Positions 1 through 64,000 of a stretch of DNA of 64,000 nt are shown here, one piece after another. The notes under the pieces were generated by a model. That model was given only the letters and a program-made list of their open reading frames with translations. It was not told the origin of the DNA and searched no databases. Position 1 is the stretch's first letter. The number at the start of each line of letters is the position of its first letter. Source of the DNA: an uncultured delta proteobacterium. GTDB lineage: Bacteria; Myxococcota_A; Polyangia; Haliangiales; Haliangiaceae. The translations under genes and the position numbers were made by a program. The stretch spans positions 1,536,001 through 1,600,000 of the forward strand of contig CAWKDB010000010.1 of the NCBI GenBank assembly GCA_963848295.1, written 5' to 3'.

Positions 1-163
1 TGCGGCCGCCGCACATGCGGTAGAGACCGCGGGTGACGAGGTCGACGCCGTTGACGTGTCCGGTGAGTGCCGCGCCGATCCCGTACGCGAGGATGACCGG
101 AAAGATCAGGACGAGGCTGTCGGCGAGGTCGCCGCGCCCGGACCAGCCGTGGCCCTTCGTCAT
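1..163 (-). CDS. N-terminus of a membrane protein running off the window; possibly a CPBP-family intramembrane protease
   Basis: Not in the ORF track. ATG at 163-161 overlaps the M16 stop (ATGA). Reads MTKGHGWSGRGDLADSLVLIFPVILAYGIGAALTGHVNGVDLVTRGLYRMCGGR, with a hydrophobic helix, and is open to the edge. The family is a guess from memory. Confidence 0.6.
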   Translation of the reverse strand, partial: MTKGHGWSGRGDLADSLVLIFPVILAYGIGAALTGHVNGVDLVTRGLYRMCGGR

Positions 164-2826
164 CGCGACTTCGCTCCGAGCTTGCTACGCTTGGCCGCCG
201 CCGGCGTGCGCGCGGGTGGTCGCACCGTCGCGGTGATCTCGCGATCGACGCGCAAGTACGTGGTCGCCGCGGCGGCGACATCGGCGACGCCGACGGCGCG
301 AATCGCATCGTCGTAGTGCGCCCAGCGATCCCAGCCCAAGCCGTACGCCTCGTGATACGCGAGCGCGTTTGCGACCGCGGCTCGGCGTTGCATCGCGATC
401 TGATGGCTGCCGATCAGGTACGCTTGCGCGCGCGCGAGCTCGTCGTCGGTGACGCCCGTGGTGCGAATGCGATCGAGCTCGGCGTTGACCGAGGCGACCG
501 CGGCGTCGAGCTTGGCCGGCGCGCACGACAAGTAGATCGCGACGAACCCCGGATCGACGCCTTCGATCGAGTGCGCCGAGATGCGATAGACCAGGCCGGA
601 TTTCTCGCGCAGCTCGGCGAACAATCGGCCGCTCTGGCCTCCGAGGATCGCGACCAGCACCTCGAGCGCGAACCGATCGGGCGCGGCGACCGTCGCGCCG
701 GGAAACCCGACGACGAGATAGGCCTGCTGGCGGTCGAGGTAGCGATAGACCTCGCGGGCCTCGCCGGGGCGACCGTCGAGCTTCGGCGCCGGCACGATCG
801 GCTCGATCGCGCGCTTGGCCTTGACGCCGCCGAACCGCGCAGTGACTCGCGCCACGACGTCGGCGACCTCGACATCGCCGACGATCGCGAGGGTCAGCGC
901 CGAGACCGGATAGCGATCGCGATAGAACGCGGCCAGCGCATCGCGATCGAGGCGGTCGACCGCGGTCGCGGTGCCGAGCACGTCGCGCGCGTAGGGGTGG
1001 TCGCCGTACAGCGCTTCGCTGAACAGCCGGAACGCCACCTGAGTCGGATTGTCGGCCTGCGCGTCTTGATCGGCGACGAGCAAGCGTTGCTCGCGGCTGA
1101 CCTCGGCGGCGGGAAACGTCGGCGCGAGGATGCAATCGGCGAGTAGCTCGAGCCCGGGCTGCCACGACCGCGCGAGGAACTCGCCGGAGACACCGACGCT
1201 GTTGCGCCCTGCGACGCCGGTCAGCGAGCCGCCGAGGCTATCGATGTGCTCGGCGACCGCGGACGCACCGAGCTTGCCGCAGCCGCGCAGCAGCGTGCGC
1301 GCGAGGAGCGTCGAAGCGCCGGCGTGGTCGGCATCTTCGATGCGCTGGCCGCCGCGCCACACCGCGCGCATCGCGACGATCGGAACGGACGGATCACGCC
1401 GGACGAGCAGCACCATGCCGTTCGGCAGCACGACGCGCTGATCGGCCGGGGCCGCGACCGGCGTCGTCTTCGCGAGCGCACTGCGCACGCGCTTCTCGGC
1501 ATCGCGCGCGAACGCCGCCGGCTGCGATCTTCGCTTCGGCACGATCGCCGCGACGCTCGCGTTGTCCGGGCGCAGATAGCGGCGCACCGCCGATGCGACA
1601 TCGTGCCGGCGGACCGCGCGGATGCGATCGACGTAGACGTGGCCGAAGTGCGGATCGCCGGTGACCACGGCATGCCAGCCGAGCGAGCGAGCCCGGCCTT
1701 GCGCGGTCTCGAGCTGGCGCACGAGCGACGTCTCGACCGCGATCCTCGCGCGATCGAGATCGTCGGGCTCGAGCGAGTCGGCGAGCGCGAGCGTCTGGTC
1801 GACGAGCGCGCCAACCGCCTTGCCGGCATCGCGTGGCCGCGAGGTGGCCGACAGCACGAACAACCCCGGATCGCGCAACGCGTGGACGTGCGCATGGGCC
1901 GACGTCGCGACCTGATCGCGATCGCGCAGGACGCGTGGCAGTCGAGCGGACTCGCTCTGGCCCAGGACGATCGCCGCGACATCGAGCGCCGCGAGATCGG
2001 GGTGGCGCGCCGACGGGACGTGGAACCCGACCGCGAGGTACGCCTCGCTGACCTCGCGAAACACCGCGGCCGATCGCGGCTCGGTCTGCGCCGGTTCGGT
2101 CGCGACCTGACGCGCGGGGCGCCCGGCCGGCATCGCGGTGAATCTCCTCGCCACAGCGCGCCGCACGCGCTGCGGGTCGACGTCGCCGGCGACGACGAGC
2201 GTGACGTTATCGGCGACGTAGTAGTTGCGAAAGAAATCCACGAGCTCGCGGTCGCCGACCCGGCGCACGCTGTCCGACGTGCCGATCACCGGACGGCGAT
2301 ACGGATGGGAGACGAACGCGGTCGCGAACAGGCTCTGCGCGACCGAGCGCGCCGGATCGTCGGCGCCTTGGCGAATCTCCTCGAGGATGACCTCGCGCTC
2401 GCGCTCGAGCTCGTCGCGATCGACCCGCGGCGCGGTCAGGGCATCCCCGAGCGCGTCGATCGCGGTGTCCAGGTGATCGCGGCCGAGCACCGCGTGGTAG
2501 ACGGTCTGGTCGTAGGACGTCCACGCGTTGATCTCGCCGCCGCCGGCTCCGATCGCACGCGTCAGCTCGCCGAGGCCGTAGTCGCTCGAGCCCTTGAACA
2601 GCATGTGCTCGACGACGTGGGCGAACCCCGCCTGCGCCGGTGTCTCGTCGGCCGAGCCCACCCCGACCCACGCCTGGATCGCGACGACCGGCGACGCGTG
2701 CCCGGGTGCGACGTGGAGCGCCAGCCCGTTGTCGAGGCGGTAAGAGTGGACGTCCTGCACGGCGGCGAAGCAAACCGCGAGCGCGGCCGCACCGAAATGA
2801 TAGGCACGCCAGGTCAGGATGGGCAC
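160..2826 (-). CDS. M16 (pitrilysin/insulinase) zinc peptidase, active and inactive halves fused
   Basis: Inverted zinc motif HVVEH(MLFKGS), NAWTSYDQTVY, EREVILEE, HPYRRPVIG. The second half repeats the fold without HxxEH. The true start may be GTG at 2760. Confidence 0.93.
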   Translation of the reverse strand: MPILTWRAYHFGAAALAVCFAAVQDVHSYRLDNGLALHVAPGHASPVVAIQAWVGVGSADETPAQAGFAHVVEHMLFKGSSDYGLGELTRAIGAGGGEINAWTSYDQTVYHAVLGRDHLDTAIDALGDALTAPRVDRDELEREREVILEEIRQGADDPARSVAQSLFATAFVSHPYRRPVIGTSDSVRRVGDRELVDFFRNYYVADNVTLVVAGDVDPQRVRRAVARRFTAMPAGRPARQVATEPAQTEPRSAAVFREVSEAYLAVGFHVPSARHPDLAALDVAAIVLGQSESARLPRVLRDRDQVATSAHAHVHALRDPGLFVLSATSRPRDAGKAVGALVDQTLALADSLEPDDLDRARIAVETSLVRQLETAQGRARSLGWHAVVTGDPHFGHVYVDRIRAVRRHDVASAVRRYLRPDNASVAAIVPKRRSQPAAFARDAEKRVRSALAKTTPVAAPADQRVVLPNGMVLLVRRDPSVPIVAMRAVWRGGQRIEDADHAGASTLLARTLLRGCGKLGASAVAEHIDSLGGSLTGVAGRNSVGVSGEFLARSWQPGLELLADCILAPTFPAAEVSREQRLLVADQDAQADNPTQVAFRLFSEALYGDHPYARDVLGTATAVDRLDRDALAAFYRDRYPVSALTLAIVGDVEVADVVARVTARFGGVKAKRAIEPIVPAPKLDGRPGEAREVYRYLDRQQAYLVVGFPGATVAAPDRFALEVLVAILGGQSGRLFAELREKSGLVYRISAHSIEGVDPGFVAIYLSCAPAKLDAAVASVNAELDRIRTTGVTDDELARAQAYLIGSHQIAMQRRAAVANALAYHEAYGLGWDRWAHYDDAIRAVGVADVAAAATTYLRVDREITATVRPPARTPAAAKRSKLGAKSR

Positions 2827-2883
2827 CTTTTTCCCGTGCGGCAGATTACTCCCGAGTTCCGCGAATTTGGTTAAGCTCTGCCG

Positions 2884-3363
2884 ATGAACCGAGTCGCCTA
2901 TGCGTTGCTCCTTGGTGTCCTTGGCTGCAGCAGCACCCCGGCCGATGTCAGCGGCGATTACACGATGGCCGTCACCGACGAGGCCAACGGCTGCAACCTC
3001 CAGAACTGGACGATGGGCGATAGCTCGACCGGCGTCCCGGTCACGATCACCCAGGACACGAAGGACGTGACGATCAAGATCACGGGTGCGGCCGGTGCGT
3101 ACGTCGCGGTGATCCTCGGCACGAGCAGTTTCATGGGAACGGTCGACGGCGACAACGTGAGCGCGACGCTGTTCGGCACGACCAGCGCGACGATGGGCGG
3201 CTGCGAGTACACCTACGACGCGGATCTCGAAGCGTCGCTCGACGTCGACGAGCTGACCGGCACGATCGCGTACTCGCCGAAGACGAACGGCAGCCCGGAT
3301 TGCTCGACGATCATGGGCTGCACCTCGACGCAGAATTTCAACGGTACTCGCGCGCCGCAGTGA
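2884..3363 (+). CDS. Hypothetical lipoprotein, beta-rich, four further Cys
   Basis: Lipobox LLGVLG-C; Thr/Gly/Asp-rich; GC3-biased codons. Confidence 0.8.
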   Translation: MNRVAYALLLGVLGCSSTPADVSGDYTMAVTDEANGCNLQNWTMGDSSTGVPVTITQDTKDVTIKITGAAGAYVAVILGTSSFMGTVDGDNVSATLFGTTSATMGGCEYTYDADLEASLDVDELTGTIAYSPKTNGSPDCSTIMGCTSTQNFNGTRAPQ

Positions 3364-3917
3364 TCACGCGGCCGCCGGCGCTCGTCACCGACCGGTTGAC
3401 GCTGCGCGAGCTGCGCGCGACCGATGCTCCCGCCGTCGCGACACGCGCTGGTGATCAGCGAGTCGCGAAGTTCTTGATCCAGGTGCCGAGCCCGTATCCG
3501 ATCGCGCTCGCGAAGCGCTGGATCGCAGGTCGAGTCGCGTGGTGGGACGCCGGCCGGGGCGTGACGCTCGCGATCGCCCGACGGGAAGCGCGCGACGACC
3601 TGCTCGGCACGGTCAGCTTGCGCCGCCACAACCGCGACCGCCGCGCCGAGCTCGGCTACTGGCTCGGCGCCGCCGAGTGGGGCAAAGGCTACGCGACCGA
3701 AGCCTGCCGCGCGTTGATCGAGTTCGGGTTCGCCGAGCTCGTGCTCGCGCGGATCTACGCCCAGGTGCTCGCCGGCAACGAACCCTCGTGTCGCGTGCTC
3801 GAGAAGCTCGGCATGCAGCGCGAGGGGACGCGCCGCCAGCACGTGCGCAAAGGCCATCGCCTGCACGACGTCACGCTCTTCGGGCTGCTCCGCGACGAAT
3901 GGCCGACGCGAGCGTAA
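3360..3917 (+). CDS. GNAT acetyltransferase, RimJ/RimL-like
   Basis: TDRLTLREL, AELGYWLG, WGKGYATEA, NEPSCRVLEKLGMQREG. The GTG start overlaps the upstream TGA. Confidence 0.9.
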   Translation: MITRPPALVTDRLTLRELRATDAPAVATRAGDQRVAKFLIQVPSPYPIALAKRWIAGRVAWWDAGRGVTLAIARREARDDLLGTVSLRRHNRDRRAELGYWLGAAEWGKGYATEACRALIEFGFAELVLARIYAQVLAGNEPSCRVLEKLGMQREGTRRQHVRKGHRLHDVTLFGLLRDEWPTRA

Positions 3918-3986
3918 CCGTCCGACCCCATCCGCTCCGCGCTCGGCCGCGAGCACCCTCACGACTCCTGCGAGAGCACACGGTCG

Positions 3987-4259
3987 TTACCGCGCTCGCC
4001 GGCGCGCGATGCCGTAGCCGATCGCGATTCCGGCGGCGAGCCCGACCAGTCCACCGAGCGCGAAGCCCGACGTCGACGGCTGCGAGACCGAGGGCCTGGC
4101 ACCTGGCTCGCGCTTCGGTGCGGTAAACCAGCCAATCGCGAATGCACCGGCGCACACGGCGGCGATCACGACCGCGGCGATCCACGTCGAGCGCGGCACC
4201 GGGACGCGCAGCTTCGCCCCCTTGCCGGCGATCTCCCGGGCGGCCTGCTCGCGGTCCAC
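3987..4259 (-). CDS. Small membrane protein with two TM helices
   Basis: Hydrophobic segments WIAAVVIAAVCAGAFAIGWF and FALGGLVGLAAGIAIGYGIA, followed by a basic tail. Confidence 0.7.
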   Translation of the reverse strand: MDREQAAREIAGKGAKLRVPVPRSTWIAAVVIAAVCAGAFAIGWFTAPKREPGARPSVSQPSTSGFALGGLVGLAAGIAIGYGIARRRAR

Positions 4260-4347
4260 AGCTCGCTCGTAGCACGAGTCTTGCTCACAGCGACGGCCAC
4301 GACGACGCTCCGCGGGCTTGTGCCCGAGTCGCGTTGCGGATCACAAC

Positions 4348-5658
4348 ATGCGCTACCTGATCCTCGGCTTGGTCCTTACAACGGCGTGTCACTGGGGCGC
4401 GCCGGCAACCGATCCTGACGCGGCCTCGCCCGACGGTGGCGCCGGCTCCGATGCGGCGAATGGCTGCCCCGCCGGCCTCGCAGGAGCGCCGTGCGTGCTC
4501 GCGCTCTACGATCAGGCCGCCACCTGCAGCGATCCGACCGCGCTCGCCCAGCTCGCGACCGAGCTCACCGCGCGCGCCGGCCTCGGCCCGCTGTGGTCGG
4601 ACGGCCGCGCGCTGTTCGCGACCTCCGCGCCGCTCGCGGTCGCCGGCGCGTTCAACGCGTGGTCGACGACCGCCGCGATCACCGCACCGCTGTGCGGCAC
4701 GGGCCCGATCCTCGTCGTGACGCCGATCGCGACCGGCCTGTGGCCGTACAAGCTCGTCGACGCCGGCGGCAACTGGTCGCTCGATCCCGCAAATCCCGCG
4801 TTCGCCTACGACGACTTCGCCGGCAACCCCGACGGCCGCAACAGCGCGATCGATACGCCCGACTCCGGGCTCGGCCACCTCGTGTCGTTCGGACAGGAGT
4901 GCTCGACGACGCTCGGCAACTGTCGCGAGGTCACCGCGTACCTCCCCGCCGCATACGACGCACCGGCATCGGCGGCGCTCACGTACCCGGTGATGTTCAT
5001 GCACGACGGCCAGAACATCTGGGACGACAACACGTGCTGCTTCGGCAACGGCGGCTGGCAAGTCAACCTCACACTCGATACCGAGATCGCCGCGAACAAG
5101 GTCGCGCCGGTGATCGTGATCGGTGCCGCGAACACCGCGAACCGCAATAACGAGTACGGGCTCGATCCGACGACGACCGCCGCGTTCGAGGCGTTCCAGA
5201 TCGACACGATCCAACCCGATGCACTCGCTCGCGTCCGCGGCGACGGCGGCAAGGTCGTGATCGGCGGCAGCTCGCTCGGCGGCTTGATCGCGATGCAGGA
5301 TGGCCTGGCGCGGCCCGATGTCTATCGCGGCATCGCCTCGCTATCGGGAGCGTTCTGGCCGACGACGTTCGACGGCACCGAGCTCGTCGATCAGATGCCC
5401 GCGATGGGCAAGCAACCGCTCGCGATCTATCTCGACCACGGCGGCGAAGACTCCGACAACGGCGATGGCGCCGCGGACTCCGACGCGGTCGTCAGCGAGC
5501 TCGTCACGCTCGGCTGGCAAGAGACGATGTCGCCGAGTTGCGCTGCGCCCGGAGCGAGCGCGCTGTGTTTCTACTGGGAGCCTGGCGCGACCCACGACGA
5601 GCTGGCCTGGCGTGCGCGCGTGTGGCGGATGCTCGAGTTCATGTTCCCGGCGCACTGA
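4348..5658 (+). CDS. Lipoprotein alpha/beta hydrolase (putative esterase, Fes/IroE-like) with an N-terminal E-set/CBM48-like domain
   Basis: Lipobox LTTA-C, VAGAFNAW, YLPAAY, YPVMFMHDGQN, nucleophile GGSSLGG, IYLDHG, GATHDELAWRAR. Confidence 0.85.
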   Translation: MRYLILGLVLTTACHWGAPATDPDAASPDGGAGSDAANGCPAGLAGAPCVLALYDQAATCSDPTALAQLATELTARAGLGPLWSDGRALFATSAPLAVAGAFNAWSTTAAITAPLCGTGPILVVTPIATGLWPYKLVDAGGNWSLDPANPAFAYDDFAGNPDGRNSAIDTPDSGLGHLVSFGQECSTTLGNCREVTAYLPAAYDAPASAALTYPVMFMHDGQNIWDDNTCCFGNGGWQVNLTLDTEIAANKVAPVIVIGAANTANRNNEYGLDPTTTAAFEAFQIDTIQPDALARVRGDGGKVVIGGSSLGGLIAMQDGLARPDVYRGIASLSGAFWPTTFDGTELVDQMPAMGKQPLAIYLDHGGEDSDNGDGAADSDAVVSELVTLGWQETMSPSCAAPGASALCFYWEPGATHDELAWRARVWRMLEFMFPAH

Positions 5659-5660
5659 TC

Positions 5661-5697
5661 GGCGACCACAGCCCCACCCAGTGGGGTGACCAGTCCC
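5661..5697 (+). promoter_or_regulatory. Two degenerate GGGGCA-N3-TGCCCC-like sites (candidate enhancer)
   Basis: ggcgaccacagcccc (5661-5675) and ggggtgaccagtccc (5683-5697), about 60-100 bp upstream of a sigma54 motif. Weak matches. Confidence 0.3.
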
Positions 5698-5757
5698 CGA
5701 GGCAGCGCGCGCCCCTACGAGGCGGCGGTCATGAACGCGCGATCCGCCGCGACGTAC

Positions 5758-5773
5758 GGGCACATGCGTTGCT
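5758..5773 (+). promoter_or_regulatory. sigma54 (-24/-12) promoter
   Basis: GGGCACATGCGTTGCT versus consensus TGGCACG-N4-TTGCW, with exact GG/GC spacing. Confidence 0.7.
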
Positions 5774-5786
5774 ACTCTGGGAGCCC

Positions 5787-6713
5787 ATGATGAAGGCGCT
5801 AGCCCTAGGTCTATCCTTGACTGCAGCTTGCACGGTCGGCTCGGGTGCTATCGGCCCCCAAGGCAGCGGCGATGATACCCAGTCCGACGGCGGCGTGACC
5901 CCTCCGGATGGGATCAGCGGCCACATCACCGCGAGCACGACCTGGATGGGCGCGGTGAACATCATCGGCGACACCACGATCGACCCGGGTGTGACCGTCA
6001 CGGTCCAGCCGGGCGCCGTCGTCAACGTCGCCGCCGGCATGAGCATCGTGGTGCTCGGCACCCTCGATGCCGAGGGGACGAGCGCCGCGAAGATCACGAT
6101 CCAGCCGGCGAATGCCGGGTTGCACTTCGGTGCGCCCGACGCGGGCATCACGGTCGGCGCGTCGGCCTTGACGGTCGGCAGCTCGCCTCAGCCGGGCACG
6201 CTGATCATGAAGTACGTCGACCAGACCGGCGGCAGCTTGCGCGTGTTCGGTAGCGGCACCGCCACGGTGACCGACAGCACGTTCTCGAAGGCCGACGGAG
6301 ATCTCGTACAGATGTCCGACACCGCGTCGCTCGACTTCGAATACTCGGCGATCGGCCTCACCGCCGCCGGCGACACCACCCACTGCGACATGCACTTCCA
6401 GACGCCGATGGGCTCGGCGCTCACGTCGATCAAGGTGTCGCATTCGAACGTCAGCACGTCGTCGTACGGCATCATGTTCTACGCAGGCACGAACGCCGAC
6501 TTCACGTTCGACAACTGGTTCATGAACTCCACGACCAGCCTCGATCCGACGATCGGCTCGGTCAGCGGCGACTTCAGCAGCGGCTACTTCGACATCGTCC
6601 CGCCCTCGATCTCGACGCCTACGACCGGGATCACCGCGAATACCCTCGCGACCGCGATGCTGGCCGCCTGCGACGGCACGAACGATGTGTCTTGCGCTGG
6701 CCCACATCCGTAA
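5787..6713 (+). CDS. Lipoprotein, probable beta-helix, tandem paralog A
   Basis: Lipobox LTAA-C; GVTVTVQPGAVV repeats; motif GDTTHCDMH and C-terminus CDGTNDVSCAGPHP, both shared with the next gene. Confidence 0.82.
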   Translation: MMKALALGLSLTAACTVGSGAIGPQGSGDDTQSDGGVTPPDGISGHITASTTWMGAVNIIGDTTIDPGVTVTVQPGAVVNVAAGMSIVVLGTLDAEGTSAAKITIQPANAGLHFGAPDAGITVGASALTVGSSPQPGTLIMKYVDQTGGSLRVFGSGTATVTDSTFSKADGDLVQMSDTASLDFEYSAIGLTAAGDTTHCDMHFQTPMGSALTSIKVSHSNVSTSSYGIMFYAGTNADFTFDNWFMNSTTSLDPTIGSVSGDFSSGYFDIVPPSISTPTTGITANTLATAMLAACDGTNDVSCAGPHP

Positions 6714-6740
6714 CCGCGATTCCCTCGTACACTTAGCACC

Positions 6741-7595
<855 letters not shown>

Positions 7596-7645
7596 CGTTT
7601 ATTACATCAATCCGAACCTGCATTGGACGTGATAGCGTCCGCCCG

Positions 7646-8947
7646 ATGCGTCTCTATGCCCTGATTGTCGCGGCCAGCGTCCTCGGTTGTGGTGATAACT
7701 CAGATCCCGGGCCTGCTAGCGAAAAGCCTACTGCCCCCGGGGCCAACGATCCCTCGTTCCAGATCTCGAGCCTCAAGCACTGGTACCTGGTCGGCGACGG
7801 CGTGACTCCCGGCGATGACACGGTCCAACTCGCGATCACGCCGCCCGCCGACGCGAAAGTCGTCGACGCGTGGATCGGCCCGCTCCAGCCGGTGCGGATG
7901 CAGCTGCAAGACGGTCAGCTCGTCGCGCAAGCGTCGATCGCCGATCTCGACCCGGGCATGTACTCGATCGTGTTCTCGGCCGACGGCTCGGATCAGGGCT
8001 TCGCCGCAGCGTCGTTCCAGCGCAGCTCGCCGTACTACGTGTTGGTCTCTACCGATTGGGACTTTTCGGACCCAGGCGATTCGTCGCTGACGTACATCAA
8101 CGATCTCCACCTCGGTCATCCCGGAATCCGTATGACGGATTTCATCGGACCGTATCTGTTCACCGATCCCGCGAACACCGATGCTCGCAAGCAGGAGCTC
8201 GCGACGTGGATCGCGAACGAGCGCGATACGTACGGCGTCGAGATCGGCCTGCACATCCATCCGTACTGCAACTTCGTCGCGGACGCCGGCGTCACGTGCA
8301 TCACGAACGTCTCGACCGTGTACCCGGCGGGCGACCCATCCGGTTACACGATCGAGGTCGGCGCGTACAGTCGCAGCGACTTCGAGACGTTGCTCCAGCA
8401 TGCGTCGGATCTGTTCGCCGCGAACGGCCTCGGTCGACCGACGTCGTTCCGGGCCGGCGGCTGGACCGCAGATCTGGATACGTTTCTAGCGCTGATCGAC
8501 AAAGGCTTTCGCGCGGACAGCTCGGCGATGAACTGGGCACGTCTCTACGCCGCGTGGAAAGGCTATGTGCTCTACGACTGGAACATGGCGCACTGGACGC
8601 CGATCAACGACACGAGTCAGCCCTACACGCCTAGCATGACGCAGGTGCTGCCGGGCGGCCCGACGCCGCTGATGCCGCTGCTCGAGGTCCCGGACAACGG
8701 CGTGATGATCGACTACGCCTCGCTCACCGACATGACGACCATCTTCGACGAGAACTGGCCGCAACACGGTGCGCTCATCCAGCCGACGACGCTGATGATG
8801 GGCTTCCATCCCGCGATGCAGTTCAGCTACGAGGAATACCGGCGCGTCTACGACTTCCTGACCTACGCCGATCAGTTCCTCGCGAGCGATGACAACGGTC
8901 CGGTGGTCTACACGACGCTCGGTGGGCTCGAACCAGCATTTCAATGA
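7646..8947 (+). CDS. Lipoprotein with a polysaccharide deacetylase (NodB/CE4-like) domain
   Basis: Lipobox VLG-C; STDWD, EIGLHIHP, SFRAGGW, ADSS, LLEVP, GFHP. Confidence 0.78.
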   Translation: MRLYALIVAASVLGCGDNSDPGPASEKPTAPGANDPSFQISSLKHWYLVGDGVTPGDDTVQLAITPPADAKVVDAWIGPLQPVRMQLQDGQLVAQASIADLDPGMYSIVFSADGSDQGFAAASFQRSSPYYVLVSTDWDFSDPGDSSLTYINDLHLGHPGIRMTDFIGPYLFTDPANTDARKQELATWIANERDTYGVEIGLHIHPYCNFVADAGVTCITNVSTVYPAGDPSGYTIEVGAYSRSDFETLLQHASDLFAANGLGRPTSFRAGGWTADLDTFLALIDKGFRADSSAMNWARLYAAWKGYVLYDWNMAHWTPINDTSQPYTPSMTQVLPGGPTPLMPLLEVPDNGVMIDYASLTDMTTIFDENWPQHGALIQPTTLMMGFHPAMQFSYEEYRRVYDFLTYADQFLASDDNGPVVYTTLGGLEPAFQ

Positions 8948-9041
8948 GGTTCGAGATTGCCCCACGAGCACGCGTGTGCTGGAATCCGCGCGTCGCTTGC
9001 TGATAAGCGATCTGGCTTTCCCGATACGAGAGGAACATTAG

Positions 9042-9443
9042 ATGAGCGGACTGCAGAACGACATGAATCGGGCGGTGGCGGGATTCGTGGCACAAATCAC
9101 CGAGCTTGCCCGTCGCGCCGCGCTCGACATGGTCGATGCAGCCCTCCGCCCGGTTCGCGGCACCGGCAGCGGCGGCGCGTCGTTCGCTCTGCCCCGCGGC
9201 GCGCGCGGCAAGGGTGCGAAGAGATCGTCGAACGAGCTCGATAAGCTCGCCGAGACATTCCACAGCTACGTGATGAAGCACCCGGGCCTGCGCATCGAGC
9301 AGATCAACAAGGAGCTCGGCACGACGACCAAGGACCTCGCCCTACCGATCCGCAAGCTGATCGCCGAGGGTGCGCTCAAGGCCAAGGGCGCGAAGCGCTC
9401 GACGACGTACTTCGCGAGCGAAGGCCGCAAGAAGAAGAACTAG
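9042..9443 (+). CDS. Small basic DNA-binding protein (helical N-terminus, basic linker, winged-helix C-terminus)
   Basis: HPGLRIEQINKELGTTTKDLALPIRKLIAEGALKAKGAKRSTTYF fits a wHTH pattern. SD-like GAGAGGA upstream. Confidence 0.8.
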   Translation: MSGLQNDMNRAVAGFVAQITELARRAALDMVDAALRPVRGTGSGGASFALPRGARGKGAKRSSNELDKLAETFHSYVMKHPGLRIEQINKELGTTTKDLALPIRKLIAEGALKAKGAKRSTTYFASEGRKKKN

Positions 9444-9448
9444 CGACC

Positions 9449-11200
9449 GTGGGCGACACGATCCCGCATCGGCTGCTGCGCAAGGCGGTGGAGCGACCGT
9501 CGACGATCGCCTATCAAGCGAAGGTCGGCGGCCGCTGGCAACCCACGACGTATCAAACCTACGTCGCCGAGATCCGTACCGCGGCGCGCGCGTTGATCGC
9601 ACTCGGCTATGCGCGCGGCGGCAAGGTCGCGATCCTCGGCTTCAACACGCCGGAGTGGGTGATCCTCGATCACGCGGCGATGATGGCGGGCGGTGCGCCG
9701 GCCGGGATCTATACGACGTGCTCGCCCGACGAGGTTTCATACATCATTCACCACAGCGAAGCCCTGGTCGTGCTCGTCGAGAACGCGGCGCAACTCGCGA
9801 AGGTGCAAGCGCGCCGCGCCCAGTTGCCGTTGCTCCAATGGATCGTGTTGATGCGAGGCGCGAACGATGTCGCGACCGGCGGCGACGTGCTGTCGTGGGA
9901 CCAGTTTCTGTCGCGTGCCGACTCGGTCACAGACGCCGAGCTCGATCGCCGCGTCGACGCGCTGCAACCCGACGACCTCGCGACGCTGATCTATACGTCG
10001 GGGACCACCGGGCCGCCGAAGGGCGTGATGCTGTCGCACGACAACTTGTCGTTCACCGCGCAGCTGCTGCTCGACATCGGCGGCCGCCATACCGACGACA
10101 TCATGTTGTCGTATCTTCCGTTGTCGCATATCGCCGAGCAGATGTGCACGGTCCACATGCCCGCGACCGCGGGCTCGACCGTGTGCTTCGCCGAATCGCT
10201 CGAGAAGGTGGCCGACAACATCAAAGAGGTCCGGCCGACCGCGATGTTCGGCGTCCCGCGGATCTGGGAGAAGTTTCACGCCGGCTTGGCGGCGAAGCTC
10301 GGCGAGACGACCGGCGTCAAGAAGCGGCTCGTGACCTGGGCCCGCGGCGTGTGCTCCGAGGTGTCGGCGCTGCGCGACCGGGGCCAGCCGATTCCGCGCT
10401 TGCTCGCGGCGCGCCACCGGATCGCCGACCGCCTCGTGATCAGCAAGCTCAAGGCTGCGCTCGGCTTCGACCGCGTGCGCGACCTGTTCTCCGGCGCGGC
10501 GCCGATCGCACCCGACGTGCTCGAGTTCTTCAACAGCCTCGATCTGCCGGTCCGCGAGATCTACGGCCAGTCCGAGGACACCGGCCCGACCTCGTGCAAC
10601 CTCGTGGGCCAGACCAAGATCGGCTCGGTCGGGGTCGCCCTGCCCGGCCTCACCGTCAAGATCGCCGAGGACGGCGAGATCCTGGTCAAAGGTCGCAACG
10701 TCTTCATGGGCTACTACAAGGAGCCCGAGGCGACCGCCGAGGCGCTGCACGACGGTTGGCTGCTGTCGGGTGACCTCGGCGCGTTCGACGCGAACGGCTA
10801 TCTCACGATCACCGGCCGCAAGAAAGAGATCATCATCACCGCCGGCGGCAAGAACATCGCGCCGAAGAACATCGAGGCGATGCTCAAGATGTCGCCGCTC
10901 GTCGCGGAAGCCGTCGTGATCGGCGACCGCCGCAAGTTCCTCACCGCGTTGGTCACGCTCGACGATGCCGCCGCGAAGAAGGTCGGTGGCGAGACCGAGG
11001 TTCGCGCCGCGATCCAGAAGCAGGTCGACGAAGCGAACGAGACGCTCGCGCGCGTCGAGCAGATCAAGAAGTTCGCGATCCTCGCCAAGCCGTTCGGGAT
11101 CGATTCCGGCGAGCTCACGCCGACGATGAAGATCAAGCGCAAGGTCGTCGCGCAGATGTACGCGCGGGAGATCGATGCGATGTACGCGGACGATCGGTGA
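9449..11200 (+). CDS. Long-chain fatty acyl-CoA synthetase (AMP-dependent synthetase/ligase)
   Basis: IYTSGTTGPPKGVMLSH, SYLPLSHIAEQ, GVPRIWEK, YGQSE, SGDLG, GRKKEIIITAGGKNIAP, ELTPTMKIKR. Confidence 0.95.
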   Translation: MGDTIPHRLLRKAVERPSTIAYQAKVGGRWQPTTYQTYVAEIRTAARALIALGYARGGKVAILGFNTPEWVILDHAAMMAGGAPAGIYTTCSPDEVSYIIHHSEALVVLVENAAQLAKVQARRAQLPLLQWIVLMRGANDVATGGDVLSWDQFLSRADSVTDAELDRRVDALQPDDLATLIYTSGTTGPPKGVMLSHDNLSFTAQLLLDIGGRHTDDIMLSYLPLSHIAEQMCTVHMPATAGSTVCFAESLEKVADNIKEVRPTAMFGVPRIWEKFHAGLAAKLGETTGVKKRLVTWARGVCSEVSALRDRGQPIPRLLAARHRIADRLVISKLKAALGFDRVRDLFSGAAPIAPDVLEFFNSLDLPVREIYGQSEDTGPTSCNLVGQTKIGSVGVALPGLTVKIAEDGEILVKGRNVFMGYYKEPEATAEALHDGWLLSGDLGAFDANGYLTITGRKKEIIITAGGKNIAPKNIEAMLKMSPLVAEAVVIGDRRKFLTALVTLDDAAAKKVGGETEVRAAIQKQVDEANETLARVEQIKKFAILAKPFGIDSGELTPTMKIKRKVVAQMYAREIDAMYADDR

Positions 11201-11964
11201 CCGCGGTCTGGCCGCGCACGAGCTATGTCGTCGGCGGCGGTCCGGCGGCGATCGCGCTGATCGCGCTCGCGCGCACGAAGCTGCCCGATCCGCTGCCGAT
11301 CTCGCGCAACCGTCACGGCATGCCGCACGACGGCGACGGTCCCGATGCGATCGCGCTGGTCGCTCGCGACCGCGCCGAGGATCCCGCGTGGTTCGTCGAG
11401 CAGGTCGTCGCGCCGTTCGCGGATCTGATCGCGGCCGACCTCGGGGCATCGGTCGCCGCCGCCGCGCTCGCTTCCGAGCATGCCTACGTCATCGAGGCCG
11501 AGCTCGCCGATCCCGACGATCTCGGCCACGTCCAGGCCGCGTGGGCGCTCGCGAAGTGCGTGTGCGAAGAGGGCGCGACGATCGTGATCGACGTCTACGC
11601 GGCGCGCGCCCACCTCGGACAAGAGGTCGCGGCGCTCGCGCCGGATCGCGGGTTCGACGTGATGCACGAAGTGACGCTGTTCTTCGACGAGGTCGGCGAC
11701 GGTACGCTCGCCGCGTGGTCGCTCGGCCTGCGCAAGTTCGGCCGTCCCGATATCGTGTTGCTCGGCGTCGCCCCCGAAGCCGCGACCGAGGCCGCACTCG
11801 TGTTGCGCGATGTCGCCGCGACGCTCGCTGCCGGCGAGCGGATCGAGCCCGGGGACGTCGTCGATACGCCGGGCAAAGGTCCGCTCGTCGCGCAGCGCTT
11901 CGCGTCCGAGACCGCGCCCATCGTCGCGGTCGAAGGCGAGGCGATCGTGTTAGCGCGACAGTAG
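11197..11964 (+). CDS. Hypothetical protein, DUF4261-like C-terminus
   Basis: GTGA overlap with the ligase; SLGLRKFGRPDIVL...ERIEPGD pattern. Confidence 0.7.
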   Translation: MTAVWPRTSYVVGGGPAAIALIALARTKLPDPLPISRNRHGMPHDGDGPDAIALVARDRAEDPAWFVEQVVAPFADLIAADLGASVAAAALASEHAYVIEAELADPDDLGHVQAAWALAKCVCEEGATIVIDVYAARAHLGQEVAALAPDRGFDVMHEVTLFFDEVGDGTLAAWSLGLRKFGRPDIVLLGVAPEAATEAALVLRDVAATLAAGERIEPGDVVDTPGKGPLVAQRFASETAPIVAVEGEAIVLARQ

Positions 11965-13515
11965 CCCGACGAGTAAAGCACCGTAGACGCGAACCAGCGT
12001 CGTGAGATCGGCGTCGGTGAAATGCAGCGTCGCGCCGAGGAAGTAATCGCGGCCGTAGCGCAGCTTGTCGAACTGGGTCGGTACGGTGGTGGGGCCGGTC
12101 TCGATCGGCAGGTACTCGCCCTTGTTGAGCGCGTCATCGATGCCGGCGATCAAGTACACCGAGCGAAACACTTCGAGTGCCGCCGCGAGCTTGAGGTCGG
12201 GTCGCGGATTGAACGAGCCGAACAAGTCGGCGGAGAACCGCAACTTGCCATTGCCCAGCAACAGCGCATCCGCGCCGATGCCGAAGTTCGAGTCCTTGAT
12301 GCCGCCGCGCAGCTGGAACCAGCCGCCGAATCGCTTGCCGTACTCGAGGGTGAACCGCAGGCTGTCGTCGATCGTTTGCGTGCGATCGAACGTATCGCTG
12401 CCGGTCACGTCGGACAGCGAGTCACCCGGGCGTGCACCGAGCTGCGATTTCTCGAGCTCGACGAGCACGAAGTTGTCTTTGTGCGCGGCGAGCTCGGCGG
12501 TGACGTAGTAGCGCGGGATGTGCGAGAAGATGTTGTACTCGGCGCGGAACCCGAGCCACGAGCGGAACTTCGTGAAGCTCGCGGTGCCGCTCGCGATCGT
12601 ATCGGTGGTGTCGTCGAGCGACTCGCCCAGCTCGCCGTCGTTGATCAACCGGCCGAGCCCGCCCTTGAAGTCGTCGCCTCGGCCCTCGTTGACCGCCTCC
12701 ACGACGTCGGCGACTTGCTGGATCGGCTTGTCGACCTGGTCGAGGCCAGCGCGCGTGCGAGCGAGCGCGTCGTGCAGGCCGGACTTGAGGTCGGCCATCT
12801 GCTTGCGCGCGCTCGTGATGCGGTGATCGAATGACGTGATGCCGTCGGGGATCGATTGCTTCGCGCCCGCGACCGCCGCCGCGGCGCGCTCGGTCCCCTG
12901 GTCGACGCGCTCCATCGCGCGCTCGGCGGCGCCCAACGGAGATTCGACGTGGCCAGCGTCGAGCCAGCGCTCGGCACCGGCGAGTCCGGCGACGACCGGG
13001 CCGCTGACCCAACGCCGCGCGTCGAGCATGAAGCCGTGCGCGGTATCGAGCGCACGATCGACTTTCGGCATCGCGCGCCCGATCCCTCTCAACACGCTGT
13101 CGGTCGACGACCCCTCGAGGACGTGGATGAGCTGTTCGCCCGACTTGAGCCGGCGCGCGGTCGCCGCGCCCGCCTCGCCCGTGGTCGGCACGATCTCGAT
13201 GTAGCTGTCGCCGAACGCCGATTCGGCGCGCTTGGTCACCCACGAGTCGATCGGAATATCGACGTCGTCGACGAGACGCAGGTCGACGCGCGCGAGCCCG
13301 GCCTCGACCGACAGCCGCGACACCTCGCCGACGTGAACGCCCGCGATCATCACCGGCGAGCCGCTCGCCAGGCGCGAGCCGTCGCGAAACAACGCCCAGG
13401 TCGTGAATGCCTGGCCGACCTTCGTGTCGGGCATGCGCGACCGGATCAACAACGCGGCGGCTCCGACGACCGTGAGGATCACGGCGAAGGTCACGAACCG
13501 CGACAGCCAGCGCAC
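11950..13515 (-). CDS. MCE/MlaD-family protein with a long helical region and a beta-strand C-terminus
   Basis: N-terminal TM helix; FRDGSRLASGSPVMIAGVHVGEV and SAFGDSYIEIVP (MCE motifs). Confidence 0.88.
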   Translation of the reverse strand: MRWLSRFVTFAVILTVVGAAALLIRSRMPDTKVGQAFTTWALFRDGSRLASGSPVMIAGVHVGEVSRLSVEAGLARVDLRLVDDVDIPIDSWVTKRAESAFGDSYIEIVPTTGEAGAATARRLKSGEQLIHVLEGSSTDSVLRGIGRAMPKVDRALDTAHGFMLDARRWVSGPVVAGLAGAERWLDAGHVESPLGAAERAMERVDQGTERAAAAVAGAKQSIPDGITSFDHRITSARKQMADLKSGLHDALARTRAGLDQVDKPIQQVADVVEAVNEGRGDDFKGGLGRLINDGELGESLDDTTDTIASGTASFTKFRSWLGFRAEYNIFSHIPRYYVTAELAAHKDNFVLVELEKSQLGARPGDSLSDVTGSDTFDRTQTIDDSLRFTLEYGKRFGGWFQLRGGIKDSNFGIGADALLLGNGKLRFSADLFGSFNPRPDLKLAAALEVFRSVYLIAGIDDALNKGEYLPIETGPTTVPTQFDKLRYGRDYFLGATLHFTDADLTTLVRVYGALLVGLLSR

Positions 13516-13618
13516 GCGCCGAGTCTACACGCCAGGAGACCGTAGCGCGCAGCGCATACGGTCGGCATGAGCGGCAGGGGCAGGAGCAGGGAACAATGAC
13601 GGCGCAGCCGCACCTTTG

Positions 13619-14605
13619 TTACCGGTTGCAGTCGCCGGTCAATGGAATCATCGGCCCGTTGTCGATCACCTCGAAGTCCTCGACCTTGAGGGCTGCCAGG
13701 TCGTGAGGATCGAGCAAGCCGTCCCACTTCGCGGTCGAATAACGGTCGTCTTGGCCGGTCAGCGCGATGTTGCCGCCGTCCGCCTGGTACATGCCGTACT
13801 TCTGCAGGGCGCGCGCGACGACTTGCGCGCCGGCGCTCGGCAGCGACGACACATCGTAGTCCGCGCGCAGCCGCAACTGGAAGCCGTAATACGGTAGGCC
13901 AGCGCCGCCGGTGGTCGACGTGCCGTGCGTCGCCGGTCGGACGAAGCCCTCTTGCATGCGATCGTTCGGCATGATGAAGCGGATCGCGTGATCGATCGAG
14001 CCTGCGGCGACCTCGTCGGCGGTGAACAGCATCGGCGACATCGGGAAGCCGGCCGCGTCGGCGCTCGTGCACTGGTCGCCCCGCAGCGTCGCGTCGTAGC
14101 TCTTCGTAGTGTCCCACACCGCGAGGCAACCGCCTTGAAAATCGCTGCCGTTGATGTTCGCGCGCCACATCTCGTAGAGCTTGCCGGCGTCTTGATCGAA
14201 CACGAGCAGATGGCAGTCGCCGTCCTGCGTGCACGCATAGCCGGTCTCGCCTTCGACGTTGCCACCGGTCGGCACCGGCATCTGCACGTCGTCGCAATCG
14301 GGCGAATAGAAGTCATCGGTCGGCGTGAACGTCAACATCGGCGTCGACGAGTCCGCCGCGAGCGTCACGATCGAGAAGTCGATCTGAAACTTGTTGCCGT
14401 TGCCCCAGCCGCCCGCCGCGCTCAAGGCTGCGATGATCGCCGCGCTGTTCGCGGCCGGCGCGCTGCCCGAGACGTCGGTGTCGAAGAACATCGGTTGCTC
14501 GAAGAACGGCCCCGATGTGCCCATCCCGCCGCCACCGCCGCCACCGCCGCCACCGCCACCACCACACGCCGCGACCACGCCAAGAGCTACGAGATACCCG
14601 CGCAT
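13619..14605 (-). CDS. Conserved hypothetical lipoprotein with poly-Gly linker
   Basis: Lipobox VVAA-C; GDCHLLV, LYEMW, SADAAGFP, IDHAIRF, RALQKYGMYQADGG. Confidence 0.82.
   Translation of the reverse strand: MRGYLVALGVVAACGGGGGGGGGGGGGMGTSGPFFEQPMFFDTDVSGSAPAANSAAIIAALSAAGGWGNGNKFQIDFSIVTLAADSSTPMLTFTPTDDFYSPDCDDVQMPVPTGGNVEGETGYACTQDGDCHLLVFDQDAGKLYEMWRANINGSDFQGGCLAVWDTTKSYDATLRGDQCTSADAAGFPMSPMLFTADEVAAGSIDHAIRFIMPNDRMQEGFVRPATHGTSTTGGAGLPYYGFQLRLRADYDVSSLPSAGAQVVARALQKYGMYQADGGNIALTGQDDRYSTAKWDGLLDPHDLAALKVEDFEVIDNGPMIPLTGDCNR
14525..14563 (-). repeat. Poly-Gly codon tract (about 13 Gly) immediately after the lipoprotein Cys
   Basis: gcc/acc repeats on the + strand. Confidence 0.85.
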
Positions 14606-14620
14606 GCGGTCATCGTCGCA

Positions 14621-16495
14621 CTACTTCTCGCCGCGAACCAAGTAGTAGTGCACACCGTGCTGCGGGTGCGACATGCGGATCGCGAGCGCCCTACCCGGCG
14701 GCGGCCCGACCGTCGCATGAAACCGCCGCGAACGATCGATGGGCACGTCGACACCTTCGACCTTCGCGGTCCAGCCGTTGAGTACGGCGCCACGCACTTC
14801 GATGTCACCCGTGAACGCAGCCCCGTTCTGAGGCGACTCCAGGTACACCTGCGCTGCGGTCTGGTCGAAGCTGATGATCAGCGTCGAGACCTTGTCTTGC
14901 TTCACGCCGTCGTGATCGACCCAGTAGGTATACGTACCCTCCTTGAGCGCGGTGCCGGGCACGAGGAACCTGCCGGTCGTCGATTCGAACGTCTTGTCGG
15001 TGCCGCCCGCGGCCATGTGCAGCGTGAACGCCGAGCCGGGGCCCTTGTAGCGAACGTCGAAGTTCGGCACCGAGCTCTGATAGCCGACGCGCACCGTCTG
15101 GCCGAGCGTGTCGATCTGATTGACCGACGTGTTGGGGGGCGGCAACGCGCGGCGGCCCGCGTCGCGAATCGCGACGATCCGACCCGACGCGACCGGCGGG
15201 CCCTCGCTGTCGCCGACCGTGCACCGGATCCGGTAGTACCAGCCGCCGCTCGGGATGTAGAGGTTCGCGTTCTCCTTGCCGGCCGAGACGCGCGGCGCGG
15301 GGAACCCGGGATGCGAATCGAGGTCGACGACTCCGCCGTTCGGACACTTCGCCGAGAAGTCGAACTGCACCGCGGTCGGCCCCTTCGGATCGTGGATCGT
15401 GAACGACTCGCCGTTCGTCGCCCGGAAATCGAAGTACGACGGAATCGAGACGTCGACCCGGATCGTGCCGGCCGGCGCGAGCGTCGCGCTCTCGCCGCGG
15501 CTCATCTGGAGCGCGGCATTGCCGGCGCCGGTGAGCCTGACCGAATCGCGCAGGACCGCGACGCGCGTCTCGCGGCCGGTGACGTCGACCTTCGCGATCG
15601 CGGGCGCCTTCTCGGTTCCCTTGAGCGCGACCGCGCCGCCAGGCACCGCGATCTTGCCTTCGGCCGTCGCCGGCACCGACGCCTTGGCGCTGCCGAGCTC
15701 GAGCGCGAAGACGTTGTCGTCGGACAGGCTGATGCGCGCCCCCGAGACGAGATCGATCGTCGTGCCGCTCGCGACCGCGGTGGCGGTCGTGCCGTAGCCG
15801 AGGCGGATCTTCGTGCCCTTGGCAAACGTCGACGGCCCCTCGGGCACCGGCTGCCACTTCTTCTCGCCCGCGGGTAGCACCTCGGCGTGCTTGCCCTTGA
15901 CGTCGATCGTCGTGTCGGTCGCCACCGGCGCGGCATCGGGCGGCGCGGCGTCGACGACGACACCGGCATCGACCGAGGCGATCACGACGTTCGAGATATC
16001 GGGCACGAACGCCTGACCGAGCTCGAGACTGGTCTGCGAGCCGGCCTTGTTCACGAACGTCGCGCTACCGGCCTCGAGCTTGAACTCACCGCCCCTGCCG
16101 TTCGCGGTGATCCGGATCCGGCCGTCTTTGCCGATCTTGACCGCACCGATGTCGAGGTTGACGTCGCCGCCAGACAACAACACGCTGCCGAGCTCGACGC
16201 TGATCGTGCCGCCGCCCTGGCCGCCGAACCGCAACACCGAGTGCGGCTGCATCTCGATCTGCGCGGTGTTCGCGAGTCGCAATAACGCGGTGCCGTCACC
16301 GGTGCGCGCGGCATCGCCGAGGAAGAACTGATCGCCGACCGCGGACGGCTTCCACTCGGCTTGGCCTTCCTGGCGCTCGATCGTCGACTTGGCTTCGACC
16401 AGCTCCGCGATGCCGATCTTCTTCTTGCTGCCGCATCCCGCGATCGCGAGGGCGACGACACATACGGCGAAGAAGGCGACTCTCCGGCTGTGCAT
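14621..16495 (-). CDS. Lipoprotein with two FecR-like beta domains and C-terminal Ig-like domains
   Basis: Lipobox IAG-C; GDAARTGDGTALLRLANTAQIEMQPHSVL and a second copy KGTKIRLGYGTTATAVASGTTIDL. Confidence 0.7.
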   Translation of the reverse strand: MHSRRVAFFAVCVVALAIAGCGSKKKIGIAELVEAKSTIERQEGQAEWKPSAVGDQFFLGDAARTGDGTALLRLANTAQIEMQPHSVLRFGGQGGGTISVELGSVLLSGGDVNLDIGAVKIGKDGRIRITANGRGGEFKLEAGSATFVNKAGSQTSLELGQAFVPDISNVVIASVDAGVVVDAAPPDAAPVATDTTIDVKGKHAEVLPAGEKKWQPVPEGPSTFAKGTKIRLGYGTTATAVASGTTIDLVSGARISLSDDNVFALELGSAKASVPATAEGKIAVPGGAVALKGTEKAPAIAKVDVTGRETRVAVLRDSVRLTGAGNAALQMSRGESATLAPAGTIRVDVSIPSYFDFRATNGESFTIHDPKGPTAVQFDFSAKCPNGGVVDLDSHPGFPAPRVSAGKENANLYIPSGGWYYRIRCTVGDSEGPPVASGRIVAIRDAGRRALPPPNTSVNQIDTLGQTVRVGYQSSVPNFDVRYKGPGSAFTLHMAAGGTDKTFESTTGRFLVPGTALKEGTYTYWVDHDGVKQDKVSTLIISFDQTAAQVYLESPQNGAAFTGDIEVRGAVLNGWTAKVEGVDVPIDRSRRFHATVGPPPGRALAIRMSHPQHGVHYYLVRGEK

Positions 16496-16496
16496 G

Positions 16497-18080
16497 CTAC
16501 TTGTGCAAGTCCACGTTCTTGATGTTGACGCCGTTCGGGTCGATCACGATCTCGAGCTGCTGCGCCGCGAACCCCTTCGCGGTGAACGAGGCCTTGTACG
16601 AACCCGGCGGTAGCTCGATCTTGAATGCACCCTCGGCGTCGCTCACCGTCTTCTTGTCCGCGATCGTGATCGTCGCGTTCGCGATTCCCTTCCCGGTCTT
16701 CGCATCGTGGATGAAGCCCGAGAACGTGCCCGGCGGCAGCAGCGGATCGAGCTTGATCACCGGCACGGTGTTCGGACCCTTCACCAGCGTGAGCGTCGCC
16801 CGGCCCGGCTTCTTGTTATCGACGTCGACGTCGATCTCGGCGCCGGTATCATCGAGCTCGGTCTTGCCGGCCTTGGTCTCGCCGATCCTGAGCTTCGACA
16901 CCGTGTAGTTACCCTTGTCGTCGGTCGCTCCGGTACCGGTGATCTTCGCGAGCTTCACCGTGATCTTCGCGCCGACGACCGGCGTGCCGGCGTCGTCGGT
17001 GACTTGACCGCTGACGTCCGCGAACTCGTCGACCGCCTTGGCCTCGCACGTGTTCGTCCGCGCGCAGTCGTTGACGTGGATGTGAGTGTCGCGCTTCGGC
17101 CCGCCGAACCGACCGTCGAGCCCGATCCCGAACGTGAAGCTCGGCTCGTATGGGACGATCGGGATGTTCTGCGACATGACCTGAGCGGCGGTGATCCCGG
17201 GGGACTTCGCCACGTCGAAGTACGCGAGGAGCGACCACTCGTCGGTGAAGTGATAGCCGCCGGTCAGCGTGCCGCGCACGATGACCTTGCCGTCGTCGAG
17301 CGTCGCCATCGGGCGGTCGCTCGGCGGGCTGCCGAGGAACGCCTCGAAGCTGCCTTCGAGCCCGACCCAGGCCTTGCCAGCAGGGATCGTGACGTGGGCA
17401 CCACCGAACGCTTCGTTGTAGTCGGACACGCCGAGCGAGATCCGATCCGACAGCGATAGCTGATCGAGGTCCGGCGCGCTCTTCGAGCTGTTATCGAGCC
17501 GGAAGCCGATGTCGACCGAGAGCATCGCCGGACCGGCCGGGATCGAGCCGATCGCGCGCAGATCGACCGAGGTCGCCGACCCGGACACCGAGGGTGCGTT
17601 CTTGCCCGGGACCCAAACCCCGAGTTGCGCGCCGACGTGAGCGGTGCCGAAGCCTTTCGCGACCCGGACCATGAGGCGCGGGTCGCCGACGTAGCCGTCG
17701 TCTTCGAACCCGGCGCCGAAGTGCTTGTCGTAACGACCGTCGAGCGACAGGCCGATCGTCAGGATGTCGAGCGGTGCGTACGCGACCGCGAGCGAGCCGA
17801 GCGCGCGATCGAACGAATGCGTGGAGGCGAGCAAGCCCGAGCTGTGGCCGTAGCCGTCGATCGTGCCGACCTCGACAGCGCCCGCCGGGAGCGTGATCGC
17901 GCTCGTGACGTGCATCCCGCCCGGCATGGCTCCGTAGCCAATTTCTTGAGCCGGCGCTGGATTCGGCGCGACGTCGGCGGCCGCGGAGACATCACCGCCC
18001 GAGGGTTCGGGTTGAGCAATCGCTGCAGGCGCTGCGACCACGACGCAAAGAACCGTTGCGAGTCCCGACCGGCAGCGCAT
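16497..18080 (-). CDS. Exported protein: probable outer-membrane beta-barrel plus two carboxypeptidase-regulatory-like domains
   Basis: Signal peptide; amphipathic strands (GDPRLMVRV, FTFGIGLDGRF); VSGQVTDDAGTPVVGAKI...TDDKGNY and SDAEGAFKIELPPGSY. Confidence 0.75.
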   Translation of the reverse strand: MRCRSGLATVLCVVVAAPAAIAQPEPSGGDVSAAADVAPNPAPAQEIGYGAMPGGMHVTSAITLPAGAVEVGTIDGYGHSSGLLASTHSFDRALGSLAVAYAPLDILTIGLSLDGRYDKHFGAGFEDDGYVGDPRLMVRVAKGFGTAHVGAQLGVWVPGKNAPSVSGSATSVDLRAIGSIPAGPAMLSVDIGFRLDNSSKSAPDLDQLSLSDRISLGVSDYNEAFGGAHVTIPAGKAWVGLEGSFEAFLGSPPSDRPMATLDDGKVIVRGTLTGGYHFTDEWSLLAYFDVAKSPGITAAQVMSQNIPIVPYEPSFTFGIGLDGRFGGPKRDTHIHVNDCARTNTCEAKAVDEFADVSGQVTDDAGTPVVGAKITVKLAKITGTGATDDKGNYTVSKLRIGETKAGKTELDDTGAEIDVDVDNKKPGRATLTLVKGPNTVPVIKLDPLLPPGTFSGFIHDAKTGKGIANATITIADKKTVSDAEGAFKIELPPGSYKASFTAKGFAAQQLEIVIDPNGVNIKNVDLHK

Positions 18081-18166
18081 TGTAAAAAGTGTAAGGCGCA
18101 GCGGAGGGTAATTTCCAGTGCACGCCCGATCTTCTTACTTCATTAAGCGCTTGCGCCGCTCGTCAG

Positions 18167-19411
18167 CTAGTGCCGCAACCAGCGCAGGAGCTCGCCGAGA
18201 CCGGGGCGCTTTCCGTACATCAAGATTCCAACGCGGTAGATTTTTGCAGCCGCGCGCGACACGAGGTACGTCGACGCCGCGAGGATCGCGAGCGACAGCC
18301 CGACCTCGGCGCCGGTCGCACCGCCGAGCAAGTAGCGCAGCGGCATCAACATCGGCGACCACATCGGGACCAGCGTCATCGCGGCCGACGTCGGGCCGCG
18401 GGGATCACCGGTGATCGCGGTCATCGACACCATGCCGATCACGAGAAACATCGTGATCGGCATCTGCGCCTGCTGCGATTCTTGATCGGACGCGACGATC
18501 GCGCCGACGCCGGCGTAGAGCGACGAATAGAACAGATAGCCGAGCACGAAGAACGAGCCGATCACGGCGAGCTGACCGGCGCCGAGCTCCGGCAGGGCCG
18601 CGCCGGAGCTGCTCAACCCGAGTCCGGACAGGATCGCCGATTGATACGCGAGCGCGATCCCGGCGGCGATCAGCCAGAGCGCGATCTGAGCGAGCCCGGC
18701 ACCGCCGACCCCGAGGATCTTGCCGGCCATCATGGAACGCGTGGTCGTCGCCGCCGCCATGAGCTCGACGACGCGGCTGGTCTTCTCGGTGACCACGCTG
18801 CGCATCACGTTGATGCCGTACAGCGTGATCATCATGTAGAGGATGAACGCGATGATGTAGCCGAGCACGAACGTCGCCGCGCCCGACTCGCCTTCGGTCT
18901 CGCCGTTGGTGTGCAGCTTCTTGATCTTGGGCGGCGTGACGAGCGCTGCGATCTGGTCCGCGCTCAGGTGGTCCTCGATCCCGCGCTGGGCGATCACGAC
19001 CCCGACCACCGTCCTCTCGAGCGTCATCGCGACCATCTGATTCGTCGCGTTGTCGCCCTGATAGACGATCTCGCCGCCGTGCACGCCGTCGGCAGGGATC
19101 CGGATGAAGCCGCTGACCTTCTTGTCGCGGATCTTGTCGCGCAACGCTTGATCGGTCGTGTCGGGCGGCACGACCGTGCCGATCCAGTGCTCGTCGCCGT
19201 TCGCGAACGCCTTGACGAGCGGCGCGCCGAGCACGCCGGTCGCGTCGACGATATCGACCTTCGCATGCTTCGTGCCGCGGCTCGCGAGCAACGCCGGCAC
19301 GATGAACAGCCCGAGCATCAAGATCGGGCCGAGCACGGTCATCGCGACGAACCACTTCGTGCGCACGCGCTCGAGGAACTCGCGCTTCGCGATCACCCAG
19401 GTTTCACGCAT
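18167..19411 (-). CDS. ABC-2 type exporter permease (NatB/YhaP-like)
   Basis: IAKREFLERVRTKWF, VMRSVVTEKTSRVVEL, MAGKILG, AAKIYRVGILMYGKRP. Confidence 0.92.
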   Translation of the reverse strand: MRETWVIAKREFLERVRTKWFVAMTVLGPILMLGLFIVPALLASRGTKHAKVDIVDATGVLGAPLVKAFANGDEHWIGTVVPPDTTDQALRDKIRDKKVSGFIRIPADGVHGGEIVYQGDNATNQMVAMTLERTVVGVVIAQRGIEDHLSADQIAALVTPPKIKKLHTNGETEGESGAATFVLGYIIAFILYMMITLYGINVMRSVVTEKTSRVVELMAAATTTRSMMAGKILGVGGAGLAQIALWLIAAGIALAYQSAILSGLGLSSSGAALPELGAGQLAVIGSFFVLGYLFYSSLYAGVGAIVASDQESQQAQMPITMFLVIGMVSMTAITGDPRGPTSAAMTLVPMWSPMLMPLRYLLGGATGAEVGLSLAILAASTYLVSRAAAKIYRVGILMYGKRPGLGELLRWLRH

Positions 19412-20384
19412 GCGATGCCTCCGGCCGGCGTTCCGGCGTCGCTGCTGCGGCACCGACGCGATCGACGAAGATCTGATGCAGCGTCGGCGTCACGACCTCG
19501 AACCGGCGCAACCCGACGTCGGCGGCGAGCAGCGCGGCGAGTAGCTTCTGCGGCGTCGCACCCTCGGCGAGCTTGACCTCGCAATCGGCGGTGTCGCCGT
19601 GACGCGGCTCGTGTTGCGAGACCACGAGCGCGGCCTCGCCGAACGGCCCCTTCGCTCGCTCGCGCGACGCGTCGTCGGCAAACGCCAGCGCGACCAGCCC
19701 CTCGGCGGCGGAGGCGCGCTTGATCTCGCGCAGCGGCCCGTCGAGCACCTTCTTGCCGCGCGCGATGATGCAGACGTGGTCGCAGACCTTCTCGGCTTGC
19801 TCCATCTGGTGGGTCGAAAACAACACGGTGCGGCCCGAGGTGCGGATCTCCTCGACCACGTCGCGCAGGACCTCGGCATTGATCGGGTCGAGGCCGCTCC
19901 AGGGCTCGTCGAGGATGACGATCGCGGGCTCGTGGATCAGCGCGCACGCGAACTGCACCTTCTGCTGCATGCCCTTCGACAGATCCTGCACGCGGTTCTT
20001 CGTCCACGCGGCGAGCCCGAGCCGATCGAGCCACTTGCCCGCGCGCCGTCGAGCCTCCGCGACCTTCAAGCCGCGGAGCTCGCCCATGAACTCGATCATC
20101 TCGACGACCTTCATCTTCGGGTACAGCCCGCGCTCCTCGGGCAGGTAGCCGATGTGAGCCGCCGCTTCCCGGCCCGGCTTGAGCCCGTCCATGACGGTGA
20201 TCTCGCCGGCGTCGGGCGCGATGATGTCGTTGATCATCCGCAAGATCGTGGTCTTGCCCGCGCCGTTGGGGCCGAGGATGCCGTACACCACGCCGCGCGG
20301 GAGCTCGAACGAGACGCCGTCGACCGCGACGTGATTGCCGAAGCGTTTGACGACCTCGTGAACGACGAGCGCGTGCTTGGTCAT
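19404..20384 (-). CDS. ABC transporter ATP-binding protein (NatA/YhaQ-like)
   Basis: Walker [20 protein letters not shown], signature LSKGMQQK, Walker B ILDEP. ATG overlaps the pyrB stop. Confidence 0.95.
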
Positions 20385-21331
20385 GCCGCGTCCCCTAGCA
20401 CCGCACGCTCGAGCACCGCCATGCGGATCGCGACGCCCCAGCTCACCTGCTGCAAGATCACGGCGCGTGGCCCGTCGGCGACTTGCGGCGACACCTCCAC
20501 GCCGCGATTGATCGGCCCGGGGTGCATGACGATCGCGTCCGGCTTCGCGAACGCGAGCGTGCGTTCGGACAAGCCGAACGTCCGCGACAGCTCGCGGGTG
20601 TTCGGGAACCGCGGCGCCTCGCCGTCGAACCGCTCGTGCTGGACGCGCAACATCATGACGACGTCGGCGCCGTCGAGCCCATCCTCGAGCCGGGGATAGA
20701 CTTTCACGCGCTCGCGCGTCAGCTCGCCGCCGATCTCCTCGATGCCGCGCGGGATCAGCGTCCAAGGCGCCACCAACCTGACCCGCGCGCCGAGCTTGGT
20801 CAGGCACAAGATGTCCGAGCGCGCGACCCGCGAGTGCGCGATATCGCCGACGATCGCGACCTCGAGGCCTTCGACCTGGCCTTTGTGGCGGCGGATCGTC
20901 GCGGCGTCGAGCAGCGCTTGCGTCGGGTGCTCGTGCTGGCCGTCGCCGGCGTTGATGATCGCGCACTTCGAGGTTTGCGCGAGCAGCGCCGCGGCCCCGC
21001 CGAAGGCGTGGCGGACGACGATCGCGTCGGGGTGCATCGCCTGGAGGTTGCGCCCGGTGTCGATCAGCGTCTCGCCCTTGGTCGTCGACGACGACGACGC
21101 GGCGATGTTGATCGCCTCGGCCGACAGCCGCTTCGCGGCGAGCTCGAACGAGGTGCGCGTTCGGGTCGAGCTCTCGTAGAACAAGTTGATGACGGTGCGC
21201 CCGCGCAGGCTCGTCAGCTTCTTGATCGGCTCGTCGCTCAACGACCAGTAACGATCGCCGTGATCGAGGATCCGCACGATCTCGGCGGCGTCGAGGTGAG
21301 CGATGCTGACGAGGTGCCGAGGCTCGGTCAC
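20381..21331 (-). CDS. pyrB: Aspartate carbamoyltransferase catalytic subunit
   Basis: [69 protein letters not shown]. Confidence 0.97.
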
Positions 21332-21372
21332 GCCTTCGTATATCAGATGCAGCGCGGTGTTATCGTGCCGAC

Positions 21373-22233
21373 GTGGCTCTAGAGCGCGTCGATCGCACCG
21401 GCCAGGTGATCGGCAGCCGATACCGGCTGGACCGCCTGATCGGCCGTGGCGCGATGGCCGAGGTCTACCAGGCCGCGGATCTCCAAGACAACACGCATGT
21501 AGCGCTCAAGTTGTTGCGCGGCGCGCACCTGACGGATCGAAGCGCGATCGCGCGGTTCAAGCGCGAAGCCGAGGTGCAGGCACGGCTGCGCCATCGCAAC
21601 ATCGCCGCGCTGCTCGCGACCGGCGTGACCGAATACCAAGAGCCGTATCTGATCGTCGAGCTGCTGCGCGGCAAGTCGCTGCGCGGCGCGATCAAGGCCG
21701 GAGCGGTCGAGCCGGTGCGCGCGGCGAGCTACGGCTGGCAGGCGCTGCAAGGCCTGGCCGCGGTGCACTCGGCCGGCGTGCTGCATCGCGATCTCAAGCC
21801 GGCGAACATCATGCTCGAAGCGTCGCCCGGCCCGGTCGAGCGCGTCGTGCTGATCGACTTTGGCTTCGCGACGTTCGAGGGCTCCGCGAAGCTGACCGCT
21901 CAAGGCACGGTCGTCGGCTCGCTCACGTACATCGCACCCGAGCGGCTGCGCGGGGACGTGACCGATCACCGCGCCGATCTGTACGGCATGGGCGTGATCC
22001 TGTTCGAGTTGCTCACCGGCCGCCCGCCGTTCGTCGCCGACGACGACTTCGATCTGATCGACATGCACGTCAACGAGGACGCGCCGCGCCTGCGCACACT
22101 ACGGCCCGATCTGCCGGCACCGCTCGACGACGTGCTCGCGCGTGCGCTCGCCAAGCACTCGAAGGATCGCTACGCGGATGCGCTGGAGATGGCGAACGCG
22201 CTCGAAGCCGCGGCGCAGGCGATCTCGCGCTAA
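21373..22233 (+). CDS. Hanks-type Ser/Thr protein kinase (kinase domain only)
   Basis: [40 protein letters not shown]. Confidence 0.93.
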
Positions 22234-22241
22234 CGCGAGCC

Positions 22242-24188
22242 TCAGTCACACGCGCCGGTCGAGCAGTCACAGGGTGCGGGCGCGGCGTCGAGCATGCACT
22301 CGTTCGAGATCACGCCGTTGAGGCCGAAGTCTTCGGCCAGCCGGAGCGCGGCCGGCTCGCGGTTGATCCCGGAGTGCGTGCCGTTGTCGACGGCCGGCGG
22401 GACGTTCGTCGTCGGCGGTAGCGGCGTCGGGTGCGCGTCGAACACGTTGACCGCGTTCTGGAGCGGCAGCGTCCCGTCCTCGAGCCCCCACGCGGTCTTC
22501 ACCGACGGTGCGAGCACCGGCAGGCCCATCGTGCGCGAGATCAGCTCGCTCGTGAGGTTATTCACGAGGCAGTCGCCGAGCGAGTACCACAACAAGATGT
22601 TCTTCACCGGCGTGCCTGGCAGCGGGTCCGAGATCACGTGCGCCGCGGTCGTGATCGGGTCGTACGGCTCCATCGCCATGCCGAGCAGCGCGACGTTGGT
22701 CTGATAGACCGCGGGATCCTCGTACGCGCCTTGCGCCGCGCCGATCAGCAGCGACCAGGCGTTCGACCGCTCGAACAACATGTCCCAGTCGCCGCCGGCG
22801 ACCGCGAGCACGCCGCGCGTGATGTTCGGGTCGTAGGCCATGAACGTGTTGCCCATGATGCCGCCGAGCGATCCGCCGATGTAGTACTCGCGCGTCGTAT
22901 CCATCACCGGCTGGCCCATATACGAGAACTCCTGCGACGTCGCCATCGGGCCGCGCGCGATCGTCTCGAGCGCCATGAAGTCGATCACCGACTGGCCGAG
23001 CTTCTCGGCGATCTGCGGCGCGCGATTCATGTCGTTGACGGTGAGCGGCGCGAGCTGGAGCTGGCGATCGGTCAGGCCGATGAAGTCGCCGGCGACGATG
23101 ATCACGCACAGCTGGTTCGCGAGATCGATCGTGAACGGATCGCTGATGTACTCGGCCGACGAGCCGAACAGGCCGTGGCCGAAAACCACGATCGGCCGCG
23201 GCAGCGGCATCATCGTGACGCACTCGGGAATGATCGCGGCGAACCGCGCATCGCGCAGGCCTTGCAGCACCGGCGAGCCGCTCGCATCGCGCGCGATGAT
23301 CGAGTCGTCCTCCTCGCCGTCGTCGAGGAACGTCGGCGACTTGAACGTGCCGGTGTAGCTGACGTACGTGTTCGTCGTGCCGGTCGTCGGGGTCGCGGCG
23401 AACGACAACGCCGAGCCGTTCGTGCCCATCGCGGGCAGCGCAGCGGCGCGCATCGTCATCAGGTCGCCTTGCAGGAAGTCGTCGGTCGCGGTGACGAAGT
23501 CCCACGCGAGCACGAGCTCGCTCTTGTCGATCCCGGCGGACGACAGCGCGGCGAAGATGTCGGCGTAGCGCGGCACGAGCGCGGCGAACCGCGGATGGTC
23601 GAAGCTCTTGCCGTCGCGCAACGCGGCGAACGCGGCGGGCACCGGCAGCGGGCTGCCGTCGGCGGCGGTCACGGTATTGCGAATCGCGACGACATAGTGG
23701 CCGCCGCTCTTCAACCGCGCGAGCGGACGGATGATCAGATCCTGGGCCGACGGCACGGTGATGTTCTGGTCGATCTCGGCGAAGAACGGCTGATGCTCGC
23801 CGGTGTCCATGTCGAGCAACACGATCGGCGAATCGTCGGCGAGCGATTGACTCGGATCGGCGTAGCCCGGCAGCCCGTTCGAGGACACGCCGGTCGGAAA
23901 CGACGCGAGGATCTCGCCGATCGGCGAGAACCCGTCCCACCGGTCGAGCGGACCGGGATCGACTTCGATGCCGTCGATGTTCGTCGGCATCGCCTCGATC
24001 GGAACGTCCACCCGATATCCGGTCGGGCTCGACGAGTCGGTCGTCGCGTACGTCATCGACGGCCACGGCAACAGGCAACCGCCACCGCCGAGTGGATTGC
24101 ACTCGTCGGGGATGCCGCTGGTGTTGCCGCCCCCGCCACAGGCCGCAATCGTCAGCGCGAGCGATGACCAAAATCGTCGGAGCTGCAT
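22242..24188 (-). CDS. Lipoprotein, alpha/beta-hydrolase fold (extracellular lipase-like)
   Basis: Lipobox IAA-C; CLLPWPS, DGFSP, LIIRP, VFGHGLFGS, nucleophile GGSLGGIMG, GDCLV; Cys-rich C-terminus. Confidence 0.82.
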   Translation of the reverse strand: MQLRRFWSSLALTIAACGGGGNTSGIPDECNPLGGGGCLLPWPSMTYATTDSSSPTGYRVDVPIEAMPTNIDGIEVDPGPLDRWDGFSPIGEILASFPTGVSSNGLPGYADPSQSLADDSPIVLLDMDTGEHQPFFAEIDQNITVPSAQDLIIRPLARLKSGGHYVVAIRNTVTAADGSPLPVPAAFAALRDGKSFDHPRFAALVPRYADIFAALSSAGIDKSELVLAWDFVTATDDFLQGDLMTMRAAALPAMGTNGSALSFAATPTTGTTNTYVSYTGTFKSPTFLDDGEEDDSIIARDASGSPVLQGLRDARFAAIIPECVTMMPLPRPIVVFGHGLFGSSAEYISDPFTIDLANQLCVIIVAGDFIGLTDRQLQLAPLTVNDMNRAPQIAEKLGQSVIDFMALETIARGPMATSQEFSYMGQPVMDTTREYYIGGSLGGIMGNTFMAYDPNITRGVLAVAGGDWDMLFERSNAWSLLIGAAQGAYEDPAVYQTNVALLGMAMEPYDPITTAAHVISDPLPGTPVKNILLWYSLGDCLVNNLTSELISRTMGLPVLAPSVKTAWGLEDGTLPLQNAVNVFDAHPTPLPPTTNVPPAVDNGTHSGINREPAALRLAEDFGLNGVISNECMLDAAPAPCDCSTGACD

Positions 24189-24236
24189 CGCCGCGACCCT
24201 ATCACCGACCGCGGTTGTTGCATCTGAGTAAACACG

Positions 24237-24923
24237 ATGGACCCGGCACGCCGTAACGCTCGGCGTTATGCTGCACGCGTGCTGCGTGCGTGGCTGGATG
24301 GTTGGCTGTACCGACGCCCCTTCGAAGGGGCCAGCGCGCGGCGTTATGCCTCTGCCGAGCGGCCCGCGTTCGGTGACTTCGACGACCGGCTGGTCGCCTC
24401 GCTCGGCGACGAGCTGCGCCGGGCCGAGCGGGTGCTCGAGCTCGGCAGTGGTCCGGCCACGTTCGCGCGCCGGGCCGCGAAGGCGGCTCCGACCGTGACG
24501 GTGATCGCACTCGAACCGAGTCGCGATCTCGCGCGTCGGAGCCGTGGCCTCGGCGTGGTGCGAGCCGTCGGCGAGGCGCTGCCGCTCGCCGCAGCCTCGA
24601 TCGATCTCGTCGTGTGCGTATCGTCGATTCGCCATGTCCGCGATCGGCCGGAGGTGTTCCGCGAGCTGCGCCGCGTCCTCCGGCGCGACGGCATGGTCGT
24701 GATCGCGGAGCTCGATCCCGCCGCCGACGCGCACCGGATCGCGAACCACGCGGCTCGGCTCGGGTCGACCGTGTTGCGCCACGCGTTCGGGCCGCTCGTC
24801 GTTCGCACCGCGCCGCGCGCCGACGCGATCGCCGAGCTCGCCCGCGCCGCCGGGTTTCGCGAGCGTTCGCGTCGCGCCGATCCGATCCAGCCGTTCTACG
24901 TGATGGAGCTCGAGGTCGCGTGA
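24237..24923 (+). CDS. Class I SAM-dependent methyltransferase
   Basis: VLELGSGPA, ALEPS, GEALPLAAASIDLV, ELRRVLRRDG. The likely true start is GTG at 24279. Confidence 0.85.
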   Translation: MDPARRNARRYAARVLRAWLDGWLYRRPFEGASARRYASAERPAFGDFDDRLVASLGDELRRAERVLELGSGPATFARRAAKAAPTVTVIALEPSRDLARRSRGLGVVRAVGEALPLAAASIDLVVCVSSIRHVRDRPEVFRELRRVLRRDGMVVIAELDPAADAHRIANHAARLGSTVLRHAFGPLVVRTAPRADAIAELARAAGFRERSRRADPIQPFYVMELEVA

Positions 24924-26311
24924 TGCAAAGCCCCGGCGATCACTACCTCGCATCCGACGCCGAGCCCGGCTCCGACACGTTCATGGGCGTGACCATCGGC
25001 CGCGCCGCCAATTCCCTGATCGCCGACGCGATCGCGCATGCCCACGCCGCTCGCGCCGCGATTCGCGACCTCGACGGCGACCTCCCGACCCAACCGCTCG
25101 CCGTCACGCTGCGCCGGCGCGGCGATGCCGGCGCGAGCGTCGAGACCAGCGGACTCGGTGCGGTCGCATTCGCGATCGGCGATCATGCGTGGTGGTGCGA
25201 GCTACGCTCCGCGATCGACGACGAGCGCGAGCTCGCCACCGAGCTCGTCGCCGCGCTCGAGGCGCTCGCACGGCATCGCTCACCGCCGTCGGGAACCGGG
25301 CGCCTGCAACCACGCGGTCGAGGTGCGACTCCGTTCGTGACGATCTCGATCGGCGACGAGCCGAGCGCGCTCGCCCGTCATGGCCATCGCCGAGGCTGGA
25401 CCACCGCCGACACGGCGGGCGGCGAGCGCGGGCCATGGTTCGGGCTATCGCGCATCGGCGAGCTCGCGATCGTCTCGACCTGCCACCTCGCGATCGACGG
25501 CTATGGCCACGCGGCGTTGACCGCGCTGATCGGCCAGCACGCCCGCGAGCTCGCGCCCCGCGCCGCAGCGATCGTGCCGGATCATCCAGCAGATGCTCCG
25601 CCACTCGCCCTGGTCGACGGCGGCATCGCGCTCGGCATCGCCTGCCGCTCGATCGAGATACCATCGCCCCGGGCGATCCCACTCGCCTACGCGCTCGGCC
25701 AGCTGTTGCATCGCGTCGCCGGCGTGCCGTCCGCACGACTATCGCCGGCGTTTCAGATCCCCGTCGCTCGCCTCCCGCCGGCACATCGCGACGCCGCGAT
25801 CGGACGCGATCCGATCGTCGAGCGCGCGCGCCGCCGCCGCCGCGTCGTGCCCGCGATCGCGAGCCTGCGGTTCGCCCACGGCTCCCCCGAGCCGTATGAC
25901 GTGTTCGCGCGGCGGGTTCGCGCGACCCTGCAACGCGAAGCTGAAGGCCGCGGCATGATCTCGCGCCTGCTCGCCGCCGCACGCGTCGCGCCTGCCCCGC
26001 TCGCGTGGAAGCGCCTCGCGTTGTCGCCGGTGCGCCCGCGCTGGCTCGATCGGTTCGCCGACAAGCTCGGCGGTCGCGCGTGCTTGTCGCGGATCTGCAT
26101 CGAGATGCCCGCTCCGATCGCGTGCGCGGTGTCGGCTCCGGGCCGGATCGCCACGCCCGACGACCGGTTCGGCGGCTGCGTGATCACGATCGTCGATGAT
26201 GGCCAGCAGGCCTCGATCACGGCGTGCGGGTCGGGGTTGGCAGGCACCCACCGCGACGCCGAAGATGTGATCTCCGAGTTACTCGAGCGGCTCTCGACGC
26301 AAGCGGTGTAG
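24923..26311 (+). CDS. Hypothetical protein with an HxxxDG (condensation/CoA-acyltransferase-like) motif
   Basis: TGATG overlap with the methyltransferase; LAIVSTCHLAIDGYG. Confidence 0.65.
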   Translation: MQSPGDHYLASDAEPGSDTFMGVTIGRAANSLIADAIAHAHAARAAIRDLDGDLPTQPLAVTLRRRGDAGASVETSGLGAVAFAIGDHAWWCELRSAIDDERELATELVAALEALARHRSPPSGTGRLQPRGRGATPFVTISIGDEPSALARHGHRRGWTTADTAGGERGPWFGLSRIGELAIVSTCHLAIDGYGHAALTALIGQHARELAPRAAAIVPDHPADAPPLALVDGGIALGIACRSIEIPSPRAIPLAYALGQLLHRVAGVPSARLSPAFQIPVARLPPAHRDAAIGRDPIVERARRRRRVVPAIASLRFAHGSPEPYDVFARRVRATLQREAEGRGMISRLLAAARVAPAPLAWKRLALSPVRPRWLDRFADKLGGRACLSRICIEMPAPIACAVSAPGRIATPDDRFGGCVITIVDDGQQASITACGSGLAGTHRDAEDVISELLERLSTQAV

Positions 26312-26408
26312 CGCAGCTCACGCAGTTCGCCGGCGGATCTGAGTCGGCTTCGAAATGTTGCGCAATTTGTTCACCAGCGACCTTGGCTAGCGCGTTAGCG
26401 TGCCGGCC

Positions 26409-28199
26409 ATGAAGACCGTTCTCGCCTGCCTTGCTATCGCTGCCATCGGTTGCGGTCCCTCGAAGCGCGGCGACGACACGACACCCACGACGCACATCGA
26501 GATCGAGCCCGCCGACGCGACCGTCACGATCGTGAATGGCGCGGCCGTGATCGAGGACTACACCGCGACGTTGGTGACCGCGAGCGGCGATCGCTCCGAC
26601 GTCACCGCGTCGACGACCTTCAGCGTCGGCGATCCGACCTACGGGTCATGGTCCGGTCCCGCGCTCACCGTCACCGGCGGCGCCGCGGGCCCGACCCAGA
26701 TCGTCGCGTCGTCGGGCGCGAACATGGGCACGACCTCGCTGACCGTGATGGTGCAAGGCTTCCGCAACGACGGCAGCGTGCCGGCGAACGCCGCCGACCT
26801 GTTCGGCGCCGCGACCGAGACCCCCGCGATCGCTCCGACGATCGCCTATCCCGCGAACGGCGTGACGATGCCGCCGAACCTCGGCGAGCTCGATGTCCAC
26901 TGGCAGGGCGCGAGCGACGACTTGTTCATGGTCGAGATGCAAAACCAGTACGTCGATCTGAAGATCTACAAGGCGGGCTCCGGCCCGGTCTACACGAACT
27001 ACCTCGCGACCGAGTGGTACTCGCTCGCGAGCACGCACAGCGAGCTCACGCTCACGGTCGCGGGCCTCGTCACCGCGAACCCGGCGCAAAAGGGCACGTC
27101 GACTCCGCAGACCGTCGAGGTCACGAACGAGGATATCGCCGGTGGCATGTACTACTGGACCAACGAGCCGACGCAAGGAATCATGCGCTACGACATGAGC
27201 ACGCCGGACATCGCCCCGGCGTCGTTCTTCACGAACCCGGCACAGCCGACGGCCTGCGTCGGCTGCCACGGGTTGTCGCGCGACGGCACGAAGATCGCGC
27301 TCACGCTCGACAGCGGCGACGGTCGCGGCACGGTGTTCGACGTCGCCAGCTACAACGTGATGGTGCCGTACGCGACGAACCCGCAGTACTGGAACTTCGC
27401 GACGTTCACGCCGGACGCGACCGAGCTCGTGACCGTGTTCGAAGGCCAGATGTCGCTGCGGTCGACCAACGGCGGCGCGGTGATCTCCGCGATCCCGTCG
27501 AGCGCCGGCATGCTCGCGACCCATCCCGAGATGTCGCCCGACGGCACGCGCCTCGCGAACGTCGAGACGACCGCTGACTCGGAAGACTTCCAGGTCGAGG
27601 ACGGCTCGATCGTGACGCGCACGTTCGACCATACGACGAACACGTTCGGTGCGGTCACCACGCTCGTGCCGAACGCGTCCGGTGCATCGAACTACTACCC
27701 GTCGTGGTCGCCCGACGGCCAGTGGATCGCGTTTACCCGCACGACCGGCAACTCGTACGCGGATCCGTCGGCGGAGGTCTGGGTCGTCAAGGCCGACGGT
27801 TCGCTGCCGCCGATCCAGCTCGCGCTCGCCGACACCGCGACCGGGAGCCTCGAGAACTCGTGGGCGCGCTGGGCGCCGTTCCCGCAGTCGTTCGGCAGCA
27901 ACGACGAACCGCTGTTCTACCTGACGTTCTCGTCGATCCGCCCGTTCGGCGTCCGACCGCTATCGACGAGCGTGTACGGCACCGATCCGCAGCTGTGGAT
28001 GGCGCCGTTCTACCCGGACCGCGCGATCGCCGGCACGGATCCGTCGGGCCCAGCGTTCCGGGTCCCGTTCCAAGATCTCGCGACCGGTAACCACATCGCG
28101 CAGTGGACCGATGCGGTCGTGATCGCGCGCAACGCCGACGGCACGCCGTTGACCCAAGCCGAAGCCGCCGCGAACGCGAAAGCGAACGCGAAGAACTAG
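26409..28199 (+). CDS. TolB-like (PD40) beta-propeller lipoprotein with an Ig-like N-terminus and a CxxCH motif
   Basis: Lipobox AIG-C; HPEMSPDG, YYPSWSPDGQWIAF, NSWARWAP; CVGCH. Confidence 0.85.
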   Translation: MKTVLACLAIAAIGCGPSKRGDDTTPTTHIEIEPADATVTIVNGAAVIEDYTATLVTASGDRSDVTASTTFSVGDPTYGSWSGPALTVTGGAAGPTQIVASSGANMGTTSLTVMVQGFRNDGSVPANAADLFGAATETPAIAPTIAYPANGVTMPPNLGELDVHWQGASDDLFMVEMQNQYVDLKIYKAGSGPVYTNYLATEWYSLASTHSELTLTVAGLVTANPAQKGTSTPQTVEVTNEDIAGGMYYWTNEPTQGIMRYDMSTPDIAPASFFTNPAQPTACVGCHGLSRDGTKIALTLDSGDGRGTVFDVASYNVMVPYATNPQYWNFATFTPDATELVTVFEGQMSLRSTNGGAVISAIPSSAGMLATHPEMSPDGTRLANVETTADSEDFQVEDGSIVTRTFDHTTNTFGAVTTLVPNASGASNYYPSWSPDGQWIAFTRTTGNSYADPSAEVWVVKADGSLPPIQLALADTATGSLENSWARWAPFPQSFGSNDEPLFYLTFSSIRPFGVRPLSTSVYGTDPQLWMAPFYPDRAIAGTDPSGPAFRVPFQDLATGNHIAQWTDAVVIARNADGTPLTQAEAAANAKANAKN

Positions 28200-28990
28200 G
28201 ATCGGCGCGCGACCATCGCGCCGATCTTCGTCGCGAGCTTCGGCGACGCGCGAAACATCGCGGCGAGCACTCGCGCGTCGGTGCCGACCGTGCGCACCGC
28301 CGGATTCGTGCGGACCGCGTCGAGGATCGCGTCGGCGACCTTCGACGGCGGCGCGCCGCGCTTCTTGAACGTCTCGACGATCTTCGCGCGAGCGCTCGTG
28401 ATCTCGCCCGCGGTGCGAGAGTCGGCGACGATCTGGGTCGCGATCATGCCCGGGCAGATCGCCGTGACCCCGACGCCGTGGGGCTCGAGCTCGGCGCGCA
28501 GCGACTGCGAGAACCCGAGCACCGCGAACTTGCTCGCGACGTACGCGGTCGAGCGCGCCGCCGGAAAGATCCCGAAGATGCTCGCGATGTTGACGACCTG
28601 ACCGCGACCGCGCTTCGCCATCTGCGGCGCGAAGAAGTGGCAGCCGTAGACGACGCCGCGCAAGTTGATCCCGAGCAGCCAGTCGATATCGTCGAGGCTG
28701 GTCTCGATGAAGTTGCCGGCGACCGCGACGCCAGCGTTATTGACGACGACGTCCGCGGCCGGTGCGTGCTCGTGGACCGCCGCGGCGAACGCTGCCATCT
28801 GCGCGCGATCGGCGACATCCACCGCGTGCGCTAGCAGCAAGCGCTCTCCGAGCTCGGCGGCGACCGCATCCACTCGGGTGCGATCGACGTCGCAGATCGC
28901 GACGCGCGCCCCGTTCGCCGCGAGCGCATGTGCGGTCGCCCGACCGATGCCGCTCCCCGCTCCGGTCACGACCGCGATCTGTCCGTTCAC
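28196..28990 (-). CDS. Short-chain dehydrogenase/reductase
   Basis: VVTGAGSGIG, VNNAGV, YVASKFAV, ICPGMIAT. GTGA overlap with the upstream gene. Confidence 0.93.
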   Translation of the reverse strand: MNGQIAVVTGAGSGIGRATAHALAANGARVAICDVDRTRVDAVAAELGERLLLAHAVDVADRAQMAAFAAAVHEHAPAADVVVNNAGVAVAGNFIETSLDDIDWLLGINLRGVVYGCHFFAPQMAKRGRGQVVNIASIFGIFPAARSTAYVASKFAVLGFSQSLRAELEPHGVGVTAICPGMIATQIVADSRTAGEITSARAKIVETFKKRGAPPSKVADAILDAVRTNPAVRTVGTDARVLAAMFRASPKLATKIGAMVARRS

Positions 28991-29802
28991 GCTGCCTCCG
29001 GCATCGCGAGACCACGCTCGGCGAACCACGTGCCCGCGAGGTCGTAGTTGGCGTCGTCGTTCGGATGAAACCCGCGCCTGAGGTAGCGCCGGATGCCGGC
29101 GCTGAACAGGCCCGTGACGACGCTGGTGTGTTGGCCCGCCGCTCGCAGCTTGCGGAGCTGCGCGAGCGCTTGCCGCCAGCTCAAGCCGTCTTGCTTGATC
29201 AGCATCGAGGTCGCGGAGAACCACCAATAGGCGAGCGTCGTCGTCGCGTAGATCAAGCCGGCGATGCGCAGCGCGTACGACGGATCGACCGCGCGCAACA
29301 CGTCGAATGCGACGGCTTTGTGCTCGATCTCCTCGGCCGCGTGCCACGCGAGCAGCTTGGCCATCCGGGGATCGATCGCATCGAGCAGGCCCGCGCGAAA
29401 CGCATCGTCCGCGAGCATCGCGGTGAAGTGCTCGGCCGCCGCGGTGGCGGAGAGGTTGAGCTTCGCGGGGACGCGCGCCTCCATCCAGCCGTGGACTCGC
29501 GCGTAGCGCTCGAGGAACGTGTCGATGTCATAGCCCTGGGCGCGCAACACCTTGTTGAACTCGTCGTGGGCATGGGCGTGCCGGCCCTCCTGGCCGTAGA
29601 AGCCCTTGATCTGAGCGCGCAGCGTCGGATCGGTGATCGCGTCGGCGAACTCGTGGACCGAGCGCACGAAGAATCGTTCGCCGTGGGGGAACAGCATATT
29701 GATGCCGTTCGACACCGCGGTCGCAGCGGCGCTGCCCGCGAACCAATGGCGCGGGACGCCGGTCAGGTCGTCGTCGAAATCGCGTGGGGTCGGGATCGCC
29801 AT
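28987..29802 (-). CDS. Predicted metal-dependent hydrolase (ferritin-like di-metal ExxH motifs)
   Basis: FPHGERFFVRSV, GQEGRHAHAH, AAEHFTA, WHAAEEIEHKAVAFDV. SD AGGAGG. Confidence 0.9.
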   Translation of the reverse strand: MAIPTPRDFDDDLTGVPRHWFAGSAAATAVSNGINMLFPHGERFFVRSVHEFADAITDPTLRAQIKGFYGQEGRHAHAHDEFNKVLRAQGYDIDTFLERYARVHGWMEARVPAKLNLSATAAAEHFTAMLADDAFRAGLLDAIDPRMAKLLAWHAAEEIEHKAVAFDVLRAVDPSYALRIAGLIYATTTLAYWWFSATSMLIKQDGLSWRQALAQLRKLRAAGQHTSVVTGLFSAGIRRYLRRGFHPNDDANYDLAGTWFAERGLAMPEAA

Positions 29803-29830
29803 GATGCCTCCTGTGACTCCAGGTTAACAC

Positions 29831-29851
29831 CTATTGACCTTAAGTCAATAG
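29831..29851. promoter_or_regulatory. Palindromic TetR-family operator candidate
   Basis: CTATTGAC-cttaa-GTCAATAG: perfect 8-bp arms in an AT-rich divergent intergenic region. Confidence 0.8.
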
Positions 29852-29874
29852 CCTCCAGGTGTATGGTAAACGCT

Positions 29875-30534
29875 ATGGCGTCGCGCCGCGTCGTGCACAA
29901 GCTGGTCCGCGCGGTCGCGCGGCCGCGGCGCCGCGTCCGGCTCGACAACGACGCGCGGCGAGCGCAACTGCTCCAACTCGCGCGCAAGGCGTTCTCCGAC
30001 CGTTCGTACGACGAAGTCTCGATCGACGATCTCGCCCGCGAAGCGAAGATCTCGAAGGGCCTGCTCTATCACTACTTCCCGACGAAGCGCGATCTGTATG
30101 TCGCCGGCCTACGCGAGATCGCCGACGAGCTCGTCGCGCGCACGAGCTCGATCCCGACGGACCTCCCCCCGGCGGAGCGCGTGCGCGCCGGGCTCGATGC
30201 TTACCTCGACCACATCACCGTCCACGCGCATGCGTTCGTCGCGTTGATGCGCGGCGGGATCGGCTCCGATCCGGAAGTCGCCGCCGTGATCGAAGGTGTC
30301 CGACGCCGGCTGGTCGAGCAGTTCATCGCCGGCTCGCCGTTCGCCGCGGTGCTCGCTGGCAACCCGCGGTTCGACATCGCGGTGCGCGGCTGGATCGGCT
30401 TTGTCGAAGGCGCGTCGATCGATTGGTGCGCGAACCCGCGGCTATCGCGCGACGAGCTGCGCGACCTGTTGAGCCAGGTGTTGCTCTCGTTGATCGCGGT
30501 GATCGCGCCGCAGATGCTGACGCCGCCAGCGTAG
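29875..30534 (+). CDS. TetR/AcrR-family transcriptional regulator
   Basis: RRAQLLQLARKAFSDRSYDEVSIDDLAREAKISKGLLYHYFPTKRDLY. Confidence 0.95.
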   Translation: MASRRVVHKLVRAVARPRRRVRLDNDARRAQLLQLARKAFSDRSYDEVSIDDLAREAKISKGLLYHYFPTKRDLYVAGLREIADELVARTSSIPTDLPPAERVRAGLDAYLDHITVHAHAFVALMRGGIGSDPEVAAVIEGVRRRLVEQFIAGSPFAAVLAGNPRFDIAVRGWIGFVEGASIDWCANPRLSRDELRDLLSQVLLSLIAVIAPQMLTPPA

Positions 30535-30547
30535 TAGAGTCTCGGGC

Positions 30548-31093
30548 ATGAAGCTACGCTACGCTTGGATCGCCCTCGTCCTCGCCGCGCCTGCGTGCGG
30601 CAACAAGTCTGCGTCGTGCACCGAAGGAGCGAGCGTCGCATGCGCTTGCCCGTCGGGTGGCAGCGGCGCTCAAGTCTGCGCCGCCGGGGTCTATGGTGCT
30701 TGCACCTGTGGACCCGCTGCAGCACCAGCAGCACCCGCTCCGGCACCCGCTGCGGCACCCGCGCCCGCGCCCGAACCCGCTGCGGCCCCCGCTCCGGCTC
30801 CAGCGCCGGCGCCCGCGCCCGCCGCCGCACCTGCCGAGGATCACGATCGCAACCACGACAAGGATTGGCACGACGCGCGCGACCGCCTCGACAAGCTATC
30901 GAAGGATGCCGCCGAAGCGGCCCAGAAGGTGAGCCAGGCGCAGGCCGCGCTCAACGCCGCGAAGGATCGCCACGCTCGCGACGAGGCGAAGAAGCGACTC
31001 GATCAGGCGACGAAGGAGCAGACCGAGACTGAAGCGCGCCTCGCCGAAGCGAAGACCGCGTTCGACCGCGTCGATCATCGAGATCATCACTAA
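30548..31093 (+). CDS. Lipoprotein: Cys-rich mini-domain, Pro/Ala linker, coiled-coil C-terminus
   Basis: Lipobox APA-C; CTEGASVACAC...QVC...CTC; (PA)n tract; heptad-rich tail. Confidence 0.78.
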   Translation: MKLRYAWIALVLAAPACGNKSASCTEGASVACACPSGGSGAQVCAAGVYGACTCGPAAAPAAPAPAPAAAPAPAPEPAAAPAPAPAPAPAPAAAPAEDHDRNHDKDWHDARDRLDKLSKDAAEAAQKVSQAQAALNAAKDRHARDEAKKRLDQATKEQTETEARLAEAKTAFDRVDHRDHH

Positions 31094-31995
31094 CCGCGTT
31101 CGAATACGAGCGGCAGCGTGACCTGGCTCGCCGCGCGCTGACGGCCGAATGTCCAGTCGGCGATCGCTTCGAGGATCTCGCGCACGTGACGCGCGCGCCG
31201 GCGGTCGTCGGGCTTGGGCACGCGCGTCGTGTCCGACAACACGGCCGGTCGCCTGACGTGGCCGCGGCGATCGATCGAGAACCCGATCGACAACAAGCCC
31301 GCGATCGGTAGCTCGCCGATCTTCGCTTCGATCGCGGGCGTCAGCTCGGCGATCCGCATGGCGAGCTCGCGCACGCGCAACGGCCCGCGGATGAACGGCC
31401 GCGGTTGCACGAACCAGCCGTGGATGACGAGCCGGCCTTCGCGCGGATCGAGAGTGCCGGTCACTTCGCGCACGCCGTGCGGAATGCGCGGGTCGAATAC
31501 GACCAGCCGCCCGAGCTCCGGAGCGATCGCTTTGACGAGCTCGCCATGCTCGACCGCGCGGGTCGAACGAAAGTCGCGCCAGAAATCCAAGACCTGGTCG
31601 CGCACGAGCAGGGTCTCGCCACCGCGAAACCGCCGGCCGCGCCAGTTGGTCAACGACAACACGAACGCCCATGGGCCATGCGGCAGGTCGCCGTGGAGCT
31701 CTTGCCGACAGCCGGCGACGTAGAGCGATAACCACGGCGGCGACACGTCGTGACAACCCAGGACGTCGCGTCCCCACGCCACGAGCCCGCGATGGAACTG
31801 CTCGTACGCGCGGCGCGGGAAATATGTCCACGCCGGTGTGCGCAGGTGCGTGTATTGGCCGGGCACGTGCCACCAGTCCCACGCGAACCGATCGCCTCGC
31901 GTGCTGCGCGGATCGGCGTGGCGCTCGTCGAACACCGCTCGCAACGCCCTCGCCTCCGACGCGAACCGATCGCTCGTGATCAACCCGCGCGGCAT
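31090..31995 (-). CDS. 2OG-Fe(II) oxygenase with a C-terminal TonB-C-like extension
   Basis: HxD (ELHGD), GGETL, RLVVFDPRIPHGVREV, RLVIHGWF; tail FSIDRRGHV...WTF...VTLPLVF. Confidence 0.82.
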   Translation of the reverse strand: MPRGLITSDRFASEARALRAVFDERHADPRSTRGDRFAWDWWHVPGQYTHLRTPAWTYFPRRAYEQFHRGLVAWGRDVLGCHDVSPPWLSLYVAGCRQELHGDLPHGPWAFVLSLTNWRGRRFRGGETLLVRDQVLDFWRDFRSTRAVEHGELVKAIAPELGRLVVFDPRIPHGVREVTGTLDPREGRLVIHGWFVQPRPFIRGPLRVRELAMRIAELTPAIEAKIGELPIAGLLSIGFSIDRRGHVRRPAVLSDTTRVPKPDDRRRARHVREILEAIADWTFGRQRAASQVTLPLVFERG

Positions 31996-32012
31996 CGGCG
32001 CGATGTACCACC

Positions 32013-32047
32013 GAAAATGAAAACGCCGCCCAGGTGGCGGCGGTTTC
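32013..32047 (-). terminator. Rho-independent terminator
   Basis: On the minus strand CGCCGCC-acctg-GGCGGCG followed by TTTTCATTTT, about 20 nt after the 32065 stop. Confidence 0.8.
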
Positions 32048-32064
32048 GGACGAGGTAACCGGAG

Positions 32065-32277
32065 TTACTTGGTCGCGGGAGCCTTCTTGGTCGTCTTGGG
32101 CGCCTTCGCGTCGGTCTTCGGCGCGTCCTTGCCGGTCGCCTTCGCGTCGGTCTTCGCGTCCTTCGACTTCGCGTCCTTCGCCGCCGGGGCTTCCTTCTTC
32201 GCCGGAGCATCGGCCATGACGACGGCCGGGGTGAGGAGCGAGCCGATGATGAGAGCAGACTTGATGATGTTGCGCAT
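32065..32277 (-). CDS. Small exported Lys/Ala-rich disordered protein
   Basis: SD AAGGAG; signal peptide ending VMA; repeated KDAK/KTDAKA; an identical 20-nt repeat at 32101 and 32137; has its own terminator. Confidence 0.85.
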   Translation of the reverse strand: MRNIIKSALIIGSLLTPAVVMADAPAKKEAPAAKDAKSKDAKTDAKATGKDAPKTDAKAPKTTKKAPATK

Positions 32278-32337
32278 GGAGATCTCCTTGGGAGGTCGGT
32301 TCAGAGTTCAGGGGTTGCGGGTTGCGTCGGGACCTTT

Positions 32338-32353
32338 TGCACCCGGTATGCCG
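32338..32353 (-). promoter_or_regulatory. sigma54 promoter candidate
   Basis: Minus strand CGGCATACCGGGTGCA, with correct GG/GC spacing, about 60 nt before the ATG at 32277. Confidence 0.6.
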
Positions 32354-32396
32354 CCGGGCCCGTCTAGTTCCGCCTGGTTATAGGTCGGGTTTTCGA

Positions 32397-32425
32397 GGCC
32401 CGATGCCCCCTCGTGGCAATTAGCC
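32397..32425. promoter_or_regulatory. Tandem GGCA-N3-TGCC-like enhancer sites
   Basis: GGCC-cga-TGCC (32397-32407) and GGCA-att-AGCC (32415-32425). Confidence 0.4.
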
Positions 32426-32498
32426 TCGCCGCCACCGGCAGGTTGAATAGCCACCCAACGGCGCGCGTTCAATGAGGGTTTCGGCATAGTGGTCGGGC

Positions 32499-34028
32499 GT
32501 GCGGCGAGATCGTCTAGCTCCGTGGCTCATGTTGGTCGCCGGCGCGGCCATCGCGATCGGTGCGCAGACGCTGCTGCCCACCGCAGCCGCGAAGGGCCGG
32601 GCGCGGCGCGAGGTCGGTACGGTCGTGGTCCAGATTGCGGATGACAACGGAGCACCTTTGCCAGCGCGCCTGACGTTCAGACCGGTCGGCGAGACGCCGG
32701 AGGTGTTCTTCACCACGACCGACATCGGCCGCGAAGAAGTCGGCGCGATCGCGGCCTACGATCGCGTGTTCGTGCTGCGCGGCGCGGCCGAGCTCCGCGT
32801 GCCTACCGGGACCTACGACGTGTGGATCTGTCACGGCCCGGAGTGGGACACATCGCGGGTGAGGATCACGGTCAACGCGGGCGCCGACACCGAGCTCGAC
32901 GCGAAGCTGCACCACGTGATCGACACGCCGGGCTGGATCTCCGGCGACTTCCACGTTCACGCCGCGCCGTCACTCGACTCGCGCGTGCCGATGCGCGACC
33001 GAGTGCACCAGTTCGTCGCCGATGGCGTCGACCTCATCGTCTCGACCGATCACAACATCATCTCGGACTACAAACCGATCATCGCGGAGCTCGGCGTCGG
33101 CGACTTGCTCGCGTCGGCGACCGGCGACGAGATCACGACGAAGTCATGGGGCCACTTCGGCGCGTTCCCGCTGCCATCGGAAGAAGGCGAGCTCGGACGC
33201 GGCGCGGTGCCGGTCGGCATCCACACGCCGGGGGAGATCTTCGCCGAGGTGCGCTCGAAGGCGCCGACCGCTCTGATCGACATCCACCATCCGCGGCTGG
33301 AGCAAGGCAAGATCGGTTACTTCCATCTCGCCGAGCTCGACGGCAAGACTGGTAAGGCGAAGCGCGCTGGCTTCTCGATGGACTTCGATGCGATCGAAGT
33401 CCTGAACGGCTACCAAGACGCCGATCGCAAGACGGTCGGTCGCGTGATCAGCGATTGGGTATCGTTCCTCGACAGCGGCAAGCGCGTCACCGCGACGGGC
33501 AACTCGGACACCCATCACCTCACGTTCAACCTCGGCGGGTATCCGCGCAACTACGTCAACATCGGCGACGTCCCGATCACCGCGATCGATCCCGTTGCGG
33601 TCGCCGCCGCAGTGAAAGCGGGCCACTCGTACTTCACGACCGGCCCGATCCTCGACGTGACGATCGATGGCAAAGGTCCCGGCGAGCAGGCCACGGCGCA
33701 CGGCGGCAAGGTCGCGCTCAAGATCCGCGTGCGCGCGGCGAACTGGATCTCGGTCACGTCATTGACCGTGATCGGTTCGGCCGGCGCGGTGCTCGCGACT
33801 CGACCGATCGCGAAGTCGACCGCAGTCGTCCGGTTCGACGAGTCGATCGACCTAGACGTCCCGCGCGACGGTTATGCGATCGTGCGCGTCGATGGCGATC
33901 GCCCCGAGGCGCCGAATGTCGGCGACCTCGGTGGCTGGCAGGTGTATCCGCTCGCGATCGCGAATCCGATCTGGATCGACGCCGACGGCGACGGCAAGAT
34001 CACGCCGAGCGCGCCCTACAAACCGTGA
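32499..34028 (+). CDS. Exported PHP-domain metallohydrolase (CehA/McbA-like)
   Basis: GWISGDFHVH, VSTDHN, GDEIT, GHFGAFP, IHHPR, FDAIEVLNG, TGNSDTH. Confidence 0.88.
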   Translation: MRRDRLAPWLMLVAGAAIAIGAQTLLPTAAAKGRARREVGTVVVQIADDNGAPLPARLTFRPVGETPEVFFTTTDIGREEVGAIAAYDRVFVLRGAAELRVPTGTYDVWICHGPEWDTSRVRITVNAGADTELDAKLHHVIDTPGWISGDFHVHAAPSLDSRVPMRDRVHQFVADGVDLIVSTDHNIISDYKPIIAELGVGDLLASATGDEITTKSWGHFGAFPLPSEEGELGRGAVPVGIHTPGEIFAEVRSKAPTALIDIHHPRLEQGKIGYFHLAELDGKTGKAKRAGFSMDFDAIEVLNGYQDADRKTVGRVISDWVSFLDSGKRVTATGNSDTHHLTFNLGGYPRNYVNIGDVPITAIDPVAVAAAVKAGHSYFTTGPILDVTIDGKGPGEQATAHGGKVALKIRVRAANWISVTSLTVIGSAGAVLATRPIAKSTAVVRFDESIDLDVPRDGYAIVRVDGDRPEAPNVGDLGGWQVYPLAIANPIWIDADGDGKITPSAPYKP

Positions 34029-34087
34029 GACGCGGCGCCGCGCACGCGAGCGGCTCGGCGAGCGCGCCGAACAAGCGCTCGAGCGCG

Positions 34088-34597
34088 TTACAGGCGGTCC
34101 CACACGTAAGCGACCTCTACGACCGGGAAGCCGCCCACCGTCGTCCTCAGTCGCGACCGGAGACGCCCGCCCATCGCCTCGTAGAAGCCGCGCGCGTGGG
34201 CGTTGTGCTCGAGCACCCAGATCACCATCGAGCCCATCCCGCTCGCACGCAGCCACGCGATCACCCGATCGAGCATCTCTTGGCCGATGCCGTGCCGCTT
34301 CGCGTGATGCACGAGATAGATCGCGTACAGCTCGCCCGCCGCGAGCTCCGGTCGGCGCGCCGGCCCCGCGTCGCAGAAGCCGACGATATCTTGATGGGTG
34401 ACATCGAACGCGACGAGCGACAACACCGAACGATCGCGCAGGATCTGCCTGCGCGTCGACGCGCGTTGGCCCACGTCGATCCGGTCGAGGATCGCGTCGG
34501 GCAAGATGCCGCGGTAGGTCGTTCGCCAACTCGCAGTGTGAGCCCTTGCGATCCCGTGTGCATCGCCGAGTGCCGCTTCGCGAATCGCAAACCTCAT
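34088..34597 (-). CDS. GNAT acetyltransferase
   Basis: IARAHTASWRTTYRGILP, ELYAIYL, GIGQ, WVLEHNAHARGFYEAMGG. Confidence 0.9.
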   Translation of the reverse strand: MRFAIREAALGDAHGIARAHTASWRTTYRGILPDAILDRIDVGQRASTRRQILRDRSVLSLVAFDVTHQDIVGFCDAGPARRPELAAGELYAIYLVHHAKRHGIGQEMLDRVIAWLRASGMGSMVIWVLEHNAHARGFYEAMGGRLRSRLRTTVGGFPVVEVAYVWDRL

Positions 34598-34655
34598 CGA
34601 CCCACGATCAGCGTAGCTGATCGCACGTCGGCTGGCTCGTGATCGCGTCGATCGC

Positions 34656-36032
<1,377 letters not shown>

Positions 36033-36036
<4 letters not shown>

Positions 36037-37499
36037 GCGGCACCGCCCTTCCGCGGCAAGTAGACGGTGAACGTCGAGCCCTTACCTCGCGACGACGCGA
36101 CATCGATCCAGCCACCGTGCTCGCGCACGATGCCCCAGCTGACGCTGAGCCCGAGACCGGTGCCTTCGCCGACCTCCTTCGTCGTGAAGAACGGCTCGAA
36201 GATCCGCTGACGCGTCGGCTCGTCCATGCCGTGACCGGTATCGGCGACCGCGATCGCCATCCAATCGTGGGCATCGCTGTCGACGTACGAGGGCGCGACG
36301 TGCTCGACGACACGCGTCGTGATCGTCACGGTCCCACCACCTTCTGGCATCGCCTGGACGGCGTTGACGACGAGGTTCGTCAACACTTGCCCCATCTGGC
36401 CATCATCGGCTTCGATTCGCAGCGAGTCGTCGAACGGCGGAGCGACGAGCGTGACGTTCGCTTTGCGTGCGATGGTGCCGACCAGCTCGCAGACCCGAGC
36501 CGCGAGCGTGGAGACGTTGACCGGCGTGGTCTCGAGCGCACGCGGTCGCGCGAAGTCGAGCAGCTGGCGGATCAGCGCGGTCATCCGCTCCGATTGCTCG
36601 AGCACGATCCGCGCGGAGTCGATCGCTTCGGCGCCTTCGACCTCGCGTTCGACGATCAGCCTCGCACGGCCCGATACGACGTTGAGCGGCGTGCCGAGCT
36701 CGTGCGCGAGCCCCGATGCGAGCTTGCCGACGGTGGTGAGCCGATCGGCGTGGCGGAGCTGCTCGGTCGCCGATTCGCGCGCACTGCGTTCATCGGCCAG
36801 CCGTTCGCACATCAGGTTGATCTCCGTCGCGAGCTCGCCGAGCTCGTCGTGCTGCGCGAGCTGGAGCGGACCGGACAGATCGCCGGTGCCGACCCGCCGC
36901 GCCTTCGCCGCGAGCCGCGAGATCGGCCGCCCGATGAACACGACGCCGAGGCCGAGCGCGAGCGCCGCCGCGATCGCGACTTCGCTCGCCGAGCCGATGA
37001 TCTCGTTGCGCAACGACTCGCGCACGAACGTATCGATGTGCTGCAGCGACTGCGTGATCTCGACGCCGCCGAGCTTCGGCGGATCGCCCGGCTTGTCGGG
37101 ATCGACGCCGGTGTCGACCGGGATATACGTGATCATTCGCTGGTTCGCGCCATCGCGAATGATCACCGGCTCGCCATCCTTCATCGCGCCGAGCTCGCTC
37201 GCTGGCACCAAGGGCTTGTGCGACGAGCCGACCTGCGCGTCGAGCCAGACCCAGCGCGCGCGTGTCCGCTCGCCGTGGGTGGTCGCCGCTTCGAGATATT
37301 GGATCGCGACGACCTCGCCGTCGTGATTCCACACCACGCCGACGCCGCCCGCGAGCGCGTGCCCGAGTGCGATCGCTTCCGACTTTAGTTGCGACTCGAA
37401 CACCTCGGTTTCGCGGCGGTAGTCGAACCACCCCTGCACCAGGGCGACGAGTGCCACCCCGATGATCAGCGCCGCGATGAATTTGCGAGTTAGCCTCAT
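36033..37499 (-). CDS. Membrane HAMP sensor histidine kinase
   Basis: Two TM helices, HAMP (DELGELATEINLM), H-box LAHELGTPL, QVLTNLVVNA, DTGHGM, FEPFFTTK, GTGLGL. Confidence 0.93.
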
Positions 37500-37616
37500 G
37501 GTCGGGACGAGTTCTACCCGATCCGCGAAGCCCACGGGCCCGGCCATCGGGAACGCCATCTCAGCGGGACTCCTCGCAGATCGGCCGAAGGGCCCACGCC
37601 ACTGCGCTTTCCCGCT

Positions 37617-37631
37617 GGGGCACAATGCCCC
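37617..37631. promoter_or_regulatory. Palindromic bEBP enhancer candidate
   Basis: GGGGCA-caa-TGCCCC, about 125 bp upstream of the 37742 sigma54-like motif. Confidence 0.6.
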
Positions 37632-37741
37632 CACGAAGGGCGTGCGAAATCACGCGGAGCGCCATGCTGTGGGTCCCCGCAGCGAGCGATCTACTCCATG
37701 AAGAAACCATTAGGTCTAGGCGCCACCGCACGTGAACGGCG

Positions 37742-37757
37742 TGGCTCAGATCCTGAA
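37742..37757 (+). promoter_or_regulatory. sigma54-like promoter (GA instead of GC at -12)
   Basis: TGGCTCAGATCCTGAA, at the same distance from the ATG as the 5758 and 54744 motifs. Confidence 0.45.
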
Positions 37758-37770
37758 GTTACGCGAGCTC

Positions 37771-38238
37771 ATGACGACCTCAAACATCCTCGTTCCGACC
37801 GATCTCGGGGAAGGCGCGACCGAGGCGCTCGACTACGCGTGCGACCTAGCGGCCGACCTCGGCGCCACCGTCCACGTGTTGAACGTCATCGCCGTCCCGG
37901 GGCTCGGCGTGCCCGAGCTTGGCGTCGCCATGACCGCTGGGGTGATCGACGCGATGGTCCATGACAACCAAGCGACCCTCGAAAAGCTCGCGGACGACCG
38001 GCGAAGCCGAGTCAAGATCGGCAAGGTCTTGATGCGCGGCGGCGACGCTCGCGACCAGATCAACGAGGTGGCACGCGAGCTCGACTGCGACCTGATCGTG
38101 ATGGCGACGCACGGCCGTCGCGGTGTGTCACGCGTGCTGCTGGGCAGCGTCGCGGAGTCGGTCGTGCGGACCGCGCCGTGTCCCGTCCTGACCGTGCGCA
38201 CCGGCTCGGTCGTGCGGCCCCGTCACGCCGCGGCTTGA
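37771..38238 (+). CDS. Universal stress protein
   Basis: NILVPTD, DLIVMATHGRRGVSRVLLGSVAESVVRTAPCPVLTV. Confidence 0.95.
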   Translation: MTTSNILVPTDLGEGATEALDYACDLAADLGATVHVLNVIAVPGLGVPELGVAMTAGVIDAMVHDNQATLEKLADDRRSRVKIGKVLMRGGDARDQINEVARELDCDLIVMATHGRRGVSRVLLGSVAESVVRTAPCPVLTVRTGSVVRPRHAAA

Positions 38239-38255
38239 GGCTAGAGTAGGCGGGG

Positions 38256-38888
38256 ATGTCGGGACTGCACGAGATGATCAGCGGCCAGCTCCAGCGCCGC
38301 GACATCACCGATCCCGCCGTGCTCGCGGCGTTCGGCCGGGTCCAGCGCGAAGCGTTTGTCCCACAGGACGAGCTGGCGAGGGCGTACGACGACGGGCCGT
38401 TACCGATCGGATTCGGTCAGACGATCTCGCAGCCTTACGTCGTCGCCGTGATGGCGCAAGCGCTGCGTCTCCGCGCGTCCGATCGCGTGCTCGAGATCGG
38501 CACCGGCTCGGGCTATGCCGCGGCGATCCTGAGCGAGCTGGCCGCGTCGGTCGACACGGTCGAACGGATCGAGGATCTGGCGACGGCCGCGCGCGATCGA
38601 CTCGCGAGGCTCGGCTACGATCGCGTGAGCGTGCATCGCGGCGACGGTTCGCTCGGCTGGCCGCCGGGCGCACCCTACGATGCGATCGCGGTCGCGTGCG
38701 CCGCGCCGGTCGCGCCACCGTCGTTGCTTGCCCAGCTCGCGATCGGGGGGCGCATGGTCGCGCCGGTCGGCCGCGACGACGACCAACAGCTCGTGCGCAT
38801 CACCCGAACCGACGCGACGACGTTCCAGACCGAGGCCCTCGGGGACGTTCGGTTCGTGCCGCTGCTCGGCGCTGAGGGCTTTCCCTAA
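38256..38888 (+). CDS. pcm: Protein-L-isoaspartate O-methyltransferase
   Basis: AYDDGPLPIGFGQTISQPYVVA, VLEIGTGSGYAAA, GDGSLGWP, VRFVPL. Confidence 0.95.
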   Translation: MSGLHEMISGQLQRRDITDPAVLAAFGRVQREAFVPQDELARAYDDGPLPIGFGQTISQPYVVAVMAQALRLRASDRVLEIGTGSGYAAAILSELAASVDTVERIEDLATAARDRLARLGYDRVSVHRGDGSLGWPPGAPYDAIAVACAAPVAPPSLLAQLAIGGRMVAPVGRDDDQQLVRITRTDATTFQTEALGDVRFVPLLGAEGFP

Positions 38889-39430
38889 GCAGCGACGGTC
38901 GCGGCTTTCTTGACCGCTTCGATCTCGAGCGAGATCTCGATCTTGTCGCCGACCGCCACGCCGCCGGCTTCGAGCAGCTGGTTCCAGGTCAGGCCGAAGT
39001 CTTTGCGACTGATCGTCGTCTTCGCCGAGAACCCGGTGCGCGTGCCGCCCCAGGGATCCTTGACCTGACCCGCCGGCTCGACCTTGAGATGCACCGGACG
39101 GGTCACGCCATGGATCGTGAGCTCGCCGTCGACCGCGAGGTCGTCGCCATCGCGCTCGACCCGCGTGCTCTTGAACGTCAGATGCGGAAAGTTCGCGGCG
39201 TCGAGGAAGTCGGCCGAACGCAGGTGTTCGTCGCGCTTGGGTTCTTTCGTGTCGATGCTCGCCGCGTCGATCTGAACTTCGACATGCGACTTGGTCGGAT
39301 CGACCGGGTCGAGCTGCAACGACCCGGTCCAGCCCTGGAACCGGCCGTGGACCTTCGAGATCATCAGGTGACGGACGTGGAAGCCGATGCTCGAGTGCGT
39401 CAGATCGAAATCCCATTGCTCAGCAGACAT
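38885..39430 (-). CDS. YceI-family (polyisoprenoid-binding) protein
   Basis: DLTHSSIGFHVRHLMISKVHGRF, RDEHLRSADF, GELTIHGVT, RKDFGLTWN. SD AAGGAG. Confidence 0.95.
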   Translation of the reverse strand: MSAEQWDFDLTHSSIGFHVRHLMISKVHGRFQGWTGSLQLDPVDPTKSHVEVQIDAASIDTKEPKRDEHLRSADFLDAANFPHLTFKSTRVERDGDDLAVDGELTIHGVTRPVHLKVEPAGQVKDPWGGTRTGFSAKTTISRKDFGLTWNQLLEAGGVAVGDKIEISLEIEAVKKAATVAA

Positions 39431-39463
39431 GGCAGACTCCTTGAAGGTTCTCGCTATTGCCTT

Positions 39464-39480
39464 GGATACAAATCGTAACC
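39464..39480. promoter_or_regulatory. HxlR-type operator candidate
   Basis: Imperfect palindrome GGATAC-aaatc-GTAACC between the divergent yceI-like and hxlR-like genes. Confidence 0.5.
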
Positions 39481-39501
39481 ATGGTGAATAGTGAGAACCG
39501 C

Positions 39502-39915
39502 ATGGCGAATCCGCAAGAGGGCACAGCGATGTCACCAAGGCACACCAAGCTTCGTCCGGCACACTCGTGTCCAGCCGTACGCGAGGTATTGCATCGAGTT
39601 GGCGACAAGTGGAGCGTTCAGATCGTCGCGTTGCTCGGCGATGGCCCGCTGCGATTCTCCGAGTTGCGGCGGGCGATCGAAGGCATCTCGCAACGCATGC
39701 TGACGCTCACGCTGCGCGGGCTCGAACGCGACGGCCTGATCACGCGCACCGTCTATGCGGAGATTCCGCCGCGCGTCGACTACGAGCTGACCAAGCTCGG
39801 CGACACGTTGCTCGAGCCCATCCAAGGGCTCGCCGAGTGGGCCGAGCGGTACCGCACGGCGATCCAAGACGCGCGCGCGAAGTTCGATAGCCGGCCGGCG
39901 AAGAAGACCGCGTAG
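39502..39915 (+). CDS. HxlR/DUF24 winged-helix regulator
   Basis: CPAV...[44 protein letters not shown]. The start may be 39529. Confidence 0.93.
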
Positions 39916-39937
39916 TCGCTGTGGCCGCAGCCGCGCG

Positions 39938-41344
39938 CTAGCCCTCCTCGATCAGCGCCGCCACGCGACCCTGAGTCGCGCGCGCCCAGCGACCGGTCGA
40001 AGCCACGCCGAGCGCGACGATCGCGACCCCGCAACCCACGACGAGATACGAGAACGGATGGGTCGCGAGCGCGAAGTTCGGGCTCGTTGCCACCGCGCTC
40101 GTACCACCGCCGGCGAGCATACCCGCGAGTGCGACACCGAGCGATGACCCGACTTGCCGGCTGGTCGATGCGAGCGCGGCCGCGACCCCGGCCTGCCCCC
40201 TCGGCATGCCCGAGACTGCGGTGTTCGTGATCGGCGCGTTGACCATCCCGACACCGACGCCGAGGCACGTGTAAGCGAGGATGAGCTGGACGAGCGGCGT
40301 ATCGACACGGAGCCCGACGAGCAAGCCCGCACCGAGCGCGGTCGCGATGCCGGCGATCACGACCGCGGTCCGCACCTGGCCTCTACCGACGAGCCGCCCC
40401 GACAGCGGCGAGCACGTGACGAGCGCGATCGCGACGGGTAACAAGCACAGCCCGGCGCGCGACGGCGCCAGCCCGCGCGTGTCTTGCAGATAGAGCGAGT
40501 TGACGAACAAGAACCCGGCGAATGCGGTGAACGCGAGCACCGCGGTCACCGTCGCCGATGCAAACGGCGCGCTGCGAAAGAATCGAGGATCGATCAGCGG
40601 ATCGATCCGGCGCCGCTCGTAAGCCACGAGCGCGATGACCGCGCACCCGGCGGTCGCAAATGCGGCGATGATCCACGGCGAATCCCAACCCGCAGTCGGG
40701 CCCTCGATCAACCCGGAGGTCAGCGTGGCCAACGCGATCACGACCAGCGCCTGACCGACGAGATCGGGACGACGCGGTCGCTCGGCGAGCGACTCCGGAA
40801 CGTAGCGCGTGGCGAGCACGATCGCGGCGAGCCCGATCGGCACGTTGATCCAGAAGATCGAGCGCCAGCCGACGTTCTCGACGAGAAATCCCCCGAGCGG
40901 CGGCCCGATCGCCATCGACACGCCGAACACCGCGCCCCAGATCCCGATCGCCTGCGCGCGCTGTTTCGGATCGACGAACACGTTGACGATGATCGACATC
41001 GCGACTGGATTGAGCATCGCGCCGCCGAGCGCTTGCACGATGCGAAACGCGACGAGCATCTGGATCGACGTCGCGAGACTGCACAACAGCGAGCCACCCG
41101 AGAACAGCGCGAGGCCGAGACGGAACACGCGGCGGCGGCCGACGCGGTCGGCGGTCGAGCCGGCGAGCATGAGGAAGCTCGCGATGACGAGCGTGTAGCC
41201 GTCGACCGTCCACTGCTGGCCGGCGACCGACGTGTGGAGCCGAGTACCGATCTCGGGCAGCGCGACGTTCATGATCGTCACGTCCATCGACACGAGGAAC
41301 AAGCTCGAACAGCAGATCGCGAGGACCAGCCAGGGTCGGGTCAT
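39938..41344 (-). CDS. MFS drug:H+ antiporter (DHA2, EmrB/QacA type)
   Basis: DVTIMNVALP, GSTADRVGRRR, GPPLGG, WRSIFWINVPIG; about 14 hydrophobic segments. Confidence 0.93.
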   Translation of the reverse strand: MTRPWLVLAICCSSLFLVSMDVTIMNVALPEIGTRLHTSVAGQQWTVDGYTLVIASFLMLAGSTADRVGRRRVFRLGLALFSGGSLLCSLATSIQMLVAFRIVQALGGAMLNPVAMSIIVNVFVDPKQRAQAIGIWGAVFGVSMAIGPPLGGFLVENVGWRSIFWINVPIGLAAIVLATRYVPESLAERPRRPDLVGQALVVIALATLTSGLIEGPTAGWDSPWIIAAFATAGCAVIALVAYERRRIDPLIDPRFFRSAPFASATVTAVLAFTAFAGFLFVNSLYLQDTRGLAPSRAGLCLLPVAIALVTCSPLSGRLVGRGQVRTAVVIAGIATALGAGLLVGLRVDTPLVQLILAYTCLGVGVGMVNAPITNTAVSGMPRGQAGVAAALASTSRQVGSSLGVALAGMLAGGGTSAVATSPNFALATHPFSYLVVGCGVAIVALGVASTGRWARATQGRVAALIEEG

Positions 41345-42930
41345 CGCGGCGGGATGAACGACATCGCGCGCTCGGCAAGTGCGGTGATCGTGAAGCTCGG
41401 GTTGACGCCGAGGTTCGCGCCGACCGCGGCACCATCAACGACGTACAGGTTGCGATAACCGAACACGCGGTGCTGCGCATCGATCACGCCGTGCTCCGGA
41501 TCGGTACCCATCACGCAGCCGCCGATGCAATGCGCGGTCATCGGCAAGCCAAACAGGATCTCCGGCGTCGACGTGATCGCGGTGCCACCGAGCTTGGCCG
41601 CGGCGCGTTCCGCGAACACGTTTGCCGCCGGAATGTTCGTCGGGATCCGATCGCCTTCGCTGCACAGCAGGCGCGTGAACGGCCAGAACCAGCGGCGGCG
41701 CAGCCGCATCCGCAGCGTGGCGTCGATCGTCTGCATCACCAACAAGATCAGCGTCTGGCGCGCGAACCCGAACGGCCAGCCGGCACGCGCGAACTTGATC
41801 GGGTGGCGAAAGGCGTTGCCGATCCACTTCGCGATTCGCTTCCAGCCGCTGCCGGTGACGAGCATCGTCGCGAGTAGGCCGAGCGCGTCGGATCCGCGCG
41901 GATAGCGCGTCGCTTCGATGTGGGTGAACCGATCGATGTGGATGCCCGAACCGATCGCGATGCCCTGCGACATGTCGAGCCGTTTACCGGGGAACCGCAC
42001 GCCGACGAGCGATTCGCTGTTCGTCCGGACGTCGTCGCCGAGCCGAGATGACAGTGCCGGCAACGATCCGCGCTGCTTGAGCCGCAGCAGCAGGTCGGTC
42101 GAGCCGAGCGCCGATGCCGACAGCACCACGCCGCGTGCCGTGAACGTGTGCCGTCGCTTCGCGAACCATGCGGTCGAGCGCTCGGTCGTGACCCGATAGC
42201 CGGCAGTACCGTCGCCGCCGCGATCGATCGGCTGAATATCGACGACGCGGGTCTCCGCGAAGATCTTCGCGCCGTGCTTCTCTGCGAAGTACAGGTAGTT
42301 CTTGTCGAGCGTGTTCTTCGCGTTGAACCTGCAGCCCACCATGCAGCCGCCGCAGCCGATGCAGCTCGACCGCGGCGGCCCTTGGCCGTCGAAGTATGGA
42401 TCGGGATGGGGCTCGCCCTGCTTGTCGCCGAAATACACGGCGACGTCGGTGCGATAGAACGACGCGCCCACACCTTGGTCTTCGGCGGCTGCTTGCAGCG
42501 CGCGATCGGCATCGCCGAGGATCTTGTTCTCGGTGACGCCGAGCATCCGGCGCGCGGTCGCGAAGTGCGCGGGCATCTCGCTCTGCCACGCAGCGATGCC
42601 TTTCCACGAGCCCTCGCTCCACACCGAGTCCGGCGGCACGAGCATCGTGTTCGCGTAGGTGATCGATCCGCCGCCGACCGCGTTGCCGCACAAGATCATC
42701 ACGTGCTTGAACGGCCGGAGGTTGAAGAACCCGAACAGCTTCGCGCCCGGCCGCCAGATGAACTTGCGCGCGTTCCACGACGTCTTCGGGAAATCGCCGG
42801 CGGTCCACCGCTTGCCCATCTCGAGCACCGCGACCGCATAGCCCTTCTCCGCTAGCCGGCACGCCGACACCGCGCCGCCGAACCCCGAGCCAACGACGAT
42901 GTAGTCGTAGTCGAAGGACGGTTCGGTCAT
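41341..42930 (-). CDS. GMC oxidoreductase, cholesterol oxidase (ChoD)-like
   Basis: VVGSGFGGAV, VGGGSITYAN, CIGCGGCMVGCRFNAKNTLDKNYL, TAHCIGG, ANLGVNPSFTITALAERAM. Confidence 0.9.
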   Translation of the reverse strand: MTEPSFDYDYIVVGSGFGGAVSACRLAEKGYAVAVLEMGKRWTAGDFPKTSWNARKFIWRPGAKLFGFFNLRPFKHVMILCGNAVGGGSITYANTMLVPPDSVWSEGSWKGIAAWQSEMPAHFATARRMLGVTENKILGDADRALQAAAEDQGVGASFYRTDVAVYFGDKQGEPHPDPYFDGQGPPRSSCIGCGGCMVGCRFNAKNTLDKNYLYFAEKHGAKIFAETRVVDIQPIDRGGDGTAGYRVTTERSTAWFAKRRHTFTARGVVLSASALGSTDLLLRLKQRGSLPALSSRLGDDVRTNSESLVGVRFPGKRLDMSQGIAIGSGIHIDRFTHIEATRYPRGSDALGLLATMLVTGSGWKRIAKWIGNAFRHPIKFARAGWPFGFARQTLILLVMQTIDATLRMRLRRRWFWPFTRLLCSEGDRIPTNIPAANVFAERAAAKLGGTAITSTPEILFGLPMTAHCIGGCVMGTDPEHGVIDAQHRVFGYRNLYVVDGAAVGANLGVNPSFTITALAERAMSFIPPR

Positions 42931-42936
42931 GCCTTA

Positions 42937-45815
<2,879 letters not shown>

Positions 45816-45819
<4 letters not shown>

Positions 45820-46196
45820 GCGCTGTCCCCTTTGCCCGCGTACTTCGCGATCAACTGCGGCAGTGCCCGCGTGTCGATCGGCTTGGTGACGTAGTCATCG
45901 CATCCCGCGGCGATCGCGCGCTCGCGATCGCCCTTCATCGCGTAGGCGGTCACCGCGATGATCGAGATCGATGCGGTCTCGGGCACCGCTTTGAGCAGAC
46001 GGGTCAGCGCGAGGCCGTCGATCCCGGGCAACTGGAGGTCCATCAAGATCACGCGAGGTGGATGTTCGCGCACTTCGACGAGCGCCGCCGACGCATCGCT
46101 CGCGGTTCGCACTTCGTAACCTGCCGCCTGGACGAGATAGGACACCAGCTTCAGATTCAGCGCGTTGTCATCGACGATCAGGATGCGGGGCTTCAC
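45816..46196 (-). CDS. Single-domain response regulator (DivK/CheY-like)
   Basis: LIVDDN, ILMDLQLPGIDG, TAYAMKGD, GCDDYVTKPI. Confidence 0.95.
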
Positions 46197-48532
46197 GCCG
46201 CACCTCCGAGCAACACTTGCAGTTGTTCGACGACGCTCGAGGCGGTCGCCTGCCCTTTGACGACGATCGCCTGCGCGCTCTGCGCGAGACGCGCACAGTC
46301 GGCCGCATCGAGCTCTTTGACGGTCCAGATCAGCACCGGCGTGCGTGCATGCTGCGGCAACCGGCGAAACCGGTCGAGAAATTCGATGCCGTCCATCTCG
46401 GGCATCACGAGGTCGAGCACGACGGCAGCGGGGCGCAGCTGCTCGGCCGCCACCAGCGCGCTCGCACCCGTGGTGCGCGTGATCGCGGCGAACCCGAGCT
46501 GGCCGAGCGTCACATCCATCAGGCGCAGCGCGCTCGGATCGTCATCGACCACGAGCACGCCGCCCTTCGCATCCGGCTTGACGCCTGCGGTGCGGAGCGC
46601 GGCGAGCACGCGCTCGCGCGTGAACGGCTTGTGTAGGACGTCCGCGACCGAGAATCCCGCGACTACACGCTGGTTCGCGACGACGGTGACCACGACGATC
46701 GGCAGCGCGTGCGTTCTTTGATCGCCGCGCAGCGCGCTCAGCAGCTCGAGCCCGGTCATGTCGGGCAGCAGCAGATCCAAGGTGGCGCCGTCGAACGTTC
46801 GTTCGGCACAGCGAGCCAGCGCTTCGGAGCCAGTCGCCGCGGTCTCGACCGCATAGCCCGCCGAGGTCAGGGTCGCGACCAGCAGCTCGCGGTCGCGTTC
46901 GTCGTCCTCGACGACCAGGATCGTCGGCGAACCGCTCTCGATCCGCGGCGACGGGGGGGTGACCACCGCCGCGGTCGTCGACTTCCCGCGCCGCGGCAAC
47001 GTCGCGAAGAACACGCTCCCGGTGCCGGGCATGCTTTGAACGCCGACCGTGCCGCCTTGTGCTTCGACGAGCTTGCGGGTCAACGCGAGCCCGAGACCGG
47101 TACCTTGGTGGCGCTTCGCGGTCCCCGCTTCGAGCTGGTGGAAATCGAGGAACAGCCGGCTGATGTCACTAGGCGCGATGCCGATGCCGGTGTCGGCGAC
47201 CTCGAGCCGGAAGGCCGCGTCGCCCTCGGCGGTCACGCGGACGCGGACGCTGCCACCGTTGGGCGTGAACTTCAGCGCGTTCGACAAGTAGTTGTAGGCG
47301 ACCTGCTTGAGCCGCGCCGGGTCGAGGACGATGCCGACGAGGCTCGGATCGACGAACGTCGTGACGTGGATCTTCTTGATCGCTGCGGTCGTGCGCGTGA
47401 TCGCGACGACTTCGCCGATCACCTTGTCGAGCTCGATCGCCTCGGGTCGGAAGTCGAGCTTGCCCGCCTCGACCTTCGCGAGATCGAGGACGTCGTTGAT
47501 CAGCTGGAGCAGGTGACGACCGCTGGTCAGGATGTCGCCGAGGAACTCGCCGTGCTCCGGTGACCCCGCCGCGACTTGGCCGTAGTGCAACAGCTCCGCG
47601 AAGCCGATGATCGCGTTGAGCGGCGTGCGCAGCTCGTGTGACATGTTCGCGAGGAATTCGCTCTTGAGTCGGTTCGCCTCCTGGATCCGGCGATTCTCGA
47701 GCTCGAGATCCGCGGAGCGCCGCCTGATCTCCTCGGCGCGCCTGCGCTCGCGCAGGTCGGTCATCGACACCCGGATCAACCGCTGGTTCGACGCGGGCAG
47801 GAGGCCGAAGCTGACCTCGCACGGCAGCTCGGCGCCGGTCTTGTCGCGGAACATGAACTCGCCGGTCACGATCTCGCCCTGCACCGCGCGCGCGATGTGC
47901 TCGACGATCACCTCGCGCGAAGGCCGGCCGTCAGGTTGATGCTCCGGCGTCAACCGCCCGAGCTTGTTGCCGAGCAGATCTTCGCGCGTGTAGCCGAACA
48001 GCTTGAGCATCGCGGCGTTGACGTCGACGGTCTGGAACTTGTCGATGTCGTACGTGATGACCGGTTCGGGCGCGAGCTCGAACGCGGCGCGATAGCGCTG
48101 CTCGGCGAACCTTAGCTCGCGCTCCGTCGCGATCCGGTCGCGGCGCTCCTGGGTCTCGCGCAGCGCGCGTTCGACGGCCGGCACGAACCGCCGCGGCTTG
48201 TCCTTCGACAAGAAGTCGAGCGCGCCCGCGTGCAGCGCGGCGACCGCGACCTCTTCGTTCGGCGTCCCCGAGATCACGATACACGGCAGATCGAGGCCGC
48301 GCTGGGAGAGCAGCTGCAGCGTCGCGAGCCCGCCGAACCCCGGCATCATCCAGTCGGTGACCAGCAGATCCCACGACCGATCGAGCGCCGCGCTCAGCGC
48401 AGCCGCGGTCGCGACGCGCTCGGCCTCGACCGTGTAACCAGCCTTGATCAGCTCGCGAACGAGCAACGTGAAGTCATCCTCGGAGTCCTCGACCACGAGG
48501 AGCCGCAAGCGAGCCGGTTCAATTGGCGCCAT
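46193..48532 (-). CDS. Soluble hybrid histidine kinase (REC-PAS-HisKA-HATPase-REC-REC)
   Basis: LVVEDSEDD; PAS (QPDGRPS); KSEFLANMSHELRTPLNAIIGF, NYLSNALKFT, DTGIGI, GTGLGL; two C-terminal receivers. Confidence 0.93.
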   Translation of the reverse strand: MAPIEPARLRLLVVEDSEDDFTLLVRELIKAGYTVEAERVATAAALSAALDRSWDLLVTDWMMPGFGGLATLQLLSQRGLDLPCIVISGTPNEEVAVAALHAGALDFLSKDKPRRFVPAVERALRETQERRDRIATERELRFAEQRYRAAFELAPEPVITYDIDKFQTVDVNAAMLKLFGYTREDLLGNKLGRLTPEHQPDGRPSREVIVEHIARAVQGEIVTGEFMFRDKTGAELPCEVSFGLLPASNQRLIRVSMTDLRERRRAEEIRRRSADLELENRRIQEANRLKSEFLANMSHELRTPLNAIIGFAELLHYGQVAAGSPEHGEFLGDILTSGRHLLQLINDVLDLAKVEAGKLDFRPEAIELDKVIGEVVAITRTTAAIKKIHVTTFVDPSLVGIVLDPARLKQVAYNYLSNALKFTPNGGSVRVRVTAEGDAAFRLEVADTGIGIAPSDISRLFLDFHQLEAGTAKRHQGTGLGLALTRKLVEAQGGTVGVQSMPGTGSVFFATLPRRGKSTTAAVVTPPSPRIESGSPTILVVEDDERDRELLVATLTSAGYAVETAATGSEALARCAERTFDGATLDLLLPDMTGLELLSALRGDQRTHALPIVVVTVVANQRVVAGFSVADVLHKPFTRERVLAALRTAGVKPDAKGGVLVVDDDPSALRLMDVTLGQLGFAAITRTTGASALVAAEQLRPAAVVLDLVMPEMDGIEFLDRFRRLPQHARTPVLIWTVKELDAADCARLAQSAQAIVVKGQATASSVVEQLQVLLGGAA

Positions 48533-48576
48533 TCACCTGCCCCGACCAACGATAGGGCGATCGCCCCTCGCGAACA

Positions 48577-48604
48577 AGCTGTGAGACGCGGCTAGCTCAC
48601 AGCT
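48577..48604. promoter_or_regulatory. Perfect 9-bp inverted repeat upstream of the kinase operon
   Basis: AGCTGTGAG-acgcggctag-CTCACAGCT. Confidence 0.55.
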
Positions 48605-48704
48605 ACCCGAGCGGAGTCGGGCCGGCGTAAACCTATACGCGCGAACTGGCCGATCATGCTGTCCGGCGGGACGGGTCGCGGTCGCTCACCTGGCGCCGGT
48701 TATC

Positions 48705-49508
48705 TTACAGCGCGCCCAAGAACTGCTCGATCGCCGCGGTTACCGCGGCCGGTTCTTCGACCGACGAGCTGTGGCCGGCGCGCGGGATGCGCACGAGCTT
48801 CGCACCGGCGATCGCAGCGACGAGCGCTTCGGCCTTCGCCGGCACGGTCGCGACGTCTTCTTCACCCACGACGACGAGCGTCGGAGCCGAGATCCGCGCG
48901 AGCTCGCCCGCGACTCCAACGCGATCGATCACGCCGTTGACCGCGCGCCAGATGTCGCGCCTGCGCTCCATCACGGCTTGGATCTTCGCGAGCTCGTGCT
49001 TGCGCGCCGGATCGTTGAGGATCGTCTTGCCGAGCATGATCGGGCCGACACGACGGCGCACGATGCGATTGCCGAGCGCGCGCGTCACCGCGGTCAACGC
49101 GCGATATTTGCCGACGTTCTCGATCGGCTCGGGATCCGCCGAGGTCTCGAGCAAGATCAACGACCGCACGAGGTCGGGGCGACGCGCGCCCATCCGCATC
49201 GCGACGAAGCCGCCCATCGACAACCCCGCGAAGTGGACCGGGCCGCCCGCGACCCGATCGAGCAGCGCCGCCGCGTCGCTCCACACCGTCTCGAGATCGA
49301 TGCAGTGCCGCCGATCCGCGGCGCTCTTGCCTTGGCCGCGATGGTCCCACGCGATGCAGCGATAGCGATCTCGCAACGCAGCGACCTGCGGCGCGAACAG
49401 CTCGGTGCTCCATAACAGGCCGTGGCTAAACGCGATCGTTTCGCCGGTCGAGCCCGGCCCGGTGTCCTCGTAGTAAAGCTCGGTGTCGTTGACCGCGATC
49501 GTGGGCAT
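48705..49508 (-). CDS. Alpha/beta hydrolase (3-oxoadipate enol-lactonase-like)
   Basis: FSHGLLW, DHRGQGKS, GLSMGG, VGEEDVAT, AGHSSSVEEP. Confidence 0.92.
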   Translation of the reverse strand: MPTIAVNDTELYYEDTGPGSTGETIAFSHGLLWSTELFAPQVAALRDRYRCIAWDHRGQGKSAADRRHCIDLETVWSDAAALLDRVAGGPVHFAGLSMGGFVAMRMGARRPDLVRSLILLETSADPEPIENVGKYRALTAVTRALGNRIVRRRVGPIMLGKTILNDPARKHELAKIQAVMERRRDIWRAVNGVIDRVGVAGELARISAPTLVVVGEEDVATVPAKAEALVAAIAGAKLVRIPRAGHSSSVEEPAAVTAAIEQFLGAL

Positions 49509-49576
49509 GGCGCGGATTGTCGTCGAACCCGATGATCAGATGGAAGATCGGGTCAACTCGCCTGTATGATAACGCA

Positions 49577-49909
49577 ATGGCCGAGCAACAAGACCTGGTC
49601 TCCGACGAGCTCCTCGAGGTCGATGTCGAGCAGGGGATCGAGTCCGACAAGGAGCGCACGGGCGACTCCGAGCATGAAGGCGCCGGCGTTCATGCGCTGA
49701 ATCGGCTGATCGCGCGCACCGGCATGCCCGATGTCGCCGATGTCGTTCATTTGATGGAGCGGTTCCCGAAGCACCAAGACGCGATGCTCCGCGAGCTGCA
49801 CCGCAAGCTCGGCAACACGTACGTCCAGCAAGTCTCGAACGCGCTCGTCATCCAGCGCGCCGCGCACCCCGACCGGTACGACGAGAACGCTCCCGACGCT
49901 CCCGAGTAA
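49577..49909 (+). CDS. Small acidic hypothetical protein
   Basis: TATGAT 6 nt before the ATG; normal codon bias; contains LHRKLGNTYVQQV...VIQRAA. Confidence 0.72.
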   Translation: MAEQQDLVSDELLEVDVEQGIESDKERTGDSEHEGAGVHALNRLIARTGMPDVADVVHLMERFPKHQDAMLRELHRKLGNTYVQQVSNALVIQRAAHPDRYDENAPDAPE

Positions 49910-49936
49910 CCGTAAGTTCGCTACGATGCGGCTCGG

Positions 49937-50719
49937 ATGTGCGAGTTGCTCGGTATGGAGTGCAACGTCCCGACGGACATCGTGTTCTCGTTCTCGGGAC
50001 TCGCTTTGCGGGGTGGCGCGAAGGGACCGCACGCGGACGGCTGGGGCCTCGCACTCTACGACGGCCGCGCGGCTCGCACGTTCCTCGAGCCGCACGCCGC
50101 CGCGAGCTCTCCGCTCGCTGACTACGTCCGCGCCCATCCGATCAAGACGCTGCTCGCGATCGCACACGTCCGCAAAAGGACGCGCGGCCGGGTGTGTCTC
50201 GCGAACACGCATCCGTTCGTGCGCGAGCTGTGGGGGCGGACGTTCACGTTCGCGCACAACGGCACGGTCAAGGGGGTGCGGTCGCAGTCGACCGGTCGGT
50301 TCACGCCGATCGGCGACACCGACAGCGAGCACGCGTTCTGTGTCTTGCTCGAGGCGCTGCGCCGGCGCTGGTCGAGCTATCCGAAGCGACCGAGCGAGCT
50401 GTGGCGCGCCGTCGCCGAGATCGGCGGCCGGCTCGGCCGCCGCGGCACGTTCAATTTTCTACTCGGCGACGGCACGCACTTGTACGCGCGCTGCGCCACG
50501 AAGCTCTGCTATGTGATCCGCAAGGCGCCGTTCACGCAAGCGACGCTCGCCGACGACGATCTCACGGTAGACTTTGCTCGCGTGACCAACCCCGCCGACA
50601 GAGTCGCGATCGTCGCGACCGCGCCGCTGACGCGCGACGAGCACTGGACGATCGGCGCACCGGGCTCGTTGTGGGTGTTTCGCGGCGGGGCGCTGCGCGG
50701 GACGCTCGCATCGACATGA
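49937..50719 (+). CDS. Class II glutamine amidotransferase (YafJ-like)
   Basis: N-terminal MCELLGM, HADGWG, AHVRK, NTHPFVREL, FAHNG, GDTDSEHAFC. Confidence 0.93.
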   Translation: MCELLGMECNVPTDIVFSFSGLALRGGAKGPHADGWGLALYDGRAARTFLEPHAAASSPLADYVRAHPIKTLLAIAHVRKRTRGRVCLANTHPFVRELWGRTFTFAHNGTVKGVRSQSTGRFTPIGDTDSEHAFCVLLEALRRRWSSYPKRPSELWRAVAEIGGRLGRRGTFNFLLGDGTHLYARCATKLCYVIRKAPFTQATLADDDLTVDFARVTNPADRVAIVATAPLTRDEHWTIGAPGSLWVFRGGALRGTLAST

Positions 50720-52080
50720 TGGCCCGTGTCCTGTTCACGCTCGCGACCGCGGCGCTGTGCTCGGCACCGACGTGCGGCGGATCGGCGCCCGCGGTCGATT
50801 GCGCGGGCGATCCGGGAACGTGCCGGACGACCTGCGGCTATGGCTCCGGCGATCTCGCGACGCTGACGCTGTCGGACTTCACGGCGCTCGGCGACCAGAT
50901 CCCGATCGACACGATCGTGCTCGTGATGCAGGAGAACCGCACGTTCGATTCGTATTTCTCGTCGTTGACCGTGCCGGGTCAGACCGTCGATGGCGCGGCG
51001 CCCGACGCGACGAACCCGGATCCGACGATGCCGGGCGCGACCGTCTCGCGGTTCCACCAAACGGCGGCTTGCTTCGACAACCCGGCCGAGAGCTGGGACG
51101 AAGTCCATCGCGAAGTCGATGGCGGCGCGCTCGACGGCTTCACGACGCAGAACGCGCTGTCCGATGCCGCCGATCCGCAGGGCCTGCGCTCGATGGGTTA
51201 CTACGACGAGACCGATCTGCCGTACTACTACGCGCTCGCGCGCGCCTGGGCGATCTCCGACCGCCACTTCGCCTCGGTGCTCGCGAACACGTTCACGAAT
51301 CGGCTGTTCTACATGGCCGGCACCGCGTACGGCATCACGTCGAACGTCGTACCGCCCCAGACCGCGCCCGACGGCAGCGTGTTGCCGAACCTGTTCACAC
51401 GGCTCGACGACGCGAACATCACATGGGCGTTCTACGCGCAGGATGCGGCGAGCCTCGCGCTGTTGACGCAGACCTGGGCGAAGAACCTCGCGCACGTCCT
51501 GCCGCTCGACCAATTCGCGACCGATGCCGCGGCCGGGGCGCTGCCGCAGGTCGTGTTTGTCGAAGGCTCCGACATGCTCGGCGGTGCCTCGCCCGACGAG
51601 GATCCGCCGGCGGATTTCCAGGCCGGCCAGGCGTTCGTGTCCACGGTCGTGAGCGAAGTGACGAGCTCGCCGCAGTGGCCGCACCTCGCGATGTTCTTCA
51701 GCTACGACGAGCAAGGCGGGTTGTACGACCACGTCCCGCCGCCCGCCGCGTGCATTCCGGACGATCTGCCGCCGATGATCGACAGCGGTGGCGTCGATGC
51801 CGCATACGACAGCTACGGACTGCGCGTACCGCTGTTCGTGATCTCGCCCTACGCGAAGCGCGGCTACGTGTCGCACGAGGTCACCGATCACACGAGCATC
51901 CTGCGCTTCATCGAGGCGCGGTTCGGGCTGCCGGCGCTCACTCATCGCGACGCGAACGCGGTGCCGCCGTTCGACATGTTCGACTTCGCGAATCCCGACA
52001 CGTCGGTGCCGAGCCTGCCGACGCCGACCGTCGACCAGACCCAGCTCGCGGCATGCGCGTCGAAATATCCCAAGTCCTAG
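50716..52080 (+). CDS. Exported phosphoesterase/phospholipase C (AcpA/PlcH family)
   Basis: IVLVMQENRTFDSYF, SMGYY, NTFTNR, YDEQGGLYDHVPPP, GLRVP, DHTSILRFIE. Confidence 0.92.
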   Translation: MMARVLFTLATAALCSAPTCGGSAPAVDCAGDPGTCRTTCGYGSGDLATLTLSDFTALGDQIPIDTIVLVMQENRTFDSYFSSLTVPGQTVDGAAPDATNPDPTMPGATVSRFHQTAACFDNPAESWDEVHREVDGGALDGFTTQNALSDAADPQGLRSMGYYDETDLPYYYALARAWAISDRHFASVLANTFTNRLFYMAGTAYGITSNVVPPQTAPDGSVLPNLFTRLDDANITWAFYAQDAASLALLTQTWAKNLAHVLPLDQFATDAAAGALPQVVFVEGSDMLGGASPDEDPPADFQAGQAFVSTVVSEVTSSPQWPHLAMFFSYDEQGGLYDHVPPPAACIPDDLPPMIDSGGVDAAYDSYGLRVPLFVISPYAKRGYVSHEVTDHTSILRFIEARFGLPALTHRDANAVPPFDMFDFANPDTSVPSLPTPTVDQTQLAACASKYPKS

Positions 52081-53207
52081 TCGTGCTCGCCGGGTGTGGC
52101 GCGGCGATCCCCGAGCTGCCGAGCAAGGGGGGGCCGGCGTGGACCGAGCTGACGAGCGACCACTTCACGCTGTGGACCGATGCGGCGATCCCCCAGGCGA
52201 CCGCGCTGATCCAAGGCATGGAGGATCTGCGCGAAGCCGAGACCGGCGTCGCATTTCACGGCGTCTCGCCGGTCGGCCGCAGCTTCGTCATCGCGCTCGC
52301 CGATCGCGACGAGCTCCACGCGTTCGTCCCCACGCAGTTCGAGGCGTACGCCGCCACGATGGAGGGCGCGTTCAGCCAACCGATGATCGTGCTCGCCGCG
52401 TCCGACGACGTGACGACCGGCATCGCGGCGCACGAGCTGACCCACGTGATCTCGCACTCGGTGATGCGCTATCAGCCGCGGTGGTTCTCGGAGGGGATGG
52501 CGAAGTATTTCGAGACGATCCGGATCGATCACGCGAGCGGCAGCGTCATCGTGGGAGCGCCACCGGTCGAAGCGCCGTTGCATCGGCTGATGCCGCTGCG
52601 CTCGATGCTCGAATGCAACGAGGTCTCGTGTCTCGACGCCGGGTTCTATGCGACGGCATGGGCGGTGTACACGTTCTTGTCGAACGTCCATCCCGACGAT
52701 CTCGCGAAGCTCGAGCGCGGCATGCAGGAGACGCACGGCGATCCGACCGCGGCGTGGCACGACGTGTTCGGCACACAGACCGCCGAGATCGAGGGCGAGC
52801 TCTACGACTGGCTCGATACCGGGCGGCACCTCGAGCTGCGCTACCACTCGACGTTCCACGACTGGCCGGTCACCCAGCGCGTGCTCCGCGACGCCGATGT
52901 CGACGCGGTGCGCGGCTTGCTCCACTGGATCTTCGGTCGCCCGCTCGCCGCGACGACCGAGGTCCATGCCGCGCTCGCCGCCGATCCGACGAACGTCCTC
53001 GCGCGCCTCGTGTCGGTTGCGGTCGGCCTACCGATCTCGGTCGCGGAGGCGCGCGCGCTCGTCAAGGCTCACGATGATGACTGGCGCGCCTGGTTCTTGC
53101 TGTTCCATGTCGTCGCCGGCGATGAGCAAAGCATGGCACACGCCGAAGTGTGCGGCTTGCTCGCCGAGAATCCGGTGATCACGCCTCCGCTGAAGTGCCC
53201 GCCCTAG
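52053..53207 (+). CDS. Lipoprotein zinc metallopeptidase-like (DUF1570/gluzincin-type)
   Basis: LAG-C lipobox; WTELTSDHFTLWTD, AHELTH, PRWFSEGMAKYFET. Confidence 0.78.
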   Translation: MRVEISQVLVVLAGCGAAIPELPSKGGPAWTELTSDHFTLWTDAAIPQATALIQGMEDLREAETGVAFHGVSPVGRSFVIALADRDELHAFVPTQFEAYAATMEGAFSQPMIVLAASDDVTTGIAAHELTHVISHSVMRYQPRWFSEGMAKYFETIRIDHASGSVIVGAPPVEAPLHRLMPLRSMLECNEVSCLDAGFYATAWAVYTFLSNVHPDDLAKLERGMQETHGDPTAAWHDVFGTQTAEIEGELYDWLDTGRHLELRYHSTFHDWPVTQRVLRDADVDAVRGLLHWIFGRPLAATTEVHAALAADPTNVLARLVSVAVGLPISVAEARALVKAHDDDWRAWFLLFHVVAGDEQSMAHAEVCGLLAENPVITPPLKCPP

Positions 53208-53743
53208 GTTCTCGCGAGGTCACGCAAGGCGAGCACGGTGCGCCAGTTGCGAAGCGTGCAGGTCGTCGCGAGCGCCTTGTCGAAGTAGGCGTTCGTCAGC
53301 TTGGTCTTGCCGACGCCGCGCGGGAGATGAAAGTAGATCTCGCGGCCCACGACGGCGAACGCGTCGCCCGGCGATCGGTTCGGCTCGAGCGACGCGATCG
53401 CGGCGGCGGTCGGACGGGTGGTGAGAAAGCCGACGTGCACGAGATCGGCAGCGACCCCGGCGGCGAGGTACGGGTTGTGCGTCGTGATCGCTTCGAGCTC
53501 GGCGCCACTGCGTACGGTCAGCGGCGGTCTGAATCCGAACGCGCGTTCGATCGCGGCGCCGAGCTTCTGCGGCAGCTGCTTCGCGACCGCGGCGGTCGCC
53601 TGGAACGCGAGGTTGCCGCTTTGAATGTACGTCTGGACCTCGGCCGCGCCGGCGCGCTTGCACAGCTCGACGAGCTGCTTCATCGGCAAGAGGTTGTTGC
53701 CGCCGACGTTGATGCCTCGAAGTAGCGCGACGTAGGCCGCCAT
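53204..53743 (-). CDS. DUF1697-family protein
   Basis: YVALLRGINVGG, TYIQSGN, TLRNWRTV. Confidence 0.92.
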   Translation of the reverse strand: MAAYVALLRGINVGGNNLLPMKQLVELCKRAGAAEVQTYIQSGNLAFQATAAVAKQLPQKLGAAIERAFGFRPPLTVRSGAELEAITTHNPYLAAGVAADLVHVGFLTTRPTAAAIASLEPNRSPGDAFAVVGREIYFHLPRGVGKTKLTNAYFDKALATTCTLRNWRTVLALRDLART

Positions 53744-53768
53744 GCGCGCATGGTAGTAGAGTCTGCCC
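53744..53768. promoter_or_regulatory. Back-to-back -10 elements (bidirectional leaderless promoter candidate)
   Basis: ATGGTA-g-TAGAGT: TACCAT on - and TAGAGT on +, each 6 nt before its ATG. Confidence 0.6.
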
Positions 53769-54620
53769 ATGATCGCATTCCTCGGCATGGGCTTACTCGG
53801 TTCGAACTTCGTCAAGGCGTTGCGCAAGCGCGGCGAAGCGGTCCAGGTGTGGAATCGCTCGCCGGCGCGCGCGACCGCGCTCGATCCGATCGGAGCGCGG
53901 TCGTTCGCGAGCGCGGCTGATGCGGTGCGCGGCGCCGCCCGCGTGCATCTCACGCTCAAGGACGACGCCGCGGTCGACGACGTGCTCGAAGCGGCGCGCG
54001 GCGGGCTCGCTGCAGGCGCGGTGATCGTCGATCACACGACGACGTCGGCGGCCGGTACGCTCGCTCGGATCGCGCGGTGGCGGGAGCGCGGCATCACGTA
54101 CGTCCACGCGCCGGTGTTCATGGGCCCGCAGAACGCGCGCGAGTCGACCGGCATCATGATGATCTCCGGCGCGCGCGCGGCCGTCGATCCGCTGCGCGAG
54201 CCGCTCGCCGCGATGACCGGCAAGCTCGTCGACCTCGGCGAGCGACCCGACGCCGGTGCGGCGTTCAAGCTGCTCGGCAATTCATTCTTGATGGCGCTGA
54301 CCGCAGGGATCGCCGATGTCCTCGCGCTCGCGAAGGTCCACGGCGTGACCAGCGACCAAGCCGCCACGCTGTTCGAGTTCTTCAACCCCGCCGGGCTGAT
54401 CGCACCGCGGATGAAGCGGATGGCCGAGGGTGCTTTTGGCGACCCGTCGTGGGAGCTCGCGATGGCGCGCAAGGACGCCGGCTTGATGCTCGAGGCGGCC
54501 GCCGCGGCGCACACCTCGTTGATCGTCACACCCGCGATCGCGGCACGCATGGACGCGGCGATCGCGACGGGCCACGGCGCCGACGACTGGACCGTCATCG
54601 CGGTCGAGCCGACCCGCTAA
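53769..54620 (+). CDS. NAD(P)-dependent beta-hydroxyacid dehydrogenase (3-hydroxyisobutyrate dehydrogenase family)
   Basis: IAFLGMGLLG, VWNRS, HAPVFMGP, AAFKLLGN, MARKDA. Confidence 0.9.
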   Translation: MIAFLGMGLLGSNFVKALRKRGEAVQVWNRSPARATALDPIGARSFASAADAVRGAARVHLTLKDDAAVDDVLEAARGGLAAGAVIVDHTTTSAAGTLARIARWRERGITYVHAPVFMGPQNARESTGIMMISGARAAVDPLREPLAAMTGKLVDLGERPDAGAAFKLLGNSFLMALTAGIADVLALAKVHGVTSDQAATLFEFFNPAGLIAPRMKRMAEGAFGDPSWELAMARKDAGLMLEAAAAAHTSLIVTPAIAARMDAAIATGHGADDWTVIAVEPTR

Positions 54621-54643
54621 GTCACGTTGCAGATGTCGGGCGA

Positions 54644-54654
54644 GGCATGTTGCC
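54644..54654. promoter_or_regulatory. GGCA-N3-TGCC enhancer candidate
   Basis: GGCA-tgt-TGCC, 100 bp upstream of the 54744 sigma54 motif. Confidence 0.45.
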
Positions 54655-54743
54655 GCCTCGCGACACCCGGCTCGGTCCGTGGCGCTGGCACCACAGCAAA
54701 GGTCGGACGTTGGCCGGCGAACCGCGGCAGGCCCGTACCGATC

Positions 54744-54759
54744 TGGCGTGACGCTTGCT
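54744..54759 (+). promoter_or_regulatory. sigma54 promoter
   Basis: TGGCGTGACGCTTGCT, a close consensus match. Confidence 0.72.
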
Positions 54760-54772
54760 GTGACCCCCCGAC

Positions 54773-55276
54773 ATGTCCGTTCGGTTTGCCGCGATCGTCA
54801 CCTCCATCGGCCTCGGTCTCGCGGGCTGCAAGGGCATGGGAGGCTTCGCGTCGGGGCTCGGCCATGTCGCGTCGGGGCTCGGCCATGTCGCGTCGGGGCT
54901 CGGCCACGTCGCGGGCAGTGTCGCGGTCGCGGCGGCTCGAGCGGCGCCGGCCATCGCGCGCGCTACGCCGCTCGTCGCTCGCGCCGCAGGCCAGGCGATC
55001 CCGGTCGCCCTGCGAGTCACCGAGACGGTCGCCGAGGCGGTCGCGTTGGCGAGCGACACCTCGGGCGACGATGATCAGCCAGCGTCCGAGGCGGCGGCGT
55101 CGGAGTCGGACTCGGCGCCGTCGTCGGGCGAGAACGACGTTCCCGGGGCGCCCGGCGCCTACGACCCGTGCGTATCGTGCCCGGACGCGATGCCGTGCGA
55201 AGCGTGCATGGGCTGGAACAACAACGCCTGCCGCGACACGCCGGGCGGCGCGCTGCTGCGCTGCGAATCGCAGTGA
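54773..55276 (+). CDS. Lipoprotein with (ASGLGHV)3 repeat, acidic linker and six-Cys C-terminal domain
   Basis: Lipobox LAG-C; tail CVSC..CEAC..C..C. Confidence 0.75.
   Translation: MSVRFAAIVTSIGLGLAGCKGMGGFASGLGHVASGLGHVASGLGHVAGSVAVAAARAAPAIARATPLVARAAGQAIPVALRVTETVAEAVALASDTSGDDDQPASEAAASESDSAPSSGENDVPGAPGAYDPCVSCPDAMPCEACMGWNNNACRDTPGGALLRCESQ
54846..54913 (+). repeat. 21-bp tandem repeat, about 3.2 copies, in frame
   Basis: tcgcgtcggggctcggccatg x2, then tcgcgtcggggctcggccacg and a partial copy. Confidence 0.95.
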
Positions 55277-55277
55277 C

Positions 55278-55559
55278 CTAGAAGCAGCAGGAGTCGCGGT
55301 AGCCGCAGGCCGGGCACTTGTAGTGCGCGTGCTCGGGCTGCATCTGCGTGTTGCAGCTCGGGCAGATCGTCGACAAGTCGGCCGAACGCCCGACGCGTAG
55401 CTCCGCCGAAGGCGGTGCGGAGGTCATCGACAGGTCGCAGCTCGGCCGGCGGGGAGGCTCGGCGACGACCTCGGGTGGCCGGGTGACCGCGTTCGGCGCG
55501 ATCGTGGCGACCGCCGCAAACCGGGACGGGGGCAAGGTACCGCGTGGGAATCGCTCCAT
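55278..55559 (-). CDS. Small zinc-ribbon protein (start uncertain)
   Basis: C-terminal CPSCNTQMQPEHAHYKCPACGYRDSCCF. Confidence 0.65.
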   Translation of the reverse strand: MERFPRGTLPPSRFAAVATIAPNAVTRPPEVVAEPPRRPSCDLSMTSAPPSAELRVGRSADLSTICPSCNTQMQPEHAHYKCPACGYRDSCCF

Positions 55560-55587
55560 GGCCGAGCCCTAGCACAGCGGTCTGACG

Positions 55588-58500
55588 ATGGCGGATACTC
55601 GAGGCGTGAGCATCGAGCGGGACGACACCATCCAGCCGACGACCAAGCTCGGGGTTGGCGAAGTGCCGACCGCTGACTTGCGTCCGGCACGGATGCGCAT
55701 CGCCACGATCGAGATCCCCGGCTACACCGTCACCGACCTGCTCGGCGAGGGCGGGATGGGCACGGTCTACGCCGCGGAACAGGACAACCCGCACCGGCGG
55801 GTCGCGATCAAGGTGCTCGAAGGCCGGTCGCAGAGCGCATTCATTCGGTTTCAGAACGAAGCCGAGATCATGGCGCGGCTCGATCATCCCGGCATCGCGC
55901 GCGTGCTCGAAGCGGGCGAAGCCGATGGCCGGCCGTTCCTCGTGATGGAGCACGTCGATGGCACGACGCTCGATCGCTACGTCAAGGAGCTCGGGTTGCG
56001 CGCGCGGCTCGAGCTGTTCGTCGCGTTATGCGAGGCGGTCCAACACGCGCACATCAAGGGCGTGATCCATCGCGATCTCAAGCCGGCGAACGTGATGGTG
56101 CGCAGCGACGGTCGCGTCGTCGTGCTCGACTTCGGCGTCGCGCGGCTCGCGGTCGACGATGGCTCGATGACGCCGACCGCGACGCGCGCGGGCGAGCTGA
56201 TCGGCACGCCGATCTACATGAGCCCCGAGCAAGCGCGGCTGCGCCCCGACGAGGTCGACGCGCGCACCGATGTCTACACGCTCGGCGTCATGCTCTACGA
56301 GCTGTGCAGCAACGAGCTGCCGTACGAAACGCGCGACGCGCCGCTGCCGATCCTGACGTGCATGATCTGCGAGGATCCGGCGACGCCGCTCGCGAAGCGC
56401 GATCCGGCGCTGCGCGGCGATCTCGACGCGATCACCGGCAAGGCGCTCGCGAAGGAACCGGGCGAGCGCTACCAATCGATCGCGGCGCTCGGCGACGACG
56501 TGCGCCGTCACCTCGACAAGTTGCCGGTCTCGGTGCGCTCGCCGGGAGCGATCGAGCGCACGGCGCGGTTCGTGCGCCGCCGGCCGTATCTCGCAAGCGC
56601 GATCGGGGTCGCGGTCGCCGCGGCTGCCGCGTTCGCGATCGTCGTGACGATCCTGTGGCGCGAAGCCGCGGTCGCGCGCATCGTCGCCGAAGGTGCGACC
56701 GCGCAGAGCGAGGTCCGGCGCGCCGCACTCGAGACCCGGACGAATCAGCTCACGCTCCGCACCGCCCGCGCCGCGCTCGCCCGCGATCCGACCGAAGCGC
56801 TCGCGTATCTCGCGACGTTGACCTCGCGCGGCGTCGACGCCGGCACCGCGTGGGCGATCGCCGACGAAGCGCTCGCTCGCGGCGTCGCGAAGGACGTGCT
56901 GCGCGGCCACTCCGACGAAGTCCACCGCATGGCCGAGCTGCCGGGCGGCTTCGTCAGCGCCGGCTACGACGGCAAGGTCATCGTGTGGGATCCGGCGCCG
57001 CGCACCGTGTTCACCGCGAAGAAGGGCCGCGCCCACGTCGCGGTGCCTTCACCCGACGGCTCCGAGATCGCGGTCGGCGGCGACTTCGGCGGGCTCGACG
57101 TCGTCAGCCGCGACGGCAAGCACCTGGCTTCGCTCCCCGGCTACGCCGGCGACGTCCAGCACGTCGCTTGGTCCGCCGACGGCGCGTGGCTCGCCGCCGG
57201 CGACGACCACGGCCGGCTCGCGGTATGGCCCAAGGGTCGCGCACCGTGCGTCGAGCTCATTCCGGGTGGCTCGACGATCGGCACGGTCGCGTTCGCGCCG
57301 ACCGGCGAGCTCGCATCCGGCGATCACGCGGGCGTCGTCCGCTGGTATGACCTCGCGACGCACGCGAGTGCATCGGCGGCGACCGGCACCGATATCGCGA
57401 CGGTGTGGACCGATGGCAAGCGTGTGATCTCGGCCGACGCGGGTGGCACGGTGCGCACGTTCCGCGTCGATCGAACCGCACCGCCATCCGGCGGCGCTGC
57501 CGGTCCCGGGCAAGCCGGCACCGTCGAAGGCACTCCACCGGCGCTCGTCGCCGATCACGTCAAGGCGACCGGCGTGAACGTCAAGCGCGCGGTGTTCGGC
57601 CCGGCCGGCGCCTGGCTCGTGCTCGGCGGCGTCGGCGGCACGGTGACGCGGGTCGTGCTCGACGCGGGGCAGGCCGGCGCCGTCGACGGCGATACGCTCG
57701 AACCGATCGGCCTGCATCACTCGCAGGTTCGCAGCATCGCGATCTCGGAAGATGGCCGGTGGATCGCGCACGGCGGCGACGACGGCACGCTCGCGCTCTA
57801 CGATCGAATCAGCCGGCGCACGCGCGAGCTCGCGGGGCACACCGGCCGGATCCGCCACCTGCTATTCGTCGACGGCGGCAAGCAACTGCTGTCGTCGGAT
57901 AGCGACGGGGTCGTGCGCCGCTGGGACCTGACCGAGATGCCGCCGACCGAGCTCTCGGCGGGCGGCGAGGCGATCGATCGGCTCGCGATCTCGCCCGACG
58001 GCGCGACCGTCGCGACGGTCGATGCGGCGTACGGCGTCTCGACCTGGAATACCGCGACCGGCGCGCACGTCGCGCTCGGCACCGCCGACAGCCGCGTCAC
58101 CGCACTCGCGTTCGCCGGCGATCGGGTCGTGACCGGCACGACCGAAGGCATCGTCACGCTGTGGGGGGACCCGCCGCACAAGGAGTCCGTTCACGCGATC
58201 GTCAAGGCGATCGCGACGAGCAGCGATCGGATCGCGGTCGCGACCTCGGCGGGCCCGATCGCGATGTTCTCGGTCGCGGGCGGTGCGCTGCCCTCGCTCG
58301 CGGGCAACCCAGCCGGCACCGAGGCGATCGCGTTCGCGCCGAGCGGCGACCTGCTGGCCTCGGGCGGACAAGATCGTTCGGTCCGCGTGTGGCGGCGCAC
58401 GACCGACGCGTGGACTCAGGTCGCCGCGCTCGACGGTCCGAAGGGCGACACCACGTTCGTCGCGTTCTCGCCGGGCGGCGACTTGCTCGCGAGCGCGGGC

Positions 58501-58974
58501 AACGACGGCGTGGTCTACGCGTGGCGCGTCACGAACGGCGCCGTAGATCCCGGTTCGCGAATGATCGTCGCTCGTCACACCGGCGCGGTCACCGCGCTCG
58601 CGGTCACCGCCGGCTGGATCGCCTCGGCGGGCCGCGACGTCGTCATCACGCGCGCGAAGGTGTCGGCCGGCTCGGTCGGCGCTTCCGAAACCGCGACGAT
58701 CCCCGCCGCCGCAACTCGGCTCGTGCTCGAAGACGATGGCGACTTGCGCGCGGTGACCCGCGCCGGCGGCGTGATCCGGTGGTCGCTCGGCTCGCCCGCC
58801 GTCGTCGAGAGCGAGCACGGCGCGCGCGACGCGGTGCGGCTCGCCGATCACGGTCGTTGGCTCGAGGCGTTCGACGACGGCGCGCTCGTCGCCGGCTCGC
58901 TGCACGCGCGCTCGCTCGCCGAGCTCCGAGCCACGCTCGCGCGCGCCACGACGTACACGCTCACGGCGCGCTAG
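55588..58974 (+). CDS. Ser/Thr protein kinase with a TM helix and WD40 repeats
   Basis: [34 protein letters not shown]; repeated GH...WD and LASGGQDRSVRVW. The start may be GTG at 55606. Confidence 0.93.
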   Translation: MADTRGVSIERDDTIQPTTKLGVGEVPTADLRPARMRIATIEIPGYTVTDLLGEGGMGTVYAAEQDNPHRRVAIKVLEGRSQSAFIRFQNEAEIMARLDHPGIARVLEAGEADGRPFLVMEHVDGTTLDRYVKELGLRARLELFVALCEAVQHAHIKGVIHRDLKPANVMVRSDGRVVVLDFGVARLAVDDGSMTPTATRAGELIGTPIYMSPEQARLRPDEVDARTDVYTLGVMLYELCSNELPYETRDAPLPILTCMICEDPATPLAKRDPALRGDLDAITGKALAKEPGERYQSIAALGDDVRRHLDKLPVSVRSPGAIERTARFVRRRPYLASAIGVAVAAAAAFAIVVTILWREAAVARIVAEGATAQSEVRRAALETRTNQLTLRTARAALARDPTEALAYLATLTSRGVDAGTAWAIADEALARGVAKDVLRGHSDEVHRMAELPGGFVSAGYDGKVIVWDPAPRTVFTAKKGRAHVAVPSPDGSEIAVGGDFGGLDVVSRDGKHLASLPGYAGDVQHVAWSADGAWLAAGDDHGRLAVWPKGRAPCVELIPGGSTIGTVAFAPTGELASGDHAGVVRWYDLATHASASAATGTDIATVWTDGKRVISADAGGTVRTFRVDRTAPPSGGAAGPGQAGTVEGTPPALVADHVKATGVNVKRAVFGPAGAWLVLGGVGGTVTRVVLDAGQAGAVDGDTLEPIGLHHSQVRSIAISEDGRWIAHGGDDGTLALYDRISRRTRELAGHTGRIRHLLFVDGGKQLLSSDSDGVVRRWDLTEMPPTELSAGGEAIDRLAISPDGATVATVDAAYGVSTWNTATGAHVALGTADSRVTALAFAGDRVVTGTTEGIVTLWGDPPHKESVHAIVKAIATSSDRIAVATSAGPIAMFSVAGGALPSLAGNPAGTEAIAFAPSGDLLASGGQDRSVRVWRRTTDAWTQVAALDGPKGDTTFVAFSPGGDLLASAGNDGVVYAWRVTNGAVDPGSRMIVARHTGAVTALAVTAGWIASAGRDVVITRAKVSAGSVGASETATIPAAATRLVLEDDGDLRAVTRAGGVIRWSLGSPAVVESEHGARDAVRLADHGRWLEAFDDGALVAGSLHARSLAELRATLARATTYTLTAR

Positions 58975-60049
58975 CCCCCGACTTGTTCTTGACCGCGAAC
59001 AGCAGGTTGTCGAATCCGGCAGCCTTGGCGGTGAGCACGATGCGGTTGATCACGATGGCGTCGGTGAGCTCGTCGGCCTGAAGGATCAGGACGCCCTGCG
59101 ACTTCCTACCGGGTGGCAGCGCCGCCGTGAGCTCGGCGATCGCGCCCGAGCCCTTGCGCAGTGCCGCGGTGGTCGCGAGCGCGTGATGCTCGAACTGCAG
59201 CTCGGTCTTGGTCACGATCACGACCGGTGCTTGGCGCAGACCGGCGTCGGTCGTCGGCAGCGATGGGGTCGGGGCCGGAGCGCGCGCCGTCATCGGCTGG
59301 TCCTTCGGCGGAGCGCAGTGACTCCGCGCGCCTTGCGGATCGGTCGGCAGCGGTCCGTAGGTGAGCGACCCGGGGTCGTCGAGCCCGGAGTCCATGCCGT
59401 GCTTGATCGCGATGTCCATCGCGTGGATCGTGTCTTGATACACGACGCCCGGCGCTGACGCCACGTCGGCCTCGGCTCCGCACGTGGCCGACTCGAAGGT
59501 CGCGATCTCGGCGTCGAGCCAAGTCGTGTCGATCGCGCCCGCTCGCCGTGGCGCATAGCAATGCTGGTCCGCCGCGGTCGCGATCCACACGCCGCCGGTG
59601 TCGATGTAGATCTGGAAGTCGCGGACACAGGTTGCCACCGGCCGCGTGCTCGGCTGGGGGTTGATCGAATCGATCGCGGTCTGCTTCATCACCGCGATAA
59701 TCTTCCCGCACTCGTCGGCGTGCGCGAGGATGTAGCTCGGCAGCATGCAGCGCTGCATCTCGGGCGGCATGCCGCGGCACTGCTTCGCGGCATCCGCCGT
59801 GGGGGCGTGAAGGTTCGGCGCCATCGTCGGGATCGCCGCGATCAGCTTCGCGAACCGGTCGCACAGCTCCCCGCTCGGCGCGACGCAGCCTTCGATCGTC
59901 GTCGCGACCTTGACCGGATCGCCGGGATAGCGCGCCGTGATCGCGACCATCGCGTTCGCCGGCTTGCCGAGCACGAGCTCGCAGTCGCTCGGCTGCGCGC
60001 GCGAGCCGCAGCCAACCACGAGCACCGCGATGACGAGCGAGCGACACAT
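58961..60049 (-). CDS. Cys-rich lipoprotein with two ExbD/TolR-like periplasmic domains
   Basis: Lipobox VVG-C; VASAPGVVYQDTIHAMDIAIKHG and LILQADELTDAIVINRIVLTAKAAGFDNLLFAV. Confidence 0.7.
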   Translation of the reverse strand: MCRSLVIAVLVVGCGSRAQPSDCELVLGKPANAMVAITARYPGDPVKVATTIEGCVAPSGELCDRFAKLIAAIPTMAPNLHAPTADAAKQCRGMPPEMQRCMLPSYILAHADECGKIIAVMKQTAIDSINPQPSTRPVATCVRDFQIYIDTGGVWIATAADQHCYAPRRAGAIDTTWLDAEIATFESATCGAEADVASAPGVVYQDTIHAMDIAIKHGMDSGLDDPGSLTYGPLPTDPQGARSHCAPPKDQPMTARAPAPTPSLPTTDAGLRQAPVVIVTKTELQFEHHALATTAALRKGSGAIAELTAALPPGRKSQGVLILQADELTDAIVINRIVLTAKAAGFDNLLFAVKNKSGASAP

Positions 60050-60094
60050 ACGCCGGTGATAACACGCCTCGCCCCGCGCGCCGGGTAGCTCGGA

Positions 60095-60856
60095 TCACCG
60101 GTCGCGAGCCGGGACGGGCTCGACGAGGTGCGCATGGATCTTGACGTGCATCGTGCCGGCCTTGCGGCCGTCGTCGATGAGCTCGCCCGCTTGATCGAGG
60201 TCGCGCCCGGTATTCGAGAGCCGCAGGGTGCCCTTTGCATGGATCGAACGGGCAACGGGCAGGTCGGACGTGAGCTCGACATCGAACAAGATCGCTTGCT
60301 CATCGATCGCGCGCACGACGAGCTCGACGTCGTCGGCGTTGAGCTGCAGGCCGAGCCGCTCGCCTCGCGTGGGTCGGTAGCGCTCGCCGACCGTGAAGCG
60401 GTGCGAGTAAAACGAGCGGCGCCCGGCCTCGCCTTGCAGCTCGGATCGAGCTTCCTGCATGTCGTGGTCCTGTTCACCGGCGGGTACCGGCGCGCCGTTC
60501 TTCGAAACCACGATCCCCGAAGCAGTGATCGTCGCGTCGATCGTATCGAGGTCGGGTGGCTGGACGACCCCGTCCTTGACCCTGCGATCCACGCTCGCTG
60601 TCGTCCGGTAACGAGTCACCTGGTCGCCGGCGACCGCGAGCACCTCGCCGGCGAGCTCGCTGTGCCCCGTGATCACGTGCTCGACGCCATCGCGTTCGAC
60701 GATTTCGGTGTCGAGATCGAACGTCCAGTCGACGCGGTCGCCGACGCGCGGCGGAACCCAATGAAGCGGGCTCGGCGCCGAGGATCCCGCGCGTTCGCAT
60801 GCCCCGACGCAGACCGGCAGGGCGAACAGCGACGCGAACGCGACGCGGCGATCCAC
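60095..60856 (-). CDS. Hypothetical beta-rich lipoprotein
   Basis: GTG start; VCVGA-C lipobox; coding-like GC3 bias. Confidence 0.65.
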   Translation of the reverse strand: MDRRVAFASLFALPVCVGACERAGSSAPSPLHWVPPRVGDRVDWTFDLDTEIVERDGVEHVITGHSELAGEVLAVAGDQVTRYRTTASVDRRVKDGVVQPPDLDTIDATITASGIVVSKNGAPVPAGEQDHDMQEARSELQGEAGRRSFYSHRFTVGERYRPTRGERLGLQLNADDVELVVRAIDEQAILFDVELTSDLPVARSIHAKGTLRLSNTGRDLDQAGELIDDGRKAGTMHVKIHAHLVEPVPARDR

Positions 60857-60860
60857 GCCG

Positions 60861-60873
60861 GTGGTAATACCAC
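60861..60873. promoter_or_regulatory. Perfect palindrome in a 23-bp divergent intergenic gap
   Basis: GTGGTA-a-TACCAC between the starts at 60856 (-) and 60880 (+). Confidence 0.5.
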
Positions 60874-60879
60874 GCCGCG

Positions 60880-61482
60880 ATGTGGCGAACCGGCAGCGCC
60901 TGGACCGACCGCGATGCACTCGCACGACAGTGGCGCGGCGCCCAGCCGTTTCCGCACCTGGTGTTCGATGACGTGTTGACCGAGCCAGCGCTCGCCGAGC
61001 TGTTCGCGATCCTCGACGAAGAATCGGTAGATCCGTACGAAGGCGACATCTTGTCGTTCGAGGCATCGCCGCCCGAGCCCCGCACCGCCGAGCTCCGCGC
61101 CGTGCGCGAGGCCTTCGCGGCCGCCTACGCCGCACCGCTCGCGGCGATCACCCACAAAGTGCTCGCGCGCGCCGACATGCGCGCGTTCGCGTATCGCATC
61201 GGCCACTACCTCCTGCCGCACACCGATCACCGCGACGGGCTGCACCGCGCGCTCGCGTACGCGTACTACCTGCCGTCGCCCGAGCCGCCGACCGGTGGCG
61301 AGCTCGAGCTGTTTCGCTGCTCGATCGCCGATGGCGAGCTCACGGAGACGACGTCGGCGCTGCTGATCGAACCGCGCGGCAATCGCCTGGTCGTGTTCGA
61401 GGTCAACGACGTGTCGTTGCACCAGGTCCGCGAGGTCACCGCCGGGCTGCGGATGTCGCTCGCCGGATGGTTCTATCCGTGA
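60880..61482 (+). CDS. 2OG-Fe(II) oxygenase resembling the OGFOD1/Tpa1 catalytic (prolyl hydroxylase) domain
   Basis: AQPFPHLVFDD, YLLPHTD (HxD), RALAYAYYL, GGELELF, NRLVVFEVNDVSLHQVREV, RMSLAGWF. Confidence 0.88.
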   Translation: MWRTGSAWTDRDALARQWRGAQPFPHLVFDDVLTEPALAELFAILDEESVDPYEGDILSFEASPPEPRTAELRAVREAFAAAYAAPLAAITHKVLARADMRAFAYRIGHYLLPHTDHRDGLHRALAYAYYLPSPEPPTGGELELFRCSIADGELTETTSALLIEPRGNRLVVFEVNDVSLHQVREVTAGLRMSLAGWFYP

Positions 61483-61997
61483 CGCCGGCCGAGCAGCTCG
61501 CGAACGAAGGCGTCGCTCTCGTCGCCGACGCCGTCTCGGTCGCGCTCGCCGCCGCGGTTCGCGCTCGCCTCGCCTATCGCCGGTTCGCGTTGCTCGATCG
61601 CGGTAGCTACGAATTCGCCGAGCGCGTCGTCGAGCCCGAGCTGTTCGCGACGCTCGCCGCGATCGCCTCGCAAGCGACCGGGCGTACGCTCGCCGCGAGC
61701 GACGCGCGCGCCCTGCGTTTGCGCGCGGGCGACTATGTCCTCGCGCATCACGATCGGTTCTACGACGACCGGCCGATCGAGGCCGTGCTCGATCTGTCGC
61801 CGGCCGCCGTGCCACAGGCCGAGCTGCACTATCGCAGGCGCGGCCAGGTGTTCTTCCGGTTCCCGAGCGCGCCGCGGGCGCTCGCGCTCGTCGATCGCAC
61901 ACCGGTCGTGACCTGCAACCACGTCTACGTCAGCCGATCGGTCCCGACCGCGGACGTCATCCGACTCGTCGTCACGCTGCGGGCTACGACGTCGTAG
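61479..61997 (+). CDS. Degenerate 2OG-oxygenase-fold protein resembling the Ofd1/OGFOD1 C-terminal domain
   Basis: GTGA overlap; RLRAGDYVLAHHD, IEAVLDLS, ALALVDRTPVVTCNHVYVSRS. Confidence 0.72.
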   Translation: MTPAEQLANEGVALVADAVSVALAAAVRARLAYRRFALLDRGSYEFAERVVEPELFATLAAIASQATGRTLAASDARALRLRAGDYVLAHHDRFYDDRPIEAVLDLSPAAVPQAELHYRRRGQVFFRFPSAPRALALVDRTPVVTCNHVYVSRSVPTADVIRLVVTLRATTS

Positions 61998-63198
61998 GCG
62001 CGTCGGGCTTCGCCGCCGCCGAGATCGGCAGCATGATCGTGACCGTCGTCCCGATCCCGACTTCGCTCTCGATGTGCAATCGCCCGCCGGCGGTACCGAC
62101 GAGACGCTGACACTGCGCGATCCCCAAGCCGGTGCCCTCGGTGCGGGTCGTGAAGAACGGCGTGCCGACCTTCGACAGCACCTCGGGCTTCATCCCGACG
62201 CCATCGTCCTTGATCCGGAACTCGAGCATGTTGTCGTCGTTGGCGTGTACCGCGATCGAGACGTGACCGTTGGTCTTGCCGCGCGCGGCGACCGCCTGCG
62301 CACCATTCGACAGGACGTTGATCAGGACCTGCGTCAGCTCGGTCGCGGGCATCGTGACGCGCGGCAGCTCGGTCGGCCCGATGTAATCCACCGACGCGCC
62401 TGCGCGAATCGAGATCTGCTGACACACCGCCATCGCGTGCCGCAAGATCGGTAGCGGATCGGTCATCGGCGTCGACTTCGGATCGCGCGGCCGGCTGAAC
62501 TCGCGCAGGTTCGAGATCATGTGGTTGAGGTGCTCGGCCGACGCCTTGAGGTCGGCCATGAGCGGATCGATGTCGCCGAGCGCGGTGATCAGCGCGTCGC
62601 GCTCCGCCGATTTCGGCTCGCCCGCGAGCAGCGCGCGATGGATCATCGGCGCGTTCTGCGTGAGCTCGTCGAGCAGCTCGAGGTTGACGAGCAGTGACAC
62701 GACCGGCTGCTTGAGGTCGTGGACGAGCATGCCGGAGATCGTGCCGAGCGTGACCAGGCGCTCGGTGTCGAGCAGCCGGCGTTGCAACGCCTCCGAATCG
62801 CGGCTGAACGTCCACGCGCCGATCGCCCAGCGCAGGACCTGGATCGACCTCGGTCCGCTCCCACGGCTTGACGATGTAGCGCGCGACCAGACCCTCGTTG
62901 ATCGCCCGCAGGATCGGCTCGACATCGGCGTACGCGGTGATCACCATCCGGATCGTCCGCGGGTACTTCTCTTTGACGATCGCGGAGCAGCTCCTCGCCA
63001 GACATCGTCGGCATCCTCATGTCGCTGACGATCACGGCGACGTCGCCCTCTTCGAGCGCGCGGAACGCCTCTTCAGGCGTCTCGCAGGTCAAGACCGTAA
63101 ACATGCTGCCGATCGACAGCTCGAACACCGTGCGGTTCGGCTTCTTCGTCGTCGACGTAAATGACGAGCGGGCTCGGGGGCGGATCGGCGGCGGGCAT
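61984..63198 (-). CDS. REC-HisKA-HATPase hybrid kinase broken by three apparent +1 frameshifts (about 63145, 62984, 62846)
   Basis: The pieces join as MPAADPPPSPLVIYVDDE / KPNRTVFE...VSDMRMPTMSGEELL / AIVKEKYPRTIRMVITAY...YIVKPWERTE / IQVLRWAI...LVHDLKQP...INVLSNG...DDGVGM...GTGLGI. Confidence 0.85.
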
Positions 63199-63343
63199 GG
63201 ACGAGCCCCCCCAGCATACCGCGTCGGTCAGGCCGGGAGGAGCCCCCGGCCGCTAGCCGTCCACTGTGCGTGGTAACCGGACTCCAACACCTCCGGACCG
63301 AGGTCATGGTCGGACGAGGCGAGTTGGGCCATCATCGGCCGCG

Positions 63344-64000
63344 ATGACCGATGACGCCTGGCAACCACCCGCGCGTGGCGCACTCGACGACACCGCGTGG
63401 CCGGAGAAGCTCGTCGCGAGAGCGATCGAGCCCGGTTCCGATGACGACCGCCTGCATGGCTACGCCGTCGTGGGAGACCTCGCGAAGCACTACGAGCTGT
63501 CGGAGGTGCTCTACCTCGCGATCGTAGGCGAGCTGCCGAACGCGGCGCAGGCGAACCGGTTCCGAGTCGCGCTGATCAGCCTCGCCGCGATAGGGGTGAA
63601 CGAGGCACCGACCCATGTTGCGCTGCTCAGTCGAATCTGCGCCGGTGCGATCTCGTCCGCGCTCGGCGCCGGGCTTGTTGTCGCTGCCGATCAAGCGCGC
63701 TTCAAGCTCGAGGCCAACTGGCCGCTGTTCGCATGGTTGGCAAACCCGGTCGGGCCCCCGCCTGATGAGGTATGCAGCCGCGATCCCGACGACGCGCGCT
63801 GGGTTGTTACCTTGCGCCGCGCCGCCCCCGACAGCACGCTGGTTCATGATTCGCTATCGCGCGATGCCGCGCGCATCGCGCTGCTCTACGACGCCGGGCT
63901 GCGCGAGCCGGCGCAGATCGAGGCCGCGTTCGTAGCCTCGCGAGTCTGCGGCATCGCCGCCGAGGCCCTCCGCGCTGGTCCGAAGGACCTCGGTTCGTAT
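63344..64000 (+). CDS. Citrate-synthase-fold (citryl-CoA lyase-like) protein, partial
   Basis: Not in the ORF track because it is open to the window end. MTDDAWQPP...RLHGYAVVGDLAKHYELSEVLYLAIVGELP...EAPTHVALLSR...SSALGAGL...AAFVASRVCGIAAEA. Confidence 0.7.
   Translation, partial: MTDDAWQPPARGALDDTAWPEKLVARAIEPGSDDDRLHGYAVVGDLAKHYELSEVLYLAIVGELPNAAQANRFRVALISLAAIGVNEAPTHVALLSRICAGAISSALGAGLVVAADQARFKLEANWPLFAWLANPVGPPPDEVCSRDPDDARWVVTLRRAAPDSTLVHDSLSRDAARIALLYDAGLREPAQIEAAFVASRVCGIAAEALRAGPKDLGSY

Follow-up and report, generated by a model that had tools for sequence, protein, structure and literature searches.

Introduction

Human OGFOD1 is the trans-3-prolyl hydroxylase of Pro62 in the ribosomal protein uS12/RPS23 (PDB 4nhx and 4nhy). 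S. cerevisiae Tpa1 and S. pombe Ofd1 are prolyl 3,4-dihydroxylases of Rps23 (PDB 3mgu, 3kt1/4/7, 4nhk and 6e0t). In the passages of PMC4396695 drawn on here, the OGFOD1 subfamily is called eukaryote-only, and the prokaryotic prolyl hydroxylases are described as single-domain enzymes. In excerpts of PMC12962969, an Asgard model matching OGFOD1 occupies one supplementary row, and the main text in these excerpts makes no mention of it. No OGFOD1 matches were found in the searchable supplements of PMC12872458 and PMC13734099. Our full-text literature searches returned no bacterial OGFOD1 or S12 prolyl hydroxylase; their coverage of subscription papers and bioRxiv supplements was thin, so tables of myxobacterial eukaryote-like genes may exist.

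Here we analysed a gene pair in a 64,000-nucleotide stretch of bacterial DNA (the window). The initial annotation of this DNA had taken the pair for both halves of OGFOD1/Tpa1/Ofd1 in the eukaryotic order, and profiles, fold matches and trees all agreed with this claim. The pair is genuine and conserved, and represents the OGFOD1 lineage in bacteria as two genes.

Results

Two genes meet in a four-base overlap

Gene 1 (60880..61482, + strand) is an open reading frame of 200 aa and belongs to the catalytic 2OG-Fe(II) oxygenases of the OGFOD1/Tpa1 N-terminal-domain type. Gene 2 (61479..61997, + strand) encodes 172 aa from a GTG start (176 aa if translation began at the in-frame ATG 12 bases upstream) and is a non-catalytic double-stranded beta-helix of the Ofd1_CTDD type, the C-terminal domain (CTD) of OGFOD1. 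The stop of gene 1 and the start of gene 2 share the letters GTGA (61479..61482, + strand), which likely couples their translation. The two reading frames and their GTGA overlap, already proposed from the sequence, were borne out by the coordinates and by coding-type GC3 values (0.88 for gene 1, 0.87 for gene 2). The pair is single-copy in the host genome (85% complete assembly).

The frames abut, and natural fusions of the two halves exist (P0389 and P0388, below), as would be expected if one gene had been broken by an assembly error, or if a programmed -1 frameshift produced a single OGFOD1-like chain. The initial annotation had also considered that a missing base at 61479-61482 might hide a fused gene. 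However, an in-frame A/GTGA 4-base overlap was found in 78 of the 79 informative related loci, and a contig of run X1, which may be the source sample, covered the junction (61401-61689) with no differing letters and no gaps. The overlap is thus real and not an assembly error. No slippery heptamer was present in the sequence at the junction. Direct joining of the frames would moreover give a chain with no linker, in contrast to the 31 residues of OGFOD1 (PMC4396695, in the part cited) and the proline-rich linker of the natural fusion. A broken or frameshifted gene is therefore very improbable.

Gene 1 is closest to OGFOD1 and Tpa1

Gene 1 scored over the Pfam cut-off for both 2OG-FeII_Oxy_3 and 2OG-FeII_Oxy_4, and its sole significant sequence match in the PDB was human OGFOD1 (E 2.3e-9). 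When the profile of the 72-row gene 1 family alignment (A2) was compared with the PDB, OGFOD1 came first (E 9e-19) and Tpa1 second (2e-6), followed at 1e-3 by a P4H entry, which we take to be the Dictyostelium-type enzyme. The AlphaFold model of gene 1 (pLDDT 90.7) gave the same picture. Tpa1 and OGFOD1 took Foldseek ranks 1-8 (TM 0.78-0.84), with Tpa1 3mgu as the best match, while the Pseudomonas P4H reached 0.63-0.65. Both in sequence and in fold, the best matches of gene 1 are OGFOD1/Tpa1 and not P4H enzymes. The possibility that gene 1 groups with generic P4Hc/SM-20 enzymes is contradicted by the PDB ranking, by Foldseek and by the tree described below. Many relatives carry the JGI label 'Rps23 Pro-64 3,4-dihydroxylase Tpa1-like', presumably a broad COG label, to which we gave no weight.

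The active-site motifs quoted in the initial annotation, H114-x-D116, H181, R191-x-S193 and W197, were all present. Mapped by alignment with OGFOD1, the metal ligands H114 and D116 lie together with L111 at 61210..61227 (+ strand), the distal metal ligand H181 at 61420..61422 (+ strand), and the 2OG-binding R191-x-S193 at 61450..61458 (+ strand). H114, D116, H181, Y130, R191, S193 and W197 were unchanged in 72/72 A2 rows. L111 occupies the P3H position, that of OGFOD1 Leu152, and was Leu in 72/72 rows as well. P4H enzymes have Tyr where OGFOD1 has Leu152 (PMC4396695, in the part cited), and Tyr stood at this P3H/P4H position in 4/4 PPHD-like rows aligned. Homology predicts that gene 1 is an active Fe(II)/2OG dioxygenase that acts on a peptidyl proline, probably at its C3.

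Gene 1 relatives are acidic (median net charge -11; eukaryotic N-terminal domains -10), which may weakly suggest a basic substrate, although net charge is unspecific: archaeal N-terminal domains have a median of 0 and one unrelated group -10. No gene 1 relatives were found in plasmids or among confirmed viral contigs, where one motif match was spurious.

Gene 2 is a metal-free domain of the Ofd1 CTD type

The initial annotation had likened gene 2 to Ofd1_CTDD. The fold, the profile comparisons and the tree upheld this likeness, while the Pfam cut-off was missed. Gene 2 matched Ofd1_CTDD (PF10637) at E 0.016 and 15.1 bits, below the curated cut-off of 27 bits. Among 73 aligned close relatives (A1), 39 matched Ofd1_CTDD at E<=1 (best 4.3e-5) and 0/73 matched a catalytic 2OG family; no A1 member reached the cut-off, and the strongest of the gene 2 relatives had 25 bits. 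Searched against the PDB, the gene 2 sequence and HMM gave nothing significant; chance matches to antibodies appeared, and the Ofd1 CTD came up only at E 1.4. The gene 2 model (pLDDT 97.8), on the other hand, found the S. pombe Ofd1 CTD (6e0t) first in Foldseek (E 2.4e-9, TM 0.76), and ranks 2-10 were taken by Tpa1, OGFOD1 and one Burkholderia oxygenase.

There were 201 matches to the gene 2 family among 1.84 billion representatives, and the best 150 of the 201 revealed a broader family (alignment A3), whose members have about 185 aa. In profile-profile comparison the gene 2 family matched eukaryotic CTDs at 98.6%. With the broad profile, archaeal second genes scored 143 and eukaryotic CTDs 105, and the catalytic domains scored 61 (myxobacterial), 58 (archaeal) and 34 (eukaryotic). 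The narrow profile scored 74 against archaeal and 44 against eukaryotic CTDs, versus 52 against myxobacterial gene 1, 34 against archaeal and 26 against eukaryotic catalytic domains. The narrow profile is thus nearer to gene 1 (52) than to eukaryotic CTDs (44), and this value, like the missed Pfam cut-off, would fit an independent decayed duplicate of gene 1 whose CTD likeness arose by convergence. Against convergence, bacterial and most archaeal CTDs share two residues seen in CTDs alone, a Tyr where gene 1 has E185 and an Asp where it has Y130, and the Ofd1 CTD is the top fold match of gene 2. The trees below bear on the same question.

The HHD noticed earlier in gene 2 (H90-H91-D92) is indeed present, and C146 aligns with the distal H181 of gene 1. 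In A1, the H90 position was His in 44/73 and Arg in 29/73 rows. Position 146 was Cys in 52/73 and otherwise Ser, Arg, Ala or Thr, with His in 0/73; in the broad family it was Arg in 87/126. The full metal triad occurred in 0/126 rows of the broad alignment, and the 2OG-binding Tyr and Arg positions of gene 1 are Asp and Val in gene 2. With these residues, gene 2 cannot form the metal/2OG site of gene 1. The idea that gene 2 is a less decayed, pre-fusion form did not survive this comparison, because no member keeps the triad, the 2OG positions are lost, and the first His is also kept in other CTDs (8/13 archaeal, 3/10 eukaryotic); the branch is also long and derived. Type-I CTDs, the type of the window's pair, conserve H91 (70/73) and H148 (69/73), which the broad family does not; these two residues may be a candidate secondary ligand site.

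The two genes are strictly paired in myxobacteria

A scan of GTDB genomes matched 141 stretches, of which 85 were confirmed and 80 loci kept. All 80 came from Myxococcota-type genomes, titled Kofleriaceae, Labilithrix, Polyangiaceae, Haliangiales, Myxococcales/Myxococcota or, unspecifically, as Deltaproteobacteria/Proteobacteria bins; the closest named relatives of the pair were Kofleriaceae, which suggests a myxobacterium of that family as the host. Gene 2 lay directly downstream in 79/80 loci, and the 80th stops inside gene 1 at a contig end. In other families, 7/7 gene 2 matches had gene 1 upstream. A pair confined to this one genome would have counted against the initial annotation, but the gene neighbourhood survey found both genes together at 79/79 informative loci.

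At order level 76/146 genomes matched A2, 73 of them strongly, and in the window's own family 74/136 did. At class level 44/401 genomes matched A3, in only 4 families among those searched, and in a phylum sample 4/251. Presence was patchy even inside the genus (58/89 genomes with any A2 match). These tallies take in two genomes marked unpublished (G285, G286), on which nothing else here depends, and missing matches do not equal absences because few candidates were scored per genome and genomes were incomplete. By hand count, about 16 genomes hold two paralogous pairs for one S12. Labilithrix luteola DSM 27648 is a cultured carrier of the pair (locus L038).

Both halves stood in one 370-aa ORF in genome G188 (P0389, a Myxococcales bin), and P0388 is a second natural fusion. 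A separate search for longer proteins spanned 472-2000 aa, so that fusions of 370-409 aa fall below it. Another candidate fusion, P0387, looked like a frameshifted assembly and was kept out of the trees.

When the neighbours of the 80 loci were clustered, no gene was common across lineages (the GC3 filter dropped some ORFs), and no promoter or terminator consensus was found at the related loci. Among 102 loci, one (L286) lay near rho/rpmE/prfA with unrelated genes between, and none lay beside the S12 gene. The kinase gene adjoining the pair in the window is convergent and absent beside related loci.

These neighbourhoods bear on a regulatory role. The pair might mainly be an O2 sensor, in which hydroxylase activity controls the binding of a regulator to the CTD, as for Ofd1 with Sre1 and Nro1; fission yeast gives the precedent (PMC5690285, in the part cited) and the CTD is strictly retained. 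However, no conserved regulator was found beside the pair, and the kinase of the window is unshared. OGFOD1 keeps efficient catalysis in severe hypoxia according to the section of a review cited here (PMC4682802), and the W3-binding Ser234, linked to O2 sensitivity in the cited part of PMC4396695, is Ala in 66/72 rows. A sensor role is accordingly quite improbable.

Trees place the bacterial pair on a derived branch

A motif scan of metagenomes gave a comparison set of 120 loci from 29/64 parts. Among these were 39 split pairs of archaeal type whose second gene is complete, and 16 long ORFs, classed as eukaryote-type by their fused architecture. In a Pfam test, 7/7 eukaryote-type ORFs passed both families and 9/11 archaeal-type second genes passed Ofd1_CTDD. 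Archaeal names were found for 3/10 looked-up first genes (Poseidoniia twice, Pacearchaeota once). Tree rows were subsampled by hand from the loci, leaving out partial ORFs as well as P0387.

In the catalytic-domain tree (71 rows, mixture model), the 19 myxobacterial rows, fusions included, formed a clade (98/100), and 14 single-domain PPHD/SM-20-like enzymes of the same phylum formed a separate clade (100/99). The backbone among the myxobacterial, archaeal and eukaryotic groups was unresolved, and the group joining these three with three single-domain enzymes reached only 87/76. A clade of myxobacterial and eukaryotic catalytic domains was marginally rejected (p-AU 0.045). Myxobacterial catalytic domains joined Poseidoniia (99/94) under LG+G4, a grouping that was lost in the mixture model, which had more rows. 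The myxobacterial and eukaryotic CTDs joined at just 77/71. The trees therefore do not fix the donor of the bacterial pair.

In the two-domain tree (73 rows, LG+G4), a single branch (100/98) separated all 44 CTDs from the other rows, and a long stem (length 1.5) carried the 21 bacterial CTDs. The long branch leaves some room for an independent myxobacterial duplication, and forcing it gave a non-significant p of 0.27 on a poorer quick tree. On the careful tree, however, it was rejected (p-AU 0.038), and the CTD clade speaks against it too, so that convergence of a decayed gene 1 copy is very unlikely. Judging from these trees, a single domain duplication most likely preceded the divergence of the archaeal, bacterial and eukaryotic forms. 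P0389 and P0388 nest within bacterial clades, which indicates that the halves were fused in one bacterial lineage independently of the eukaryotic fusion; fusion would thus have occurred at least twice.

The bacterial branch is derived, and the data do not make myxobacteria the source of the eukaryotic enzyme. The suggested relevance of the pair to the origin of that enzyme is weak, because archaeal split pairs are much closer to OGFOD1 and the clade uniting myxobacteria with eukaryotes was marginally rejected.

Substrate residues are partly kept and partly changed

The initial annotation had noted that bacterial S12 carries the PNSA loop. Our results showed that TTPKKPNSALRK was unchanged in 28/28 S12 proteins (14 genomes with the pair, 14 without), and no S12 difference between the 14 carriers and the 14 non-carriers was found. 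Since genomes without the pair have the same loop, the PNSA loop is not discriminating. Ofd1 binds residues 1-23 of Rps23 through a basic-x-Pro-x-Gly-Leu docking sequence (PMC5690285, in the part cited), which occurred in 0/28 of these S12 proteins; human OGFOD1 hydroxylates a 20-mer uS12 peptide lacking the N-terminal docking region (PMC4396695, in the part cited).

Ten groove residues of OGFOD1 were taken from the cited part of PMC4396695: K91, L95, Y96, Q100, D140, L152, D156, L159, R162 and W236. In the myxobacterial family, six of them (L95, Y96, D140, L152, R162 and W236) are retained or replaced conservatively. The other four are common to eukaryotic (6/6) and archaeal (7-9 of 9) catalytic domains and are changed in A2, with K91 to Y in 68/72, Q100 to A in 72/72, D156 to S/T in 71/72 and L159 to Q/R in 72/72 rows. 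These changes may reflect either a fit to the bacterial loop, which differs on its N-terminal side, or a switch of substrate. Overall, S12 is a tentative target protein, with a considerable chance that stays below even.

A substrate switch would mean that the same heterodimeric prolyl 3-hydroxylase was re-targeted, after its transfer into bacteria, to another proline-containing protein. Besides the four changed groove residues and the docking motif missing from S12, the very long CTD stem, the patchy presence and the paralogue pairs argue for this. A concrete example comes from the type-II paralogue. A gene for a conserved proline-rich protein of 291 aa lies directly upstream of it in 8 of the loci L071-L080 (of the other two, L073 belongs to type I and L078 is truncated at a contig end), as well as at L277, L278, L283 and L284. 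Methyltransferases and a B12 radical SAM enzyme belong to the type-II operon too, and PAAR and gp5-like genes lie next to it, so that this PAAR/spike-cluster protein might be the new substrate. The genome of the window has a diverged copy of the proline-rich gene elsewhere (31% identity). However, the linkage was absent from all type-I loci and from 7 other-family loci, and no neighbour is common across lineages. Because it is confined to close kin of one genus, the linkage may reflect shared ancestry. Re-targeting is accordingly a doubtful but real possibility.

The B12 radical SAM enzyme and methyltransferases of the type-II operon, together with the accessory distribution and a weak match to a RiPP oxygenase model (17 bits against a cut-off of 150), would also suit an oxygenase that tailors a small metabolite or a peptide natural product. 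This is unlikely, because type-I pairs, including that of the window, lie by themselves with neighbours that vary from locus to locus, the peptidyl-proline groove retains its Arg, Asp, Leu and Trp, and a kept non-catalytic docking domain suits a protein substrate.

Discussion

Our preferred reading of the locus is a heterodimeric Fe(II)/2OG prolyl 3-hydroxylase, with Pro45 of the S12 PNSA loop as its most probable target; taken as a whole, this reading is tentative, falling somewhat short of an even chance. Its parts differ in strength. The products of gene 1 and gene 2 probably form a heterodimer, and strict pairing, coupled translation and natural fusion argue for a 1:1 complex. Hydroxylation of a protein proline by the pair is also probable, if a little less so.

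In this mechanism, translational coupling would likely supply equal amounts of both halves. In gene 1, H114, D116 and H181 would be the Fe(II) ligands and Y130, R191 and S193 the 2-oxoglutarate contacts, and C3 of a peptidyl proline would be hydroxylated with the use of O2. The product of gene 2 would sit against that of gene 1 through the minor beta-sheets, like the CTD in OGFOD1, and could there stabilise the enzyme and dock the substrate. S12 would probably be modified before its entry into the 30S subunit.

A further step is that Kofleriaceae and Polyangiaceae took the two-gene module from archaea and reshaped the groove to fit bacterial TPKKPNSA in place of EAKQPNSA, which would make the pair the first bacterial S12 prolyl 3-hydroxylase. 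We regard this scenario as possible but doubtful. If it is true, bacteria, archaea and eukaryotes would all carry an oxygen-dependent mark at the decoding centre. The S12 decoding loop lies next to the sites of classic accuracy and streptomycin mutations. If S12 is unmodified, the pair would be an OGFOD1 enzyme with a new substrate.

Given the archaeal cases, prokaryotic presence of the family is no longer surprising. The novel elements are the bacterial branch with its altered groove, the independent fusion, and the existence of a cultured strain that allows a direct reading of the substrate. Since the halves are separate small proteins, the role of the inactive CTD can be tested by leaving gene 2 out.

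Compared with described bacterial enzymes, the pair shares the prolyl-hydroxylase superfamily and fold with the PPHD/SM-20/PHD-like proteins, including Pseudomonas PPHD (4j25, 4iw3), an EF-Tu prolyl 4-hydroxylase that acts on a translation protein in bacteria. Those enzymes are single-domain with a Tyr at the P4H position, whereas gene 1 lies outside their clade and PPHD gives lower fold scores. E. coli YcfD/RoxA, the uL16 arginyl hydroxylase, is a precedent for a bacterial ribosomal-protein oxygenase (PMC4396695 and PMC4682802, in the parts cited). It is JmjC-related, modifies an arginine on the large subunit, and was absent from the sequence matches and the listed fold matches.

Like OGFOD1, the pair combines a catalytic double-stranded beta-helix with a following metal-free one and has the HxD...H ligands, the Tyr/RxS residues and the equivalents of Leu152, D140, R162 and W236; gene 1 and human OGFOD1 have 25% identity and TM ~0.8. 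Unlike OGFOD1, which is one chain, it consists of two genes in a bacterial host with no linker or acidic insert, the K91, Q100, D156 and L159 positions are changed, and the CTD is compact (172 aa) and highly diverged. Tpa1 and Ofd1 supply the top fold matches of gene 1 (3mgu) and gene 2 (6e0t), but no Nro1/Ett1 or Sre1 context was seen for the pair, the Tpa1 dimerisation inserts are missing, and bacterial S12 differs from the Ofd1 substrate in the docking sequence.

The split pairs of archaea (Poseidoniia, Pacearchaeota and other DPANN-type contigs) share their organisation with the bacterial pair. Their halves resemble the eukaryotic ones much more closely (profile scores 404 and 255, versus 204 and 105 for the bacterial halves), they keep the uS12 groove residues and mostly pass the Ofd1_CTDD cut-off, and their overlap length is variable, whereas that of the bacterial pair is fixed at 4 bases. 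In both, two overlapping genes encode the catalytic domain followed by the CTD, and these fall in the same domain clades.

Conserved histidines of gene 2 and its surroundings

The non-catalytic gene 2 carries two histidines, H91 (window 61749-61751) and H148 (61920-61922), which are conserved in 70/73 and 69/73, respectively, of the aligned C-terminal domains (CTDs) from type-I pairs, the kind of pair found in the window. Both residues lie outside the canonical triad positions, and the broader gene-2 family has neither of them. From the alignment, H91 and H148 of type-I CTDs are a possible secondary ligand site.

A histidine kinase gene (61984-63160, minus strand) converges on gene 2 and overlaps it by 14 bases at its 3' end. 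The kinase and its receiver domain are covered by open reading frames in different frames (61984-62925, 61925-62947 and 62643-63128), so that frame changes appear to separate the two; these are possibly assembly errors. Elsewhere in the window, the frame at 55588-58974 (plus strand), judged from the ORF alone, encodes a Ser/Thr kinase of 1128 aa with a long WD40-like repeat region, an architecture typical of myxobacteria. A small lipoprotein-like ORF (54773-55276, plus strand) contains a 7-residue repeat three times and a Cys-rich C-terminus.

Other settings of the pair

The pair was found in a rho/rpmE-prfA setting at only one of 102 loci (L286:2337-8945, genome G476), where rho is followed by the pair and two unrelated genes as an insertion, and then by rpmE-prfA. 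Loci L270-L273, all from one genus, have a third form of the pair, located at the end of an operon that also includes a lysine-2,3-aminomutase-like radical SAM gene, DUF454 and an OPT oligopeptide transporter.

The paralogous type-II pair is immediately preceded by a conserved proline-rich gene of 291 aa (L071-L072, L074-L077, L079-L080, L277, L278, L283 and L284; example cluster, L075:3586-9565), whose product matched no Pfam or NCBIfam family. The same neighbourhood encodes methyltransferases and a B12 radical SAM enzyme, and it contains a PAAR gene as well as one resembling gp5/VgrG-C. Such a cluster may serve to modify an injection-spike protein. In the window's own genome, PAAR, proline-rich (31% identity to the type-II counterpart) and gp5-C-like genes are grouped at G000:C10:4630455-4632090, and neither a hydroxylase pair nor a radical SAM enzyme adjoins this group.

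Single-domain relatives and a natural fusion

Four myxobacterial oxygenases (L216, L217, L218 and L220) have one domain, carry the leucine typical of prolyl-3-hydroxylases and score 55-65 bits on OGFOD1-type profiles. They were placed within or adjoining the OGFOD1 group in the trees, and no adjoining CTD gene was detected.

In proteins P0389 and P0388, the catalytic and inactive domains are joined in one chain, a natural bacterial fusion (for P0389, the ORF at L282:3829-4938, G188:C282). Upstream of the fusion gene at L282 lies a gene with ten Ig-like repeats. The bacterial fusion arose independently of the eukaryotic one.
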